DNA from: an uncultured Bacteroidota bacterium
Lineage (GTDB): Bacteria; Bacteroidota; Bacteroidia; Chitinophagales; Chitinophagaceae
Assembly (NCBI GenBank): GCA_963771435.1
Contig: CAVYTF010000018.1
Coordinates: 88,217-152,216 of the forward strand
Direction of reading: 5' to 3'
DNA: 64,000 nucleotides
In this document: one piece after another, positions 1 through 64,000 of the stretch
Layout of the letters: every line of letters begins with the position of its first letter
Numbering within the stretch: position 1 is the stretch's first letter
Notes under the pieces: model-generated
The model's database searches: none
What the model saw: the letters and a program-made list of their open reading frames with translations, nothing else
What the model was told of the DNA's origin: nothing
Translations under genes and position numbers: made by a program

Positions 1-18
1 TTAATAAAACAAAGAAAA

Positions 19-993
19 ATGAAAGCAGCAGTAGTTTATCACAGGGGCGAAATGCCACAATACACAGACAATTTTCCTGAACCTGTAGTTCAAAATGAGG
101 ATGAGCTTTTGATCACCGTGAAAGCTGTGGCGATCAAACATCTTGACAAAGCAAGGGCAAGCGGCAAGCATTATTCTGCTGATATGGATAAACAAAGCGC
201 TACAGTAATTGGCGGTGATGGTGTTGGCCTGCTTGAAGATGGCACAAGGGTTTTTGCTTTAGGCGTCAGCGGCATGATGGCAGAAAAAGCAACCATCGAT
301 AAAAACAGGATGGTAAAGTTACCTGATGGCATTGATGATGCTACTGCGGCAGCGTTGCCAAACGCACTTGCTGGTTCTGCATTAGCGCTTCGTTTCAAAG
401 CGGGTATGCAAACCGAGGAAACGGTTTTAATAAATGGTGCTACCGGGTTTACCGGTAAAGTGGCCGTCCAGGTAGCCAAATATTATGGTGCAGGGAAAGT
501 AATTGTTACCGGCAGGAATGAACGATCATTACAATTACTATTAGCATTGGGGGCAAACGAAATAGTTTCCGTGAAACAGGATGATGAAAAATTCATTGCC
601 AAAATAAAAGAGATACATAACAGCACGCCCATTGACATTATTATTGATTACCTGTGGGGGCACACCGCAGAAATGATCCTTGCTGCATTAAAAGGGCACG
701 GCTCTTTTACGCATAAAACAAGATTTATCTCAATTGGTGGTATGACGGGTGACAACATTCAATTATCATCAGAAATTTTAAGAAGTTCTGACCTTCAGTT
801 GCGAGGTTCCGGCATAGGTAGCTGGACAAAAGACGAGTTGCAGAAACTGTTTACTGAAATGATCCCTGAAATGTTTCAACTGGCTGCCGAAAATAAATTA
901 AAAGTTGAAACGGTTAAAGTTGCCCTCGAAGACATTGAAAGAATATGGGAAATGGAAATGCCGGATGGGAAAAGATGGGTGGTAACAATGTGA
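19..993 (+). CDS. Zinc-type alcohol dehydrogenase / NADPH:quinone oxidoreductase (MDR superfamily)
   Basis: 324-aa ORF. It has a GroES-like N-terminus (MKAAVVY...ELLITVKAVAI) and a Rossmann segment (INGATGFTGKVAVQVAKYYGAGKVIVTGR), both typical of MDR quinone oxidoreductases. Confidence 0.8.
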   Translation: MKAAVVYHRGEMPQYTDNFPEPVVQNEDELLITVKAVAIKHLDKARASGKHYSADMDKQSATVIGGDGVGLLEDGTRVFALGVSGMMAEKATIDKNRMVKLPDGIDDATAAALPNALAGSALALRFKAGMQTEETVLINGATGFTGKVAVQVAKYYGAGKVIVTGRNERSLQLLLALGANEIVSVKQDDEKFIAKIKEIHNSTPIDIIIDYLWGHTAEMILAALKGHGSFTHKTRFISIGGMTGDNIQLSSEILRSSDLQLRGSGIGSWTKDELQKLFTEMIPEMFQLAAENKLKVETVKVALEDIERIWEMEMPDGKRWVVTM

Positions 994-1061
994 AAGAAGA
1001 AGGATCGCTAATAAAAAAACACTGATAAAGACGGCCATTGAGTGAAATTAATCCTACTTTT

Positions 1062-1895
1062 ATGGCGCGAAAACTAAAGCCGCATGTCATGAGAGGTTGT
1101 TTTTTATTTATTTCCTGTGCCATTTTAATGGTATGCTTTTCATCCTGCTGGAAAGACGACACACCGCCTGTCGTTTATGTTGGTGGCACAGGCTTGCAGT
1201 TGACCCGTATACAACAGGGCACTGATCCAGCAACAGATACTGTTTTTAAGATCATCTATAACGGAAATAATATTTCGAGGATATACGACAGCATTTTTGC
1301 AGGGTCATTTGCTTTTACTGATGCTCTTAACGTATTCTACAATGGCGACCTATTGCAAAGCGTTTCAGACCTCAATGGGGGCTTGAGCGCAACCTATAGC
1401 TATGATCCCGCAATGCGGTTGAAGGAAATAGACATTAATTTCTTTGGCGAAATTGACAATTATTATTACACCTATACAGGCAATAATGTCTCACAAAAAA
1501 GATGGTTCAGCGATTTTAGCAAGGGCACCAAGCCTGTGTTGTACCAGACATCAAACTACACCGTGACAAATGGTAATATCACTGAAGCAAAAACATACGA
1601 CTCGCTTAACACACTGACCTCAGATGTTACTTTCACTTATAACAGCCAACCCCATGCTGCTCTTTTCAAGCAATTAGCACTTCTTGACCTGGGCGATTTT
1701 TTGTTCCTGAACGATTTTGAAGGTTTCGGGATCGGCGGCTGCGATACTTATTTTAACGCGAATATGATGGCAGGTTATACTAACGGCTCCAACAATACCA
1801 GTTTCCCCAATACCCTGAATGCAAACCAAATGCCTTTAGAGATAATTGATAAGGCCTCTGAATATACGTTTACGTGGCAGTTTTCTTATTGGTAA
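1062..1895 (+). CDS. Hypothetical lipoprotein
   Basis: The ORF is open from TTG 1038, with the first ATG at 1062. A hydrophobic leader ends in FSSC (lipobox-like Cys). I recognise no family. Confidence 0.5.
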   Translation: MARKLKPHVMRGCFLFISCAILMVCFSSCWKDDTPPVVYVGGTGLQLTRIQQGTDPATDTVFKIIYNGNNISRIYDSIFAGSFAFTDALNVFYNGDLLQSVSDLNGGLSATYSYDPAMRLKEIDINFFGEIDNYYYTYTGNNVSQKRWFSDFSKGTKPVLYQTSNYTVTNGNITEAKTYDSLNTLTSDVTFTYNSQPHAALFKQLALLDLGDFLFLNDFEGFGIGGCDTYFNANMMAGYTNGSNNTSFPNTLNANQMPLEIIDKASEYTFTWQFSYW

Positions 1896-1932
1896 AAGCC
1901 TTTTGAGCAACAAAGAGATCTTCGCTCGCCTA

Positions 1933-3780
1933 TCAATAAATGCCATTGTTACTGTTTGTGTTGGATTGCACTATATCGGGCGCGCTTACATAATTGCTGT
2001 TGTACCTGAAAATGAGATCAGTGGAAAGGGTTACCTGGAAGGAATTATTACCCTGTACATATCGTGGGAAATAAATAAGGCGCAGTTCTATGGTTCCAAA
2101 AACGAAATTTTCATTGCGGGTGCGCACTCCGCCGCCAATGGCGCCGTAGAGACCGGAAGAACCCGGTGTGCCGTTTTCATGGGTCAGTAAACTTGCGTTC
2201 CCAAAAGCAAAGGGGGCGAATTTGAAACCTAATAATTTGTAGCGTAAAAAGGAGAATGTTTCTGCGTAGAGGCTTATCCTGTTATTGCCGGTCGCAGAGT
2301 CTGAATTGAAATTCCGCAGGCCATAATTATTATTAATATACAAAGGGTCGAGGCCTATGCGGTTGTATAATCCGGAATAGCTGAAATTTATATATTCCCT
2401 CAATTTCATGTTGCCATATTCAAAAAGCTTACTGAAAAACCCTACACCGGCTAGGAGGGTGGCATCCTGCAGTTGGCCGGCATTTAAAAAGCCGCCCATT
2501 CTCAGGAAGTACTGGGTGAAGCTACCTCCTTTGGTTACAAAATATCGGTTGGCATTTATGCCTGCATAAGACCTGTTTAAATTTAACTGCCTGTACCAAC
2601 CGGTGGTTACCGATACATTATAACCGATGGGAACATCTTCTGTAGTTCCGAATCCATATATGTAGTTGGTCTTGTAAAATTCTTGCCGGAAGAAAGTGAC
2701 CTGCCCCAGCACTGCCTGTTTATCATCGTAGCGGAAATTATAAGTGCCCTGCGTTTGCTCGGGCGATTCAAAAAAACTGTTTTTAAAATAACGCAGTGCC
2801 ACAAAATGTTTGTCTTTAAAAGACTTGTTGAGCTTGTATTTTACAACATCGAGGTTGTAGCCAAGCCATGCATCCTGAATGTTATAACCATAATTGTAAA
2901 AGGAAATAGGCGCCTCCATATAGCTGTTAAAGGTTTGGTTTTTGCCGATGGTGAGCGCACCGGCATAATGGGCGTAAGGCGACACAAGGGGCATTTGCAG
3001 GGAGAACAACAGGTCATGTTCATCTGTCATGCCATTATAGAGGTCAGGCGAAATGGTGGAATAACCTGCGGCAAGATTTATAAAACTGTGCCTTATGCTG
3101 GTTTTAGTGTATAGAAATGAATAGCCCATATCTGGCGAGCGGTTGTTTTGAAGCGCGCTGCTCACCACGACTTTTTGTCCCATGCCCAAGATGTTGGCAT
3201 CGCCGACCGAGACCTGGTAGTTGCCGGGTGCAAAACTAGCTACTGAACCCGTGAGGCTAAAGAGGTCTTTGGTAACAATGACAAGGTCAACAGAATCGGG
3301 GTTGCCGGGGATGGGCGTCACCAATATCCTTGCGTCCTGTATAAACTCCAGGGAGCGGTAATAAGTTTCGTTGTCGGCTACTTTATAAGCATCCAAAGGA
3401 GTGTTTTCTTCCAGGAACAGGTTGTCGCGCACTACCCATTCTTTTGTTTTGGTGTGCAGTTTATTCAGCAGTTTGGTGCCGAAATAATTACTTCTTTTTG
3501 CTGTATCGGTAAAGGACTGGTCAAAACCGAACTCTTTAAAAGTAATATGCCTTATAATTTTACCCTCGTAAGGCAGAAAGGGGGCTTGGCCTTTTGTTTT
3601 GATGACCGCGGAATCGCCGGGGTGCCTTGAAACTGCATTTAGGGCAAACGCGAAAATGTTGTTCAGCCTGCTTTTGTGCGTGGTGGCAGTATCAATTTTT
3701 TGGGCTGATGTGTGCAGGCAAAACAAAACAGCAAAACCAACAAGCAAGAGATGTTTAGATATAAGTATGGAAGCATTCAA
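1933..3780 (-). CDS. Outer-membrane beta-barrel protein (Omp85/surface-antigen-like), function unknown
   Basis: 615-aa ORF with signal peptide MNASILISKHLLLVGFAVLFCLHTSAQ. It has a POTRA-like N-terminal part, aromatic-rich alternating beta-strand composition and a C-terminal aromatic residue. Confidence 0.55.
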   Translation of the reverse strand: MNASILISKHLLLVGFAVLFCLHTSAQKIDTATTHKSRLNNIFAFALNAVSRHPGDSAVIKTKGQAPFLPYEGKIIRHITFKEFGFDQSFTDTAKRSNYFGTKLLNKLHTKTKEWVVRDNLFLEENTPLDAYKVADNETYYRSLEFIQDARILVTPIPGNPDSVDLVIVTKDLFSLTGSVASFAPGNYQVSVGDANILGMGQKVVVSSALQNNRSPDMGYSFLYTKTSIRHSFINLAAGYSTISPDLYNGMTDEHDLLFSLQMPLVSPYAHYAGALTIGKNQTFNSYMEAPISFYNYGYNIQDAWLGYNLDVVKYKLNKSFKDKHFVALRYFKNSFFESPEQTQGTYNFRYDDKQAVLGQVTFFRQEFYKTNYIYGFGTTEDVPIGYNVSVTTGWYRQLNLNRSYAGINANRYFVTKGGSFTQYFLRMGGFLNAGQLQDATLLAGVGFFSKLFEYGNMKLREYINFSYSGLYNRIGLDPLYINNNYGLRNFNSDSATGNNRISLYAETFSFLRYKLLGFKFAPFAFGNASLLTHENGTPGSSGLYGAIGGGVRTRNENFVFGTIELRLIYFPRYVQGNNSFQVTLSTDLIFRYNSNYVSAPDIVQSNTNSNNGIY

Positions 3781-3847
3781 ATTACAGGTTAAGAATTTTC
3801 ATGCTTAATAAAAACAAGGATCATGCCTTGTTTAAAAAAGATGGAAC

Positions 3848-3898
3848 TTTCCGCCGCTCTTCCCTTCCTTCCCAACAGCATTCTTATAAATTTATTGG
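3848..3898 (+). repeat. 51-bp cassette-punctuating element, copy R1 (full)
   Basis: TTTCCGCCGCTCTTCCCTTCCTTCCCAACAGCATTCTTATAAATTTATTGG. Identical to the copies at 4284 and 7610. Confidence 0.9.
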
Positions 3899-3927
3899 AT
3901 TAAAAAAGATGAAACTTTGTGTGGTTC

Positions 3928-4212
3928 TTATTCTTTAGTTTCAATAAAATTAAAAAATAATTTACGGAACACTTCAAGAGAATGATGATCACTTGCAGAA
4001 TAAAAGCGAATTAATCTTGGCCAATTGACATCATCTTTCGATTCAAAATGTTTATTGACGAAATCTCTAAAGTCAGATAAAATATTATTCGTTTCTTCAT
4101 TTGCTGAACCATAATTATAACCAGTAAGAAAAAGACTAAGATCTTCAACATTATTGACACAAAACATCGCTGGACGATCTAATACCGCTTTAATAAATTC
4201 TATAAATTCCAA
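3928..4212 (-). CDS. Small hypothetical protein (cassette ORF, immunity-like size)
   Basis: 94-aa ORF, AT-rich by eye, with no signal peptide. It is bracketed by R1 and R2. Confidence 0.5.
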   Translation of the reverse strand: MEFIEFIKAVLDRPAMFCVNNVEDLSLFLTGYNYGSANEETNNILSDFRDFVNKHFESKDDVNWPRLIRFYSASDHHSLEVFRKLFFNFIETKE

Positions 4213-4283
4213 TTTATTTGAATTTTATTGTTTTAGCACCTTCAAATCTTAACCCAATCTCCTTCCACCAAAAGAGCTACCCC

Positions 4284-4334
4284 TTTCCGCCGCTCTTCCC
4301 TTCCTTCCCAACAGCATTCTTATAAATTTATTGG
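4284..4334 (+). repeat. 51-bp cassette-punctuating element, copy R2 (full)
   Basis: Same 51-mer as at 3848 and 7610. Confidence 0.9.
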
Positions 4335-4367
4335 GTGAGATTGCAAATCTAGAACAGCAAGGATCTT

Positions 4368-5084
4368 TTATTTGAGTGAATAACTTGTCATTTTATTGTA
4401 AAGTATACTATCTTCTTTAGAACTTTCATCAATAAAAACTTTAGTAAGATCATAAGAATCATCTAAGCTTTTTAATGATGTCACCAACCCTATCATCTTT
4501 CGGTCAATAATCTTTGTTTTTTGTTTTGCTTCTTTGAAATCACCCAGGTCATCTACAGCATGAATCAATAAATATGATGAAATCGTCAACGTCTGCTTTA
4601 AAACATCATAATATTGGTAAAGACTTACTGAATGCACACTATCAGGTTCCTGTTCACATTCGCAGCTATAATCCAAAGAAACAAGTATAGTCTTTTTTGT
4701 AGGTGGGTTTATTTTGTAATTATATTCATAAAATCTGCTACAAAAATTACCTCCTTCATTAATTGTGAGAACATCGTCTTTAACATACATATTGCCAAAC
4801 CTACCCAAATGAAAATCTGGAGATGAATCAATGATTGTTAAGTCTCTTCCCGTAGTACTAAATATGAATAATTTCACTTCATGTTCCTTATATCTAATTG
4901 AATCGTAGCCTAAAACCGCAAAATAAACTCCATCTGTAGTTTTTATAGTATCAAATTCATTTATAGCCCATTTTGGTCCAATCATCTTCTTTATCGAATC
5001 AATCAATCCCTTGCTTTGTCCAAACCCATTAAACGGTTTTGAAATAATGGAAAGAATAATAATGGGTAATAAAAAAATTTTCAC
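4368..5084 (-). CDS. Hypothetical secreted protein (cassette ORF)
   Basis: 238-aa ORF with signal-like N-terminus MKIFLLPIIILSIISKPFNGFGQ. AT-rich by eye. I recognise no family. Confidence 0.55.
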   Translation of the reverse strand: MKIFLLPIIILSIISKPFNGFGQSKGLIDSIKKMIGPKWAINEFDTIKTTDGVYFAVLGYDSIRYKEHEVKLFIFSTTGRDLTIIDSSPDFHLGRFGNMYVKDDVLTINEGGNFCSRFYEYNYKINPPTKKTILVSLDYSCECEQEPDSVHSVSLYQYYDVLKQTLTISSYLLIHAVDDLGDFKEAKQKTKIIDRKMIGLVTSLKSLDDSYDLTKVFIDESSKEDSILYNKMTSYSLK

Positions 5085-5122
5085 TGTGTAATGTTTATTT
5101 GTTCCTTAATTACAAATCCCCC

Positions 5123-5143
5123 TTTCCGCCGCTCTTCCCTTCC
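5123..5143 (+). repeat. Cassette-punctuating element, copy R3 (5' half only)
   Basis: TTTCCGCCGCTCTTCCCTTCC, after which the sequence diverges into the 21-bp array. Confidence 0.7.
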
Positions 5144-5159
5144 AAAACCCCCGACTTTG

Positions 5160-5395
5160 TAAAGTTTCACTCAAAGTTTGTAAAGTTTGCCTCAAAAGCT
5201 GCAAAGTCAGGGACAAACTTTATAAAGAAAAAGATTTTTCTTGTAAAGAAAACGAAAAACCTTGTAAAGTTTTCGGGAAAAGCTGCAAAGTCAGAGGCAA
5301 ACTTTGTAAAGAAAACGGGAAATCTTATAAAGAAAATCTTTTTCTTTATAAAGAAAGGGAAAGACTTTATAAAGTTTGGGTGAAAAGCTACAAAG
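5160..5395. repeat. Degenerate tandem array with strict 21-bp register
   Basis: The pentamer YAAAG recurs at 5160, 5181, 5202, 5223, 5244, 5265, 5286, 5307, 5328, 5349, 5370 and 5391, which is 12 consecutive 21-bp steps. The motifs are CTTTGTAAAG/CTTTATAAAG and GCTGCAAAGTC. Confidence 0.9.
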
Positions 5396-5533
5396 TCTGC
5401 CCCGGGAGCTGCAAAACTGCCTTTTTGCCCCTTTGGGAGAAATTTTTTCTAAAAAAATCCACCTGCATATTGTTTAAATTTAAAAAGTTTTTTATTTTTG
5501 TTTTCATTAAATAACCCCCCAAAATTTAAAAAA

Positions 5534-6199
5534 ATGATAAGGCCGTCTCACTGCTCTTTAGCTTTTAAAGACCTGCCCATTGCTGCCAAAACCCTGTTTG
5601 GCCCCGGCGTTTATAACGGCATAGGCAACAACTCAAAAGTATTTGCAAACCCCACTGTGCAGCCTGCTGACCTGCAAGCGGCAAACGACGACCTGATATC
5701 TAAGGCACAGTTGGCGGCGGGTGGCGACCATGGCCTTGTGGCTGCCATGCACGACAGCGAAAACGCCTGGGAAGTTATATACGGCAGTGCGGCATTATTC
5801 GTGGATACAGTGGCACAAGGCACCGAAGCCACTATAAGGCTGGGAGGTTTTGAGCCAACTGATACTGAAATTCCTGATGTTACAAACCCTTTGGCAGCAA
5901 CAATTAAAGTATTAAAGGTGAATGCCGCATTGGGCAGTTTTCATGTAGAATTATTTTCAATGATGCATGTTGCCGGGTTCCTTTATATTGTTTCCACCAC
6001 TGCCGCTGTGCCTGTGTTTGTGAACAACCAATTTTTGTTGTCTGCAAACCCCACGGTGATAGCGATGATAGCAGACACGCACCGCAAAGTTGATTTTTAT
6101 AACCTGCCTGCCAGCCAAACTTTTTATTTAAGCATCGTGGCTTTTAACACAGCGGGCATGGGTGCGGTTACTCAGCCGGTGCTGATAAAAGTGCTGTAA
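5534..6199 (+). CDS. Hypothetical protein, C-terminal Ig/FN3-like beta region
   Basis: The ORF is open from TTG 5498, with the first ATG at 5534. It is GC-richer than the neighbouring cassettes and is followed by a hairpin terminator at about 6222-6255. Confidence 0.55.
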   Translation: MIRPSHCSLAFKDLPIAAKTLFGPGVYNGIGNNSKVFANPTVQPADLQAANDDLISKAQLAAGGDHGLVAAMHDSENAWEVIYGSAALFVDTVAQGTEATIRLGGFEPTDTEIPDVTNPLAATIKVLKVNAALGSFHVELFSMMHVAGFLYIVSTTAAVPVFVNNQFLLSANPTVIAMIADTHRKVDFYNLPASQTFYLSIVAFNTAGMGAVTQPVLIKVL

Positions 6200-6228
6200 G
6201 TTTTGAAAAGATATTTTTGAAAGCTGCT

Positions 6229-6274
6229 GGCTGAAAAGGCTGGCAGCTTTTTTTGTGGGGTATATTTGGTGGGG
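6229..6274 (+). repeat. Leader module L1 (terminator hairpin + T-run + TATATTTG -7 motif)
   Basis: GGCTGAAAAGGCTGGCAGCTTTTTTTGTGGGGTATATTTGG is duplicated at 6948. TATATTTG (6261-6268) matches the Bacteroidota TAnnTTTG -7 consensus and lies 19 nt before ATG 6288. Confidence 0.7.
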
Positions 6275-6287
6275 AAAGAAAGAAATT

Positions 6288-6911
6288 ATGAAACGATATT
6301 TATTATTATTTGCACTTTTAGTAATGAGTAATTGCATTACACACAATAAAGAGTATTTGAATGCTAAAACTATGATGTATCAAAATGTCTCGACAGTATC
6401 AAGTATTGATTTATATCAAGATGGAAATTTGAAGTGTTTAATTGATTCTGTAAAAGGAAAAGAATTTGGAAATCGGTTTTCATTTTATGAAAACTCATAC
6501 TTGTCAAGCTATTGCTTTATGATAGATTCTGCTCGTGCTTCATACATAGAAACATTTGATTCAGTTAGCCATGAAATTATCAGTGTAGAAGGAAATCCGA
6601 TTGTGTATAAAACTATTAATGCAGATAGTTACCATGACTCATTGTTTATTCAATATTTAATTACTACTTTTCCATATGACAACATTGAATTTCAAATTTC
6701 AGACAGTGGAAGAGAATTTAAAAGTATACCTATAAGCAATCCATCTGGTGAATATGTCAGGTTAAAATATTTAAAATCTATCAATTATTTTAAGAATACA
6801 AAATCTATCAGTCGTTTTTATGTAATAGCAAAATTTACGGGGAGATTGAAAGATACAAAAGAAATAAAAACCTATACTGATACTATTGATTTATCTAAAA
6901 GGATACAATAG
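6288..6911 (+). CDS. Hypothetical lipoprotein (cassette ORF)
   Basis: MKRYLLLFALLVMSNC is a lipobox-type leader. AT-rich by eye. It is followed directly by R4. Confidence 0.6.
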   Translation: MKRYLLLFALLVMSNCITHNKEYLNAKTMMYQNVSTVSSIDLYQDGNLKCLIDSVKGKEFGNRFSFYENSYLSSYCFMIDSARASYIETFDSVSHEIISVEGNPIVYKTINADSYHDSLFIQYLITTFPYDNIEFQISDSGREFKSIPISNPSGEYVRLKYLKSINYFKNTKSISRFYVIAKFTGRLKDTKEIKTYTDTIDLSKRIQ

Positions 6912-6913
6912 AA

Positions 6914-6938
6914 AACAGCATTCTTATAAATTTATTGG
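6914..6938 (+). repeat. Cassette-punctuating element, copy R4 (3' half)
   Basis: AACAGCATTCTTATAAATTTATTGG. Confidence 0.75.
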
Positions 6939-6947
6939 TTGGCTGTT

Positions 6948-6990
6948 GGCTGAAAAGGCTGGCGGCTTTTTTTGTGGGGTATATTTGGGG
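6948..6990 (+). repeat. Leader module L2 (duplicate of L1)
   Basis: GGCTGAAAAGGCTGGCGGCTTTTTTTGTGGGGTATATTTGGGG. TATATTTG lies at 6980-6987, 20 nt before ATG 7008. Confidence 0.7.
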
Positions 6991-7007
6991 GAAGAAAATA
7001 AATACTT

Positions 7008-7208
7008 ATGAAGATTATAGATGGAGGTAAAGAAATGTATGAAAAGGAAAAAACTTTAAAAAAAATTAAAGTAGATTTAGAAAATTGGACAACCTATTAT
7101 TCAGATTTAGAAACCGGCGAAAAATGGATAAAAGAATATCCCTTTCCTGAAATGCAAGCAGGTGGACCGCCTCAAATGCGATTACTTGAAAAATTTCCGT
7201 GGGAATAA
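7008..7208 (+). CDS. Small immunity-like protein (Imm27-like: GGxP motif + C-terminal Trp)
   Basis: 66-aa ORF ending ...EKWIKEYPFPEMQAGGPPQMRLLEKFPWE. The GGPP motif and penultimate Trp recall the polymorphic-toxin immunity family I remember as Imm27. Confidence 0.5.
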   Translation: MKIIDGGKEMYEKEKTLKKIKVDLENWTTYYSDLETGEKWIKEYPFPEMQAGGPPQMRLLEKFPWE

Positions 7209-7224
7209 TAAGACCATTTCCCCC

Positions 7225-7250
7225 CAATAAAATTCTTATAAATTCTATGG
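7225..7250 (+). repeat. Cassette-punctuating element, copy R5 (degenerate 3' half)
   Basis: CAATAAAATTCTTATAAATTCTATGG. It overlaps ATG 7247. Confidence 0.5.
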
Positions 7251-7609
7251 AAAAGTCTAATATAATTAAGGAAATAATCTCTATTCCTGCCCGGTTTTAT
7301 TCTGAAGGCAATATTTCATTTTATTCTTTGCTTAAAAAGACGGGATATTTTGAATTGTATAATCAAATTAGTGAGGTTGATATTTTTGAAATGCTTAAAC
7401 AAGATTTAGAGTGTATTACTCAATGGCTCAGTTGGTCAGAAGATAAGCGGGTTACTTATGGTTGGTATTTTAAAGAGAGCCTGAATGGAAACTATATCGT
7501 TGGTCATTTTCCTCCTAAAGAAGATTTTAAAACAATAGAATATTCGGATGTTTCGCAAGCGTGTTCCGTTTTCATTAAACGGGAAATTGAAGACATCAGA
7601 AAAAGTTAA
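7247..7609 (+). CDS. Hypothetical protein (cassette ORF)
   Basis: The ORF is open from GTG 7199, with ATG at 7247 (MEKSNIIKE...). It is 120 aa, AT-rich, and followed directly by R6. Confidence 0.55.
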   Translation: MEKSNIIKEIISIPARFYSEGNISFYSLLKKTGYFELYNQISEVDIFEMLKQDLECITQWLSWSEDKRVTYGWYFKESLNGNYIVGHFPPKEDFKTIEYSDVSQACSVFIKREIEDIRKS

Positions 7610-7660
7610 TTTCCGCCGCTCTTCCCTTCCTTCCCAACAGCATTCTTATAAATTTATTGG
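7610..7660 (+). repeat. 51-bp cassette-punctuating element, copy R6 (full)
   Basis: Same 51-mer as at 3848 and 4284. Confidence 0.9.
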
Positions 7661-7685
7661 TTGGGGGGAAGAGGACAAATAAAAA

Positions 7686-7994
7686 ATGAAACAAAGAATG
7701 AAATCCATTTTATCTATTCTCTTTATTTTATGGTTTTTAATTCCATATTCATTTTTATTTTATAGAAAATGGAATTTGCGAGTAAGGCTTTTATTTATAT
7801 CGTTATTTGAAATTCTCTTTTTATATCTCACAATAATTATTGTTCAAAATTTTAAAGATGATTTACTAAACGGCCCTGCTTTTTTTTATAATATACTTAT
7901 ATGGCCAAGTATTTTTTTAAACTTAGTTGTAATATTAATTATTTGGCTGATAAAAAGAATAAAATCTTTCTACCGAAAAGACACCAATAATTAG
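7686..7994 (+). CDS. Small integral membrane protein (cassette ORF)
   Basis: 102 aa with three hydrophobic segments (ILSILFILWFLIPYSFLFY, LLFISLFEILFLYLTIIIV, IWPSIFLNLVVILIIWLI). Confidence 0.5.
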   Translation: MKQRMKSILSILFILWFLIPYSFLFYRKWNLRVRLLFISLFEILFLYLTIIIVQNFKDDLLNGPAFFYNILIWPSIFLNLVVILIIWLIKRIKSFYRKDTNN

Positions 7995-8003
7995 ATTGTA
8001 TTT

Positions 8004-8037
8004 TTCCTTCCAAACATCATTCTTATAAATTTATTGG
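8004..8037 (+). repeat. Cassette-punctuating element, copy R7 (degenerate)
   Basis: TTCCTTCCAAACATCATTCTTATAAATTTATTGG. It overlaps the stop codon (8031-8033) of the minus-strand decarboxylase gene. Confidence 0.65.
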
Positions 8038-9539
8038 GCAGCCTCCTGTAGGTTTAAATGCATCTTCCTTCCTGCTTTAACCACTATTTGAATCACTTCT
8101 TCTATGTCTTTTTTTGCGGTGCGGAAGTTTACGATGCAGCAGCGCAGGCAATATTTTTCATTTACCACAGCGTTGGATAAAAATACTTCGCCCCCATGCT
8201 GCAAGGCGTTCAGCAGGGCCTCGTTCAATTTGTTTAAATAGGCTTCATTGTTTTGGCCGCCGTTATTTTCGGGCACATACCTGAACGTGGCGATGCTGAG
8301 GTTTTGGGTAATGGCCTCCAGTTCAGGATGCGCACCCGCCAGTTGAAACAAGAGCTTTGAAAGCGCAATATCGTCCACGATCATTTTTTCATAACCAAGC
8401 CTGCCTACCTGCTGCAGCATCATCCAAACCTTCAGTGCCCTGAAGCCGCGTGAATTCTGAAAGCCGTATTCATAATAATTCACCGTGGCAGGTCCGTCGG
8501 TATTGAAGTTATAATACACCGCATGGGAACTGTAGGCCTCCATCAAATGGTTGGGGTCTTTCACAAGAGTGCATCCGGCTTCCAGCGGGCTGTAGAGCCA
8601 TTTGTGCGGATCAACCGCAATGGAATCCGCAGCTTCAATCCCGGCAAAAAGCGGCTTAAGTTCCGGGATAACAGCGGCAGGTATGCCATAAGCACCATCC
8701 ACATGAAACCAGAGATTATAAGTTTTGCAAATGGCAGCAATGGCTTTAAGATCATCAACAGCACCGGTACTTACATCGCCTGCATTGCCGATAACCATCA
8801 ATGGTTTGCAGCCATTTTGTATATCTTCTTTTATAGTTTGTTCCAGTGCATCATTGTCCATCCTGTTGCGGGCATCGGTCGCTATCCAGCGGATGGATCT
8901 TGTGCCAAGGCCGAACAAAACAACGGCTTTTTCTATCCAGGTATGCGTGGTTTTAGGGCAATAAACAAGTAGTTTCTGGGAGTCATTTGATATGCCATGT
9001 TCCTTTATTGTTTTAGGCGCTTTTACCGTTCTTGCCGCAAGGAAAGCGGTAAAGTTTGCCATGTTGCCGCCACTAACCAATATGCCTCCATAAGAAGTGG
9101 GCACGCCGATAAATTCTGCAAGCCATTTCACGGTTTGTTTTTCAATTTCGGTAGCCATAGGGCTTAAAATATTAGCGCCTACATTGGGGTTAACAGCCGA
9201 AGCTAACAGGTCTGCCAATGCACCAATGGGCGCAGGAGAAGAAGTGATGTAACCAAAGAATTTCGGATGGCCGTTAAAAAGAGAATGATCAAACAACAGG
9301 CTTGTCGCTTTGGCAAATAATTCTTCCGCAGGCGTGCTGTTCTCAGGCAATGATGCATTGCCAAGAATGGTTTGCAACTGCTCGGGGGATTCGCCGGGTG
9401 TGACCGGCCTTTCTTTAATACTGCTTATAAAGTCAGCAATTGAATCTACCAACTGGTGGCCGATCTTTTTAAACTCGTCTTTACTGAGTTCAATAGGTGC
9501 TTCGCGATAATCTGTCATATAACAAGGTTTCTGGTTCAA
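8031..9539 (-). CDS. Pyridoxal-phosphate-dependent (group II, aromatic-L-amino-acid/glutamate-type) decarboxylase
   Basis: 502 aa. Contains SGGNMANF, a DPHKW PLP-lysine motif and HVDGAYG, which is the classic group II decarboxylase layout. Confidence 0.85.
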   Translation of the reverse strand: MNQKPCYMTDYREAPIELSKDEFKKIGHQLVDSIADFISSIKERPVTPGESPEQLQTILGNASLPENSTPAEELFAKATSLLFDHSLFNGHPKFFGYITSSPAPIGALADLLASAVNPNVGANILSPMATEIEKQTVKWLAEFIGVPTSYGGILVSGGNMANFTAFLAARTVKAPKTIKEHGISNDSQKLLVYCPKTTHTWIEKAVVLFGLGTRSIRWIATDARNRMDNDALEQTIKEDIQNGCKPLMVIGNAGDVSTGAVDDLKAIAAICKTYNLWFHVDGAYGIPAAVIPELKPLFAGIEAADSIAVDPHKWLYSPLEAGCTLVKDPNHLMEAYSSHAVYYNFNTDGPATVNYYEYGFQNSRGFRALKVWMMLQQVGRLGYEKMIVDDIALSKLLFQLAGAHPELEAITQNLSIATFRYVPENNGGQNNEAYLNKLNEALLNALQHGGEVFLSNAVVNEKYCLRCCIVNFRTAKKDIEEVIQIVVKAGRKMHLNLQEAAQ

Positions 9540-9574
9540 AAGTAGAAACTTATTATGTACGGAAGTGAATAGTT

Positions 9575-10193
9575 TTATTCGGCTTTTTCTTTGAGCAATT
9601 CTTTTATATCATCCTGCAGTTTTGATAGTTCATTTTTTTTCAACCCATCATAAACCTGTCCGCGTACCTGCCCTTTTTTATCCACCAATGCAAAGAATTG
9701 CGTGTGTAAAAACTGGTCATTGATATTTACAACAGCGTTTTTTGGATCATCAAGTAAATAGCTGTTTCGTGCAGCTTTGTAAAGGCTATCTTTTCTTCCC
9801 GTAAGGAAAACCCATTTGTCGGTATTTACTTTTAATAAGTTGGCATAATGTTTTAAAACAGGAGCGGAGTCTGTTCCCGGAATCAGAGGTGTGGGAAACG
9901 ATGATGAGGTCGGGCTCATCTTTAAAAGCTTCATATATCTTTTTCATGTTGTTGTTCATGCGCGGGCAAATGCCCTTGCAGGTAGTAAAAAAATAATTGA
10001 TCACGCAGACTTTGCCGAGCATATCTTTCTCCGTGAACGGCTTGCCATCCTGTGTAGTAAATGAGAAAGGCTGAACGGTGCTCAGTACGGGGAGTTTTGT
10101 CTTCCAGTTATCTGTACCTGCAAAAACAAAGGCAAGAAAAGAGGCGGTAAGCACGATAAAAAAAATAGAGTACCAAAGCAATTTCTTGTTCAT
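9575..10193 (-). pseudogene. SCO1/SenC copper-chaperone thioredoxin-fold protein, frameshifted as given
   Basis: The N-terminal ORF 9786..10193 carries a TM segment and the CxxxC motif (FTTCKGICP). The C-terminal ORF 9575..9934 continues ...DSAPVLKHYA.... The frames join near 9879-9885; removing 1 nt restores a ~205-aa protein. Confidence 0.8.
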
Positions 10194-10303
10194 CTGAAGT
10201 TTTTCGGTTGCGAAATTACATTAGTTCTTTACAAGGGAAAGCAAATTTAACTGTGCTGTTTTTAATAATAAATTCAATCGCTTACATTTGCAACCCGGTA
10301 AAT

Positions 10304-10385
10304 GCGGAGGTGGCGAAACTGGTAGACGCACTACTTTGAGGTGGTAGCGCCGCGAGGCATGGGAGTTCGAATCTCCTCTTCCGCA
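10304..10385 (+). tRNA. tRNA-Leu (anticodon GAG)
   Basis: Folded by hand. Acceptor stem GCGGAGG/CTTCCGC, anticodon stem CTACT/GGTAG, loop TTGAGGT, long variable arm, T-loop GGGAGTTCGAATCTCCT. Confidence 0.9.
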
Positions 10386-10387
10386 CA

Positions 10388-10420
10388 AGCCTTTTCTCAA
10401 ACAGAAAAGGCTTTTTTTTT
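10388..10420 (+). terminator. Rho-independent terminator after tRNA-Leu
   Basis: AGCCTTTTCT-caaac-AGAAAAGGCT followed by T9. Confidence 0.85.
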
Positions 10421-10456
10421 GCCCTTAAATGCAATAGGTTTGCGCCTAAAAAAATT

Positions 10457-11380
10457 ATGTCTTTATTAGTTGTTGGCTCAATGGCTTTTGATGCTATTGA
10501 AACGCCTTTTGGAAAGTCAGATAAAATTGTGGGCGGCTCGGCCACCTATGTGGCTTATGCTGCCAGTAATTTTGTGAAGCCTGTGCAGCAGGTTTCTATT
10601 GTGGGATATGATTTCCCTCAGGAAGAACTGGATAATTTAAAAAGCCGTGGGGTGGAGCTGGAAGGAGTAGAAATTGTGCGGGATAAAAAGTCTTTTTTCT
10701 GGAGTGGCAAGTATCATTTGGATATGAACACACGGGATACGCTTGTGACCGATTTGAACGTGTTGGCAGATTTTAACCCAATTATTCCCGAATCATACCA
10801 GGGTGCTGAGTTTTTGATGCTTGGAAACCTTGTGCCTGCGATTCAAAGGAGCGTGATACAGCAACTGAAAACAAGGCCAAAACTGATTGTTCTGGACACA
10901 ATGAATTTTTGGATGGAAGTAGCCTTGGACGATTTGAAAGATGTGCTGACAATGATCGATGTGCTGCTCGTGAACGACAGCGAGGCGAGGCAACTGACAG
11001 GCGAGTTTTCAATTGTAAAAGCTGCCAATAAAATATTGACGATGGGGCCTAAATACCTCATCATCAAAAAAGGGGAGCATGGCGCTTTATTGTTTCATGA
11101 AAACAATGTGTTCTTTGCACCGGCCTTGCCGCTGGAAGAAGTGTTTGACCCGACTGGGGCGGGAGATACATTTGCGGGAGGGTTTATAGGGCATTTGGCA
11201 AAGACAAAGGACATTAGTTTTGAGAACATGAAAACGGGGATTATTATCGGTTCTGCGATGGCCAGCTTTTGCGTGGAAAAATTTGGAACGGAGCGCCTGA
11301 AGGAAATAAACAAGGCGGATATTGATGACCGCTTGAAAGAGTTTGTTGATTTGGTTAATTTTGAAATTGATCTGGTATAG
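10457..11380 (+). CDS. PfkB-family carbohydrate kinase
   Basis: 307 aa with the C-terminal DPTGAGDTFAGGF motif of the ribokinase/PfkB family. Confidence 0.85.
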   Translation: MSLLVVGSMAFDAIETPFGKSDKIVGGSATYVAYAASNFVKPVQQVSIVGYDFPQEELDNLKSRGVELEGVEIVRDKKSFFWSGKYHLDMNTRDTLVTDLNVLADFNPIIPESYQGAEFLMLGNLVPAIQRSVIQQLKTRPKLIVLDTMNFWMEVALDDLKDVLTMIDVLLVNDSEARQLTGEFSIVKAANKILTMGPKYLIIKKGEHGALLFHENNVFFAPALPLEEVFDPTGAGDTFAGGFIGHLAKTKDISFENMKTGIIIGSAMASFCVEKFGTERLKEINKADIDDRLKEFVDLVNFEIDLV

Positions 11381-11463
11381 CTTTTCTATAACAATAAAAC
11401 GTTCATCAAAAAAACTTTACAAGTCTGTAAAATTTTTTTACTTTCACCACTTAAAAATATATA

Positions 11464-13497
11464 ATGAAACAAAAACTGCTTGCATTGTCTGTCTTGCTGT
11501 CCTTTGCGGGAATATACTCCTGCAAAACGGGTAGCTCGGACAACTCTGAACAAAAATTTATTACTACCGCCAACATGGATTCCTCTGTGAAACCCGGCGA
11601 TGATTTCTTCATGTATGTGAACGGGAAATGGATAAAAAATGCCTTGATCCCGCCAACGGAAAGCGGCGTAGGCTCGTTCCTTGATGTGTATAACGTGACC
11701 AAAGGCCATGTGCACAGCATTCTTGACAGCGTTGCGAAAGGGGGCTTTGAAAAAGGCAGCATTGCACAGAAGGTTGGCGATTTCTATGCATCCGCAATGG
11801 ACTCGGCCGCTATCGAAAAACTTGGTTATGATCCAATAAAACCTCGTTTGCAACAGATCGCGGCATTTACGGACGCAAAAAGCGTTTTAGCATTTGAAGG
11901 GCAGATGCAAACTACCGGTTACCAATATATTGTTGCCTCTGGTATAGGTTCCGACCAGAAGAACAGCAATATGAACATTCTGAATACAGGGCAAGCAGGG
12001 CTTGGTTTGCCTGACAGGGATTATTATTTCAGGACAGACCCTGCAACCGTGGGCATACAGAACGCTTACAAGGCTTACATGAAAAAAACATTTATGATGC
12101 TTGGCGATGATTCTGTAACAGCAGCCAAAAAAGTTGCTGTTGTATATGCACTTGAAACGGAGATAGCAAAAAGCCACCGCACCAATGTTGAGCTTCGTGA
12201 CCCGCAGAGCAATTACAATAAAATGGCTGTTGCCGATATGGACAAAAAAGAACCAAATATTGCCTGGCCTGCACTTTTGAACGAAATGGGCATGAAGGCT
12301 GATTCGGTAAATGTGGGCCAACCTGCTTATTACACGAAATTAAACACATTGCTGAAGACAACACCCATCGATACATGGAAAGCCTATTATGAATTTCATG
12401 TAACGGATGACGCGGCACCAGCCTTAAGCAGTGCCTTCGTAAAAGCTCGTTTCGATTATCAGAAACTCCTGAGCGGACAAAAGGAAATGAGACCCCGTTG
12501 GGAAAGAATGTACCATGCAACGGATGCCAGCCTTGGCGACGCACTTGGTGAATTATATGTGAAAAGATATTTTACTGATGATGCAAAAAAGAGAATGCTT
12601 GACCTTGTGAATAACCTGCAAAAAGCTTTTGAAGCAAGGATAAACAAAGTGGACTGGATGAGCGACAGCACTAAAAAGGTGGCAATTGACAAATTGCACG
12701 GCTTCATTAAAAAGATAGGCTACACCGACAAATGGAGAGATTACAGCAAAGTTACAATCGATAAAAACTCTTATTTCGACAACATCGTCTCCTGCAATAA
12801 AAATGATTACCAGTATCAGTTAAGCAAACTCGGTAAACCTGTTGACAAAACAGAATGGGGCATGACACCTCCAACCATCAACGCTTATTACAATCCTTCT
12901 TTTAATGAAATAGTTTTCCCTGCTGGCATTCTGCAGTTTCCTTTCTTCGACCCCAACGCAGATGATGCTATCAACTACGGCGGCATTGGCATGGTGATAG
13001 GCCATGAAATGACACACGGCTTTGACGACCAGGGTAGCCAATATGATAAAGAAGGTAACCTAAAGAATTGGTGGAGCCATAACGACAGCCTGCAATTCGT
13101 TCAGCGTACTAAAAAGATAATTAACCAGTTTAACGGCTATACCATGCTGGACACAATGCACATCAACGGCGCATTGACCACAGGAGAAAACAGCGCAGAC
13201 CTTGGCGGTATCAACATTGCATATGATGCCTTCAAAATGACCAAAGAAGGCCAGGATACTACAAAAATCGATGGCTTCACGCCGGACCAGCGTTTCTTTA
13301 TTTCCTTCGCACAAGCATGGAGAACCAAACAAACGGATGAAAGCATTCGGTCACAAATGAATCAGGATCCACACTCACCGCCAATTTATCGCGTGAACGG
13401 CCCGCTTTCAAACTGTGACGCATTCTACACTGCATTCAATGTGCAGCCCGGCGATAAAATGTACAAGCCCGAGAGTGAAAGAGTAAAAATTTGGTAA
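11464..13497 (+). CDS. M13-family zinc metallopeptidase (PepO/endothelin-converting-enzyme-like), lipoprotein
   Basis: 677 aa with leader ...LLSFAGIYSC. Contains the HEMTHGFD zinc motif and NAYY, and the C-terminus ERVKIW is typical of M13. Confidence 0.9.
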   Translation: MKQKLLALSVLLSFAGIYSCKTGSSDNSEQKFITTANMDSSVKPGDDFFMYVNGKWIKNALIPPTESGVGSFLDVYNVTKGHVHSILDSVAKGGFEKGSIAQKVGDFYASAMDSAAIEKLGYDPIKPRLQQIAAFTDAKSVLAFEGQMQTTGYQYIVASGIGSDQKNSNMNILNTGQAGLGLPDRDYYFRTDPATVGIQNAYKAYMKKTFMMLGDDSVTAAKKVAVVYALETEIAKSHRTNVELRDPQSNYNKMAVADMDKKEPNIAWPALLNEMGMKADSVNVGQPAYYTKLNTLLKTTPIDTWKAYYEFHVTDDAAPALSSAFVKARFDYQKLLSGQKEMRPRWERMYHATDASLGDALGELYVKRYFTDDAKKRMLDLVNNLQKAFEARINKVDWMSDSTKKVAIDKLHGFIKKIGYTDKWRDYSKVTIDKNSYFDNIVSCNKNDYQYQLSKLGKPVDKTEWGMTPPTINAYYNPSFNEIVFPAGILQFPFFDPNADDAINYGGIGMVIGHEMTHGFDDQGSQYDKEGNLKNWWSHNDSLQFVQRTKKIINQFNGYTMLDTMHINGALTTGENSADLGGINIAYDAFKMTKEGQDTTKIDGFTPDQRFFISFAQAWRTKQTDESIRSQMNQDPHSPPIYRVNGPLSNCDAFYTAFNVQPGDKMYKPESERVKIW

Positions 13498-13524
13498 GAA
13501 TTTATAATTAATAATTTATAATTA

Positions 13525-13564
13525 AAAGAGGAAGCCTTCACACAATGTGAAGGCTTCCTCTTTT
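13525..13564. terminator. Bidirectional hairpin terminator between convergent genes
   Basis: AAAGAGGAAGCCTTCACA-ca-TGTGAAGGCTTCCTCTTTT, a perfect ~16-bp stem with A/T runs on both sides. Confidence 0.85.
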
Positions 13565-13576
13565 ATACGTTCATTC

Positions 13577-15073
13577 TCAAACTCCTAAACTCCACCCATC
13601 GCGGTAAGTGCGCTTTACAAACTGGTTCGCATCATCAAAATTGGTGATCTTCATATTATCCCCATCCCACAACAGTTCAATATATCTCCCGGGGTAATCA
13701 TACGCATCCCTTCTTCCACCTCTTGTCGAATCACCTGTAGTTGGTTTCAATTTTCTTATATCATAGCTGCGGATGGCAAGGTTGCCCATCAGTACACTTT
13801 CTGTCAACGGCCCTGCCACATCAAAGCGCGAGCTCAGCGCATTTGCTTTGCTGCTGCCGTAACCCGCCATTGATGCCTCTATCCAGGAAGTATAGTGCCC
13901 GTCCATCTCTCCGGGGACGCGCTCAATAGTCTGCGGCACCTTAGTAACAGCCGTCTTTGCAGTCGGCAGCAGTTGTGGGTTTAAGCCATAAGTAGAGCAC
14001 ATCATTTTGCCTTTTGTACCTTCAAAGATCACCCCGTTGCCGCCATCACCCATTTTTTCATCAGGCAATAGTTCCTCCGGTCTCCCCGGCTGGATACCCC
14101 CATCCATCCAATGCAGTTTTATATCCGAGTGTCCTGCCTTCTTTCCTTTAAAGGTCAAAATAATATGCGACGAGGTAGGCCCGCTTTCAGGGTCGTAAGC
14201 CTTATGCCATGGCGAGTCATAATGCGTCGCCACACTACATTCCGCACTCTTAGGGTAACACAGTTCCAGCACCTGGAAAGGCTCTGCCATCAGGTGGCAG
14301 GCCATGTCCCCAAGCGCTCCCGTACCATAGTCCCACCAGCCGCGCCAGTTAAACGGTAGAAGCCCGTCAAAATAATTTTTCTTCGGTGCAGTGCCCAGCC
14401 ACAGGTCATAATCAAGTTCCGGTGGTATCGCAGCTTGCACCACCGGCCGCTCAACACCCTGCGGCCACACAGGCCTGTCAGTAAAGCAATATACCGTATG
14501 CACTTCCCCAATCACCCCCGCCCTATACCAGTCTATCAGTTGGCGCACCCCGTCGCCGCTCGCCCCCTGGTTGCCCATTTGCGTCACCACTTTATAGCGG
14601 TGTGCCGCCTGCGTCAGCATCCGCGCCTCATAAATATCATGCGTCAGCGGTTTTTGCACATACACATGCTTCCCAAGCTGCATCGCCGCCATCGCCGCCA
14701 CCGCGTGCGTATGGTCAGGCGTCCCCACAGAAACCGCATCAATTGACTTGCCCTCCTTATCCAGCATCTCCCTGAAATCCTTATAATATTTCACCTTCCC
14801 CAGCAGCTGCTGCGTTTTCACCACCTGCCGGTCATCCACATCGCAGATAGCAGCAAAATTCGCCTTCCCGCTGTTAAAAAAATGTTTGATATCGTCCCCG
14901 CCCTTTCCCCCCGCGCCGATGGATGCGATAACCAGTTTATCACTCGGCGCCGTAAAACCCCTGCCCAACACATGTCGCGGGATAATATAAAAGCCAACAG
15001 AACTTATCGCCGCATTTCTAATAAAGTGCCGGCGCGAATTTGTTTCTTGTAGTTCAGGATTATTTTCAGGCAT
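13577..15073 (-). CDS. Gfo/Idh/MocA-family oxidoreductase with twin-arginine signal
   Basis: 498 aa. Contains a Tat-like SRRHFIRNAAISSVG and a Rossmann segment IASIGAGGKGGDD. Confidence 0.8.
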   Translation of the reverse strand: MPENNPELQETNSRRHFIRNAAISSVGFYIIPRHVLGRGFTAPSDKLVIASIGAGGKGGDDIKHFFNSGKANFAAICDVDDRQVVKTQQLLGKVKYYKDFREMLDKEGKSIDAVSVGTPDHTHAVAAMAAMQLGKHVYVQKPLTHDIYEARMLTQAAHRYKVVTQMGNQGASGDGVRQLIDWYRAGVIGEVHTVYCFTDRPVWPQGVERPVVQAAIPPELDYDLWLGTAPKKNYFDGLLPFNWRGWWDYGTGALGDMACHLMAEPFQVLELCYPKSAECSVATHYDSPWHKAYDPESGPTSSHIILTFKGKKAGHSDIKLHWMDGGIQPGRPEELLPDEKMGDGGNGVIFEGTKGKMMCSTYGLNPQLLPTAKTAVTKVPQTIERVPGEMDGHYTSWIEASMAGYGSSKANALSSRFDVAGPLTESVLMGNLAIRSYDIRKLKPTTGDSTRGGRRDAYDYPGRYIELLWDGDNMKITNFDDANQFVKRTYRDGWSLGV

Positions 15074-15507
15074 AATGCAATTTTTAGATTGTAATAATAC
15101 AAATTATTTTTAAACCAGCGTTGGTTTATCAAGTTTTTTCAGCCCTAATACCCCAAATTTTCGGTAAAGACTCAAGAACACAACGAATGCAAAAGATTTT
15201 TGGGAACCCAATTTGCGCGTAGGAAAAAGCTTATGATAGATTATTTTTTTGATTAAGTCCTATTCATGGACTATTCTTATCAGCTATTCTTTGACCATTT
15301 CTTAATTGGTTGGGGTTGTTTTTCTACACTTCTATATATTTATCCTAAATTGCTGTCCAAAAAAAGTAGGAATCGCGTAATGGTTAATAATAGTTGATTT
15401 TTTGATTTAAAAAATCCCTTCGGTATCTTTTTTGCCTTTTACGTCTACCACTAATGCATTCATGTTTCATTTTCCAATAAAAAGAATCTTAAATAAAAAT
15501 CGAAAGG

Positions 15508-16971
15508 ATGAAGAAAATACTTGTTGTTGATGATGACCGGGATATGTGTCTTTTATTGAACCGTTTTTTAACCCGTAAAGGTTATTCAGTAACTGAAATG
15601 TATGGCGGCAAAAAGGCCCTGGATCATATAGGATCTGAAAAACCTGATTTAATAATCAGTGATTTTCGTTTGGAAGATATGGATGGAATTGCCCTGCTCA
15701 CTAAAGTAAGGGCTACAGACCCTTCCATCCCTTTTATAATTATTACAGGGTATAGCGATATTAAAACTTCTGTAAATGCTATAAAGTTGGGGGCCTTCGA
15801 TTATGTGACCAAACCTCTTTTGCCCGATGAGATCTTAATAACTATACAACAAGCGTTGGCAGAACCTCCTAAAGTTGCAGTTGAAAATAAGGCACTCAAC
15901 AATCATACTCTCAAAACCAAAAAAAATGAGGCTGGCAATATTACCTATTCAGGCTCTTATATTTTTGGGGATTCTGAATCTTTCAAAAAGATCATGACGC
16001 AGGTTGATCTTGTTGCGCCAACTAATTATAGTGTCATCATTTATGGCGAAAGCGGCAGCGGCAAAGAGGCCATTGCACAGGAAGTTCATAAGCGCAGCAA
16101 ACGCAGCAATAAGCCGTTTGTGGCAATTGATTGCGGGGCCCTCTCAAAAGAGCTGGCAGCCAGTGAGTTTTTTGGCCATGAAAAGGGTTCTTTTACAGGA
16201 GCCATCAACCAGAAAATAGGAAGCTTTGAGCTTGCCAACGGGGGTACTGTTTTTCTTGACGAAGTGGCTAATCTCTCTTATGAGATACAGGTTTCCTTGT
16301 TGCGTGTGGTTCAGGAAAGGAAGATGCGCAGGATCGGCGGCCTGAAAGACATAGAACTTGATGTTCGCATCCTTATTGCAAGCAATGAAAAGCTCTGGGA
16401 CGCCGCGCGCAACGGTAAGTTCAGGGAAGATCTTTATCACCGGTTTAATGAGTTTAATATCGACATGCCCCCTTTGCGCCAGCGCAAGGATGATATAATG
16501 ACCTTTGCGGGTCATTTTTTAAGGCTTGCCAACGAGGAGTTAGGAAAAAACATTGCAGGCTTTGCGCCGGAGGTAGAGATGATATTTAAGAACTATATTT
16601 GGTATGGAAACCTTCGGGAACTTAAAAATGTGATCAAAAAAGCGGCGCTTCTTACCGAATCAGGCAGTGTGGAAGCCAGCGCTCTTCCGTTCGAGATATC
16701 TAATTACAGCAAGCTTCAGTTTTCAGAGCCTAACTCCTCCAATGCGAGCGCTCCAGTTGCCCAGAAACAGGAGGATATTACCCCAAAAAAGACCTCAACT
16801 CCTGATAATACCACATTAAAAGAGGTGAGCATTGATGCGGAATATGAACTTATTCTTAAAGCGCTTAAACAGGCCAATTATAACAAGAGCAAGGCCGCAA
16901 AGATCCTGCAAATAGACCGAAAAACCCTCTACAATAAAATGAGCCAGTACCAGGAGTTGAAAGAGATGTGA
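15508..16971 (+). CDS. Sigma-54-dependent response regulator (NtrC family)
   Basis: Receiver domain (DDDRDM...GAFDYVTKP), AAA+ sigma-54 activator domain (GESGSGKE, ESEFFGHEKGSFTGA) and a C-terminal Fis-type HTH (AAKILQIDRKTLYNKM). Confidence 0.9.
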   Translation: MKKILVVDDDRDMCLLLNRFLTRKGYSVTEMYGGKKALDHIGSEKPDLIISDFRLEDMDGIALLTKVRATDPSIPFIIITGYSDIKTSVNAIKLGAFDYVTKPLLPDEILITIQQALAEPPKVAVENKALNNHTLKTKKNEAGNITYSGSYIFGDSESFKKIMTQVDLVAPTNYSVIIYGESGSGKEAIAQEVHKRSKRSNKPFVAIDCGALSKELAASEFFGHEKGSFTGAINQKIGSFELANGGTVFLDEVANLSYEIQVSLLRVVQERKMRRIGGLKDIELDVRILIASNEKLWDAARNGKFREDLYHRFNEFNIDMPPLRQRKDDIMTFAGHFLRLANEELGKNIAGFAPEVEMIFKNYIWYGNLRELKNVIKKAALLTESGSVEASALPFEISNYSKLQFSEPNSSNASAPVAQKQEDITPKKTSTPDNTTLKEVSIDAEYELILKALKQANYNKSKAAKILQIDRKTLYNKMSQYQELKEM

Positions 16972-17016
16972 ACATGGCCCGGTACTTTCTTTGTACGTTA
17001 ACATTAATTGCTCAAA

Positions 17017-18462
17017 ATGAATGAAACCTCGCTAAATCCTGTTCGCATCCTTATCATTGATGATGATGAGGAAGACTTTTTTATCACCAGCGAATACATT
17101 AAAAACATTGACCAAGGGCATAAATTTATAGTCGAGTGGTGTTCGGAATATAAGGAGGCCCTTCATCTTATTTGTAAAGCTGCTCATCATATTTACTTTG
17201 TTGATTATCGCCTCGGCCCAAAAACCGGCCTTGACCTGATCTCTGACGCTGTAAAGAACAATTGCAACGAACCCTTTATACTTCTTACCGGCAAGGGGAG
17301 CAAGGAAATTGATATTAAAACAATGCAGGCAGGGGCGGTAGATTACCTGGTAAAAACTGAACTGAACACTGAAAAACTTGAACGGTGCATCCGTTACGCC
17401 CTTGAAAGGCACCGGTTCCTGCTGGCGCTAAAGGCCAATGAACAAAAGTTTCGCAATATTTTTGAAAGGTCGAAGGACGCTGTTTTTATAACTGATGAAA
17501 ACCTTGTGTTCAAAGATGTGAACGAGGCTACATGCAGGCTGCTTCAGTCAAGCAAAGACGAACTGCTGCAAACAAGCTTGTATGATATGCTTGCAGATGA
17601 GGAGGATCATGCATTAATTGAGCGGTCTTTGGCAGAAAAAGGGGAGGTTGACGATATAGAAGTGGAGTTTTTAACCAAAGACAAGGACAATATTGGCATA
17701 TTGACCATCACGCGGCAAGCAGATCCGGGCAGAGAGGTATTCATGCAGGGCATCATTCACGACATCACCCATCTTAAAAAAGCAGAACGCGCCACGCTGC
17801 AGGCCGAAAAGCTAAAAGCTGCCGGGCGCTTTGTGCAAACCCTTGCCCACGAGGTGCGCAACCCGCTGAACAACATCAATCTTGCCCTGGAACAGTTAAA
17901 TGCAGAAATAAAAGACGAAAACAGCGAAGTATTTTTGGAAATAATAACACGCAACAGCAACCGCATCTCCTCTTTAATTACCGAGCTGCTCAATACCAGC
18001 CGCCCCATAGACACGATGCTGGAAAAAACCTCTTTGCAAAACGTGCTGCAGCAGAGCGTCACGACTGCTATGGACAGGATAACGCTGAACCGGATCCACC
18101 TGCAAACGCATTACGGCAACGACGTGGCATATATAATGGGTGACATTTCCAAACTCAAGATCGCATTTTTAAATATCATCATCAACGCAATAGAAGCCAT
18201 GGAGCCGGACACAGGAATTTTAGCTATTAGCATTGAATCAGATGCACTTCAGCATAAAGTATTACTAAGCGATAACGGTATCGGCATAAGCGAAGAAAAC
18301 CTGACGCACCTTTTTGAACCTTATTTCACCTCAAAGAGAAACGGCATGGGCCTTGGCCTTGCCTCCACCCTAAACATCCTGCAGTCCCATAAAGCCTTGG
18401 TGGAAGTAGATTCCAAAGCGGGAAAAGGGACTACTTTTACTATTTTGTTTCAAAAAGCATAA
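17017..18462 (+). CDS. Hybrid sensor: N-terminal receiver + PAS + histidine kinase (no TM segment)
   Basis: Receiver domain (ILIIDDDEEDF...), PAS domain, H-box LAHEVRNPLNNI, and N/G boxes (DNGIGI, GMGLGL). The ORF is open from TTG 17008, with ATG at 17017. Confidence 0.85.
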   Translation: MNETSLNPVRILIIDDDEEDFFITSEYIKNIDQGHKFIVEWCSEYKEALHLICKAAHHIYFVDYRLGPKTGLDLISDAVKNNCNEPFILLTGKGSKEIDIKTMQAGAVDYLVKTELNTEKLERCIRYALERHRFLLALKANEQKFRNIFERSKDAVFITDENLVFKDVNEATCRLLQSSKDELLQTSLYDMLADEEDHALIERSLAEKGEVDDIEVEFLTKDKDNIGILTITRQADPGREVFMQGIIHDITHLKKAERATLQAEKLKAAGRFVQTLAHEVRNPLNNINLALEQLNAEIKDENSEVFLEIITRNSNRISSLITELLNTSRPIDTMLEKTSLQNVLQQSVTTAMDRITLNRIHLQTHYGNDVAYIMGDISKLKIAFLNIIINAIEAMEPDTGILAISIESDALQHKVLLSDNGIGISEENLTHLFEPYFTSKRNGMGLGLASTLNILQSHKALVEVDSKAGKGTTFTILFQKA

Positions 18463-18500
18463 TACAAAATGGCTTGATCTCATATAAAAGCCTGAAAAAT

Positions 18501-18880
18501 GATCGTGTAACTACGAAAGATGATCGATCATGTTTGAAGGATGATCGTGAATGTTTGAAGGATGATCGTGAATGTTTTAAGGATGATCGTGAATGTTTGA
18601 AGGGTTATCGTGAATGATTGAAGGATGATCGTGAAAGTATGAAGGTTTAATATTAAAGTATGAAGGTTTAATATTAAAGTATGAAGGATCAATATTAAAG
18701 TATGAAGGTTTAATATTAAAGTATGAAGGTTTAATATTAAAGTATGAAGGTTTAATATTAAAGTATGAAGGTTTAATATTAAAGTATGAAGGTTTAATAT
18801 TAAAGTATGAAGGATCAATATTAAAGTATGAAGGTTTAATATTAAAGTATGAAGGATTAATATTAAAGTATGAAGGATTT
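18501..18880. repeat. 21-bp tandem array (two core families in one continuous register)
   Basis: GATGATCGTGAATGTTTGAAG occurs about 7 times, then GTATGAAGGTTTAATATTAAA about 11 times. GAAGG recurs at 18536 + 21n for n = 0-16. Confidence 0.95.
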
Positions 18881-18923
18881 GCGCAAGGATTAGAAAGATA
18901 AAGGTCAATTTATATTGGCCTTA

Positions 18924-19370
18924 TCAAAAGATAAGGAGGAATTTTTCCTTAGGCGGCTGAAAGTTTATTTTCCCCCATTCCATTGCCAAAATTTCCAGGA
19001 TCACTTTTTTAAGTTTAGCGAACGACCCCGGTTTTGAAACATAGTAGGTTGCCCCCTGTTCATAAGTTTTGTTCACCGTTTCCTGCTGCGCCGAAGTAGA
19101 AAAAATAACGATCGGAATATTTTTAAACTTTTTTGTTCGCTTTATTTCTTCCAGGCACTCGAAACCATTTTTGAGGGGCATGTTAAGGTCTAAGAAAATA
19201 ACATCAGGCGGGGGCATGCTTCCTTTCAGCTTATCCATTAATTGAATGCCATCGTTGGCCATGGTCAGCGTTACATCATCATTTACTTCCTTCAGTGCGT
19301 CCTGGAATAAAAGGCGATCGTCAAGGTCGTCATCAGCAAGAAATATCGTTCTTCGTTCAAGGTTTTTCAT
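18924..19370 (-). CDS. Single-domain response regulator (CheY-like receiver)
   Basis: 148 aa with the DDDLDD acidic pocket, the phospho-acceptor context VIFLDLNMP and a conserved K in YYVSKP. Confidence 0.85.
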   Translation of the reverse strand: MKNLERRTIFLADDDLDDRLLFQDALKEVNDDVTLTMANDGIQLMDKLKGSMPPPDVIFLDLNMPLKNGFECLEEIKRTKKFKNIPIVIFSTSAQQETVNKTYEQGATYYVSKPGSFAKLKKVILEILAMEWGKINFQPPKEKFLLIF

Positions 19371-19600
19371 TAAACGAAACTACACCTTTTTTTTTCTTCC
19401 ATCCTGCTTTTGCTCCCCCTCTTTACCGATTATTTCTAACGTTTCATATTATTTTTTCACGGTTTTAAGAATGTTTGGTATCAGAATCAAAACTAACCAC
19501 GCCAAACCGGCGGAATAAGTGGTTTAATTATAAAAATATATTGCTTAATAAAGATCGGTCATTGGTTAGCAGGCAAAAGATCATCTGCCTTATTCTGTAG

Positions 19601-19672
19601 TGGTCCCGACGAGAATCGAACTCATATCTAAAGTTTAGGAAACTCCTATTCTATCCATTGAACTACGGGACC
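19601..19672 (-). tRNA. tRNA-Arg (anticodon CCT)
   Basis: The reverse complement, folded by hand, gives a cloverleaf. Acceptor stem GGTCCCG/CGGGACC, anticodon loop TTCCTAA, T-arm ATGAG-TTCGATT-CTCGT. Confidence 0.85.
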
Positions 19673-19751
19673 GGTTGCCGTAAAAGCGTTGCAAAAATAA
19701 TAGTTTCGCATTTATAGCCTTAACTTTATTGCCTTTTAAATTATATATGCC

Positions 19752-20204
19752 ATGAGAAAGAAGTTATCCGTGATCATTATTGTATCGATCTTCACCTGTA
19801 TTTTTCATCGTTCATACGCACAACAGATCCACTTCAACCATACTACTGTTTATGTTGTAGACCTTGGCAAAAGCACTGCTTTCTACAACAAAGTAATGGA
19901 GCTTGACACTATTCCTGAGCCTTTTCATGATGGCAGGCATACATGGTTTAAAATAGGGCCTCACGCAGAGCTTCACGTAGTATCCGGTGCTGCTGCTGTT
20001 TCACCCCACGATATTAATATTCATCTTGCTTTCAGCGTTTCTTCCCTTCCTGATTTCATGAAGCGTTTGGATGCAATGCATGTCTCCTATGGCAACTGGA
20101 AACAAGATAGCAAAACACCTCAACTACGCCCCGACAAAATAGAGCAGATCTATTTCCAGGATCCGGACGGCTATTGGATTGAAGTGAACAACGATAAGTT
20201 TTAA
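19752..20204 (+). CDS. VOC (glyoxalase/bleomycin-resistance) family protein with signal peptide
   Basis: 150 aa. Contains HTTVYVVDLGKSTAFY and the C-terminal YFQDPDGYWIEV, both characteristic of the VOC fold. Confidence 0.75.
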   Translation: MRKKLSVIIIVSIFTCIFHRSYAQQIHFNHTTVYVVDLGKSTAFYNKVMELDTIPEPFHDGRHTWFKIGPHAELHVVSGAAAVSPHDINIHLAFSVSSLPDFMKRLDAMHVSYGNWKQDSKTPQLRPDKIEQIYFQDPDGYWIEVNNDKF

Positions 20205-20264
20205 GGCTTTGACCTAACTATCGCAACGATCCCCGCTTATCTTTGCGCCTCTCAAAAAACAATT

Positions 20265-20915
20265 ATGAAGTTTTACAGTATCATTATTAAATATCGCTTT
20301 TGGCTTAGCCTGTTTTCACTTGCACTGGCCATTCTTGTAAATATTACTTCTGGTTTTTGGCCATCCTTCGTTTTATATTTTATCGCATTAATTGGTTTAT
20401 TCAGTCATTTTTTTATTGGGCCGTTGCGTTTGGTGCAGGAGCCAATGGAACAGGGAAATGTGGAAGAAGTACAGAAAATACTTGACTCTATATGGTTTCC
20501 TAGCCTGTTGTATAAGCCCATTCGCTCCACTTACTATACGCTGAAAGGGAATATGGCAATGATGAACCAGGATTATGATACCGCAGAGAAGCACTTGAAA
20601 AAAAGCTCCGCTCTTGGAGCTGCAATGCCTGAGGCGGAAGGCGCTAACAAACTACAGCTGGGCATGATGGCTTTGCAAAAGGGGGATTTTAAAAACGGGG
20701 AAAGCTACATTCGTGCAGCTATCCGCGCCGGCATTGCTGATAAAGAAAGTGAGGCGGTCGCCTACCTGAGCATGTGCCAGATATTCATGAACAAGAGGGA
20801 ATTTCGCGCTGCAAAAGATTTTTTTCGCAAGGCAAAAGCCTGTAAACCTACTACCAAACAGGTGCTTGAGCAGATCAAAGAAATAGAAAAATATATTTCA
20901 AGGGTTCCGGGATAG
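20265..20915 (+). CDS. Membrane-anchored TPR-like protein
   Basis: 216 aa with two N-terminal TM segments, then TPR-like helices (DYDTAEKHLKKS..., GDFKNGESYIRAAI, EFRAAKDFFRKA). Confidence 0.55.
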   Translation: MKFYSIIIKYRFWLSLFSLALAILVNITSGFWPSFVLYFIALIGLFSHFFIGPLRLVQEPMEQGNVEEVQKILDSIWFPSLLYKPIRSTYYTLKGNMAMMNQDYDTAEKHLKKSSALGAAMPEAEGANKLQLGMMALQKGDFKNGESYIRAAIRAGIADKESEAVAYLSMCQIFMNKREFRAAKDFFRKAKACKPTTKQVLEQIKEIEKYISRVPG

Positions 20916-20985
20916 CATTAGTAAAGATATATTGATTTATATGCCAATAAAAGTGTTGGTATATGGACCGATGCTTAAAAAGAAA

Positions 20986-21007
20986 GGCCCCTGTAGAAAC
21001 AGGGGCC
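20986..21007. terminator. Hairpin, possible terminator
   Basis: GGCCCCTG-tagaaa-CAGGGGCC. The T-rich tract is on the minus-strand side only. Confidence 0.45.
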
Positions 21008-21212
21008 GTTAACCAAAACTAACTGCTTATGAGAAAATTGACTATTTTTAATATTCAGTGTGTAATTAGAATTACAAACTAAATGCCAAAGATTTTTTTA
21101 AAAAGGTTAATGTTCCAAGACTAACAAGATATTCACTTCAAGCTGCATACTTACTATTAAACGTAAAATTAGAAAGAAGGTTTACTAAAAAAAAGTTAAG
21201 CTAATAAATTAA

Positions 21213-21974
21213 TTACAACTTTACTAGGTAGCTAAGTGTAACGGTCGCTGCACCTGTATTGTTTTTGCCGTCTTCAGAATATTTTTGTATATTCAGGAAA
21301 CCATAATTACCCCCTGCTGTTAACTCGAATTTACCTGTTTTCGTCGCTAATGCTAGGCCCAAGCCTCCTTGTACCCCCACATTAAATTTATGTATCTGGC
21401 TTGTTATATCTACTGTCGTATCAAAATTGGTCGGTTCAGGTAAAGGCAATTGCTCCATTTCTGCAGCGTCTGCATACAATGGGCTTGAACCGCTCGTTAC
21501 TTGCTTTGCATTTAAGAGATAACCTGCATAGGGACCTGCTCCCACAAAAAATGACCACGTTTTATTTAAAGGAAAATTAAAATCGACTATCACAGGCAGT
21601 TCCAGGTAATTTAATTTGGCTACACTGTTATAGGTGGCGTAAAGATAATCAGGTACAGGCTCCCCAACAGCTTCAAAATACTGAGCAAAATTACTTCCCG
21701 GTATTGCCTGAACTCCATCCTTTTTGCCTCCCTGGGATGCATAATTCAATTCTACATGCAACGAGATAAGATGCGAACATTTCTTCTCTGCTACCACTCC
21801 AAAATAAGGCGCCTCGCGGGAAGAATACCCACTACTTACAGGATTGCTTGTGCCCGAGCTTAGGTTGGGAATGCTTAGCCCCCCTTTAACTCCCAAATAG
21901 AATTGTGAAAAGGAAGGTGTTGAAGCTAAGACCAAAAAAACAGCGACAAATAAGAGGTTAAAATTTGTTTTCAT
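21213..21974 (-). CDS. Outer-membrane beta-barrel (porin-family/OmpW-like) protein
   Basis: Start taken at MKTNFNLLFVAVFLVLASTPSFSQ (signal peptide). It has an alternating beta-strand pattern and ends ...TLSYLVKL. Confidence 0.7.
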   Translation of the reverse strand: MKTNFNLLFVAVFLVLASTPSFSQFYLGVKGGLSIPNLSSGTSNPVSSGYSSREAPYFGVVAEKKCSHLISLHVELNYASQGGKKDGVQAIPGSNFAQYFEAVGEPVPDYLYATYNSVAKLNYLELPVIVDFNFPLNKTWSFFVGAGPYAGYLLNAKQVTSGSSPLYADAAEMEQLPLPEPTNFDTTVDITSQIHKFNVGVQGGLGLALATKTGKFELTAGGNYGFLNIQKYSEDGKNNTGAATVTLSYLVKL

Positions 21975-22138
21975 TTTGATTAATTTAAAAGTGAAAATAC
22001 GAAATAAACAGATAAACAATATTGTTAGAAGCAAAGTTTTGAATCAAATATATAAACAGTGATTTACACGCTATTTGCAAATAAACTAAAAAGCCATTTC
22101 TCCAACAAGAAATGGCAAACTTTTTTGATGAAATTATT

Positions 22139-22948
22139 CTACACACCACCCATTACATACATGGCAGTAAGTGTGGGTGTAGGGCTACCTCCTTTCTTTT
22201 CCAGCGTAATAGCAAATGCTTGTGCAGAAGGTATATTTTTCATTTTGCATAAGCCGGTGCAGTTGTCAATAACTCCTGCGTCAATCGGTTTGCCATTAAC
22301 AATTGCCCAAAGCTGGTATTGTTTATCGTTTGCCGCTTGTGGCAAACTGTTTTGAAGTAGGTATACATCCTTTGTTTTTGTATCCCAGTAAATGGTAGCA
22401 AGATCCTCAGGGCTTTTTAACCCTTTCATTTTCACTACTTTCATCAGGGTGTCAGACATCATTAGCATACTCTGGCTCAACTCGTTTGCCTTTGTCTGAA
22501 AAAGATCATTGCTTGCCTGCAAAGTATTTTTCTCTAACAGCAATGCGTCATACTTATCATTAGTGGTGGTATAATTGGTATAATAATAATAATTCATGCC
22601 CGCACTAACTATAAATAAAACAATAGCCGCTGCTGCAATAAACTGCCATCTTTTTATAGAAGCTGAAGCATAATTTTCATTTGAAGGCATAGGAACAACA
22701 ATCGCGTTTTTTTCCTCTTCAAACTCATCTTCTAGAGCCATCATTAATTTCCCCTTAATTTCAGCAGGAGGCGTTACAGCATTTTCAAAAGCAGTTCTTT
22801 CCAGCGATTCAGCAAAATCATCTACTGCCTTTTTTATTTCAGCATATTGGTTACAAAGCAACTCTACTTCAGCAGCTTCTTCAACACTGCTCAAGCCCAG
22901 CACGTAGCTTTCTATGATCCCGCTTTCTATGTATGCTTTTGTATCCAC
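22139..22948 (-). CDS. Anti-sigma factor (RskA-like C-terminal domain)
   Basis: 269 aa. N-terminal anti-sigma helices, a single TM (WQFIAAAAIVLFIVSAGMNYYY) and the C-terminal KQYQLWAIVNGKPIDAGV motif of the RskA family. It lies immediately downstream of the ECF sigma gene. Confidence 0.75.
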   Translation of the reverse strand: MDTKAYIESGIIESYVLGLSSVEEAAEVELLCNQYAEIKKAVDDFAESLERTAFENAVTPPAEIKGKLMMALEDEFEEEKNAIVVPMPSNENYASASIKRWQFIAAAAIVLFIVSAGMNYYYYTNYTTTNDKYDALLLEKNTLQASNDLFQTKANELSQSMLMMSDTLMKVVKMKGLKSPEDLATIYWDTKTKDVYLLQNSLPQAANDKQYQLWAIVNGKPIDAGVIDNCTGLCKMKNIPSAQAFAITLEKKGGSPTPTLTAMYVMGGV

Positions 22949-22952
22949 TTTT

Positions 22953-23519
22953 TTATTTCACTATTTCACGTAATTTAATAAGAGCCGCACGCAGTCTCGT
23001 TTTTACTGTTCCTAAAGGAATATTAAGCATGTTTGAAACTTCTTCCTGTGTGTAGCCCTCAAAATAAGAAAGCTCTATTAAAACTTTATATTCTTCTTTC
23101 AGCAGGTTGACAATTTTTCTTAATCCTATTTTATCAATATTTATATTTGTGCTTTCTCCTGCTTCATATACGGCTTCCGTTAACTCTCGGTTTTTCTGGC
23201 TTTGCTGATAATTTTTACTGCGTAATAGATCAATTGACGAATTTCTGGCAATATTCATCATCCACGTAAATAATTTCCCCTTAGTACTGTCATAGCTTTC
23301 CATCTGCCTCCAAATTTTTACAAATACTTCCTGCAACACATCATCAGCCATATCTTTATCAGGAACGATAGATAATATAACAGTGTATAACGAGCCTGAA
23401 TAATTATCGTACAAATAGCCAAACGCGCTTTGCTGCTTTTGTTTCAGCAAAACTATTAGTTCAGATTCAGAGAGTTTTATTATCTCAGGCAAAATAGCAA
23501 CGCGTTTAAGGGAGATCAA
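22953..23519 (-). CDS. ECF-type RNA polymerase sigma factor (sigma-70 family)
   Basis: 188 aa with region 2 ([13 protein letters not shown]) and region 4 ([25 protein letters not shown]). Confidence 0.85.
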
Positions 23520-23896
23520 CCTACAAGTTTCTCATAATCTGCTGCACTAAGCAAGGCCTCAATATCCGCAGGGTCATTTAGTTTTATTTTCACCATCCAC
23601 CCCTCGCCATAGGCATCAGTATTTACAAGTTCCGGCTTATTTTCCAATATGGCGTTTATTTCTAAAACCGTCCCCGCCACCGGCATAAACAGGTCGCTAA
23701 CGGTTTTCACAGCCTCCACAGTGCCAAAAACCTCTGCAACATTCAGGCTTTTGCCAACTGTTGTAACATCTATATATACAATATCCCCAAGTTCACCCTG
23801 TGCAAAATCCGTAATGCCCACCAATGCAATATCCCCTTCTGTAAGCTTCACCCATTCATGGTCTTTTGTGTACTTAAGCTCGTTCGGAAGATTCAT
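23516..23896 (-). CDS. gcvH: Glycine cleavage system protein H
   Basis: 126 aa. Contains YTKDHEWV and the lipoyl-lysine motif VEAVKTVSD. Confidence 0.9.
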
Positions 23897-24040
23897 AATT
23901 TCTTTTTTATGCTACAAATATATGTATGAAATAATAAGAAAAGGCTCCTAAAACATTCACAACTCACCACGCACCTCCTCACCGTTCACTCCTAACATCT
24001 CTCCATTCTCAATTCTCCATTCTCAATTGACCCTCACTCC

Positions 24041-24763
24041 TCACCATTGACCCTCCCACACCCTCATCTTCATCATTACGTTTCCCAAGGGCCTGTCATG
24101 GCTGTCTCTCGGCAGCTTTGCAATTTTATCAACCACGTCCATCCCTTTTATCACTTCCCCAAATACCGTATAATTCTGGTCAAGGAACGGCGCCCCCCCA
24201 ATTGTTTTATAAGCTTTTCGTTGTGCATCAGTATAAGTAAATGAAGGGTTCGATTGTCTTGCCTGGCATTCCACACCATTTAGCTGTATATCAGTAAACT
24301 GTTTTCCTTGCACAATATAAAACTGGCAGTTACTGCTCGCTTTTTCAGGATTATCGTCCCTCGCCATCGCCAACGCGCCTCTTTTGTGAAACAAAAAAGG
24401 CTTAAATTCAGCGGGTATCTTCTCCCCGCCGGGAATTTCCCCATTGCCCAATTGCACAGAATCCAATGGCGCGTTCTTGCTCGTAGGGTCGCCTCCCTGT
24501 ATCATAAATCCGTCTATCACACGGTGGAACAAAAGGCTATCATAAAACTTCTCTTTCACCAGCTTAATAAAATTATCCCTGTGCAGCGGGGTTGAGTCAT
24601 ATAGCTTTATCACTATATTCCCATAGCTGGTCATAATTTCCACCAACGGCGTTTTAGCGGCAACAGTTTTTTTAGCGGCAATAGGTTTTCCAACAGTTTT
24701 TGTTTGTGCGCCTGCACATAATGCCAGGCAAACGCAAGCAGCAGCAATGATCAGTCTTTTCAT
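24041..24763 (-). CDS. Cyclophilin-type peptidyl-prolyl cis-trans isomerase, secreted
   Basis: 240 aa with a signal peptide. Contains the cyclophilin signature FHRVIDGFMIQGGDP and VFGEV. Confidence 0.9.
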   Translation of the reverse strand: MKRLIIAAACVCLALCAGAQTKTVGKPIAAKKTVAAKTPLVEIMTSYGNIVIKLYDSTPLHRDNFIKLVKEKFYDSLLFHRVIDGFMIQGGDPTSKNAPLDSVQLGNGEIPGGEKIPAEFKPFLFHKRGALAMARDDNPEKASSNCQFYIVQGKQFTDIQLNGVECQARQSNPSFTYTDAQRKAYKTIGGAPFLDQNYTVFGEVIKGMDVVDKIAKLPRDSHDRPLGNVMMKMRVWEGQW

Positions 24764-24777
24764 TTTGCAATAATAAT

Positions 24778-25164
24778 TTAAAATCCTTGTTCCCCGAAGT
24801 AAAGCAAAATATGATCTTTCAAAAAGTTTTCCTGTTCTATAAGTGGCAATGCAGGCAGTTCCTTAAGTTGCTCAAAATGAGGCCAGCCCTCCGCGTCTTT
24901 TTCGCGTAGCTCATAATAACCGCTCGGGCTCAAAACGGTGCATATTGCCACATGCATTAGGTCCTGTTTCTGTTCTTTGGTAATTTTCTCTTGTATAAAA
25001 CCCGTTTCCTGCAGGCCAATTAAAAACAAAACAGCCTCCATGTCAGGTTTCTTCCCAAACCGTTCCAACAACCCTGCCTCCAACCGCCACCACCTCTGCT
25101 GAAGATCATCATTAACAAACATAGCGCGAAGATAAAACACCATCAACAGATAATGATCAACCAC
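24778..25164 (-). CDS. Hypothetical protein
   Basis: 128-aa ORF. The true start may be the internal MFVNDD. I recognise no family. Confidence 0.45.
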   Translation of the reverse strand: MVDHYLLMVFYLRAMFVNDDLQQRWWRLEAGLLERFGKKPDMEAVLFLIGLQETGFIQEKITKEQKQDLMHVAICTVLSPSGYYELREKDAEGWPHFEQLKELPALPLIEQENFLKDHILLYFGEQGF

Positions 25165-25604
25165 AAACTAATTTGGAGCTGTCATCTGTTAATAAGCATC
25201 TATCAGCTTCCGTTCCAAATGTGGCACATTGCCTTCAACAAAACCTTCATCGGTCTTACTCCTGCCATCCGGCAGCCTTTAGCAACAGAACATTATTCAG
25301 CATCACTTAAACCCGCCTCCAGGTCTGCAACTCATTCCATTCGGCAGTACTACCTGGTAACATAACCTACACGAACCAACAACTTGAATAATAGTCCTTA
25401 TTCGCTAACTGTTAAATGTTAAACTGAACTAAAAGAATAGATCAATGATGTAAAAAAGCAAAGCCATACCAAACGCATTACAACCTAATGTGGTAACCCT
25501 CATTTTGCCACTAACAACCAGACAAGGTCAATGTGATTAGGAAAGTAGTAAGCATCCCCTCTTCTCCGAGTCCTTTCTTTTTTGCAGAAAGGGTGGGGGT
25601 AGGT

Positions 25605-28193
25605 TTACCTCGCCAGCACCATCTTCTTCGTATCGATCAGCTTCCCGTCAATCAATAAACTATATTGATACATACCCGCAGCCATTTCACCCCCGCTGAT
25701 AACCTGTTTCCCATACCCGCTATTGGCAAGCGTAAACGTTTTTAATGTATGCCCTGAAATATCTGTTATCATAAGCGCTGCATTATGAAAATCCTGTGGA
25801 ATATAGTAGCTTATATAAGAACTGCCGTTAAATGGGTTAGGTACATTCTGGTCAAGCCTTGGTTGGTCTGTAATAGTTGTCATTTGCTGGCTGCTTATTG
25901 TTCGTTGCATGTTTGATGTAAAGCTATTGCAGCATTGGCTCATGGCTGACTGCATCTGTGTAATGGTGTTTTTTAGATCACTCATTTGTTGCTGCAATGC
26001 AGTAACAGTGTTTTGCAATGGTTCCACAATATTTTTCAAAGAATCGTTCTCTACGGATAATTCCTGCACTGCTTTTACCAGCGGCACTACAAATTCACTG
26101 TAACGCAGGCTATACAGATCCTGCTCATTCTGTGGCTTTACCACACCGCTGAAATCGTAGTTGATCTTTTCTGCTGCATTTTCTACATCCTGGGCAAGAA
26201 AGCCCGTCATCTGCTTTTTTTCAAGGTCATATTTACCCGGAAAATCTACGTCAGCATTCTTCCCGTTGACTGTTTTACCTGCATACATCATTTGATCTTC
26301 TTTGTGTATATCAAGCTTATAGGTCACCGGCCTCAGCAGGTTAATAAAAGCAAGCCCCGGCACATTCTGTTGAATATTATTCTTTATCCGTCGGTCGCTG
26401 TAGGTGCTGAAGTTTACCTCCCCTCTGATAACGGTAACACTTCCATCGCCGATCTCCACCATATTACTTGAACTTGCACTCGAACCAACATCATACCCAA
26501 GCCCGGTCCAATTAGTTAATGTGGCAGTAGTTGGGTAAGCACGGAATCCAATACCGGTATTATAGTTTCCTGTTGTGTTGGTGGAAAGAGCATTTGCTCC
26601 AATAGCCGTATTATTTCCCCCCGTAGTGTTACTGATCATCGCTTGGTAACCGTCCACAGTATTATCGGCACCTGACGTATTTAAATAAAGAGTTTTACTG
26701 CCAATAGCTGTATTTGCTATTCCTGAATTATTACTATACAAAGCGGAATCACCAACGGCAACCTGGTTGCTGATTGTAAGGCTATTAAATAAAGTTTGTA
26801 CTCCGATCGCCACATTACTATAACCCGTGGTATTGTTGTATAATGAATTGAATCCGCTTGCAGTATTAGTATTTCCCGTAGTGTTTTCGTCGAGAGACCC
26901 ACTGCCATCAGCACTATTGTACATTCCTGTGGTATTATAGGAAAGGGCATCTTCTCCGTTTGCAGTATTATAGCTACCGGTAGTGTTGTTATATAGCGCT
27001 GCAAGTCCATTTGCAGTGTTATTATTCCCCGTGGTGTTATAATAAAGAGCTTCTCCCCCGTTTGCAGTATTGTAACTTCCCGTATTGTTGTTTATAAGGG
27101 CATCTTCTCCATTTGCCGTATTATAACTTCCTGTTGTATTAACAAATAGCGCAGATTCCCCATTTGCTGTATTATAATTTCCTGTAGTGTTGAAAAATAG
27201 CGCAGACTCCCCATTTGCCGTATTATCAATTCCTGTAGAGTTTTCATAAAGGGCACCAAAGCCAGTAGCAGTATTATCATCTCCTGTTGTATTGTAATAA
27301 AGACCTTGATAACCATTTGCAGTATTTTCACTTCCGGTAGTGTTTGAATAAAGCGCCTGGTATCCAGTGGCAATATTATAGTTTCCCGCAGTGTTTGAAT
27401 AAAGCGCCTGGTAACCATTGGCGCTGTTATAAACTCCGATTGTGTTTGAATAAAGAGACTGGTAACCTATAGCCACATTGTACGCTCCAGTTATATTTAA
27501 ATATAATGATTGATAACCATCAGCCGTATTCTGGCCTCCGGTAGTGTTTGAATGAAGTGCATTATATCCATTGGCCGTATTTTGGCTTCCGGTGGTGTTT
27601 GAATATAGTGCAGAATAACCTGTTGCTTGATTACCTGCACCCGTTGTATTGGAATACAGCGCCTCATACCCTACCGCCGTAAGATTGCTCACAGTGCTGT
27701 TAAAGAGCGTACCATACCCAACAGCAGTATTGTTGCTGCCGCTTACATTCGTATAAAGCGATTGGCCGCCATTTGCAAGGTTATAACTGCCCGTCGTGTT
27801 ATAATTTAGCGTTTGGCGCCCGATCCCGGTATTGTATTGCCCCGTCGTGTTGTATTGCAATGTTGTAGCCCCGTTCGCAACGTTAAACGAACCCGTAAGG
27901 CTAACTCCCCCTAATGCAGCATATCCAAGTGCGGTATTTTCGATTGGCGGATTACTGCCTGAAGCGTTTTGCAGGCATAGGTATCCAATGCCCGTATTAT
28001 AATGGCTGCCCGTATAAGTACCCTCAACAATACCTCCCTTCCTGCCGTCAAGAACAAAATTTAATGGAAATGCATTTGTAGTGCCCAAAACATTTCCGCT
28101 AACAGCTGCATTACCTGCCAGGCTCCAGCTCTGTGCAAATACAGCCTGTGTTATTACTAATAACAAGGCTCCGAAGAATACAATTTTTTTCAT
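25605..28193 (-). CDS. T9SS-sorted fibre protein, paralog 1 (NTANG/NTTG repeats + S74 tail-fibre chaperone domain + T9SS CTD)
   Basis: Start at MKKIVFFGALLLVITQAVFA/QSW; the ORF extension to 28271 runs through the upstream gene's terminator. It has 17-aa repeats, then SDRRIKNNIQQNVPGLAFINLLRPVTYKLD...GFLAQDVENAAE...LVKAVQEL (Peptidase S74 signature), a coiled coil, and the CTD LDQNVPNPFNGSS...YQYSLLIDGKLIDTKKMV. Confidence 0.85.
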   Translation of the reverse strand: MKKIVFFGALLLVITQAVFAQSWSLAGNAAVSGNVLGTTNAFPLNFVLDGRKGGIVEGTYTGSHYNTGIGYLCLQNASGSNPPIENTALGYAALGGVSLTGSFNVANGATTLQYNTTGQYNTGIGRQTLNYNTTGSYNLANGGQSLYTNVSGSNNTAVGYGTLFNSTVSNLTAVGYEALYSNTTGAGNQATGYSALYSNTTGSQNTANGYNALHSNTTGGQNTADGYQSLYLNITGAYNVAIGYQSLYSNTIGVYNSANGYQALYSNTAGNYNIATGYQALYSNTTGSENTANGYQGLYYNTTGDDNTATGFGALYENSTGIDNTANGESALFFNTTGNYNTANGESALFVNTTGSYNTANGEDALINNNTGSYNTANGGEALYYNTTGNNNTANGLAALYNNTTGSYNTANGEDALSYNTTGMYNSADGSGSLDENTTGNTNTASGFNSLYNNTTGYSNVAIGVQTLFNSLTISNQVAVGDSALYSNNSGIANTAIGSKTLYLNTSGADNTVDGYQAMISNTTGGNNTAIGANALSTNTTGNYNTGIGFRAYPTTATLTNWTGLGYDVGSSASSSNMVEIGDGSVTVIRGEVNFSTYSDRRIKNNIQQNVPGLAFINLLRPVTYKLDIHKEDQMMYAGKTVNGKNADVDFPGKYDLEKKQMTGFLAQDVENAAEKINYDFSGVVKPQNEQDLYSLRYSEFVVPLVKAVQELSVENDSLKNIVEPLQNTVTALQQQMSDLKNTITQMQSAMSQCCNSFTSNMQRTISSQQMTTITDQPRLDQNVPNPFNGSSYISYYIPQDFHNAALMITDISGHTLKTFTLANSGYGKQVISGGEMAAGMYQYSLLIDGKLIDTKKMVLAR

Positions 28194-28235
28194 GGCTTTT
28201 AATTTTAAAACAAGGTAAGGGATTTTTATTAACGA

Positions 28236-28268
28236 AATAAAAAAAGCCACTCCTTTCAGAATGGCTTT
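28236..28268 (-). terminator. Rho-independent terminator of paralog 2
   Basis: The minus strand reads AAAGCCA-ttctgaaaggag-TGGCTTT followed by a T-run, immediately after the stop of 28303..30819. Confidence 0.7.
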
Positions 28269-28302
28269 CAATTCTCAATTCTCAATTTTCAATTATAACT
28301 TC

Positions 28303-30819
28303 TCAATTTGCCTTCACCATCTTCTTCGTATCGATCAACTTCCCGTCTATCAGCAAAGAATACTGGTACATACCCGCTGCCATTTCAGTGCCGCTGATAA
28401 TTTGCCTTCCATACCCGATGTTAGCAAGAGGATATGTTTTTAATGTATGCCCTGAAATATCAGTAACAATAAGAGCTGCATTGTGAGAACCCTGCGGAAT
28501 ATAATAGCTGACATACGAACTCCCGTTAAACGGGTTAGGCACATTCTGGTCAAGCCTCGGCTGGTCAGTAATTGCAGTTACCTGCTTATCACTTCCCGGC
28601 GCCTGCATAGACGAAGAAAAGCTATTACAGCACTGGCTCATCGCTGATTCTATTTGACTGATTTTTGCATTTACATTATCTAACTGTTGTTGTAGCGCTG
28701 TAACTGTGCTTTGCAATGGTTGCATAATGTTCTTCAACGAGTCTATCTGTTGTTGTTTATCGGTATTCGTAGCGCTCAACTCTTGTACTGCCTTCACCAG
28801 CGGCATCACAAACTCAGCATACCGCAAACCATACAAGTCTTTGCTGTTCTTAGCAGCATCAACGCCACTAAAGTTATAGTTCATTTCTTTTGCAACCTTT
28901 TCTACATCCTGCGCTATAAATCCTGTGTAAACAATTTGCTCTTTTGCACTGCGCGCAGCTAATTTCTGCTGTGTAGGTTGTATGACCTTCCCGTCCTTAT
29001 CTTTATGAACAGGCGGCTGTATTATTCTATCAGCAGCATCAAGGTCAAGGTTGTAAGTTATTGGCTGCAATTGGTTAATGAAAGCCAACCCTGGCACATT
29101 TTGCTGTATATTTTTCTTCACCCTGCCATCGCTTATATTGGTCCAGTTTGCATAGCCACCAATACTGGTCTGTTCGCCATCACCTATCCGTACCTGGTTG
29201 GTTGCAGTAATTATTGCGCCTGAGCCAAAGGAGCTTGCATCAGTAAACCCATCTGCATTTACGTCAGCGCCAAGACCATCCGCCGTGAGATTGACTCCTG
29301 TATAATTGTTTTCCAGGGCACTAGCTCCATTGGCCGTGTTACCACTTCCTGTAGTGTTGGATAAAAGGGCATAGTTCCCGGTTGCAGTATTCTGATAACT
29401 CGTAGTATTGGAGCTAAGGGCGCTACAACCATTTGCAGTATTCTGATAACCTGTAGTGTTAGCATAAAGAGCGTAATAACCGTTTGCAATGTTATTAAAC
29501 CCCGTAGTGTTATACTGAAGGGATTGTTGTCCATTTGCAGTGTTATTACTCCCTGTAGTGTTATAATAAAGGGCTTCAGCTCCATTGGCAGTATTATACT
29601 CCCCCTTAGTGTTATAATAAAGGGCTTCATAACCATTGGCAGTGTTGTCTTCCCCGGTAGTGTCGTAGTAAAGGGCTTTATAGCCATTTGCAGTGTTTTG
29701 AAACCCCGTAGTATTGGAATAAAGGGCATTAACTCCAGTCGCAGTGTTGTAACTTCCACTGGTGTTAGCAAAAAGGGCATACGCTCCATATGCAGCATTA
29801 TCATACCCCGACACATTTGAATAAAGAGATTGATAACCGTTTGCAGTGTTTTCAATTCCTGTGGTGTTGGCAGTAAGGGCTGCATATCCATTGGCAGTGT
29901 TGTAATTCCCGGTAGTGTTCGCAGCAAGTGCGTATGCCCCATTGGCTGCGTTATTTTTCCCTGACGCATTTACATAAAGAGACTGATAACCGTTTGCAGT
30001 GTTGTAACTCCCCGTGGTGTTGGAAGCAAGCGCCTGCATCCCATTGGCGGTATTGTTGCTCCCTGTGGTATTATGCAAAAGGGCAGCTCCCCCATTTGCA
30101 GTGTTACTGCTTCCTGTGGTGTTGAAATAAAGCGCTGTATATCCATTCGCCGTGTTTTCAATTCCCGTAGTGTTGGAAGTAAGCGCTGCATAACCATTTG
30201 CAGTATTGTCCCCCCCTGTTGTATTCAAATAAAGGGATTGATAACCGGTAGCTACATTGCCGGCCCCCGTTGTATTTGAGTACAAAGATTCATACCCCAC
30301 TGCCGTAAGATTGCTCACCGTGCTGTTAAAGAGCGTACCATACCCAACAGCAGTATTGTTGCTTCCGGTCACATTCGTATAAAGGGACTGACCGCCATTT
30401 GCAAGGTTATAACTGCCCGTTGTGTTATAATTAAGCGTTTGGCGCCCGATCCCTGTATTATATTGCCCGGTCGTGTTGTATTGCAATGTTGTAGCTCCGT
30501 TCGCAACGTTAAACGAACCCGTAAGGCTAACTCCCCCTAATGCAGCATATCCAAGTGCAGTATTTTCTATCGGTGGGTTACTGCCTGAAGCGTTTTGCAG
30601 GCACAGGTACCCGATGCCCGTATTATAATGGCTGCCCGTATAAGTACCCTCTACAATACCTCCCTTTCTGCCGTCAAGAACAAAGTTTAATGGAAATGCG
30701 TTGGTCGTCCCTAACACATTACCGCTAACAGCTGCATTGCCTGCCAGGCTCCAGCTTTGTGCATAAACAGTCTGCATTGCTATTAATAGCAGTGCTGCGA
30801 AGAATACAATTTTTCTCAT
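28303..30819 (-). CDS. T9SS-sorted fibre protein, paralog 2
   Basis: Start at MRKIVFFAALLLIAMQTVYA/QSW (ATG 30817-30819). Same architecture as paralog 1. The S74 Ser codon (SDGRVKKNI) is at 29131-29133 and the CTD is about 28306-28554. Confidence 0.85.
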   Translation of the reverse strand: MRKIVFFAALLLIAMQTVYAQSWSLAGNAAVSGNVLGTTNAFPLNFVLDGRKGGIVEGTYTGSHYNTGIGYLCLQNASGSNPPIENTALGYAALGGVSLTGSFNVANGATTLQYNTTGQYNTGIGRQTLNYNTTGSYNLANGGQSLYTNVTGSNNTAVGYGTLFNSTVSNLTAVGYESLYSNTTGAGNVATGYQSLYLNTTGGDNTANGYAALTSNTTGIENTANGYTALYFNTTGSSNTANGGAALLHNTTGSNNTANGMQALASNTTGSYNTANGYQSLYVNASGKNNAANGAYALAANTTGNYNTANGYAALTANTTGIENTANGYQSLYSNVSGYDNAAYGAYALFANTSGSYNTATGVNALYSNTTGFQNTANGYKALYYDTTGEDNTANGYEALYYNTKGEYNTANGAEALYYNTTGSNNTANGQQSLQYNTTGFNNIANGYYALYANTTGYQNTANGCSALSSNTTSYQNTATGNYALLSNTTGSGNTANGASALENNYTGVNLTADGLGADVNADGFTDASSFGSGAIITATNQVRIGDGEQTSIGGYANWTNISDGRVKKNIQQNVPGLAFINQLQPITYNLDLDAADRIIQPPVHKDKDGKVIQPTQQKLAARSAKEQIVYTGFIAQDVEKVAKEMNYNFSGVDAAKNSKDLYGLRYAEFVMPLVKAVQELSATNTDKQQQIDSLKNIMQPLQSTVTALQQQLDNVNAKISQIESAMSQCCNSFSSSMQAPGSDKQVTAITDQPRLDQNVPNPFNGSSYVSYYIPQGSHNAALIVTDISGHTLKTYPLANIGYGRQIISGTEMAAGMYQYSLLIDGKLIDTKKMVKAN

Positions 30820-30862
30820 GGCTTTTAATTTTTGAACAAGGTAGGGGATTTTTATTAACGAA

Positions 30863-30894
30863 ATAAAAAAAGCCACCCTTTCAGAATGGCTTTT
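30863..30894 (-). terminator. Rho-independent terminator of paralog 3
   Basis: AAAAGCCA-ttctgaaaggg-TGGCTTTT plus a T-run on the minus strand. Confidence 0.7.
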
Positions 30895-30927
30895 AATTCT
30901 CAATTCTCAATTTTCAATTATAACTTC

Positions 30928-33648
30928 TCAATTTGCCTTCACCATCTTCTTCGTATCGATCAGCCTCCCATCAATAAGCAAAGAATACTGGTACATTCCT
31001 GCCGCCATCTCGCTCCCGCTTATAACCTGCTTCCCGTATCCGCTGTTAGCAAGCGCAAACGTCTTCAATGTATGCCCCGAAATATCCACAACCATCAACT
31101 GTGCATTATGAAACCCTTGTGGAATATAATAGCTGATATACGAACTCCCGTTAAAAGGGTTCGGCACATTCTGGTCAAGTCTGGGCTGGTCTGTAATAGC
31201 CGTAACCTGTTTATCGCTAACCGGCGCCTGCATAGCCGAAGAGAAACTATTACAACACTGGCTCATAGCCGATTGCATTTGGGAAATAGTATTTTTTAGA
31301 TCGTTTAATTGTTGCTGTTGTGCATCAAGCTGTTCTTGTTGTGTATCAACCCTGGTATTCAAAGCTGTATTAGTTTGTTTCAGCGAATCATTCTTCACAC
31401 TCAACTCCTGCACTGCCTTCACCAGCGGCACCACAAACTCAGCATACCGCAAACCATACAGATCCTTACTATTCTTTGCAGCATCAACGCCGCTAAAATT
31501 GTAATTCATACCCTTTGCTGCTTTCTCTACATCCTGCGCTATAAACCCGGTATAAACAATTTGCTCTTTTGCAGTACGCGCAGCTAATTGTTCCTGTGTT
31601 GGCTGTATAACATTTCCTTTAGCATCTTTATGAACATGAGGCTGCACTATCTTGTCCGCAGCATCAAGGTTAAGATTATAAGTAACTGGTTGCAATTGGT
31701 TAATGAATGCAAGCCCCGGTACATTTTGTTGTATATTTTTCTTTACCCTGCCATCACTTATATTGCTCCAACCTACATAACCGCCAATACTGGTCTGGTC
31801 TTCATCCCCAATTACTGTAGAGTAACTTGCTGTAAGATATGCTTGGTAGCCAAAGGCGCTTGCATCAACAAATCCACCTGCATTTACGTCAGCCTCAAAA
31901 CCCACCGCTGTTAGACTATTCCCTGCAATGTTTGAATAAAGGGCTTCAAGTCCATTTGCAGTGTTATAATACCCCGTAGTGTTTTGAGCAAGGGCTAATT
32001 CCCCGTTTGCAGCATTCTGATAACCCGTAGTGTTGAAAGATAGGGCGCTATTACCATTGGCAGTATTATCACTTCCTGTGGTATTGGCAGATAGGGCGTT
32101 ATAACCATCGGCAGTATTATGCCCACCAATAGTATTTGCATAGAGTGTGAGAACACCATTTGCAGTATTATAAGCTCCTATAGTATTATCCTGAAGGGAT
32201 TGTTGTCCATTCGCAGTGTTATTACTCCCCGTAGTGTTATAATAAAGGGCATCAGCTCCATTGGCAGTATTATACTCCCCCGTAGTGTTATAATAAAGGG
32301 CTTCATACCCATTGGCAGTATTGTTCTCCCCCGTAGTATCGTAGTAAAGGGCTTTATAGCCATTTGCAGTATTTTGAAACCCCGTAGTGTTGAAATAAAG
32401 GGCTTCATAACCATTTGCAGTGTTTTGACCCCCCGTGTTATTATAGTAAAGGGCAGCATACCCGCTTGCAGTATTGGCAGTTCCCGTAGTGTTGAAATAT
32501 AGGGCATATATTCCATTTGCGGTATTATTATTCCCTGTCGTATTAAGATAAAGGGCTTGCATCCCGGTTGCAGTGTTGTTGTTTCCCGTCGTATTAGTAA
32601 AAAGAGCTTTATATCCATTTGCAGTGTTGAAGCTCCCCGTAGTGTTGACAGAAAGGGCATAGGCTCCATTGGCAGCGTTATTGCCTCCCGTGGTGTTGGC
32701 AGAAAGGGCATCATACCCATTTGCAGTGTTGTAACTCCCCGTGGTGTTCGCAGCAAGGGCATACGCTCCATTGGCAGCGTTATCATTCCCTGACGCATTT
32801 GTATAAAGAGATTGATAACCGTTTGCGGTATTGTAATTCCCCGTGGTGTTGAAAGCAAGCGCCTGCATCCCATTGCCAGTATTATTGCTTCCCGTGGTAT
32901 TATGCAAAAGGGCGGATACCCCATTTGCAGTATTGCTGCTTCCCGTAGTGTTGAAATAAAGCGCAGATACCCCATTTGCAGTATTACTGCTTCCGGTAGT
33001 GTTGGCATATAGGGCTAAATAACCATTTGCAGTGTTATCCCCTCCAGTTGTATTCAAATAAAGGGATTGATAACCTGTAGCCACATTACCCGTACCAGTC
33101 GTATTCGAATACAACGATTCATACCCTACCGCCGTAAGATTGCTCACCGTGCTGTTAAAGAGCGTACCATACCCAACAGCAGTATTGTTGCTTCCGGTCA
33201 CATTCGTATAAAGGGACTGCCCGCCATTTGCAAGGTTATAACTACCGGTCGTGTTATAATTAAGCGTTTGGCGCCCGATCCCGGTATTGTATTGCCCGGT
33301 CGTGTTGTATTGCAATGTTGTAGCTCCGTTCGCAACGTTAAACGAACCTGTAAGGCTAACTCCCCCTAATGCAGCATATCCAAGTGCAGTATTTTCTATC
33401 GGTGGGTTACTGCCTGAAGCGTTTTGCAGGCACAGGTACCCGATGCCCGTATTATAATGGCTGCCCGTATAAGTACCCTCTACAATACCTCCCTTCCTTC
33501 CGTCAAGAACAAAGTTTAATGGAAAGGCGTTGGTCGTCCCTAACACATTACCGCTAACAGCCGCATTACCTGTCAGGCTCCAGCTCTGTGCATGCACAGT
33601 CTGCATTGCTATTAATAGCAGTGCTGCGAAGAATACAATTTTTCTCAT
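30928..33648 (-). CDS. T9SS-sorted fibre protein, paralog 3 (longest, ~906 aa)
   Basis: Start at MRKIVFFAALLLIAMQTVHA/QSW (ATG 33646-33648). Same architecture as the other paralogs. Confidence 0.85.
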   Translation of the reverse strand: MRKIVFFAALLLIAMQTVHAQSWSLTGNAAVSGNVLGTTNAFPLNFVLDGRKGGIVEGTYTGSHYNTGIGYLCLQNASGSNPPIENTALGYAALGGVSLTGSFNVANGATTLQYNTTGQYNTGIGRQTLNYNTTGSYNLANGGQSLYTNVTGSNNTAVGYGTLFNSTVSNLTAVGYESLYSNTTGTGNVATGYQSLYLNTTGGDNTANGYLALYANTTGSSNTANGVSALYFNTTGSSNTANGVSALLHNTTGSNNTGNGMQALAFNTTGNYNTANGYQSLYTNASGNDNAANGAYALAANTTGSYNTANGYDALSANTTGGNNAANGAYALSVNTTGSFNTANGYKALFTNTTGNNNTATGMQALYLNTTGNNNTANGIYALYFNTTGTANTASGYAALYYNNTGGQNTANGYEALYFNTTGFQNTANGYKALYYDTTGENNTANGYEALYYNTTGEYNTANGADALYYNTTGSNNTANGQQSLQDNTIGAYNTANGVLTLYANTIGGHNTADGYNALSANTTGSDNTANGNSALSFNTTGYQNAANGELALAQNTTGYYNTANGLEALYSNIAGNSLTAVGFEADVNAGGFVDASAFGYQAYLTASYSTVIGDEDQTSIGGYVGWSNISDGRVKKNIQQNVPGLAFINQLQPVTYNLNLDAADKIVQPHVHKDAKGNVIQPTQEQLAARTAKEQIVYTGFIAQDVEKAAKGMNYNFSGVDAAKNSKDLYGLRYAEFVVPLVKAVQELSVKNDSLKQTNTALNTRVDTQQEQLDAQQQQLNDLKNTISQMQSAMSQCCNSFSSAMQAPVSDKQVTAITDQPRLDQNVPNPFNGSSYISYYIPQGFHNAQLMVVDISGHTLKTFALANSGYGKQVISGSEMAAGMYQYSLLIDGRLIDTKKMVKAN

Positions 33649-33693
33649 GGCTTTTAATTTTTGAACAAGGTAGGGGATTTTTATTAACGAAAT

Positions 33694-33723
33694 AAAAAAA
33701 GCCATCCTTTCAGAATGGCTTTC
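33694..33723 (-). terminator. Rho-independent terminator of paralog 4
   Basis: AAAGCCAT-tctgaaagg-ATGGCTTT plus T7 on the minus strand. Confidence 0.75.
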
Positions 33724-33749
33724 AATTCTCAATTTTCAATTATAACTTC

Positions 33750-36005
33750 TCAATTTGCCTTCACCATCTTCTTCGTATCTATCAGCTTCCCATCAATAAG
33801 CAAAGAATACTGGTACATTCCTGCCGCCATCTCGCTTCCGCTGATAACCTGCTTCCCGTATCCGCTGTTAGCAAGCGCAAACGTCTTCAATGTATGCCCC
33901 GAAATATCCACCACCATCAACTGTGCACTATGAAACCCTTGTGGAATATAATAACTGATATACGAACTCCCGTTAAAAGGATTAGGCACATTCTGGTCAA
34001 GCTTTGGTTGGTCAGAGATATTGCTGACTGCTGACTGCATTCCTGAAGAAAAACTATTGCAGCACTGGCTCATTGCCGATTGCATCTGTGCAACAGTGCT
34101 CTTAAGATCATTTAACTGCTGTTGAAGGGTATCGATCTTTGCATCTTTCACCTCATTTATAGCAGATAACTCCTGCACTGCCTTCACCAGCGGCACCACA
34201 AACTCAGCATACCTCAAACCATACAGATCCTTACTGTTCTTTGCAGCATCAACACCACTAAAGTTATAGCTTACTTTTTGCGCTGCTTTCTCCACATCCT
34301 GTGCTATAAAGCCTGTATAAACAATTTGCTCTTTAGCACTGCGCGCAGCCAATTGTTCCTGTGTTGGCTGTATGGTATTGCCTTTAGCATCTTTATGAAC
34401 AGGCGGTTCTACTATCTTGTCCGCAGCATCAAGGTTAAGATTATAAGTAACTGGTTGCAATTGGTTAATAAATGTCAATCCCGGCACATTTTGTAGTATA
34501 TTCTTCTTCACTCTGCCATCACTTATATTGGTCCAGTTTGCATAACCGCCGATACTGGTGATCTGATTATCCCCAATGCGTACCTGGTAACTTGCTGTGG
34601 CAAGTGCATCGTAGCCAAAAGCGCCGGCATCAGTATAACTGGTATCATTTACATTAGCATTATACCCATCGCCGGTGTTATTACTGCCAGAAGTGTTGTA
34701 ATTAAGCGCGCTACCGCCATTTGCAGTGTTATAAATCCCCCTGGTGTTGAATTCAAGGGCGCCCTCTCCATGGGCAGTATTGTAGCCTCCCGTGGTGTTG
34801 AACTGGAGAGCCCCATTTCCATTGGCAGTATTTGAGTTCCCTGTAGTATTATCATAAAGGGCCTCGTTCCCGTTTGCTGTGTTATAATTCCCCGTGCTAT
34901 TGTAACCAAGAGAGTAGGCCCCTGTTGCGGTATTGTAACCTCCCGTGGTGTTCGTGCCCAGGGAAGACACCCCATTTGCAGTATTTTGAGTTCCTGTGGT
35001 GTTGTAATATAGGGCCTCGTTCCCGTTTGCTGTGTTATTACTTCCCGTAGTGTTGTATGCGAGGGCAGACTCCCCGTTGGCAGTGTTTTCGTTTCCTGTA
35101 GTGTTGTTAACAAGAGCCAGGTGTCCATTTGCAGTGTTATAATTACCCGTGGTATTAGACAAAAGCGCAAAATATCCGTTTCCGGTATTGTAACTCCCCG
35201 TGGTGTTATAATAAAGGGCGCTATACCCATCTGCAGTGTTATCATTTCCCGTGGTGTTGGAATACAGCGATTGATAAGCGGTAGCTGCATTATAACTCCC
35301 CGTGGTATTGAAATAAAGGGTCTGGTAACCGGTAGCTGCATTATAACTCCCCGTTGTGTTGCTATAAAGGGCCTTGTTCCCGTTTGCAGTATTTTGATAG
35401 CCTGTAGTATTAAAATAAAGAGATTGATAACCGGTAGCCACATTCCCTGTACCTGTTGTATTTGAATACAGCGCCTCATACCCCACTGCCGTAAGATTGC
35501 TCACCGTGCTGCTATACAGCGTACCGTACCCAACAGCAGTATTGTTGCTGCCGGTCACATTCGTATAAAGGGACTGACCGCCATTTGCAAGGTTATAACT
35601 GCCCGTCGTGTTATAATTAAGCGTTTGGCGCCCGATCCCGGTATTGTATTGCCCTGTCGTGTTGTATTGCAATGTTGTAGCTCCGTTCGCAACATTAAAC
35701 GAACCCGTAAGGCTAATTCCCCCTAATGCAGCATATCCAAGTGCGGTATTTTCTATCGGTGGGTTACTGCCTGAAGCGTTTTGCAGGCATAGGAACCCGA
35801 TACCCGTATTATAATGGCTGCCTGTATAAGTACCCTCAACAATACCCCCTTTCCTGCCGTCAAGAATAAAGTTTAATGGAAAAGCATTGGTAGTGCCCAA
35901 AACATTACCGCTAACAGCTGCATTGCCTGCCAGGCTCCAGCTTTGTGCATGTGCAGCCTGTATCATAATTAGAAACACCGCTGTAAAGAAGATGTTTTTT
36001 TTCAT
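33750..36005 (-). CDS. T9SS-sorted fibre protein, paralog 4 (shortest, 751 aa)
   Basis: MKKNIFFTAVFLIMIQAAHA/QSW. Same N-terminal module, repeats, S74 signature (SDGRVKKNILQNVPGLTFINQLQPVTYNLN), coiled coil and CTD. Confidence 0.85.
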   Translation of the reverse strand: MKKNIFFTAVFLIMIQAAHAQSWSLAGNAAVSGNVLGTTNAFPLNFILDGRKGGIVEGTYTGSHYNTGIGFLCLQNASGSNPPIENTALGYAALGGISLTGSFNVANGATTLQYNTTGQYNTGIGRQTLNYNTTGSYNLANGGQSLYTNVTGSNNTAVGYGTLYSSTVSNLTAVGYEALYSNTTGTGNVATGYQSLYFNTTGYQNTANGNKALYSNTTGSYNAATGYQTLYFNTTGSYNAATAYQSLYSNTTGNDNTADGYSALYYNTTGSYNTGNGYFALLSNTTGNYNTANGHLALVNNTTGNENTANGESALAYNTTGSNNTANGNEALYYNTTGTQNTANGVSSLGTNTTGGYNTATGAYSLGYNSTGNYNTANGNEALYDNTTGNSNTANGNGALQFNTTGGYNTAHGEGALEFNTRGIYNTANGGSALNYNTSGSNNTGDGYNANVNDTSYTDAGAFGYDALATASYQVRIGDNQITSIGGYANWTNISDGRVKKNILQNVPGLTFINQLQPVTYNLNLDAADKIVEPPVHKDAKGNTIQPTQEQLAARSAKEQIVYTGFIAQDVEKAAQKVSYNFSGVDAAKNSKDLYGLRYAEFVVPLVKAVQELSAINEVKDAKIDTLQQQLNDLKSTVAQMQSAMSQCCNSFSSGMQSAVSNISDQPKLDQNVPNPFNGSSYISYYIPQGFHSAQLMVVDISGHTLKTFALANSGYGKQVISGSEMAAGMYQYSLLIDGKLIDTKKMVKAN

Positions 36006-36176
36006 ATTTAATATTTTTTATAATGGGGAATACAGGATAAGAGAAACATTGCTTTTTTGCAATGCCTTAACAATACTAAGCGCTTTATTACTATGAAACA
36101 AATTTTCTTCTTCGCAATATCTCATAACATAGCGTTCGCATAGGAAGGGCATCGCAGTTAATTCAACCATTAACCA

Positions 36177-36420
36177 TTTTCCTATCGAAGGGTGGGACAC
36201 CCATCGAAATTTTCCTATCGATGGGTGTCCCCACCCATCGAAATTTCCTATCGGTGGCAATTGAGCCTAACCGATCAACCATTCAACTAAATATAATTGA
36301 ACGAGCTTTCCTATCGGTGGGTGTCCCACCCATCGAAATGATTTTTTTGCTTTCTGCGCTTTAGAGCCAATTGAGTCTAACCGGTCAACCATTCAACTAA
36401 ATATAATTGAACGAGCTTTG
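36177..36420. repeat. Cluster of 34-bp palindromic units plus a ~54-bp direct repeat
   Basis: TTCCTATCGATGGGTG-tcc-CACCCATCGAAAT-type hairpin units lie at about 36177, 36211, 36245 (interrupted) and 36307. The direct repeat CAATTGAG(C/T)CTAACCG(A/G)TCAACCATTCAACTAAATATAATTGAACGAGCTTT lies at 36259-36310 and 36368-36419. Confidence 0.85.
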
Positions 36421-36439
36421 TCGCAACACGAACCGCAAT

Positions 36440-36901
36440 ATGCTGCAACAACTCATCAGGCGCCAGGTCATAAAAAGCGACATCAAGACCATTTGGTCTT
36501 TTATCAGTTCCCCAAAAAACCTCGCTGCGATAACACCACCAAACATCGGCTTTAGCATACTCAACCAGGCAAACCCCTTAGAAAAAGTGTACGCAGGGCA
36601 GCTTATCCAGTACCATATTTCCCCGCTGCTGAACATTAAGCTATATTGGGTAACCGAAATAACCCACGTCAGAGAAAACGATTATTTTATTGATGAGCAG
36701 CGCTTTGGCCCCTATAAATTTTGGCACCACCAGCATTTTTTAAAACAAGTCAACGGAGGAGTAGAAATGACCGATATAGTACATTACAAACCCCCCTTCG
36801 GCCCAATAGGAACAATTGCAAACAACCTCTTCATCAAAAAACAACTAAAACACATATTTGATTATCGTTATGAAAAGATAGAGGAACTCTTTAATAAATA
36901 A
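36440..36901 (+). CDS. SRPBCC-superfamily (START/polyketide-cyclase-like) ligand-binding protein
   Basis: ATG at 36440; the ORF is open from TTG 36407. Contains ...IWSFISSPKNLAAITPP...YWVTEITHV...FIDEQRFGPYKFWHHQHFL..., typical of this family. Confidence 0.65.
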   Translation: MLQQLIRRQVIKSDIKTIWSFISSPKNLAAITPPNIGFSILNQANPLEKVYAGQLIQYHISPLLNIKLYWVTEITHVRENDYFIDEQRFGPYKFWHHQHFLKQVNGGVEMTDIVHYKPPFGPIGTIANNLFIKKQLKHIFDYRYEKIEELFNK

Positions 36902-37027
36902 TGGTTGTCAACAAGCTTATATTTTTTTATAAAACAAATTCTCAGTAATTTTCAGTTTTTCTCTGATGCCCCTTTTTTAAAGCACAAACTATATATCTTT
37001 TTCTCATTTTATCCTCAAAGAATCACC

Positions 37028-37126
37028 CTTATAGAGACAATATAGAGACCTTATAGAGACTTTATAGAGACCTTACTCCCACTCAAAGCCCACTCAATGT
37101 CCACCTAAAGCCCACTCAAAGCTATA
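37028..37126. repeat. 11-bp-register tandem array (9 units)
   Basis: The units are CTTATAGAGAC, AATATAGAGAC, CTTATAGAGAC, TTTATAGAGAC, CTTACTCCCAC, TCAAAGCCCAC, TCAATGTCCAC, CTAAAGCCCAC, TCAAAGCTATA. Each is exactly 11 bp. Confidence 0.9.
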
Positions 37127-37327
37127 CTTAATCCATAGCAACGCCCTCTCCCCCTCATTTTCACCCCTTGAACAACTGGATCGGCCAATACTTCAAAAAC
37201 ATTCCCTACTTATTTAGCCTTTTTATTTAATTTCATCCTTTCAGATAATGATTGCTGCCATCAAACCAATTTAATTAATATCGTATGGATTCTCTATGCT
37301 AATAACTCTCTGCAGCAATTCAAAACC

Positions 37328-39856
37328 ATGGTAGGCATTCGTTTTCAGTTATATAATAGTTTATTTACCTCCCTGCCCTTCCACCGCATTGAAAAAACGG
37401 GCGTGCTGCTATCCCTGTTCCTCATCCACTGCGAAGAAGGATTCTCCAAAAACCTCAGCCCTATAGACATAATAGATTCCTTTATCAAACAATATACTTC
37501 CATAAAAGAAGAAAAAGAAAGCATTGACCTGCTGTTCAGGTTTGTGCAGTACACAGAAAGGCAGGTCGTATTGTTCGATGCACTGGAAGATGCTGCTTTC
37601 AGCGAAGTAAACGACATGAATGGCCCCGGCACATTAAAACAGTTACAGTCTGAAATAGAGCAACTGCGCAATGAAGACCAACTTGCAACAACCCTCAAAG
37701 ACTTTTCCGTTCGTATCGTGCTCACCGCCCACCCTACTCAATTCTATACCGGAGAGGTCCTGGGCATCATCCATGACCTCTCCGAAGCGCTGGCAGAAGA
37801 AAACCCGGGGTTGATAAATCAGTACCTGCAGCAGCTGGGCAGAACATCTTTCCTGAAAAAACAAAAACCAACTCCTTATGACGAGGCGGTAAGCCTGTTA
37901 TGGTATCTCGAAAATATATTTTATCCTGCCTCAGGCCGCATCTTATCTTTTATAAAGAGCAATATTTTCTCCGGCACTGGCAAAAACCCTGTTATACGAA
38001 TGGGCTTTTGGCCTGGCGGCGACAGGGATGGCAACCCATTTGTAAAAACAGGTACTACCCTAAAAGTAGCAGAGGCTCTTCGCCGTGGCATTTTGGGATG
38101 TTACTATAGGGATGTCCGCAAACTCAAACGCAGGCTCACTTTTAAAGGTGTGGAAAGCATGCTGGAAGCGCTTGAAATAAAACTATATGACTGCCTTTTT
38201 GTTGCCGGCTGCAAAACCACCCTGCTCAAAGATGAGATGCTCCAAACGCTCACTGACATGCGGGAAATACTCATCAGCCAGCACAACAGTTTATTCCTTA
38301 ACCTGCTGGAGAACTTCATCAACAAGGTAGAAATATTCGGTTTGTATTTCGCCACATTGGATATACGGCAGGATAGTTCCGTGCATGAAAAACTAATACT
38401 GGAAGTTGTCTCTAAAACCAAAATACTTCCTGCAAACTATGCCCAGCTTGATTACAAAAAAAAGATGTCAGCCCTTGCAAATATCAACACAGCAATTGAC
38501 GCATCTCTTTTTGAAAATGAATTGTACACCGACATAATTGAAGTGGCCGCCGCAGTTAAAAAAATACAATTACAGAATGGGGAAGAAGGCTGCAACCGGT
38601 ACATCATCAGCCACACCACCAGCGCAATTAATGTAATGGAAGTATATGCCATATTTTTATTGGCAGGATGGGAAAAAGAAACCCTGCAAATAGATATTGT
38701 CCCCCTTTTTGAAACAATCGACGACCTGCAAAACGCCGCCTCAGTAATGCAAACCCTTTATGCTGACAATACATACCACACTCACCTCCACCTGCGCAGC
38801 AATACCCAAACCATTATGCTCGGCTTTTCTGACGGCACAAAAGACGGCGGCTATTTAACCGCCAACTGGGGCATTTATAAAGCAAAAGAATCGCTTACAA
38901 GAGTTTCAAAAGAGCATGGCATTAATGTCGTGTTTTTTGATGGCCGTGGTGGGCCGCCCGCAAGGGGTGGTGGCAAAACGCATAAGTTTTACGCCTCTAT
39001 GGGCAATAACATTTCCAGTAAAGAGATACAATTAACTGTGCAGGGGCAAACAGTAAGTTCAAATTTTGGCACCATCGACTCTGCACAGTTCAACATTGAG
39101 CAACTCATTAACGCAGGCATCTCAAACGAACTTTTTGCTGCAAGAAAAACAGGGCTGACTCAGGCAGAAGAAACATTAATAGATCAATTGTCCCGGGAAA
39201 GTTTTATTGCTTATTCGGCTTTAAAAAAGCATCCCTGCTTTTTAGAATATCTCACCGAAGCAAGCGCTTTAAAATATTACGCCGAAACAAATATCGGCAG
39301 CCGGCCTGCAAAGCGCGGCGCAGGCAAACTCACTTTCAACGACCTGCGCGCCATTCCTTTTGTGGGCGCATGGAGCCAGTTAAAACAAAATGTTCCCGGT
39401 TATTATGGTGTCGGGAGTGCCTTAAATAAACTAAAAGATGCTGGCAAATGGAAAGAGCTGCAAGAATTATATCAGCATTCTTTATTCTTCAAAACCCTAA
39501 TGGACAATTGCGAAATGGCCATGAAGAAAAGCTTTTTCCCGCTCACCTCCTTCCTGTCAACACACAAAAAGTTTGGGGGAATATGGAAGATGATTTTTGA
39601 AGAATATAAACTAACAAAGCAAATGGTGCTGCAACTTGCCGGCCATACAGAATTAATGGAAACTTACCCCGTCGAAAGCCTTTCCGTCCAAATGCGCGAA
39701 CGCATTGTGCTGCCCCTCGCGGCCATTCAGCAATACAGCATAACAAAACTCCGCAGCGCAGGGGAGGGGCAGGCCAGCCCTTTCAAAGACGCCTATGAAA
39801 AGCTCGTCATGCGCTGCTCTTTCGGCCTAATTAATGCAGGAAGAAATTCTGCGTAA
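37328..39856 (+). CDS. ppc: Phosphoenolpyruvate carboxylase
   Basis: 842 aa with VLTAHPTQ, GFSDGTKDGG and FDGRGGPPARGGG motifs. Confidence 0.9.
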   Translation: MVGIRFQLYNSLFTSLPFHRIEKTGVLLSLFLIHCEEGFSKNLSPIDIIDSFIKQYTSIKEEKESIDLLFRFVQYTERQVVLFDALEDAAFSEVNDMNGPGTLKQLQSEIEQLRNEDQLATTLKDFSVRIVLTAHPTQFYTGEVLGIIHDLSEALAEENPGLINQYLQQLGRTSFLKKQKPTPYDEAVSLLWYLENIFYPASGRILSFIKSNIFSGTGKNPVIRMGFWPGGDRDGNPFVKTGTTLKVAEALRRGILGCYYRDVRKLKRRLTFKGVESMLEALEIKLYDCLFVAGCKTTLLKDEMLQTLTDMREILISQHNSLFLNLLENFINKVEIFGLYFATLDIRQDSSVHEKLILEVVSKTKILPANYAQLDYKKKMSALANINTAIDASLFENELYTDIIEVAAAVKKIQLQNGEEGCNRYIISHTTSAINVMEVYAIFLLAGWEKETLQIDIVPLFETIDDLQNAASVMQTLYADNTYHTHLHLRSNTQTIMLGFSDGTKDGGYLTANWGIYKAKESLTRVSKEHGINVVFFDGRGGPPARGGGKTHKFYASMGNNISSKEIQLTVQGQTVSSNFGTIDSAQFNIEQLINAGISNELFAARKTGLTQAEETLIDQLSRESFIAYSALKKHPCFLEYLTEASALKYYAETNIGSRPAKRGAGKLTFNDLRAIPFVGAWSQLKQNVPGYYGVGSALNKLKDAGKWKELQELYQHSLFFKTLMDNCEMAMKKSFFPLTSFLSTHKKFGGIWKMIFEEYKLTKQMVLQLAGHTELMETYPVESLSVQMRERIVLPLAAIQQYSITKLRSAGEGQASPFKDAYEKLVMRCSFGLINAGRNSA

Positions 39857-39875
39857 ACACTCATAATAATAAAAA

Positions 39876-39894
39876 AGCCACTTGAGAGTGGCTT
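39876..39894. terminator. Hairpin between convergent genes (T-run on minus strand)
   Basis: AGCCACT-tgag-AGTGGCT, preceded by A6 on the plus strand. Confidence 0.6.
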
Positions 39895-39909
39895 AGTTCT
39901 ATACATTTT

Positions 39910-40632
39910 TTATCCCACCTTCACCGGCGGTGGTGCAGGTGCCACTTTATCCTTTCCCCGCGCCCGCAGGTTATCCGTTTTGCGCACCTGTTCATAGCCC
40001 GCAACAAAACTATTTTCCGCATCGTCATCATCGTCCGCCATCCCTTCTATCAGTTTATCCAGCAGTTCCAGCTTTGTATGCGTGTCAGCAAAATAAGGTT
40101 TAAACCAAGCCGTGCTCGCGCTGCGCACCCCCCGAACCTCCTTTATAGCAGGTATTTCCGGCGTCACCAGGTCGATCGCATCCTGCGCCGCACCCACGCC
40201 CGTCGTTGTAATTTTATAATCAGGGTTTGGTGCAGGCAGCGTCGCCAGCGCAGCATTCGCCTGTGTCACAATATTATTGCAAACCAGCAAAGCAGCCTCT
40301 TCCCCAAGCTCTTCCAGCGCGCTTCTTGAATAGTGAACCGCATCCCGCATGATAATATTGCCCACTCCGCTCGCATAGTTATACACCCTCACGCCCAGCT
40401 TATAAGCCAGGTCAAGCATCGTTTCATAATCAATATTTTTCTGGTCGGTCACCCCCGTTGTGCCATTTGCCTGCTGCACAGTGGCCGCCGCATCAATATT
40501 TCCTTTTGAAGTAGTAAAAGCTTTAACTCCTGCGCTCACTACCGAGTTCCCGCCCCACACAAGTGAGTTGTCGTTCAGATATTTGATCGTCGCATTCAGC
40601 ATCGCCAGCGTATTTAGTTGAGGCCTTGTCAT
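39910..40632 (-). CDS. Hypothetical protein (acidic DDDDD patch, Pro-rich C-terminus)
   Basis: 240-aa ORF with good coding-like composition. I recognise no family. Its 5' end faces the 42-bp minisatellite. Confidence 0.55.
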   Translation of the reverse strand: MTRPQLNTLAMLNATIKYLNDNSLVWGGNSVVSAGVKAFTTSKGNIDAAATVQQANGTTGVTDQKNIDYETMLDLAYKLGVRVYNYASGVGNIIMRDAVHYSRSALEELGEEAALLVCNNIVTQANAALATLPAPNPDYKITTTGVGAAQDAIDLVTPEIPAIKEVRGVRSASTAWFKPYFADTHTKLELLDKLIEGMADDDDDAENSFVAGYEQVRKTDNLRARGKDKVAPAPPPVKVG

Positions 40633-40738
40633 GGTTATTCTATTTAAAAACGAAAGTAATTATATAAAACAAACTTAAAAAATATTTATTCGCTCTCTCA
40701 AAATCGTTTTTTAACTGCGGAGACACGTAAAAGATATG

Positions 40739-41695
40739 CAGAGATAGCTGCATGGTCATAAGAGATGCCTGCATGATGCTCAGAGATAGCTGCAAGGCAC
40801 TAAGAGATGCTTGCATGACGTGCAGAGCAGACTACATGGCAGTAAGAGACAACTAAATGATGCAAAGAGCTGACTACATGGCAGTAAGAGACGCCTAAAT
40901 GATGCTCAGAGAAGATTTTGGGGTTATAAAAGACACCTCCATCATGCCCAAAGAAGAATTTGGGGCTATAAGAGACACCTGCCTGATGTGCACAGAAGAA
41001 TTTGGGGTTATAAGAGACGCCTGCCTGATGTACGCAGAAGAATTTGGGGCTATAAGAGACACCTGCCTGATGTGCACAGAAGAATTTGGGGTTATAAGAG
41101 ACGCCTGCCTGATGTACGCAGAAGAATTTGGGGTTATAAGAGACGCCTGCCTGGTGTACGCAGAAGATTTTGAGGTTATAAAAGACACCTCCATCATGCC
41201 CAAAGAAGATTTTGGGGTTATAAGAGACACCTGCCTGGTGTACGCAGAAGAATTTGGGGTTATAAAAGACGCCTGCCTGATGTACGCAGAAGAATTTGGG
41301 GTTATAAGAGACACCTGCCTGGTGTACGCAGAAGAATTTGGGGTTATAAGAGACGCCTGCCTAATGTACGCAGAAGAATTTGGGGTAATAAGAGACGCCT
41401 GCCTGGTGTACGCAGAAGAATTTGGGGCTATAAGAGACACCTGCCTGATGTACGCAGAAGAATTTGGGGTTATAAGAGACGCCTGCCTAATGTACGCAGA
41501 AGAATTTGGGGTTATAAGAGACGCCTGCCTAATGTACGCAGAAGAATTTGGGGCTATAAGAGACACCTGCCTGATGTGCACAGAAGAATTTGGGGTTATA
41601 AGAGACGCTTATGAGATGCAAAGAGATAGCTTTATGTTAATAAGAAACACCTTTATCATAATAAGAGATGATTTTGGGCGATGCAGAAAAGCCTC
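40739..41695. repeat. 42-bp minisatellite (~23 units, ~0.96 kb), decaying at both ends
   Basis: The core is CAGAAGAATTTGGGG(T/C)TATAAGAGAC(G/A)CCTGCCTGATGT(A/G)C(G/A). CAGAAG starts at 41035 and 41077 in the core, at exact 42-bp spacing. The flank units (CAGAGATAGCTGCATGG...) keep the same 42-bp period. Confidence 0.95.
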
Positions 41696-41732
41696 CCATA
41701 ACCTTATAGGCAACCGATCAAAGCACAGCCAA

Positions 41733-43655
41733 TTATATTTTCGCCTTTTTTATCTCATCCACCACCGATGGATCCAAAAGAGTAGTAGTGTCGCCCAGGT
41801 TTTCTGTTTCGCCTTCAGCAATTTTCCTCAGTATCCTGCGCATTATTTTCCCGCTCCTTGTCTTTGGCAGGCCGGTTACAAACTGGATCTTATCAGGTTT
41901 GGCGATCGCCCCGATAACGCGCGTAACAGTTTGCAGAATATCTCTTTTTGTTAATGATTCATCCTCTTTTGAGCCGTTATAAATAATATAAGCATAAATA
42001 CCCTGCCCTTTTATGTCGTGCGGGTAACCAACCACCGCGCTTTCCACCACCCCCTCGTGCATATTGATGGCGTTTTCCACTTCGGCAGTCCCAATGCGGT
42101 GGCCGCTCACGTTAAGCACATCATCCACCCTGCCGGTAATGCGGTAATTGCCGTCTTTATCTTTCATAGCCCCATCGCCGGTAAAATATAAACCCGGGTA
42201 ATTGCTGAAATAATTCTTTTTACACCGCTCATGGTCGCCGTAAGTCGTCCTGATAATAGATGGCCATGGCGCTTTTATGCATAGGTTGCCACTGATGGTT
42301 TCATCCCCCTGTGCAATTATTTCTTTACCATTCTCATCAACAAGCACGGGTTCAATTCCCGGCAGCGGCAGCGTAGCCCAGGAGGGTTTTGCAGGAGTAA
42401 TGCCAGCCAAATTTGAAATTAAAATGCCACCCGTTTCTGTCTGCCACCAAGTATCCACAATGGGGCAATTTCTTTTGCCAATGTTTTCATCATACCAATG
42501 CCAGGCCTCTTCGTTAATAGGCTCGCCCACAGTTCCCAACACTTTCAGAGAAGACAGATCTTTATCTTTTAATGGCTCTAAACCAAAAGCCATAAGGCTT
42601 CGTATAGCGGTGGGCGCAGTGTAGAGGATGTTTACTTTGTGCTTATCAATAATATCCCAAAGCCTTCCTGCATCCGGCCAGGTGGGGATTCCTTCAAACA
42701 TCAATGAAGTAGCGCCTGCACTCAGAGGGCCATAAACAATATAGCTGTGCCCGGTGATCCAGCCAATATCAGCAGTGCAAAAGAAAATATCACCCGGCTG
42801 GTACTGAAATACATTTATGAAAGTATAATTAGTATAGACCATGTAGCCGGCGCTGCTATGCACCACACCCTTAGGTTTACCTGTGGAGCCGGAAGTGTAT
42901 AAAATGAACAACGGATCTTCGGCATCCATCTCTTCTGCCGGGCAATCTTGCAAGCCTTTTGCTTCTATTTTTTTTATTTCCTCATCCCACCATAGATCGC
43001 GGCCTTTTATCATGCTTACCGGAGAATGCGTCCTTCTGTAAACGATGACGCATTTTATTGTTTTGTTTCCTACAAGCGCATCGTCTATCACATTTTTTAG
43101 AGGAATATCTTTTGCTCCGCGAAAAGCGCCATCGCAGGTAATGATATATTCGGTTTTAGCATCGTCAAGCCTGTCTGCAATGCTTTGCGCACTGAAACCA
43201 CCAAACACCACGGAATGAATGGCGCCTATCCTTGCACAAGCAAGCACGGCAACAGCCAGTTCAGGTATCATTCCCATATAAATGCAAACCCTGCCGCCTT
43301 TTTTAACTCCATTATTTTTAAGAACATTGGCAAACAGGCAAATTTTAAGATAGAGTTCTCGGTAAGTGATTATGTGATGTTTTTCTTTAGGATCATTCGG
43401 TTCCCAAATAATGGCTGGAGTATCGGCATTTTTTTCCAGGTGCCTGTCTAAGCAGTTTTCAGTGATGTTCAGCTTTGCGCCTTTGAACCATTCTGTTTTG
43501 AGTTCGGTAAAATTCCATTCTAATACTTTATCCCATTTTTTTTTCCAGGAAAAACTTTTTGCTATTTTGCTCCAAAATATTTCAGGGCTTTTTATACTTT
43601 CTTCATACGCTTCGCGGTATTGTTTTTCTGATTTTAGCTGATGATCAAACGGCAT
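41733..43655 (-). CDS. acs: Acetyl-CoA synthetase (AMP-forming)
   Basis: 640 aa. Contains YTSGSTGKPKGV, and both the N-terminal (YREAYEESI...FW) and C-terminal (SGKIMRRILRKIA) regions are typical of Acs. Confidence 0.92.
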   Translation of the reverse strand: MPFDHQLKSEKQYREAYEESIKSPEIFWSKIAKSFSWKKKWDKVLEWNFTELKTEWFKGAKLNITENCLDRHLEKNADTPAIIWEPNDPKEKHHIITYRELYLKICLFANVLKNNGVKKGGRVCIYMGMIPELAVAVLACARIGAIHSVVFGGFSAQSIADRLDDAKTEYIITCDGAFRGAKDIPLKNVIDDALVGNKTIKCVIVYRRTHSPVSMIKGRDLWWDEEIKKIEAKGLQDCPAEEMDAEDPLFILYTSGSTGKPKGVVHSSAGYMVYTNYTFINVFQYQPGDIFFCTADIGWITGHSYIVYGPLSAGATSLMFEGIPTWPDAGRLWDIIDKHKVNILYTAPTAIRSLMAFGLEPLKDKDLSSLKVLGTVGEPINEEAWHWYDENIGKRNCPIVDTWWQTETGGILISNLAGITPAKPSWATLPLPGIEPVLVDENGKEIIAQGDETISGNLCIKAPWPSIIRTTYGDHERCKKNYFSNYPGLYFTGDGAMKDKDGNYRITGRVDDVLNVSGHRIGTAEVENAINMHEGVVESAVVGYPHDIKGQGIYAYIIYNGSKEDESLTKRDILQTVTRVIGAIAKPDKIQFVTGLPKTRSGKIMRRILRKIAEGETENLGDTTTLLDPSVVDEIKKAKI

Positions 43656-43799
43656 ATTATGTATTTAATTTTGAGCGATAAATTTACAAACTAGTTTTGT
43701 ATTTGCGTTTTCGGCGCAACAGTCTATATTTGGCGCGCCCATAAAAATTTAAAAGGTAAAAAAAAATTTGCGCAATTTCGCATTTTATAGAGGAAAAAC

Positions 43800-44081
43800 A
43801 TGATCCTGCATTTAATAGAAAGGTACACTACGCTTTACTGGATAATTTTCATTGGATTTATAGCTATAAAAATTATTTTTTCCATTGCAGTTGAGGGCAG
43901 GATACATGGTATGATCGATATTTTCGTCGTCCTTTTTAAATGGTATGATCATGTAACGCGCGCGATGGCAGAATCAAAGGATATTTCATCCCGGATGCGG
44001 ATATTGAATCTTATTACCATCGGTATGGTTATATCTTTATTAATAGTATTATTGGTTGGTTTAATGAGATCCTATCTTTAA
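43800..44081 (+). CDS. Small hypothetical membrane protein
   Basis: 93 aa with two hydrophobic segments. Support is the ORF alone. Confidence 0.3.
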   Translation: MILHLIERYTTLYWIIFIGFIAIKIIFSIAVEGRIHGMIDIFVVLFKWYDHVTRAMAESKDISSRMRILNLITIGMVISLLIVLLVGLMRSYL

Positions 44082-44107
44082 GTATTTTTATCCAGCAATT
44101 TTATAAA

Positions 44108-45019
44108 ATGTCTATTGAAGTTTCGCAATTACTAAAAATATATGGGGAACAGAAAGCGGTAAATGATATTTCTTTTGCTATTAGAAAAGGAGAAATAACT
44201 GGCTTCCTTGGGCCAAACGGCGCAGGTAAAAGCACAACTATGAAAATTATTACAGGCTATCTTTTACCTGACGCAGGCAATGCTAAGATTTGTGACCTTG
44301 ATGTAACAAAATATCCAATTGAAGTAAAAAAGAAAATAGGGTATCTGCCTGAATCCAATCCATTGTATTATGAAATGTACGTAAAAGAATATCTTGGATT
44401 TGTAGCAAACGTGCATAAGACAGAAAACCCAAAACAAAAAATTGAAAATGTTATAGAATTGACCGGATTGCAAATTGAGCAGCATAAAAAAATAGGTCAA
44501 TTATCCAAGGGTTATAAACAACGTGTTGGGCTTGCTGTATCGCTTGTGCATGACCCTGAAGTACTAATTTTAGATGAACCTACAAACGGTCTTGATCCAA
44601 ACCAGATCGTTGAAATAAGGAACATAATAAAAGAACAGGGTAAAAGCAAAACAGTTTTGTTTTCGTCGCATATTTTGCAGGAGGTTCAGGCAATTTGCGA
44701 CCGTGTTATTATTATTAATAAAGGAAGGATCGTTGCTGATGATACAATAGGAAACTTAAAGCAAAACAACAAAAACAATATTGTAAAAATTACTTTCCGA
44801 GAGGCTATCGATGCTTCAAAATTGCAACAGGTAACAAGTGCAAGGGACATTTTAAAGGAAACCGATCATACCTGGAAACTTATTTCTGCCAACACTTCTG
44901 AAACCAGGAAACAATTACTACAATTAGCTTTAGAGCAAAATTTGAATGTCATCTCTCTGCAAACTGAAGGCAATAGTTTGGAAGAAATTTTTAGTTCGCT
45001 CACTCAAAATGAAAATTAA
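44108..45019 (+). CDS. ABC transporter ATP-binding protein (GldA-like)
   Basis: Walker A GPNGAGKST, signature LSKGYKQRV and Walker B LILDEPT. Its size and N-terminus resemble the gliding-motility GldA. No permease gene is adjacent. Confidence 0.75.
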   Translation: MSIEVSQLLKIYGEQKAVNDISFAIRKGEITGFLGPNGAGKSTTMKIITGYLLPDAGNAKICDLDVTKYPIEVKKKIGYLPESNPLYYEMYVKEYLGFVANVHKTENPKQKIENVIELTGLQIEQHKKIGQLSKGYKQRVGLAVSLVHDPEVLILDEPTNGLDPNQIVEIRNIIKEQGKSKTVLFSSHILQEVQAICDRVIIINKGRIVADDTIGNLKQNNKNNIVKITFREAIDASKLQQVTSARDILKETDHTWKLISANTSETRKQLLQLALEQNLNVISLQTEGNSLEEIFSSLTQNEN

Positions 45020-45020
45020 G

Positions 45021-45686
45021 ATGCTTCAAAACACTACATTAAAATTTATTGGCGAGTTAAAAGAAAATAATAACAAAGACTGGTTTGAGTCCAACAGAAA
45101 GCAATATGAATCAGCTAAGGAAAATTTTGGCGAAACCGTGAATGAACTAATTGCAGGGTTAAGCAAAAAAGATGAGGATATTGCTACGCTCACTGCAAAA
45201 GACTGCATGTTCCGCATCAATCGTGATGTGCGTTTCAGTAAAGACAAATCGCCTTATAAAACTAATTTTGGAGCAAGCATCAATCGCGGCGGAAAGAAGA
45301 GCTTTTTTGCCGGGTATTATTTTCATTGCGAGCCGGGGAAGAGTTTTGCAGGAGGCGGTTTATGGATGCCAGAAACGGAACACTTAAAAAAAATAAGACA
45401 GGAAATTGATTACAACTGGGAAGATTTTAAGAAGATCATCAAAAGCAAAAGTTTTGTAAATACATATGGCGACCTAAATAAAAATGAAGAAGCCACCTTA
45501 AACCGCGAACCAAAAGGGTATGATAAAATGAATCCCGCAATTGAATATATAAAACTAAAATGCTGGATTGCCACTAAACCTATAGCCGATGCGGACTTAA
45601 CTGGAACCGGTGCAACAAAAAAAATACTTTCTGCTTTCAATGCTTTGCTTCCCTTAATTAAATTTTTAAACAGGGCAATCGAATAA
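45021..45686 (+). CDS. DUF2461 (TIGR02453) family protein
   Basis: MLQNTTLKFIGELKENNNKDWFESNRKQYE is the typical family N-terminus. An alternative ATG lies at 45009. Confidence 0.7.
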   Translation: MLQNTTLKFIGELKENNNKDWFESNRKQYESAKENFGETVNELIAGLSKKDEDIATLTAKDCMFRINRDVRFSKDKSPYKTNFGASINRGGKKSFFAGYYFHCEPGKSFAGGGLWMPETEHLKKIRQEIDYNWEDFKKIIKSKSFVNTYGDLNKNEEATLNREPKGYDKMNPAIEYIKLKCWIATKPIADADLTGTGATKKILSAFNALLPLIKFLNRAIE

Positions 45687-45785
45687 AGCCACTTTTCGAT
45701 AAACGAAAAACAAATACATACAGGCGTCCTATGGAATAATTGTTCCATTGCATTTTCTATTTTTGCATTTGAATAAATTGTTAGT

Positions 45786-46385
45786 ATGATAAAAACAGGC
45801 AACCCGGTAATAAGCATTTATACCGAAATGACACCCAATCCCGAAACAATGAAATTTGTCGCAAACAAATTATTGTATCCAGGCAAAAGCATTGATTTCC
45901 CTGATGAAACAACATCCGCCCCATCACCACTTGCAAAAGAATTGTTTGGTTTTCCGTTTATAAAAAGTGTTTTTATTGCAAGCAACTTTATTACGATCAC
46001 AAAGACCGCTGATACGGAGGACTGGCAGGATGTGATACCTGCAATAAAGCAATTTTTGAAAGATTACCTTGAAGGTGGCGGCATAATAATTAATGAAGAA
46101 GAAGTAGCAAAAGTAAAACAGGGATCCAGTAATGTTGTTGCTGCAGACGATGATGATGTTGTAAAACGTGTAAAAGAATTGCTTGATAATTATGTAAAAC
46201 CAGCCGTAGAAATGGACGGTGGCGCAATACAATTTAAAAGTTATAATTCCGGCACAGTAAATTTAATGTTGCAGGGAAGCTGTAGTGGTTGCCCATCTTC
46301 CATAATAACTTTGAAAGCCGGCATTGAAGGGATGATGAAACGGATGATCCCTGAAGTTAAGGAAGTAGTTGCAGAAGCGGAGTAA
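45786..46385 (+). CDS. NifU/Nfu-type Fe-S cluster assembly protein
   Basis: Nfu_N-like N-terminus (TPNPETMKF) and a C-terminal NifU domain with the CSGCPSS motif. Confidence 0.85.
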   Translation: MIKTGNPVISIYTEMTPNPETMKFVANKLLYPGKSIDFPDETTSAPSPLAKELFGFPFIKSVFIASNFITITKTADTEDWQDVIPAIKQFLKDYLEGGGIIINEEEVAKVKQGSSNVVAADDDDVVKRVKELLDNYVKPAVEMDGGAIQFKSYNSGTVNLMLQGSCSGCPSSIITLKAGIEGMMKRMIPEVKEVVAEAE

Positions 46386-46414
46386 TTTTGTTTTTTGAGT
46401 GAATAAATAAAAAA

Positions 46415-46439
46415 AACGCCCTGAAGTTCAGGGCGTTTT
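46415..46439. terminator. Bidirectional terminator between convergent genes
   Basis: AACGCCCTGA-agt-TCAGGGCGTT, flanked by A8 and T4. Confidence 0.8.
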
Positions 46440-46452
46440 AATTTCAAACATT

Positions 46453-46809
46453 TTAAAAGAAAAATTGCTCAGAAACTATTTTGCCGTCCTCCACTTTATA
46501 CACACAAATTTCTTCCATCATGCTCCTTTCCATTCCTTTCATTTTGGCATCCAGGCTCTAGGCAATAGAGAAATACTTGCCTGCAACAACCGGGTCGGAG
46601 ATGGTAGAGCCATGAAACTCTTCCAGCATAGAATTAAACGTTTTGCTTTTTTCAAGAATGCCGTTAAGGCCTTTTACTTCTTTAGCGCCCATTGATTCGT
46701 TAGGCTCAATGCTTTCGGCATCTTCGGCAAATAATTCTTTTTGTGCTTCTTCAATTTTTCCTTGGCGGCAAAGTTCCACCAATTGGTTTGCGACTTCTTG
46801 TGTTGTCAT
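46453..46809 (-). pseudogene. SnoaL-like/NTF2-fold protein interrupted by an in-frame TAG
   Basis: The 83-aa ORF 46558..46809 ends ...VAGKYFSIA. After the TAG (46558-46560) the same frame continues SLDAKMKGMERSMMEEICVYKVEDGKIVSEQFFF to TAA at 46453, which is the expected C-terminal beta strands of the fold. Confidence 0.7.
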
Positions 46810-46908
46810 AAAATTTTTTTTAAAATGAATAAATTAGAGCTCTAAAGTAGATATTATCTGAAACATTCTTTTGTTTTTCAAAATGAACAACAAGTTAATT
46901 TTTTTAGC

Positions 46909-47556
46909 TTGAATACCCTCGCAGCGTATCTTCATGCCATGCACGAAGTTTACAACCAATTCGTCAGCGAATTGCAGCAAACCACCTTGCTTGAATACAT
47001 TGGCGTCATTGCCGGCATTGCAAGCGTTTGGTTTTCAAGAAAAGAAAATATCCTCGTCTATCCCGTGGGGTTAATAAACACCATCATTTATATTTATATC
47101 AGCATCAAAGGAAGCCTCTTTGGCGAAGCAAGCGTTAATCTTTATTACACCATCATGAGCATATACGGATGGTTTTTATGGGCAAAAAAAGACAACAAAA
47201 AACAAACAGTCTTGCACATAACTTACAGCACTAGGAAAGAATGGATCTTTCAATTGCTCTTTTTCGCAGCATTTTATGTGGCCATTTTCTTCGCTCTCTC
47301 CTTTTTGAAAACCGCGTTTGAATCAAACACCATCCCCTGGGCAGACGCGTTTGCAAGCGCCACAGCCTATACCGGCATGTGGCTCATGGCAAAGAAAAAA
47401 ATAGAAAGCTGGTATTGGTGGATTGCCACAAACATTGTATCTATCCCCCTTTATTTTGTAAAACACTACGCCTTCACAAGCGTTCAGTACATTGTTTTTC
47501 TCATCCTCGCTTTTATGGGATTAGTTTCATGGATGAAAAAAGTAAAACTTAAATGA
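46909..47556 (+). CDS. pnuC: Nicotinamide riboside transporter PnuC
   Basis: 215 aa and multi-TM. Contains ...WFSRKENILVYPVGLINTIIYIYI... and ...ESWYWWIATNIVSIPLYF.... TTG start as in the ORF track. Confidence 0.8.
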   Translation: MNTLAAYLHAMHEVYNQFVSELQQTTLLEYIGVIAGIASVWFSRKENILVYPVGLINTIIYIYISIKGSLFGEASVNLYYTIMSIYGWFLWAKKDNKKQTVLHITYSTRKEWIFQLLFFAAFYVAIFFALSFLKTAFESNTIPWADAFASATAYTGMWLMAKKKIESWYWWIATNIVSIPLYFVKHYAFTSVQYIVFLILAFMGLVSWMKKVKLK

Positions 47557-48102
47557 GCAATATAAAAAAAATAGTCGTCATCGGGCCAGAAAGCACAGGC
47601 AAAAGCACCCTCTGTATACAACTTGCAGAGCATTACAAAACCCGCTGGTGCCCTGAGTTTGCAAGAGAATATCTTTTAAAAAACGGAATTAATTATGCTT
47701 ATGAAGATCTGCTCACCATCGCCAAAGGCCAACTCTCCCTCGAAAGGATCAACCAACCATCAACCAACAACCACCAACCATCAACTTTTATTCATTGACA
47801 CCGACCTCTACGTCATGAAAGTTTGGTGCGAATTCGTTTTCAACCAATGCCATCAATACATCTTAAATGAGATTGCGCAAAGAAAATACGACCTCTATCT
47901 CTTCTGCAATATTGACCTGCCCTGGATAAAAGACGAACTCCGTGAGTATCCCGATGAAGCCCCCCGCAAGGAACTCTATAACATCTATAAAGACATTCTC
48001 ATAAACCAAAACACCCCTTGGGTGGAAATAAGCGGCAACTATGAAGACCGTTTAAACAAAGCCATCGCGGCTGTAGAAAAATATTGTAGTAATATAAATT
48101 AA
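47553..48102 (+). pseudogene. NadR-type AAA ATPase / ribosylnicotinamide-kinase-like protein, frameshifted within a CAAC-rich stutter
   Basis: ORF 47553..47798 carries Walker A (VVIGPESTGKST). ORF 47695..48102 continues LLFIDTDLYVMKVWCEF.... The frames must join inside 47748-47785; removing 1 nt gives about 182 aa. Confidence 0.75.
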
Positions 48103-49213
48103 TTATTCAGCATCAGCGGCATCACCAGCATCAGCAATTCTTCCCCTTCATTCTGTTCCATCGGCTTCAAGATCCCCGCCTTCGTTGGTGTTGACAATTC
48201 TATCTTCACCTCATCGCCCTCTGCCGCGCTCAGCATCTCAATCAAAAACTTAGCGTTAAAAGCAATTTGCAGGTCTTCCCCATCATATTGGCAACCCATC
48301 GTTTCCTTCCCTTCAAAACTAAAATCAACATCCTGCGCAGTTAGTTGCAGCTCGCTTCCGCTTATGGATAACGCCACTTGGTTCGTGCTCTTATTGCTAA
48401 ACACGCTCAGTCGCCGCAACGCGTTCTGAAAATCCATTTTATTCACCACTAATTTATACGGGTTATCCGTCGGTATCACCACTTTATAGTCAGGGAAACG
48501 CGCATCGATCAATCGGCAAATAAGCTGTGTTGCCCCATGCTTCACAAATAAGTGATTACTATTATAGCTTATCGTCAGTTCATCTTCATTCGCCGGCAGC
48601 GCGCTTTTCAAAAGGTTCAGCGGCTTTTTCGGCACAATAAAACTATCCACCTTTGGGCATTTCACATTCATTTTCTTCAGCCGCACCAGCCTGTGCGCAT
48701 CCGTCGCCACAAACTGCGCCGAGTCCTTCGCCAGCTCAAAAAACACCCGGTCATCGCCGGCCTCAGGTCATCCGTGCTCACCGCAAACAGCGTCTTCGTT
48801 ACCGCGTCAAGCAGGTCGCCGCTCGTCATCTCAAAACTGTTCGTCACGTCAGCCACCGGCTCTTTCGGAAAATTATCCGGGTTTTCCCCCATCACTTTAT
48901 ACTTCCCGTTACTGCTCGTTATCTCGATCCCAAAATTCTTGTCAATACTAAATGTCAGCGGCTGCTCAGAAATATTCTTCAGCGAGTCCATCAAAATTTT
49001 CGCAGGCATACACACCCTCCCGTCCGCCTTGCTTTCCACGTCCATCTGCACCTTCATCACCGTTTCCAGGTCCGTCGCCACAATGTTTAATTTCTTATCA
49101 GTTATTTCAAATAAAAAATCTTCCAGTATCGGCAATACTGTGTTCGCGTTAATAACGCCGCTTATTTGCTGCAGGTGCTTTAGTAATGAAGCAGAGGATA
49201 CTATAAATTTCAT
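48099..49213 (-). pseudogene. dnaN: DNA polymerase III beta sliding clamp, frameshifted as given
   Basis: The N-terminal part MKFIVSSASLLKHLQQISGVI...DDLRPAMTG (49213 down to about 48750) continues in another frame as FFELAKDSAQFVATDAHRLV... to 48099. Adding 1 nt near 48744-48749 (CCC/A6 context) gives a 371-aa clamp. Confidence 0.85.
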
Positions 49214-49373
49214 GATCGTGAATGATTTTTTGCGATGCAACAAACCTACTGCAAAATGTTAAGTTTGGCAACACGCAATTTTATTTGCAGTTTTATCCTC
49301 CAAAAATGTGAATTACTTGTGGTAAAATTCTCCTCAATCCCCAATCATCAAATCAGACATCATCAAATCAGCA

Positions 49374-49829
49374 ATGAATTCTCCTGAGCAAAAAATAAAA
49401 CACTACTGCCGTTACCAGGAAAGGAGTCACTCCGAGGTAAAAGAAAAGCTCTATAGTTTGGGTTTAAGGAAAGATATGGTCGAAGAATTTATCGCGAAAT
49501 TGATAGAAGAAGATTTGTTGAACGAAGAACGCTTCGCCCGTCAGTTTGCAAGAGGAAAATTTTCATTAAAAAATTGGGGCAAAATAAAGATCAGGTATGA
49601 GCTCAGGCAAAGAAAAGTAAGCCTATATAATATAAACCTCGGTTTAGAAGAAATTGATGAAAAAAAATACAAAGCAACCATACAAAAACTCGCTTCGCAA
49701 AAATGGAAACTCTTAAAAAGGGAATCACTCCCCAACAGGCAGGCAAAAACAACCCGTTACCTCCTCCAAAAAGGCTTCGAAAGCAATTTAATACAACAGG
49801 TGGTCAAAGAAATCGCCGTTATCCAATAG
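49374..49829 (+). CDS. recX: Regulatory protein RecX
   Basis: 151 aa. Contains YCRYQERSHSEVKEKL...DLLNEERFARQFARGKF, typical RecX three-helix repeats. Confidence 0.8.
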   Translation: MNSPEQKIKHYCRYQERSHSEVKEKLYSLGLRKDMVEEFIAKLIEEDLLNEERFARQFARGKFSLKNWGKIKIRYELRQRKVSLYNINLGLEEIDEKKYKATIQKLASQKWKLLKRESLPNRQAKTTRYLLQKGFESNLIQQVVKEIAVIQ

Positions 49830-49840
49830 CTTAAATTTAA

Positions 49841-50069
49841 TTTAGTACTCAAAAACAAGTATTTAATATTCAAAAACATATATTTAACAATTAAAAACAG
49901 CTATTTAATAAGCTAAAACGACTATTTAATAATCAAAATCAAGTATTTAATAATCAAAATCAAATATTTAATATTTAAAAACGGATATTTAATAATCAAA
50001 AACAATCATTTAATAAAGTAAATCAAGTATTTAACAATCAAAAACGACTATTTAACAATCAAAAACAGC
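49841..50069. repeat. 21-bp tandem array (10 in-phase units + 1 partial)
   Basis: Units start at 49860 + 21n. Each is TATTTAAYAATCAAAAAC plus a 3-nt variable tail (ata, agc, gac, aag, aaa, gga, aat, aag, gac, agc). Confidence 0.95.
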
Positions 50070-50181
50070 ATGATTCTAAATAAAGCCCCTAAAAAACGCC
50101 TCATACAGGTAAAATAATAATAGAATTATTTGATATGCCTATAAATTATCCCCTTAACTTATTTTTGCAAAAAAATTCCAC

Positions 50182-51258
50182 ATGCCTCAGTTTCGCAATT
50201 TCAAAATGGTAAGCTACGTCGTGTACGGCCGCGGAAGTTTCAACCAATTAGACGAGATTTTAACCCCTCAACGCAAAGGCGCTGCCCCTATCATCTTTTT
50301 AATAGACCATTTTTTTGAAAATAAACCTTTGGCCAGCCGAATCCCCGTCCGTGAAAATGACAAGATCATCTTTGCCGATGTCACTCACGAACCAAAAACA
50401 ACGCAGGTTGATAAACTTGCCGCCTCCCTCAAAGAAGAATTTGGCACCATCAGCGGCATCATCGGCATTGGCGGCGGCAGCGTCATGGACCTCGCCAAAG
50501 CCGTTTCCCTCATGATGACAAACCCGGATTCCTCGGCCGATTACCAGGGGTGGGACTTGGTAAAAAACCCCGGCGTTTACAAAGCAGGCATCCCTACCCT
50601 CAGCGGAACCGGCGCTGAAGTCAGCCGCACCTGTGTCCTCACCGGCCCAACCCGCAAGCTTGGCATGAACTCCGATTTTACCCCCTTCGACCAAATAATT
50701 ATCGACCCCGAATTAACCGCCAACGCCCCTGCAAACCAACGCTTTTACACCGGAATGGACTGCTACATCCATTGCATCGAAAGCCTGCAGGGAACTTTTT
50801 TAAACGAATTCAGCAAAAGCTATGGCGAAAAAGCCCTCCAGCTTTGCCAGGAAATTTTCCTCCAAAAAGATATTTGGGATGAAGAAAGCGATAACAAATT
50901 AATGATGGCTTCCTACGCCGGCGGAATGAGCATTGCTTATAGCCAGGTCGGCGTTGCTCATGCAGTAAGTTATGGTTTGGGTTATTTATTAGGCACAAAA
51001 CACGGCATCGGCAATTGCATCGTCATGAATCATTTAGATGAATATTACCCTAAAGGTGCCGCCGAATTTAAAAGAATGGTAGCCAAAAATAACATTGATA
51101 TTCCGCAGGGCATTTGCAAGGGCCTCACTGATGAACAATTTGAAACCATGATAAACGTCGCCCTTGGCATGAAACCCCTCTGGGAAAACGCTTTAGGAAA
51201 AGACTGGGAAAGAATAATGACAAGTGAGAAACTCCGTGCCCTTTATGAAAAGCTATAA
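50182..51258 (+). CDS. Iron-containing alcohol dehydrogenase family protein (group III ADH / KdnB-like)
   Basis: 358 aa. Contains GIGGGSVMDLAK, the metal-binding His context (YTGMDCYIHCIES) and GVAHAVSYGLG. Confidence 0.75.
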   Translation: MPQFRNFKMVSYVVYGRGSFNQLDEILTPQRKGAAPIIFLIDHFFENKPLASRIPVRENDKIIFADVTHEPKTTQVDKLAASLKEEFGTISGIIGIGGGSVMDLAKAVSLMMTNPDSSADYQGWDLVKNPGVYKAGIPTLSGTGAEVSRTCVLTGPTRKLGMNSDFTPFDQIIIDPELTANAPANQRFYTGMDCYIHCIESLQGTFLNEFSKSYGEKALQLCQEIFLQKDIWDEESDNKLMMASYAGGMSIAYSQVGVAHAVSYGLGYLLGTKHGIGNCIVMNHLDEYYPKGAAEFKRMVAKNNIDIPQGICKGLTDEQFETMINVALGMKPLWENALGKDWERIMTSEKLRALYEKL

Positions 51259-51324
51259 GTTATTCCATTAATAAAAGAGAGCATCAATCTATTTGATGCT
51301 CTCTTTTATATTAATTCAAATCAT

Positions 51325-51819
51325 TTAGTTCATCTCATCTGCGCTCGGCCCGTACATCCCCGGGATAGGCACATTAAGCAAACGAAGAAAAACACCAAGC
51401 TGTGCGCGGTGATGGATCATGTGGCTTATAACCATTCCTCGTATAACACCAATACGCGGCATCGTAAAAATAACATGCTCCCCGTTCCTTAATGTCCACG
51501 GTTCCAGCAGGTTTTCATCTGATGCGCCTTTCATTGCTTCTGTTGCTTCCTTTGCATTTTTATCAAACGCTGCCACTATCTGCTCCGCTGTTTCAAACTT
51601 TGGCGGAGCATAAGGGTTTTTTGAGAAGTCAAGTTCAGTTGTGTTAACGGTCATCGTCAGCCATTCAGGCAGCGTGGCAATATGCGTGGCAAGCCGCAGC
51701 ACGGTCATCGATTTTTCATGGGGCTTCCATGAGAAAAACTCTTCTGGAACACGTTCCAGCATTTTATGCGTGTTGCCAAATTCAAATTCGACCTGGGGCA
51801 AAGAAGTTTGTGCTATCAT
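51325..51819 (-). CDS. DinB-superfamily protein
   Basis: Start taken at MIAQTSLPQVEFEF. The HxxxH-type helices (LRLATHIATLPEW, ISHMIHHRAQL) are typical of the DinB fold. Confidence 0.7.
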   Translation of the reverse strand: MIAQTSLPQVEFEFGNTHKMLERVPEEFFSWKPHEKSMTVLRLATHIATLPEWLTMTVNTTELDFSKNPYAPPKFETAEQIVAAFDKNAKEATEAMKGASDENLLEPWTLRNGEHVIFTMPRIGVIRGMVISHMIHHRAQLGVFLRLLNVPIPGMYGPSADEMN

Positions 51820-51847
51820 TATATTTATTTTTTGGCAAAGTACTACT

Positions 51848-53063
51848 TTAAGCTTTAAAACCATCCAGCCATTTGGCGGAGCTTAATTGTTTTTTTATAC
51901 GTGCAATATCCCCAAAGGCTGTCACTAATATATCACTGTTATTCTCTGCAAGGTCTTTTTTAAATCCATTGCCGCTTTCCATAATAAATTCGGCCATCTG
52001 CTGGCCTATAACCTGCATCAGGTCAAACTTTGTTGTATCCGCCATATCAATATTTCCCAAAACATCTTCCCCCAGGTCGTGCAGCCATTTGGTGTGATAT
52101 TTATGTTCGTCCAGCACACCCGTGTTAGGTATTTTATGGATAGATGCCGGGTCAATAGATATCTGGAAACGCCTGAAGTCAATAACATCCCTTATCATGG
52201 GCGAGCGTAATGCATCTACCTGCATGGCGCTGGCATCCTGCCCCATGGCGGTCATCAGCCAGTTTAACCAGAAAACAATATCAAGGCCATGCGGGTTAAT
52301 GGTTTGAGTAGGTTTAATGAATTGCCTCGAAATGCCCGTACCAAAACTAAACAAGGCGATCTGAGAAATTTTATAAGCAGAAGAAACTCTCATCCTTATC
52401 AGGCGTGCTGTACGACACGGCCTCCATAAAAGCAGCCAGAGATGGATTATTATAGGTAGTGGTACCACCGTCCACAAACCTTTCCAGCGGGTAGAAATAA
52501 GTGGGCGCGCTCATGGTTGCCTCCATTGCTGCGCGCAGCAGCACATCTTTATAGGTGCCATAGTAACTTCCGTCGCTTTGTTTAAAACACGAGAAAAAGG
52601 TCTCTTCGTCCCCGGCCATGTCGTGCGAAGTGATCATCACATCAATATTGTTTGCCGCACAAGCATTTGCCAGCGTTGCATCATCAACAATGCCTTTCAG
52701 CAGGCTACGGTATTTTTCTTTTGTAAAGGCAGGGGGATTTACATACCGGTTTCCCAAAAGCCGTTTGTCAAACACTTCGGTCACGAGGGTTTCATACTTC
52801 TTCTCAATATCAACAGCAGTATGCCCTGTACAAATTAACCCCGTGATGATGCCGCCAGTGGAAGTGCCTGCCACCATGTCAAACAGTTCATAACAGGGGA
52901 TGCCTGCAACTTCCTCCAGCTTTTTCAGGAGTTGAATGGTTAGTATACCCCTCATGCCGCCGCCGTCAAGGCAAAGTATCGCACGGTGCTGTGTGTCGAT
53001 GCCGAGATTTTGGAAAGCCTGCAGCCTTGCCGCACTCATTTCGTTGCCCAATGGTTTAGCCAT
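51848..53063 (-). pseudogene. Patatin-like phospholipase, frameshifted as given
   Basis: The N-terminal ORF 52371..53063 has DGGGMRG and GTSTGG. The C-terminal ORF 51848..52477 continues ...SSAYKISQIALFSFGTG.... The join is near 52384-52395 (AAA run); removing 1 nt gives about 404 aa. Confidence 0.8.
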
Positions 53064-53255
53064 AGTTTATAGTTTTTGTTTTAGGGCAATAAAGCTAAGA
53101 CTCTCTTTGATTCAAAAAGCGCAGTGTGGATAAGTGAGGCTCTAAATAAGGCGGCAAGGAGGAATGACGGAGGAAGGGGTAGCGAAGGGTGGAAAACAGG
53201 GTTCTTTATGAATGAGATGCCTGTGCATGATCCCCCTAACCATTTAAAATAAAAA

Positions 53256-53287
53256 AGGGCACTCAAAATTGAGTACCCTTTTTTTAA
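53256..53287. terminator. Bidirectional terminator downstream of atpA
   Basis: AAGGGCACTCAA-aa-TTGAGTACCCTT (one mismatch), flanked by A6 and T7. Confidence 0.75.
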
Positions 53288-53300
53288 TAGTTATGAGTAT

Positions 53301-54879
53301 CTATTTGTATTGTGGTATCAACCCTTTTGCCAATTCAACCATTTTCTTGATGCCATCTTCAGGTAAACTACCTTTCTTAAACTCTGCAAGTACATCAGGA
53401 TATTGGTTCTGCATTTCCAGCAGGAAATGTTCTTCAAAAGCCTTTACATTTTTAACCGCTACTTCACGTATCAAACCTTGCGTACCTAGATAAATAATAG
53501 CAACCTGCTTTTCAACCGACATAGGGGAATACTGCAACTGCTTTAATATTTCAACGTTGCGCGCACCCTTGTCAATAACTAATTTAGTAGCAGCATCAAG
53601 GTCACCGCCAAATTTAGAGAACGCTTCCATTTCACGGTATAAAGCCTGGTCAAGTTTGAGCGTACCTGCTACTTTCTTCATTGACTTTATCTGTGCATTC
53701 CCACCCACACGGCTTACAGATATACCTACATTAATAGCCGGTCGGATACCTGAGTTGAACAGGTTGCCTTCCAAAAATATCTGTCCGTCGGTAATAGAGA
53801 TAACATTTGTAGGAATATAGGCTGAAACATCACCAGCCTGTGTTTCAATAATAGGCAATGCTGTTAAACTTCCTCCGCCTTTTACCAAATGCCTGATAGA
53901 CTCAGGAAGGTCATTCATGTTTTTGGCTACATCATCGTTGGTAATGATCTTGGCAGCGCGTTCCAGCAAACGGCTATGTAAATAAAACACATCACCGGGA
54001 TATGCTTCACGTCCCGGCGGGCGGCGGAGCAACAATGATACTTCACGATAAGCAACAGCCTGTTTGCTCAGATCATCATAAATGATCAAAGCAGGCCTTC
54101 CGGTATCACGGAAAAACTCTCCAATTGCCGCTCCTGCAAACGGTGCATAGAACTGTAGCGGTGCAGGGTCGCTTGCAGATGCTGCAACAATAGTTGTGAA
54201 AGCCAATGCGCCATAATCCTGCAATGTTTTCATCACACCTGCAATGGTCGATGCCTTTTGTCCTATTGCAACATAAATACAATACACTGGTTTCCCTGCA
54301 TCATAAAATTCTTTCTGGTTAATGATAGTATCAATGCAGATAGCTGTTTTGCCTGTCTGCCTGTCACCGATCACAAGTTCGCGCTGGCCACGGCCAATAG
54401 GTATCATCGCATCAATTGCTTTGATACCCGTCTGCAACGGTTCTTTCACCGGCTCGCGGTAAATAACCCCAGGAGCTTTACGCTCAAGTGGCATTTCATA
54501 TAACTCTCCTGCTATCGGTCCCTTGCCGTCAATGGGGTTGCCCAGTGTGTTAATTACACGTCCAACCAAACCTTCGCCCACTTTTATAGAAGCGATCTGG
54601 CGTGTACGCTTTACTGTAGTATCCTTCCTTTATGTCGCCACTTTCCCCCATCAACACTACACCCACATTATCTTCTTCAAGGTTCAGGGCGATTGCCTTT
54701 GTGCCGTTTTCAAACTCCACCAACTCCCCGCTGCTTACGTTGTTTAATCCATAAACACGGGCAATGCCATCGCCTACTTGTAGCACTGTTCCTACTTCTT
54801 CCAAATCAGCCGCAGCATTAAAATTGCTAAGCTGTTGCCTAAGTATCGCCGAAATTTCATCTGGCTTTATCTCAACCAT
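53301..54879 (-). pseudogene. atpA: F1 ATP synthase alpha subunit, frameshifted as given
   Basis: The N-terminal ORF 54550..54879 ([17 protein letters not shown]...GESGDIKEG) continues in another frame as [35 protein letters not shown]... with Walker A GDRQTGKT. The join is near 54615-54625; removing 1 nt gives about 525 aa. Confidence 0.9.
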
Positions 54880-54989
54880 ATTTTAAAGTTTAAAGTTTAG
54901 CCCCAACTCTAAGTAAGTTAGGAATTCATCATTTATTTATCGTACTAAAAACATATTCCATCCCAGTTCCCCTTTAGGGGTTAGGGGTA

Positions 54990-55553
54990 TTACCTAATAT
55001 GATGCACATATACATTCTCGTCAAACTGCTTTTTAATATCCCGCAGGTCCCTTGCTACGCTTGCATCCACAAGATTATTATTAAATTCCAGAACAAATCC
55101 TCCTATCAGGCTTTCATTCGCCTTGGTTTCCATTTCTATATTTTCCAGCCCTGCCTCAGTTTTCACTTTACTGATTATATCATTCCTCAATTCATCACCT
55201 ATAGCAATAGCCGTTGTCAACTTCACTTTGTGTATTCCTTTTATAGCATTGTACTGACTAACAACTTCATTCACAATCTCAGGCAGATCGCTTTCACGTC
55301 CTTTTGCAACAAGCAGTTTAGTAAATGCAGTTGTTATTTCACTCACTTTGTCGTTTGTAACAGCGCCTATCACTGCATTTTTCTTATCAGCTTTGATAAT
55401 TGGGCTGCGCAACAAATTCACAAACTCTTTGCTGGCTTTGCAAACTGCCTGCAAATACTGCATGTCATTATAAATTGCTTCCAACTGATCCCTTTCAATT
55501 GCAAGGTCAATAAGGCTTTTTGCGTATCGTGCTGCTAAACGTGGATTAGGCAT
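54990..55553 (-). CDS. atpH: F1 ATP synthase delta subunit
   Basis: 187 aa. MPNPRLAARYAKSLIDLA... is the OSCP/delta pattern, and the gene sits between atpF and atpA. Confidence 0.85.
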   Translation of the reverse strand: MPNPRLAARYAKSLIDLAIERDQLEAIYNDMQYLQAVCKASKEFVNLLRSPIIKADKKNAVIGAVTNDKVSEITTAFTKLLVAKGRESDLPEIVNEVVSQYNAIKGIHKVKLTTAIAIGDELRNDIISKVKTEAGLENIEMETKANESLIGGFVLEFNNNLVDASVARDLRDIKKQFDENVYVHHIR

Positions 55554-55564
55554 TTCTTTTCAGA

Positions 55565-56059
55565 TTAATTCAATTTCACTCCGTCCGCAAGTTGTTTTAT
55601 ATAACTTTCCTGTGCGCCTTTGTCAGATAATTCCTTACGCAACACTTTTTCCGCTACCTCGATCACCAATTTCCCTACTTGGTTCTTAACATCTGTCAAT
55701 GCTGCATTCTTTTGTTGCTGTATGGCCTGCTGTGCTTCAGAAACAATGCGTTCATATTCTGACTTCGCCTTATCCTTCGCCTCATTGATCATTTTATCAG
55801 AGGTCTCTTTCGCTTCTCTCACCATCACTGCCCTCTCTTCACGTGCTTTTGCAAGCACATTTTCATTCTCACTTTTCAACTGCGCCATCTCTGCCTTTAT
55901 CTTTTCAGCAGAAGCAATAGCATCATTGATACCGTTTTCCCTTTCTTTCAGAGAAGACAGGATAGGCTTCCATGCAAACTTCTTCAATATAAAAAACACG
56001 ATGATAAAAGCAAGCAATGTCCACAGTATCAAACCAAAAGCCGGGTTCATCAGATCCAT
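55565..56059 (-). CDS. atpF: F0 ATP synthase subunit b
   Basis: 164 aa with one N-terminal TM, then a long charged helix. Position in the operon supports the call. Confidence 0.85.
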   Translation of the reverse strand: MDLMNPAFGLILWTLLAFIIVFFILKKFAWKPILSSLKERENGINDAIASAEKIKAEMAQLKSENENVLAKAREERAVMVREAKETSDKMINEAKDKAKSEYERIVSEAQQAIQQQKNAALTDVKNQVGKLVIEVAEKVLRKELSDKGAQESYIKQLADGVKLN

Positions 56060-56154
56060 AAAAACAAATTAACTATGAGCTAATAATTTTTCAAATTTAT
56101 TGCTGCACCCTCGCCCTGTGCTCAGGTGCAGCAATGATTTTTCAGGAAAGCCGC

Positions 56155-57593
<1,439 letters not shown>

Positions 57594-57765
57594 ACCCTTT
57601 ATAAATTTGCGGCAAAGATAGGGTTTGGTAAATGAAAAAAGGAATTTACAACCTCAATTCTGCAAGAATTTTATATAAATAAATGAAATAGAAGATATTA
57701 CAAACCATTATAGATGCGTTTAGCAAGAAATCTAAATCTTCTTTTTTCGGACTTTCCTTAAACCA

Positions 57766-58413
57766 TTAAGTAGATGAACGCATTAAGCTTGCTTCTTTAA
57801 AGAGATTATCAAAACGGTCAATTTGTTTTGTCCAACTTACAATGCCTGAATTGATCCAGTTGAGTATTTCCAGGATGTTATTATGGTTTGTTGCCAATGC
57901 AACCAGATCATTACAAATTGGTTCATAATGAAAAATACGGTTTCTGAATTTTCTAACATGATTCAACTTATAAGAAATTTTATCCCTGCTTTTGTTATGC
58001 TTGTCCAGCAATGGGAAAGCATACATTAAAGGTTTCCAAAGTTCCTTTGCAAACTGCTTATTAAAAAGAGCCGTCCAGAAGCCAAAAGTAAGCTCTGCTA
58101 CAACTTTATCTGCTGTCATGTAATTTTGTGCTGCTATTATTTTTCTCTTGGCAATGTTGATTTGGTCAATTAATTCAGGTTGGTTCAACCGGGAAAACCA
58201 GTCTGCCGTCTTATAATGTATTGCAAACGAATTGTGTATCGAATTCCTAAGCGTTATTTCCAGGTTGGAAAGTAACGGGTAAAACGATTCTGCGATCTGG
58301 CTATTAAGCCGGTAATATTCAATAGCTTTTGCTTTATCTGTTGGGAATAGGTTGTAGTAAGTGCCAAGCCTTTTCGCCGAAAGCAGTTTCTCCAGATCAT
58401 AAATATCCATCAA
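57766..58413 (-). CDS. Abi_2-like (AbiD/AbiF-type) abortive-infection family protein
   Basis: 215 aa. Contains LSAKRLGTYY...YRLNSQIAESFYPLLSNLEITLRNSIHN... and later FRNRIFHYEPI, the pattern I associate with Pfam Abi_2. Confidence 0.6.
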   Translation of the reverse strand: MMDIYDLEKLLSAKRLGTYYNLFPTDKAKAIEYYRLNSQIAESFYPLLSNLEITLRNSIHNSFAIHYKTADWFSRLNQPELIDQINIAKRKIIAAQNYMTADKVVAELTFGFWTALFNKQFAKELWKPLMYAFPLLDKHNKSRDKISYKLNHVRKFRNRIFHYEPICNDLVALATNHNNILEILNWINSGIVSWTKQIDRFDNLFKEASLMRSST

Positions 58414-58677
58414 TTACCTTTAAAAGAGTTGCTGCAAATGTAATTAAAGCCGTATATTTGCAATGCGATACCCGGTAAATCCTCTCTCCCGCATGGGATG
58501 ATGAAACCGGGTTTTTGTTTTTCCAAAAATCCCTTTTGGACCTTAGAAGTACCAAAACCAGCACTCACTCTAAAATATTTTTAAGAGAATCTTACTAAAA
58601 ATGAATATTGAGAGCTTACAAGTTTTTAATCTCATTACCATTCCCTTATCAATCCGAATCATTAGTTTTGAAAAGAT

Positions 58678-59631
58678 ATGTCATACCCAATAAAGTTCTA
58701 TTTAGGAGTAACTGACAATAAGTGGTACGATTTCTTAGCATTCAAAAATCGGGAAGATGTAAATTTTTGGCAGCCAGGTGGGAATACAATTTTTAAAGTA
58801 ATTCCATCTGGAGCACCTTTTCTTTTTAAGCTAAAAAGCCCTATTAATGCGATAGGTGGCATCGGTTTTTTTTCAAGTCACACATTTTTACCTATTTCTG
58901 TTGCTTGGGATGCTTTCGGAAATGGGAACGGTTGTTCATCGTTTAATGAACTCCAAAATATGATTTCCCAATATAAAAAGGATAAAACTAGTTTAAATCC
59001 AACAATAGGATGTATTGTTCTTACTAATCCTATCTTTTTTAAAAGAGAAGATTGGATATCTGTTCCTGAAGATTGGAAGAATAATACAGTTCAGGGCAAG
59101 TCTTATACAACAGATACTTTTATTGGTAATGAGCTTTGGATAAAAGTTAACCGTTTGCTTCAAAAATATTTATATCATGTGCAGGATGAAGCTAAAAATC
59201 AATTAATACTGGAAGATACAGAATCTCCTATGTATGGTAATTCAGTATTAACTAAAGTAAGATTGGGACAAGGGGCTTTCAGAATATTAGTAACCGACGC
59301 ATACAATCGAAAATGTGCTATTTCTGGTGAAAAAACGTTGCCAGTTTTAGAAGCTGCACATATTAAGCCTTATGCAGACTCTGGCCCCCATTTTATTTCA
59401 AATTCTTTATTGCTTCGATCAGACTTGCATAAACTATTTGATGCAGGTTATATAACAATAACACAAGATTTAAAAGTTGAAGTAAGTAAACGAATTAAAG
59501 AAGAATATCAAAATGGGAAAGAGTATTACAAATTTCATGGAAGCGAAATTTATAACTTACCAAACAGAATAAAAGATAATCCTGAAACCAGATTTGTTGC
59601 TTGGCATAATGAAATCATTTATAAAGGCTAA
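58678..59631 (+). CDS. HNH nuclease (HNH_2-type) with ~190-aa uncharacterised N-terminal domain
   Basis: The C-terminal part is GQGAFRILVTDAYNRKCAISGEKTLPVLEAAHIKPY...NSLLLRSDLHKLFDAGYITI, the HNH_2 motif pattern. The N-terminal part (NFWQPGG...PFLFKLKSPINAIGGIGFF) is unassigned. Confidence 0.7.
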   Translation: MSYPIKFYLGVTDNKWYDFLAFKNREDVNFWQPGGNTIFKVIPSGAPFLFKLKSPINAIGGIGFFSSHTFLPISVAWDAFGNGNGCSSFNELQNMISQYKKDKTSLNPTIGCIVLTNPIFFKREDWISVPEDWKNNTVQGKSYTTDTFIGNELWIKVNRLLQKYLYHVQDEAKNQLILEDTESPMYGNSVLTKVRLGQGAFRILVTDAYNRKCAISGEKTLPVLEAAHIKPYADSGPHFISNSLLLRSDLHKLFDAGYITITQDLKVEVSKRIKEEYQNGKEYYKFHGSEIYNLPNRIKDNPETRFVAWHNEIIYKG

Positions 59632-59836
59632 CGTAAATTTCTCTTATTACAAATCGTTCTTGCAATTTTCCAGTCGTTATGCAAGCCTTCTGGCAGTTAT
59701 CGTCCATAACAGTAATTTCGTCGCAAAATGTTTCAGCCTAAAAACACTATCTGGTTTCTCCTAACAGAATAAATAATAGAATAATGTGTGTTATATAAGT
59801 CTTTCTAAACATGCAATATTTAGCCCTCTTGGCTTT

Positions 59837-60205
59837 TTACTTATAAATAATTTTCAAAAACTCTTCTGGAGCATAAACAGGCAACGAAGCAATAGACTGT
59901 TTTTGTAGCTGCTTATCCTGTGTAATAAAGTAGTCAATTTTATGGTGCAGGGCTGTATAATATTGCAAAGTATGTTCTATATCCTTTATGGTAGAGTGCA
60001 GGGCATTTAATACTATTTCATGGTTTATATCAATAACAGAAACATCCGCCAGCAACGTCAAAAGCAATTCCTTAGCCTTTGCATTCCCGTAAGTCTTAGT
60101 TAACCAATAACCAACTATATGAACAATAGAAGGAGTAATAAACGCTTTGATCTTATCATTAACAGCCAATTCAATGATCTCTTTTGCTACATCATATTTC
60201 CCCAT
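59837..60205 (-). pseudogene. 5'-truncated duplicate of the PIN-domain toxin gene
   Basis: About 355 bp are near-identical by eye (roughly 95%) to 60321-60680. It lacks the N-terminal FIDAN catalytic Asp region and has EDALQYY changed to EHTLQYY. No antitoxin partner is present. Confidence 0.65.
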
Positions 60206-60320
60206 GCTTGGCGTAGTCTCCTTGACTACGTCACAATGTAGGCAAATCTCTGATTTGTCTACCCCTCAGGCGTAAACCTCCCCGATCTCGTGCAGGCCTC
60301 AATACTAACTCCCACCAGAC

Positions 60321-60740
60321 TTATAAACAACCTTTCAAAAACTCTTCTGGAGCATAAACAGGCAACGAAGCAATAGACTGTTTTTGTAACTGCTTGTCCT
60401 GTGTTATAAAATAGTCAACTTTATGGTGCAGGGCTGTATAATATTGCAAAGCATCTTCTGTATTCTTTATGGCAGAGTGCAGGGCATTTAATACTATTTC
60501 GTGGCTTATATCAATAACAGAAACATCTGCCAGCAACGTCAACAGCAATTCCTTAGCCTTTGCATTCCCGTAAGTCTTAGTTAACCAATAACCAACTATA
60601 TGAACAATAGAAGGAGTAATAAACGCTTTGATCTTATCATTAACAGCCAATTCAATGATCTCTTTTGCTACATCATATTTCTCTCGTTTAAGACTGAGGT
60701 CAAGCAGTATGTTGGCATCAATAAATACTTTAGAGGCCAT
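60321..60740 (-). CDS. PIN-domain toxin (VapC-like)
   Basis: 139 aa with conserved acidic residues in VFIDANILLD, TEDALQYY and ITQDK. It overlaps the upstream antitoxin ORF by 11 nt. Confidence 0.75.
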   Translation of the reverse strand: MASKVFIDANILLDLSLKREKYDVAKEIIELAVNDKIKAFITPSIVHIVGYWLTKTYGNAKAKELLLTLLADVSVIDISHEIVLNALHSAIKNTEDALQYYTALHHKVDYFITQDKQLQKQSIASLPVYAPEEFLKGCL

Positions 60741-60972
60741 ACTTCTTTGATTGTTCCTCGTAAAACAATTCTTTAAGGTCGGCCTTAGCGTCTATATTTG
60801 GTTTCTCCAGTTTTTCAACAAGGCTTATAATGTTTTTCCTCCTCGTCGGCTTTGCAATTGTTTTAAAATAATTTTCCACCAGTTCAGAAACGCTGGTTTT
60901 TTCACTGGAAGCGTAAGCTTTTATATTATCCAGCAAGTTACCATCAATTGTAAGGTTTAATCTGGTTTTCAT
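60730..60972 (-). CDS. Antitoxin partner of the PIN toxin (RHH/DUF6364-like)
   Basis: 80 aa from ATG 60970-60972. MKTRLNLTIDGNLLDNIKAYASSEKTSVSELVENYF is a ribbon-helix-helix-like N-terminus. Classic antitoxin-then-toxin overlap. Confidence 0.65.
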   Translation of the reverse strand: MKTRLNLTIDGNLLDNIKAYASSEKTSVSELVENYFKTIAKPTRRKNIISLVEKLEKPNIDAKADLKELFYEEQSKKYGL

Positions 60973-61308
60973 AAGCCAAATATACGCATATTTTAATATA
61001 ATGCGCATCAAATCCCACTACGTTTATTTAGGTTCTTATTATCAGTGTGTTATTTTTGCTTTCAAAAACATAGTATTCAGCTTTTCTTTCGCTGCATGGT
61101 CTCATCGCCAAGCCTTGTGTGTAGGATCAGGCGTTACATTGCCATTTATTATGCCCCTCGCACAATCCTTCCGGTAGTTTATGCCTACAGCAGAACAAAA
61201 TTTCCTTTTTCATATTTCACCTCATACTCCATTAAAAAGCTTTAACCCTCTTCCTTAATTCATCCCATCAAAACTATAGATAAATATTTATTTTTCTATT
61301 TTTACCAC

Positions 61309-61385
61309 TTCCCAACGTCCTACTAATTCCCACCAGGTTCCCACCTAATGTCCACTCAATGCCGACTCACTCCCACTTAACGCAA
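61309..61385. repeat. 11-bp-register degenerate array (7 units, CCCAC/CCAC-rich)
   Basis: The units are TTCCCAACGTC, CTACTAATTCC, CACCAGGTTCC, CACCTAATGTC, CACTCAATGCC, GACTCACTCCC, ACTTAACGCAA. The word content is related to the 37072-37115 array. Confidence 0.75.
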
Positions 61386-61462
61386 GGTCTCGTTCGCTAT
61401 GTTCTTTCTTTTAAAATAATAGAAACTTTGCTCATTATCTATTAAGTCCTTATCTTACCACC

Positions 61463-62740
61463 ATGATCGCACAAATCGCTTTTATTGCTCTTGCAGCCAT
61501 TGCCGTTATTTTATTCAGTAGAAAGGTAAAAGAGATTAGAAGAAATATTTTGCTTGGGCGCGATGAAGACTTTTCAGACAACAAACCCAAACGCTGGAAA
61601 AACCTGCTGCTGTTAGCTTTCGGGCAAAAGAAAATGTTCAGGAACCCGCTTGTGGCTTTGCTGCACTTCATGATCTATGCTGGGTTTATTATCATCAATC
61701 TGGAAGTGTTGGAAATATTCCTGGACGGTATATTCGGCACCCACCGCTTATTTTCTCAGCCGCTTGGCTTCCTTTATTCATGGCTGATAAATGGCTTTGA
61801 ATTTCTCGCAGTCCTTATACTGGCAGCCTGTATCATTTTCCTTGCAAGAAGAAACATACTAAAGCTTAAACGCTTTATCAGCAAAGACCTGGACGGCTGG
61901 CCAAGAAGCGACGCCAATTATATTCTTATTGCAGAAATTATTTTAATGACCCTGTTTTTAACCATGAATGCAACTGAATCTTCTCAACACTTTTTCTTTT
62001 CGTCAAGGCTGCATCCTATATTCAAGGGCTATAGCGCCGCCACTTTAGAAAACATTACACTCACCTGCTGGTGGCTTCACATCACAGGCATATTCATCTT
62101 TCTTAATTACCTGCCTTATTCAAAACATTTGCACATCATTCTTGCCTTTCCCAACGCTTATTACGCACGGCTTGAACCCGAAGGCAAAATGAAGAACATG
62201 CCGGAGATACAAAAGGAAGTATTATATGCCATGCAGCCCGAAACCGCACCCACTAACGGTCCTGAAGAAGAACATAAAAAGTTCGGAGCAAAAGATGTCT
62301 TTGATCTAAGCTGGAAAAACCTCATGGATGCTTATGCCTGCACAGAGTGTGGCAGATGCACTGCCGCCTGCCCTGCAAACATTACCGGCAAAGCTTTAAG
62401 CCCTCGTTTAATAATGATGAAAACACGCGACCGGTTAGAGGCAGTTGGTAAAAATATAGACGCAAACAAAACATTTCAGGATGATGGAAAAACCTTGCTG
62501 CACGATTATATCTTGCCTGAAGAACTGCGTGCCTGCACCACCTGCAATGCTTGCGTGGAAGAATGCCCCGTAAGCATTTCTCCGCTTGAAATTATTACCC
62601 AGCTTCGCCGCTATTTGGTCATGGAAGAAAGCAATGCCCCGCAGGAATGGAACGGCATGTTCAGCAACATAGAAAACAATTTTGCCCCCTGGAAGTTTTC
62701 ACCTGATGAAAGAGACAAATGGGCAAAGGAAATGGCTTAA
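61463..62740 (+). CDS. Membrane-bound (Fe-S)-binding oxidoreductase subunit (NarI/DsrM-like TM domain + 2x[4Fe-4S] ferredoxin motifs)
   Basis: 425 aa with about 5 TM helices, then CTECGRCTAACP and CTTCNACVEECP. Confidence 0.75.
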   Translation: MIAQIAFIALAAIAVILFSRKVKEIRRNILLGRDEDFSDNKPKRWKNLLLLAFGQKKMFRNPLVALLHFMIYAGFIIINLEVLEIFLDGIFGTHRLFSQPLGFLYSWLINGFEFLAVLILAACIIFLARRNILKLKRFISKDLDGWPRSDANYILIAEIILMTLFLTMNATESSQHFFFSSRLHPIFKGYSAATLENITLTCWWLHITGIFIFLNYLPYSKHLHIILAFPNAYYARLEPEGKMKNMPEIQKEVLYAMQPETAPTNGPEEEHKKFGAKDVFDLSWKNLMDAYACTECGRCTAACPANITGKALSPRLIMMKTRDRLEAVGKNIDANKTFQDDGKTLLHDYILPEELRACTTCNACVEECPVSISPLEIITQLRRYLVMEESNAPQEWNGMFSNIENNFAPWKFSPDERDKWAKEMA

Positions 62741-63840
62741 AAGCCTCCGGTTGTTTCGGGCGTATTTGATGATAGCACCAGCATATACTTCTTCTTCATT
62801 CTCAAAAACTTTACTTCATAAAACCTGTAAGAAATATCCGCAAGTAATATTGAAAGCGGTGGCGTAGCAATACAAATGATCCATATCAAATATTCTTTAG
62901 GCACCAGCACCTTTTCTTTAAACACCCGAAGAAACACCCACATCATAATTGGGTGCCAGACATATAGCCCGTATGATATCTTGCCTAAATAATTCAATAC
63001 TTTATTTTCAGTTTTAAGAAAATAGCTCTTGTTTTCAATGAGAGCAATGACAATTATTACAGCCAGGAAACCCATCAATGCATCATGAAAATAGAATACG
63101 TTTATTGTATCAGTAAAAAGCAGCAGTATCATAGACAAAGCAATTAGCTGGCAAGCTTTATTAAAGCAAAATGAAAAATATTTTTGTCTTTTAAAATAAA
63201 CAAGCGCTGCTAAACTGCCGATCATGATACCTTGAAATTCACCGGCGCACCAAAAAAATACATGCGCTGCCTTGTTCACAATATTGTTTCCCGTAAATAT
63301 TGGCATCGATAGAATTATAAGTAGCAAAATAGAAAGCCATAGAATTTTCTTCTTTAGATATTTAAATGCAAACGGCCAGAAAAGATAAAATTGTTCTTCA
63401 ACGCCCAGGCTCCAGTAATGCACAAAATAAAATGGCGCAGTAGTCAGTAGCCCGGGAATATTCCCTCCAAAAAAAATATAATAAAGAAAATAATGCTGTA
63501 TGAAATTGTCGTGCATTACTAAAGAAATAAAACCGGCAACGATAAGGTACAAAAAATAAACAGGCCATATACGAAGCATCCTTCTTTGATAAAACTTTTT
63601 TATAGAAATACTACCGTACGCTTCCTTTTCCTTCAGCAACAAATAAGTGATCAAAAAGCCGCTGATAACAAAGAAGATATTAACTGCATCAATTGCCTGG
63701 TGCCTGTCAAATAAAAGGTCCATCCAGCGCGGTATTACAATTTGAAACCTGTACAATCCCTTTGTCACATGGTTCAGCACCACAAGCATGGCGGCAATTC
63801 CTCTCAAACCATTTATTCCAGGCAGGTAAATCTTTTTCAT
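62737..63840 (-). CDS. Acyltransferase family 3 (membrane O-acyltransferase)
   Basis: 367 aa and multi-TM. The N-terminal LPGINGLRGIAAMLVVLNH is the family signature. Confidence 0.8.
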   Translation of the reverse strand: MKKIYLPGINGLRGIAAMLVVLNHVTKGLYRFQIVIPRWMDLLFDRHQAIDAVNIFFVISGFLITYLLLKEKEAYGSISIKKFYQRRMLRIWPVYFLYLIVAGFISLVMHDNFIQHYFLYYIFFGGNIPGLLTTAPFYFVHYWSLGVEEQFYLFWPFAFKYLKKKILWLSILLLIILSMPIFTGNNIVNKAAHVFFWCAGEFQGIMIGSLAALVYFKRQKYFSFCFNKACQLIALSMILLLFTDTINVFYFHDALMGFLAVIIVIALIENKSYFLKTENKVLNYLGKISYGLYVWHPIMMWVFLRVFKEKVLVPKEYLIWIICIATPPLSILLADISYRFYEVKFLRMKKKYMLVLSSNTPETTGGF

Positions 63841-63959
63841 TCCGCTTTAAAATAATAATTCAGACAAGAATAATGATTTTAATTCATTTCTCGTCATTGA
63901 AACAACTACAATCCATCACCTTGTCATTTTGCATTACTTTTGGAAAAAGGTTTAAAAAC

Positions 63960-64000
63960 ATGCAAATACCCACAATGGCTGAAATGACGATGAACAATGG
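63960..64000 (+). CDS. Partial 5' end, probably the CCG-domain (Fe-S)-binding partner subunit
   Basis: MQIPTMAEMTMNN... resembles the N-terminus I recall for the small partner of the 61463 gene family. Only 13 codons are visible. Confidence 0.35.
   Translation, partial: MQIPTMAEMTMNN

Follow-up and report, generated by a model that had tools for sequence, protein, structure and literature searches.

Bacteroidota export proteins mainly through the T9SS, and the accepted maturation of its cargo is a PorU cut beside the C-terminal sorting domain (CTD). To our knowledge, a self-cleaving domain of the cargo's own, placed before the CTD, has not been described in any T9SS cargo, nor has an obligate trimeric fibre been described as cargo of this system. 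In type Va autotransporters (SPATEs/EspP), intramolecular cleavage frees the passenger after export, and in type Vc trimeric autotransporter adhesins, a C-terminal trimerisation unit nucleates the repeat fibre. A 2023 review of T9SS effectors mentions neither trimers nor self-cleavage. According to one proposal, T9SS cargo is already folded in the periplasm when it is recruited.

Self-cleavage by S74/ICA domains has been described in phage endoNF and in MyRF, in which the catalytic residues are S911/K916 and S587/K592, respectively (PMC8326128). The same Ser and Lys are indispensable in both proteins; the cut is made at the bond before Ser, P586/S587 in MyRF, and requires the trimer. Trimerisation is driven by the C-terminal triple coiled coil of the MyRF ICA (PMC8326128). 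Once cleaved, the chaperone of phage endoNF leaves the fibre. A literature search found no paper on a link between S74/ICA domains and the T9SS, or on cleavage, trimerisation or secretion of any member of the family described below.

Architecture of four tandem paralogs and their family

The window, which is the whole 64-kb stretch of DNA that was analysed, contains four tandem paralogs on the minus strand. All four encode, in this order, a putative signal peptide, a conserved N-terminal domain, 17-aa repeats, a variable tip, an S74 domain, a long helix, a linker and a CTD. The parts of paralog 2 and the positions of the other three genes are as follows.

28303..30819, minus strand: paralog 2 gene, from a probable ATG (MRKIVFF...) to a TGA stop (ORF list)
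30760..30819, minus strand: putative Sec signal peptide MRKIVFFAALLLIAMQTVYA, predicted cleavage before Gln (..YA/QSWSL), read from the sequence
30289..30759, minus strand: conserved N-terminal domain, 157 aa (per-region identities)
29269..30288, minus strand: fibre shaft of 17-residue (51-bp) repeats, NTTGxxNTANGxxALxx (Tandem Repeats Finder, paralog alignment, PHROGs)
29134..29268, minus strand: variable distal tip, 45 aa, ending ...GGYANWTNI (paralog alignment)
29131..29133, minus strand: predicted catalytic Ser (AGC), S591 of the listed ORF (Pfam, translation, phage alignment)
29116..29124, minus strand: Arg(+3) (29122-29124) and catalytic Lys(+5) (29116-29118) of S-D-x-R-x-K (sequence, homologue alignment)
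28774..29133, minus strand: Peptidase_S74 (ICA) domain (Pfam, hhalign, Foldseek)
28627..28821, minus strand: single 65-residue helix, predicted trimeric coiled coil (AlphaFold2)
28627-28632, minus strand: subfamily-specific Cys-Cys pair at the end of the helix
28555..28626, minus strand: low-confidence flexible linker NSFSSSMQAPGSDKQVTAITDQPR (pLDDT <50)
28306..28554, minus strand: T9SS type A C-terminal sorting domain, 83 aa, 9.0 kDa (TIGR04183, AlphaFold2, Foldseek)
25605..28193, minus strand: paralog 1; Ser codon 26397-26399 (YSDRRIKN), CTD 25608-25856
30928..33648, minus strand: paralog 3; Ser codon 31756-31758 (NISDGRVKK), CTD 30931-31179
33750..36005, minus strand: paralog 4; Ser codon 34521-34523 (NISDGRVKK), CTD 33753-34001

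The paralog 2 precursor is 838 aa long, with a computed mass of 87.9 kDa. Its TGA stop lies at 28303-28305, and the tail upstream of it (28306-28554) reads LDQNVPNPF...KKMVKAN. The start was assigned from the alignment, in which a conserved internal Met and the signal peptide are common to all four paralogs. Judged by eye, all four look like classic signal peptides: each combines an n-region with a hydrophobic stretch and an A-x-A-like site, and Gln occupies +1. Among the paralogs, protein identity of the N-terminal domain is 96-99%, but DNA identity only 92-97%; the domain is a candidate for a common docking end and could keep a released fibre on the cell. Tandem Repeats Finder and the alignment indicated that the repeat copy number varies between paralogs, and the distal tips share 30-64% identity. 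The tandem arrangement, in which base domains are conserved and tips vary, is suggestive of adhesins or receptors that diversify. The shaft and fibre body matched PHROGs tail spike and virion structural families (E=1.6e-75 and 1.6e-88), the repeats also matched tail-fibre families, and the tail-spike profile was matched to its end, at the S74 domain and helix.

The initial annotation argued from conservation in all four paralogs that the arrangement is not a chance fusion. This conservation holds in 4/4; however, it is weak evidence, as the genes are recent duplicates, and the real evidence is conservation across the family. The S74-coil-CTD module was matched by 4,697 clusters (50% identity) at E<=1e-30. 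In the best 150 of these, the match ended no more than 6 residues from the protein C-terminus, and in 148 of the same 150 essentially the whole profile was spanned. Reference genomes contained at least 581 module loci. All 78 genome loci examined were from Bacteroidota, in orders known to have a T9SS, and the closest genome match was only 58% identical. Relatives occur in the cultured strains Foetidibacter luteolus YG09 and Paraflavisolibacter caeni LB-8. A look-up of the exact protein returned nothing, and no more than 5-7% of the words were present in sequencing runs. Because the whole module recurs in thousands of proteins, the arrangement is not a chance fusion, and the module defines a very large Bacteroidota family. 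The CTD was kept in 97 of 101 members. Since about 4% of relatives are without it, including some with a signal peptide (L057), the CTD reads as an add-on to a Sec-exported fibre family. The residues that follow the Ser number 250 (median) in the family, versus 93-115 in phage S74 proteins. In databases, relatives are named 'tail fiber domain-containing protein' (NCBI) and, for some, 'trimeric autotransporter adhesin' (JGI). We rejected the latter label, as Pfam/NCBIfam showed no YadA-type anchor and the C-terminus is an Ig-like CTD.

The S74 domain, its dyad and the predicted cut

PF13884 (Peptidase_S74) matched all four paralogs with 30.4-36.2 bits, against a gathering score of 22. Position 1 of the profile fell on the Ser at 29131-29133 of paralog 2 (GGYANWTNI/SDGRVKKNIQ), a minus-strand AGC and the very codon that had been named as the cleavage-site Ser from the letters alone. 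Comparison with S74 domains from phage contigs by hhalign gave 99.6% (E=9.5e-25) and aligned SDgRvKKNI with the phage SDRRxKxxI, placing Ser and Lys in register with the phage S-D-R-R-x-K; relative to the phage versions, the domain here has an insertion of about 30 aa.

We modelled the S74-coil-CTD module with AlphaFold2 and obtained a pLDDT of 89.7 for the monomer, while an interlocked trimer is expected. A Foldseek search of BFVD with this model returned phage ICA/S74/endosialidase proteins (E=2.7e-7). On this search, made with the confident module model, we base the fold assignment of the S74 domain. A model of the S74 domain alone, built from a shallower alignment, had a pLDDT of 61; its top PDB match was the MyRF ICA (7dc3), and 7dc3, 3gud and 3gw6 were all weak (E=0.06). 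PDB sequence searches with the module alone, a 31-sequence profile and the fibre part found nothing relevant, and sequence matches to the module or fibre were rejected as spurious coiled-coil similarity. The whole-module fold search of the PDB was swamped by generic Ig-like sandwiches matching the CTD. The module thus contains a genuine S74 domain, of the self-cleaving chaperone type that had been proposed, as indicated by Pfam, hhalign and Foldseek together.

The monomer model consisted of an alpha/beta core and, with high confidence, a 65-residue helix (module residues 122-186). The helix had a pLDDT of 94-98 as far as about residue 180; the value dropped to 74 over residues 181-190, where the Cys-Cys pair is located, a pair found in about 5-8 of 121 homologues. 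The linker (module residues 190-203) fell below 50.

Next to the fold, the catalytic residues were conserved. Ser and Lys(+5), S591 and K596 in paralog 2, are invariant in the four paralogs, including paralog 1 with its YSDRRIKN. Among 121 homologues with 43-72% identity, Ser was present in 114 of the 115 sequences covering its column, Arg(+3) in 116 of 116 and Lys(+5) in 119 of 119. Arg(+3) and Lys(+5) have equivalents in MyRF (R590/K592), and K916 is the equivalent in endoNF. SDxxxK was found in 103/104 genome-encoded members, and relatives with 25-28% identity, whose short cargo is unrelated, keep the motif as SDARAK or SDASLK. An alignment without a conserved Ser/Lys dyad had been set down as grounds for abandoning the idea of autoproteolysis; the idea survived this check, with Arg(+3) essentially invariant as well.

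By analogy with P586/S587 of MyRF, we placed the scissile bond between Ile and Ser. The predicted new C-terminus of the fibre is then ...GGYANWTNI, with Ile at P1 (29134-29136) and IGDGEQTSIGGYANWTNI as the terminal peptide. The order S74 to CTD in all four paralogs and throughout the family confirms that the CTD lies C-terminal to this predicted site, and it is probable that the fibre is severed from its export signal.

We lean towards the following account, with moderate confidence: the proteins would be domesticated phage-type trimeric fibres, exported by Sec and then by the T9SS, and severed by their own ICA. The Sec signal peptide would be removed first. The ICA and the long coiled coil would then join three chains, templating the folding of the shaft from its C-terminal end, and the trimeric ICA would cut Ile-Ser (29134-29136 and 29131-29133 in paralog 2) by means of the Ser/Lys dyad. 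The CTD would engage the T9SS translocon. As a result, a mature 55-kDa fibre would be separated from a 30-kDa stub made up of ICA, coil, linker and CTD. Computed masses for paralog 2 are 85.7 kDa for the uncleaved protein, 55.3 kDa for the fibre, 30.4 kDa for the stub and 21.3 kDa for a stub that has lost its CTD. Release of the fibre would need no PorU cut; the sole PorU substrate would be the stub, either anchored or shed.

If the cargo folds in the periplasm, cleavage would come before export, and the account then needs an extra assumption. The CTD would be useful only if the stub stayed non-covalently bound and carried the fibre through the translocon, or if cleavage had to wait for engagement or export of the CTD. 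Also weighing against the account are the release of the chaperone in endoNF, the marginal CTD scores of the paralogs and the lack of T9SS genes among the scanned ORFs of the window. The initial annotation held that periplasmic cleavage would cost the fibre its export signal. That step is not necessary, because the cleaved chaperone trimer could stay bound non-covalently, and MYRF is an example of an ICA domain that functions with a localisation element downstream. Every sequence-level premise of the earlier interpretation was supported, while trimerisation, cleavage and its timing, dependence on the T9SS and the fate of the fragments are what we infer from them.

The same dyad bears on a simpler possibility, namely that the S74 domain serves only for trimerisation and folding and stays uncleaved, with PorU removing the CTD and anchoring the trimer by its coiled-coil end. 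This would be the simplest fit to the canonical T9SS pathway, and a surface-anchored C-terminal coiled-coil stalk would present the fibre outwards. In MyRF, moreover, cleavage can be gated by other factors. However, thousands of sequences, some with no more than 25% identity, show essentially no change at Ser, Arg(+3) or Lys(+5), and this is hard to explain without catalysis because pure trimerisation does not need the dyad. The N-terminal domain, which is the most conserved part, would also be distal, opposite to the usual logic of fibres. We regard an uncleaved S74 domain as unlikely.

Cleavage in the periplasm could also leave the fibre there, or on the periplasmic side of the outer membrane, with export of the ICA-coil-CTD stub only. 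The proposed periplasmic folding of T9SS cargo is consistent with such a fate, as are the order of events in ICA proteins, in which cleavage follows folding, and the release of the endoNF chaperone; the relatives with a signal peptide and no CTD (L057) make it conceivable. It would, however, leave a near-universal CTD (97/101 members) without a reason, and exporting a spent chaperone alone would be wasteful. The variable tips and repeat numbers look surface-exposed and diversifying. A fibre retained in the periplasm is improbable in our estimate.

The C-terminal sorting domain and the genomic setting

In the AlphaFold2 model, the CTD formed a 7-strand beta-sandwich (module residues 215-291, pLDDT about 96). 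Its Foldseek matches were Ig-like sandwiches and phage proteins annotated 'Secretion system C-terminal sorting domain'. When the isolated 89-residue tails were scanned, TIGR04183 (T9SS type A) gave 23.3-26.3 bits against a cutoff of 23, and the tail of paralog 2 gave 23.3 bits. The CTD that had been assigned to 28306-28554 is thus borne out as a beta-sandwich that passes TIGR04183, narrowly. A PorU-type cut at the CTD would be expected within the linker (28555..28626).

These scores also leave room for a reading in which the sandwich is a generic Ig-like or FlgD-like part of the chaperone module and not a working T9SS signal. TIGR04183 was just 0.3-3.3 bits over its cutoff, and the CTD was absent from whole-protein Pfam/NCBIfam scans of the paralogs, appearing only when the tail was scanned alone. 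PF18962 stayed below its gathering score of 27 in three paralogs (18-19.4 bits) and gave no match for the paralog 2 tail scanned alone; FlgD_ig also matched the tails weakly. Against this, most homologues have a precomputed PF18962 match, and two distant relatives exceed the gathering score with 30.8 and 34.1 bits. The domain sits at the extreme C-terminus, and carries the motifs N-P-N-P-F, G-x-Y-x-Y and K-K/M-x-L, all examined genome loci were from Bacteroidota, and phage S74 domains are without a CTD. We consider it very improbable that the sandwich has no sorting role.

The window is otherwise ordinary chromosome, with genes for PEP carboxylase, acetyl-CoA synthetase, ATP synthase, a cyclophilin and an ECF sigma factor. 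None of the 20 larger neighbouring ORFs scanned was a phage or sheath/tube gene, and the scanned ORFs of the 64-kb window included no T9SS gene. The related loci compared had no conserved T9SS or chaperone neighbours; two-component regulators were recurrent beside them, while the adjacent cyclophilin and the other window neighbours were not. The strong PHROGs matches, the NCBI 'tail fiber' naming and S74 domains known in eCIS fibres would suit a prophage or contractile injection system whose tail fibres are put together in the cytoplasm, but such an origin was rejected as highly improbable given the putative Sec signal peptides and the CTDs of all four paralogs, the housekeeping gene context, with no phage or sheath/tube gene among the 20 larger neighbouring ORFs scanned, and the two-component regulators beside related loci.

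If the fibre is severed as we favour, its hold on the surface would come from the stub or from the conserved N-terminal domain, and PorU would process or anchor the stub alone. T9SS could then carry obligate oligomers, or would support folding after transport. Extended to the family, the proposal is that a large undescribed class of T9SS cargo may mature without PorU acting on the functional product, its trimers being exported and severed by the ICA; we put this forward tentatively. With a self-cleaving domain ahead of the CTD in thousands of its cargo proteins, the system would gain a second means of release, one encoded by the cargo itself. Such proteins would offer a natural probe of whether T9SS cargo folds and oligomerises before transport, of the passage of trimers through SprA/Sov, and of release versus anchoring. 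They would also represent the adoption by cells of a phage cassette, fibre plus chaperone, for display on their surface. If the fibre keeps its S74 domain, the family would merely be a common but uncharacterised group of adhesins.

Comparison with phage chaperones, secreted passengers and MYRF

The phage S74/ICA proteins (endoNF, the T5 L-shaped tail fibre and the GA-1 neck appendage) belong to the same domain family and have the S-D-x-R-x-K dyad. As predicted here, their S74 domain lies at the C-terminal end of a repeat fibre, with a helix suited to a trimeric coiled coil, and the fibre body of the window proteins is homologous to phage tail-spike families. In phages, however, the S74 domain ends the protein, whereas here about 150 more residues follow, in which a longer coil leads through a linker to a T9SS CTD. 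The phage domain acts in the cytoplasm; the putative Sec signal peptide of the paralogs implies folding in the periplasm or outside.

With canonical T9SS type A cargo (RgpB, F. johnsoniae ChiA), the paralogs share an N-terminal Sec signal (putative here), an Ig-like CTD of about 80 residues, TIGR04183 and a distribution restricted to Bacteroidota. They differ in that the PorU sortase separates canonical cargo from its CTD; self-severing from the export signal is undescribed for the T9SS. Type Va and type Vc proteins resemble the paralogs in that an N-terminal passenger is linked to a C-terminal device for export or anchoring. They belong to another secretion system, and the paralogs have no beta-barrel translocator or YadA anchor (no Pfam match) and instead a Ser/Lys dyad in a predicted interlocked trimer.

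In MYRF/MrfA, as proposed for the paralogs, an ICA domain lies between the functional trimer at the N-terminus and an element for localisation at the C-terminus. Self-cleavage before Ser frees the N-terminal trimer of MYRF, and the ICA stays with the membrane anchor. Both have Ser, Arg(+3) and Lys(+5), and a C-terminal coiled coil drives the trimerisation of MYRF. The differences are that MYRF has a transmembrane helix downstream, a DNA-binding cargo and a place in the eukaryotic ER membrane. By this analogy MYRF is the closest precedent for the paralogs, and the likeness is one of logic, not of orthology.

Array of fibre genes

The minus strand at 25605-36005 carries four paralogous genes, head-to-tail (paralogs 1-4: 25605-28193, 28303-30819, 30928-33648 and 33750-36005). 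They start at conserved ATGs (28193, 30819, 33648 and 36005); the first residues encoded in each read as a typical signal peptide, with the end ..A|QSWSL. In paralog 2, the S74 domain (Peptidase_S74, the phage-type intramolecular chaperone, ICA) precedes the T9SS C-terminal sorting domain (CTD).

Layout of paralog 2
30760-30819, minus strand, predicted signal peptide
30289-30759, minus strand, conserved N-domain (157 aa)
29269-30288, minus strand, 17-residue repeats
29134-29268, minus strand, variable tip (45 aa), ending ...WTNI
28774-29133, minus strand, S74/ICA core
28627-28821, minus strand, single 65-residue helix
28555-28626, minus strand, disordered linker
28306-28554, minus strand, CTD, 7-strand beta-sandwich

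The last 293 residues of paralog 2 gave a confident AlphaFold2 model (mean pLDDT 89.7). Between the four paralogs, N-domain identity is higher in protein (96-99%) than in DNA (92-97%), which points to purifying selection and not to recent conversion. Identity falls to 30-64% in the tip that precedes the S74 Ser, and the copy number of the 17-aa (51-bp) repeats varies from paralog to paralog. A conserved N-domain with a variable tip resembles the docking and distal ends of phage fibres, and by this analogy would fit a fibre still attached by its N-terminus after release.

The spacers, roughly 110 bp, were duplicated together with the gene. In each, a heptamer (AATTGAG / GAGAATT) recurs 5-6 times from the stop codon of the upstream gene on (28266-28309 and 30891-30934; runs also lie upstream of 28193, 30819 and 33648), followed by a terminator-like hairpin (GCCATTCTGAAAGGAGTGGC plus a T-run). 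Such a run of heptamers may have a regulatory role or be prone to slippage. Long ORFs (up to 276 aa) overlie the 51-bp repeats in other frames and on the opposite strand (26717-27418, 29259-29969, 32178-33008 and 34649-35479, plus the plus strand); these are most likely by-products of repetitive composition, not genes. A conserved Cys-Cys pair (MSQCCNSF, 28627-28632) at the end of the long helix has equivalents in paralogs 1, 3 and 4, but no more than about 5-8 of 121 homologues share it. Disulfides formed by this pair between chains could lock the trimer of C-terminal stubs in the periplasm.

S74 dyad and predicted cleavage

The initial annotation placed the S74 serine at 29131-29133, and the minus-strand translation agreed: the codon is AGC, encoding the Ser of GGYANWTNI|SDGRVKKNIQ. 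All four paralogs scored above the gathering threshold of PF13884 (Peptidase_S74), with profile position 1 on this Ser, and the predicted catalytic Ser and Lys(+5) were invariant among them. Dyad conservation had been proposed as a test of the self-cleavage claim; the dyad proved conserved family-wide, and the claim survives. Among homologues of the S74-to-CTD module (n=121, 43-72% identity), the sequences covering each column had Ser in 114/115, Arg(+3) in 116/116 and Lys(+5) in 119/119 cases; the single homologue without Ser looks like a truncated gene call. S-D-x-x-x-K was present in 103 of 104 genome-encoded members. Two relatives with only 25-28% identity and short, unrelated N-terminal cargo still contain SDARAK and SDASLK, and exceeded the Pfam thresholds for both S74 and Por_Secre_tail.

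Profile-profile comparison of the family with S74 domains from viral contigs (99.6% probability, E=9.5e-25) aligned the family SDgRvKKNI with the phage SDRRxKxxI; about 30 extra residues are inserted in the bacterial family relative to the viral domains. The confident model matched the phage 'intramolecular chaperone auto-processing domain', 'Peptidase S74', endo-N-acetylneuraminidase and tail-fibre proteins in fold, down to E=2.7e-7. For a weaker, S74-only model, the top PDB match was the MyRF ICA crystal structure 7dc3, with 3gud and 3gw6 further down. In MyRF, S587/K592, equivalent to endoNF S911/K916, are indispensable, cleavage occurs at P586|S587 with R590 assisting the positioning of the site, and a trimer, driven by a C-terminal triple coiled coil, is required (PMC8326128). 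Each of these features has a counterpart in the paralogs, the trimer and its coiled coil as predictions; cleavage of paralog 2 is therefore predicted at Ile590|Ser591. Alternatively, S74 may serve for trimerisation only and escape cleavage, leaving PorU to make the sole cut, but an invariant dyad speaks against that.

The domains, their order and the dyad, on which the initial annotation was built, were all verified and strengthened; cleavage, timing and export are predictions. The best-supported reading of the sequences is a phage-type trimeric fibre adapted to Sec-plus-T9SS export, whose ICA domain would still cut. The cut would yield a fibre of 55.3 kDa and a stub of 30.4 kDa that comprises ICA, coil, linker and CTD; the functional fibre would be freed by its own ICA domain, not by PorU, whose substrate would be the stub only. 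The problem raised earlier, whether cleavage comes before or after export, is real. T9SS cargo has been proposed to fold in the periplasm before recruitment (PMC10202324), in trapped translocons the PorV/SprA pocket is occupied by the CTD while the passenger lies at the periplasmic rim (PMC10994853), and the chaperone of phage endoNF is released once cleaved (PMC8326128). The CTD would be worth keeping only if the fibre is carried out by a cleaved stub that remains bound, or if cleavage waits for engagement or export. In MYRF, the ICA domain works upstream of a localisation element and remains with it after cleavage (PMC8326128). Cleavage might instead strand the fibre in the periplasm, a reading disfavoured by the near-universal presence of the CTD.

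Sorting domain, family and genomic neighbourhood

The CTD assigned to 28306-28554 was borne out by the translation (LDQNVPNPF...KKMVKAN, then stop), with a narrow pass of TIGR04183. Whole-protein scans of the four paralogs returned no T9SS CTD; their isolated tails scored 23.3-26.3 bits with TIGR04183 (cutoff 23) and fell under the Pfam threshold for PF18962, with no match at all for the paralog 2 tail. The beta-sandwich may be no working T9SS signal, but the scores in relatives, its position and its taxonomic restriction argue against this.

Conservation in four paralogs had been taken to exclude a chance fusion. The paralogs alone are insufficient, because they are recent duplicates; the conclusion is upheld by the family-wide recurrence of S74-coil-CTD in thousands of proteins. 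A word-indexed search with the module returned 2,141 proteins, most with PF13884 and PF18962 together; the few named ones are all merely 'tail fiber domain-containing protein'. When 1.84 billion cluster representatives were searched exhaustively with an HMM, 4,697 matched at E<=1e-30; among the best 150 of these, all 150 matches reach to 6 or fewer residues from the protein C-terminus and 148 cover essentially the full profile. Reference genomes hold at least 581 family loci. The 78 loci examined were all from Bacteroidota (many Chitinophagales, plus Bacteroidales and Flavobacteriales), including the cultured Foetidibacter luteolus and Paraflavisolibacter caeni. Tandem arrays were common among them, with 2-4 copies at 26 loci.

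From the S74 Ser to the C-terminus there are 93-115 residues in viral contigs, versus a median of 250 in the bacterial family, and 97 of 101 bacterial members have the coil and CTD extension. Among PHROGs profiles, those for phage tail spikes (E=1.6e-75) and virion structural proteins (E=1.6e-88) matched the fibre body plus S74. The tail-spike one stops at the S74/helix, so most of the coil, linker and CTD has no counterpart in it. About 4% of the family is CTD-less; therefore, the CTD is an addition to a Sec-exported fibre family. In a Chitinophagaceae MAG (DASYOM010000028.1, locus L057:387-6813), the products of three genes in tandem comprise signal peptide, fibre, S74 (SDGRFKKN) and coiled coil, and end there with no CTD; these genes lie directly upstream of a CTD-bearing member. 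Mixed trimers of both chain types are conceivable; the layout may reflect these or a non-T9SS fate. Two IMG/VR contigs each code for a short protein, 397 aa at L079:1-1194 and 311 aa at L081:7701-8636, in which a signal peptide and a small unrelated N-domain precede S74, a coil and a clear T9SS CTD. Their few Pfam-matching flanking genes (aminotransferase, TetR, methyltransferase and subtilase in L081; only an AAA ATPase in L079) are cellular-looking, and the stretches may be misfiled as viral or adjoin a prophage.

The window is ordinary chromosome, with genes for PEP carboxylase, acetyl-CoA synthetase, M13 peptidase, ATP synthase, an ECF sigma/anti-sigma pair and an outer-membrane beta-barrel protein; no phage, injection-system or T9SS genes were found among the ORFs scanned in it. 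The four genes may be prophage or injection-system fibres, but their signal peptides and CTDs, as well as the chromosomal setting, make this unlikely. A secreted cyclophilin-type peptidyl-prolyl isomerase (24041-24763, minus strand) lies about 840 bp downstream of paralog 1, separated by one 128-aa ORF (24778-25164). As a folding helper in the periplasm it would be an attractive candidate, but it did not recur beside family members in the 78 related loci, nor did any other neighbour gene of the window. A Reg_prop/Y_Y_Y/His_kinase sensor of about 1050 aa adjoins family members at 20 of the 78 loci (L012:1420-4560 and 19 others), often with response regulators (LuxR-type at 8 loci, LytTR-type at 6; L024:8736-9518, L022:3584-4384). 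This recurrence suggests dedicated regulation of the fibre genes; the window has no such sensor neighbour.

Comparison with known systems

S74 and the T9SS CTD are each already known, and the family is already in databases under a generic name only. No paper linking S74/ICA to T9SS turned up in full-text literature searches, and a review of T9SS effectors from 2023 mentions neither trimers nor self-cleavage (PMC10202324). The proteins of the window would thus be a variant on both known kinds, a predicted T9SS cargo encoding its own self-cleaving module. Its likeness to MYRF and to self-cleaving autotransporters is one of logic, whereas the window's domain belongs to the S74 family by sequence.
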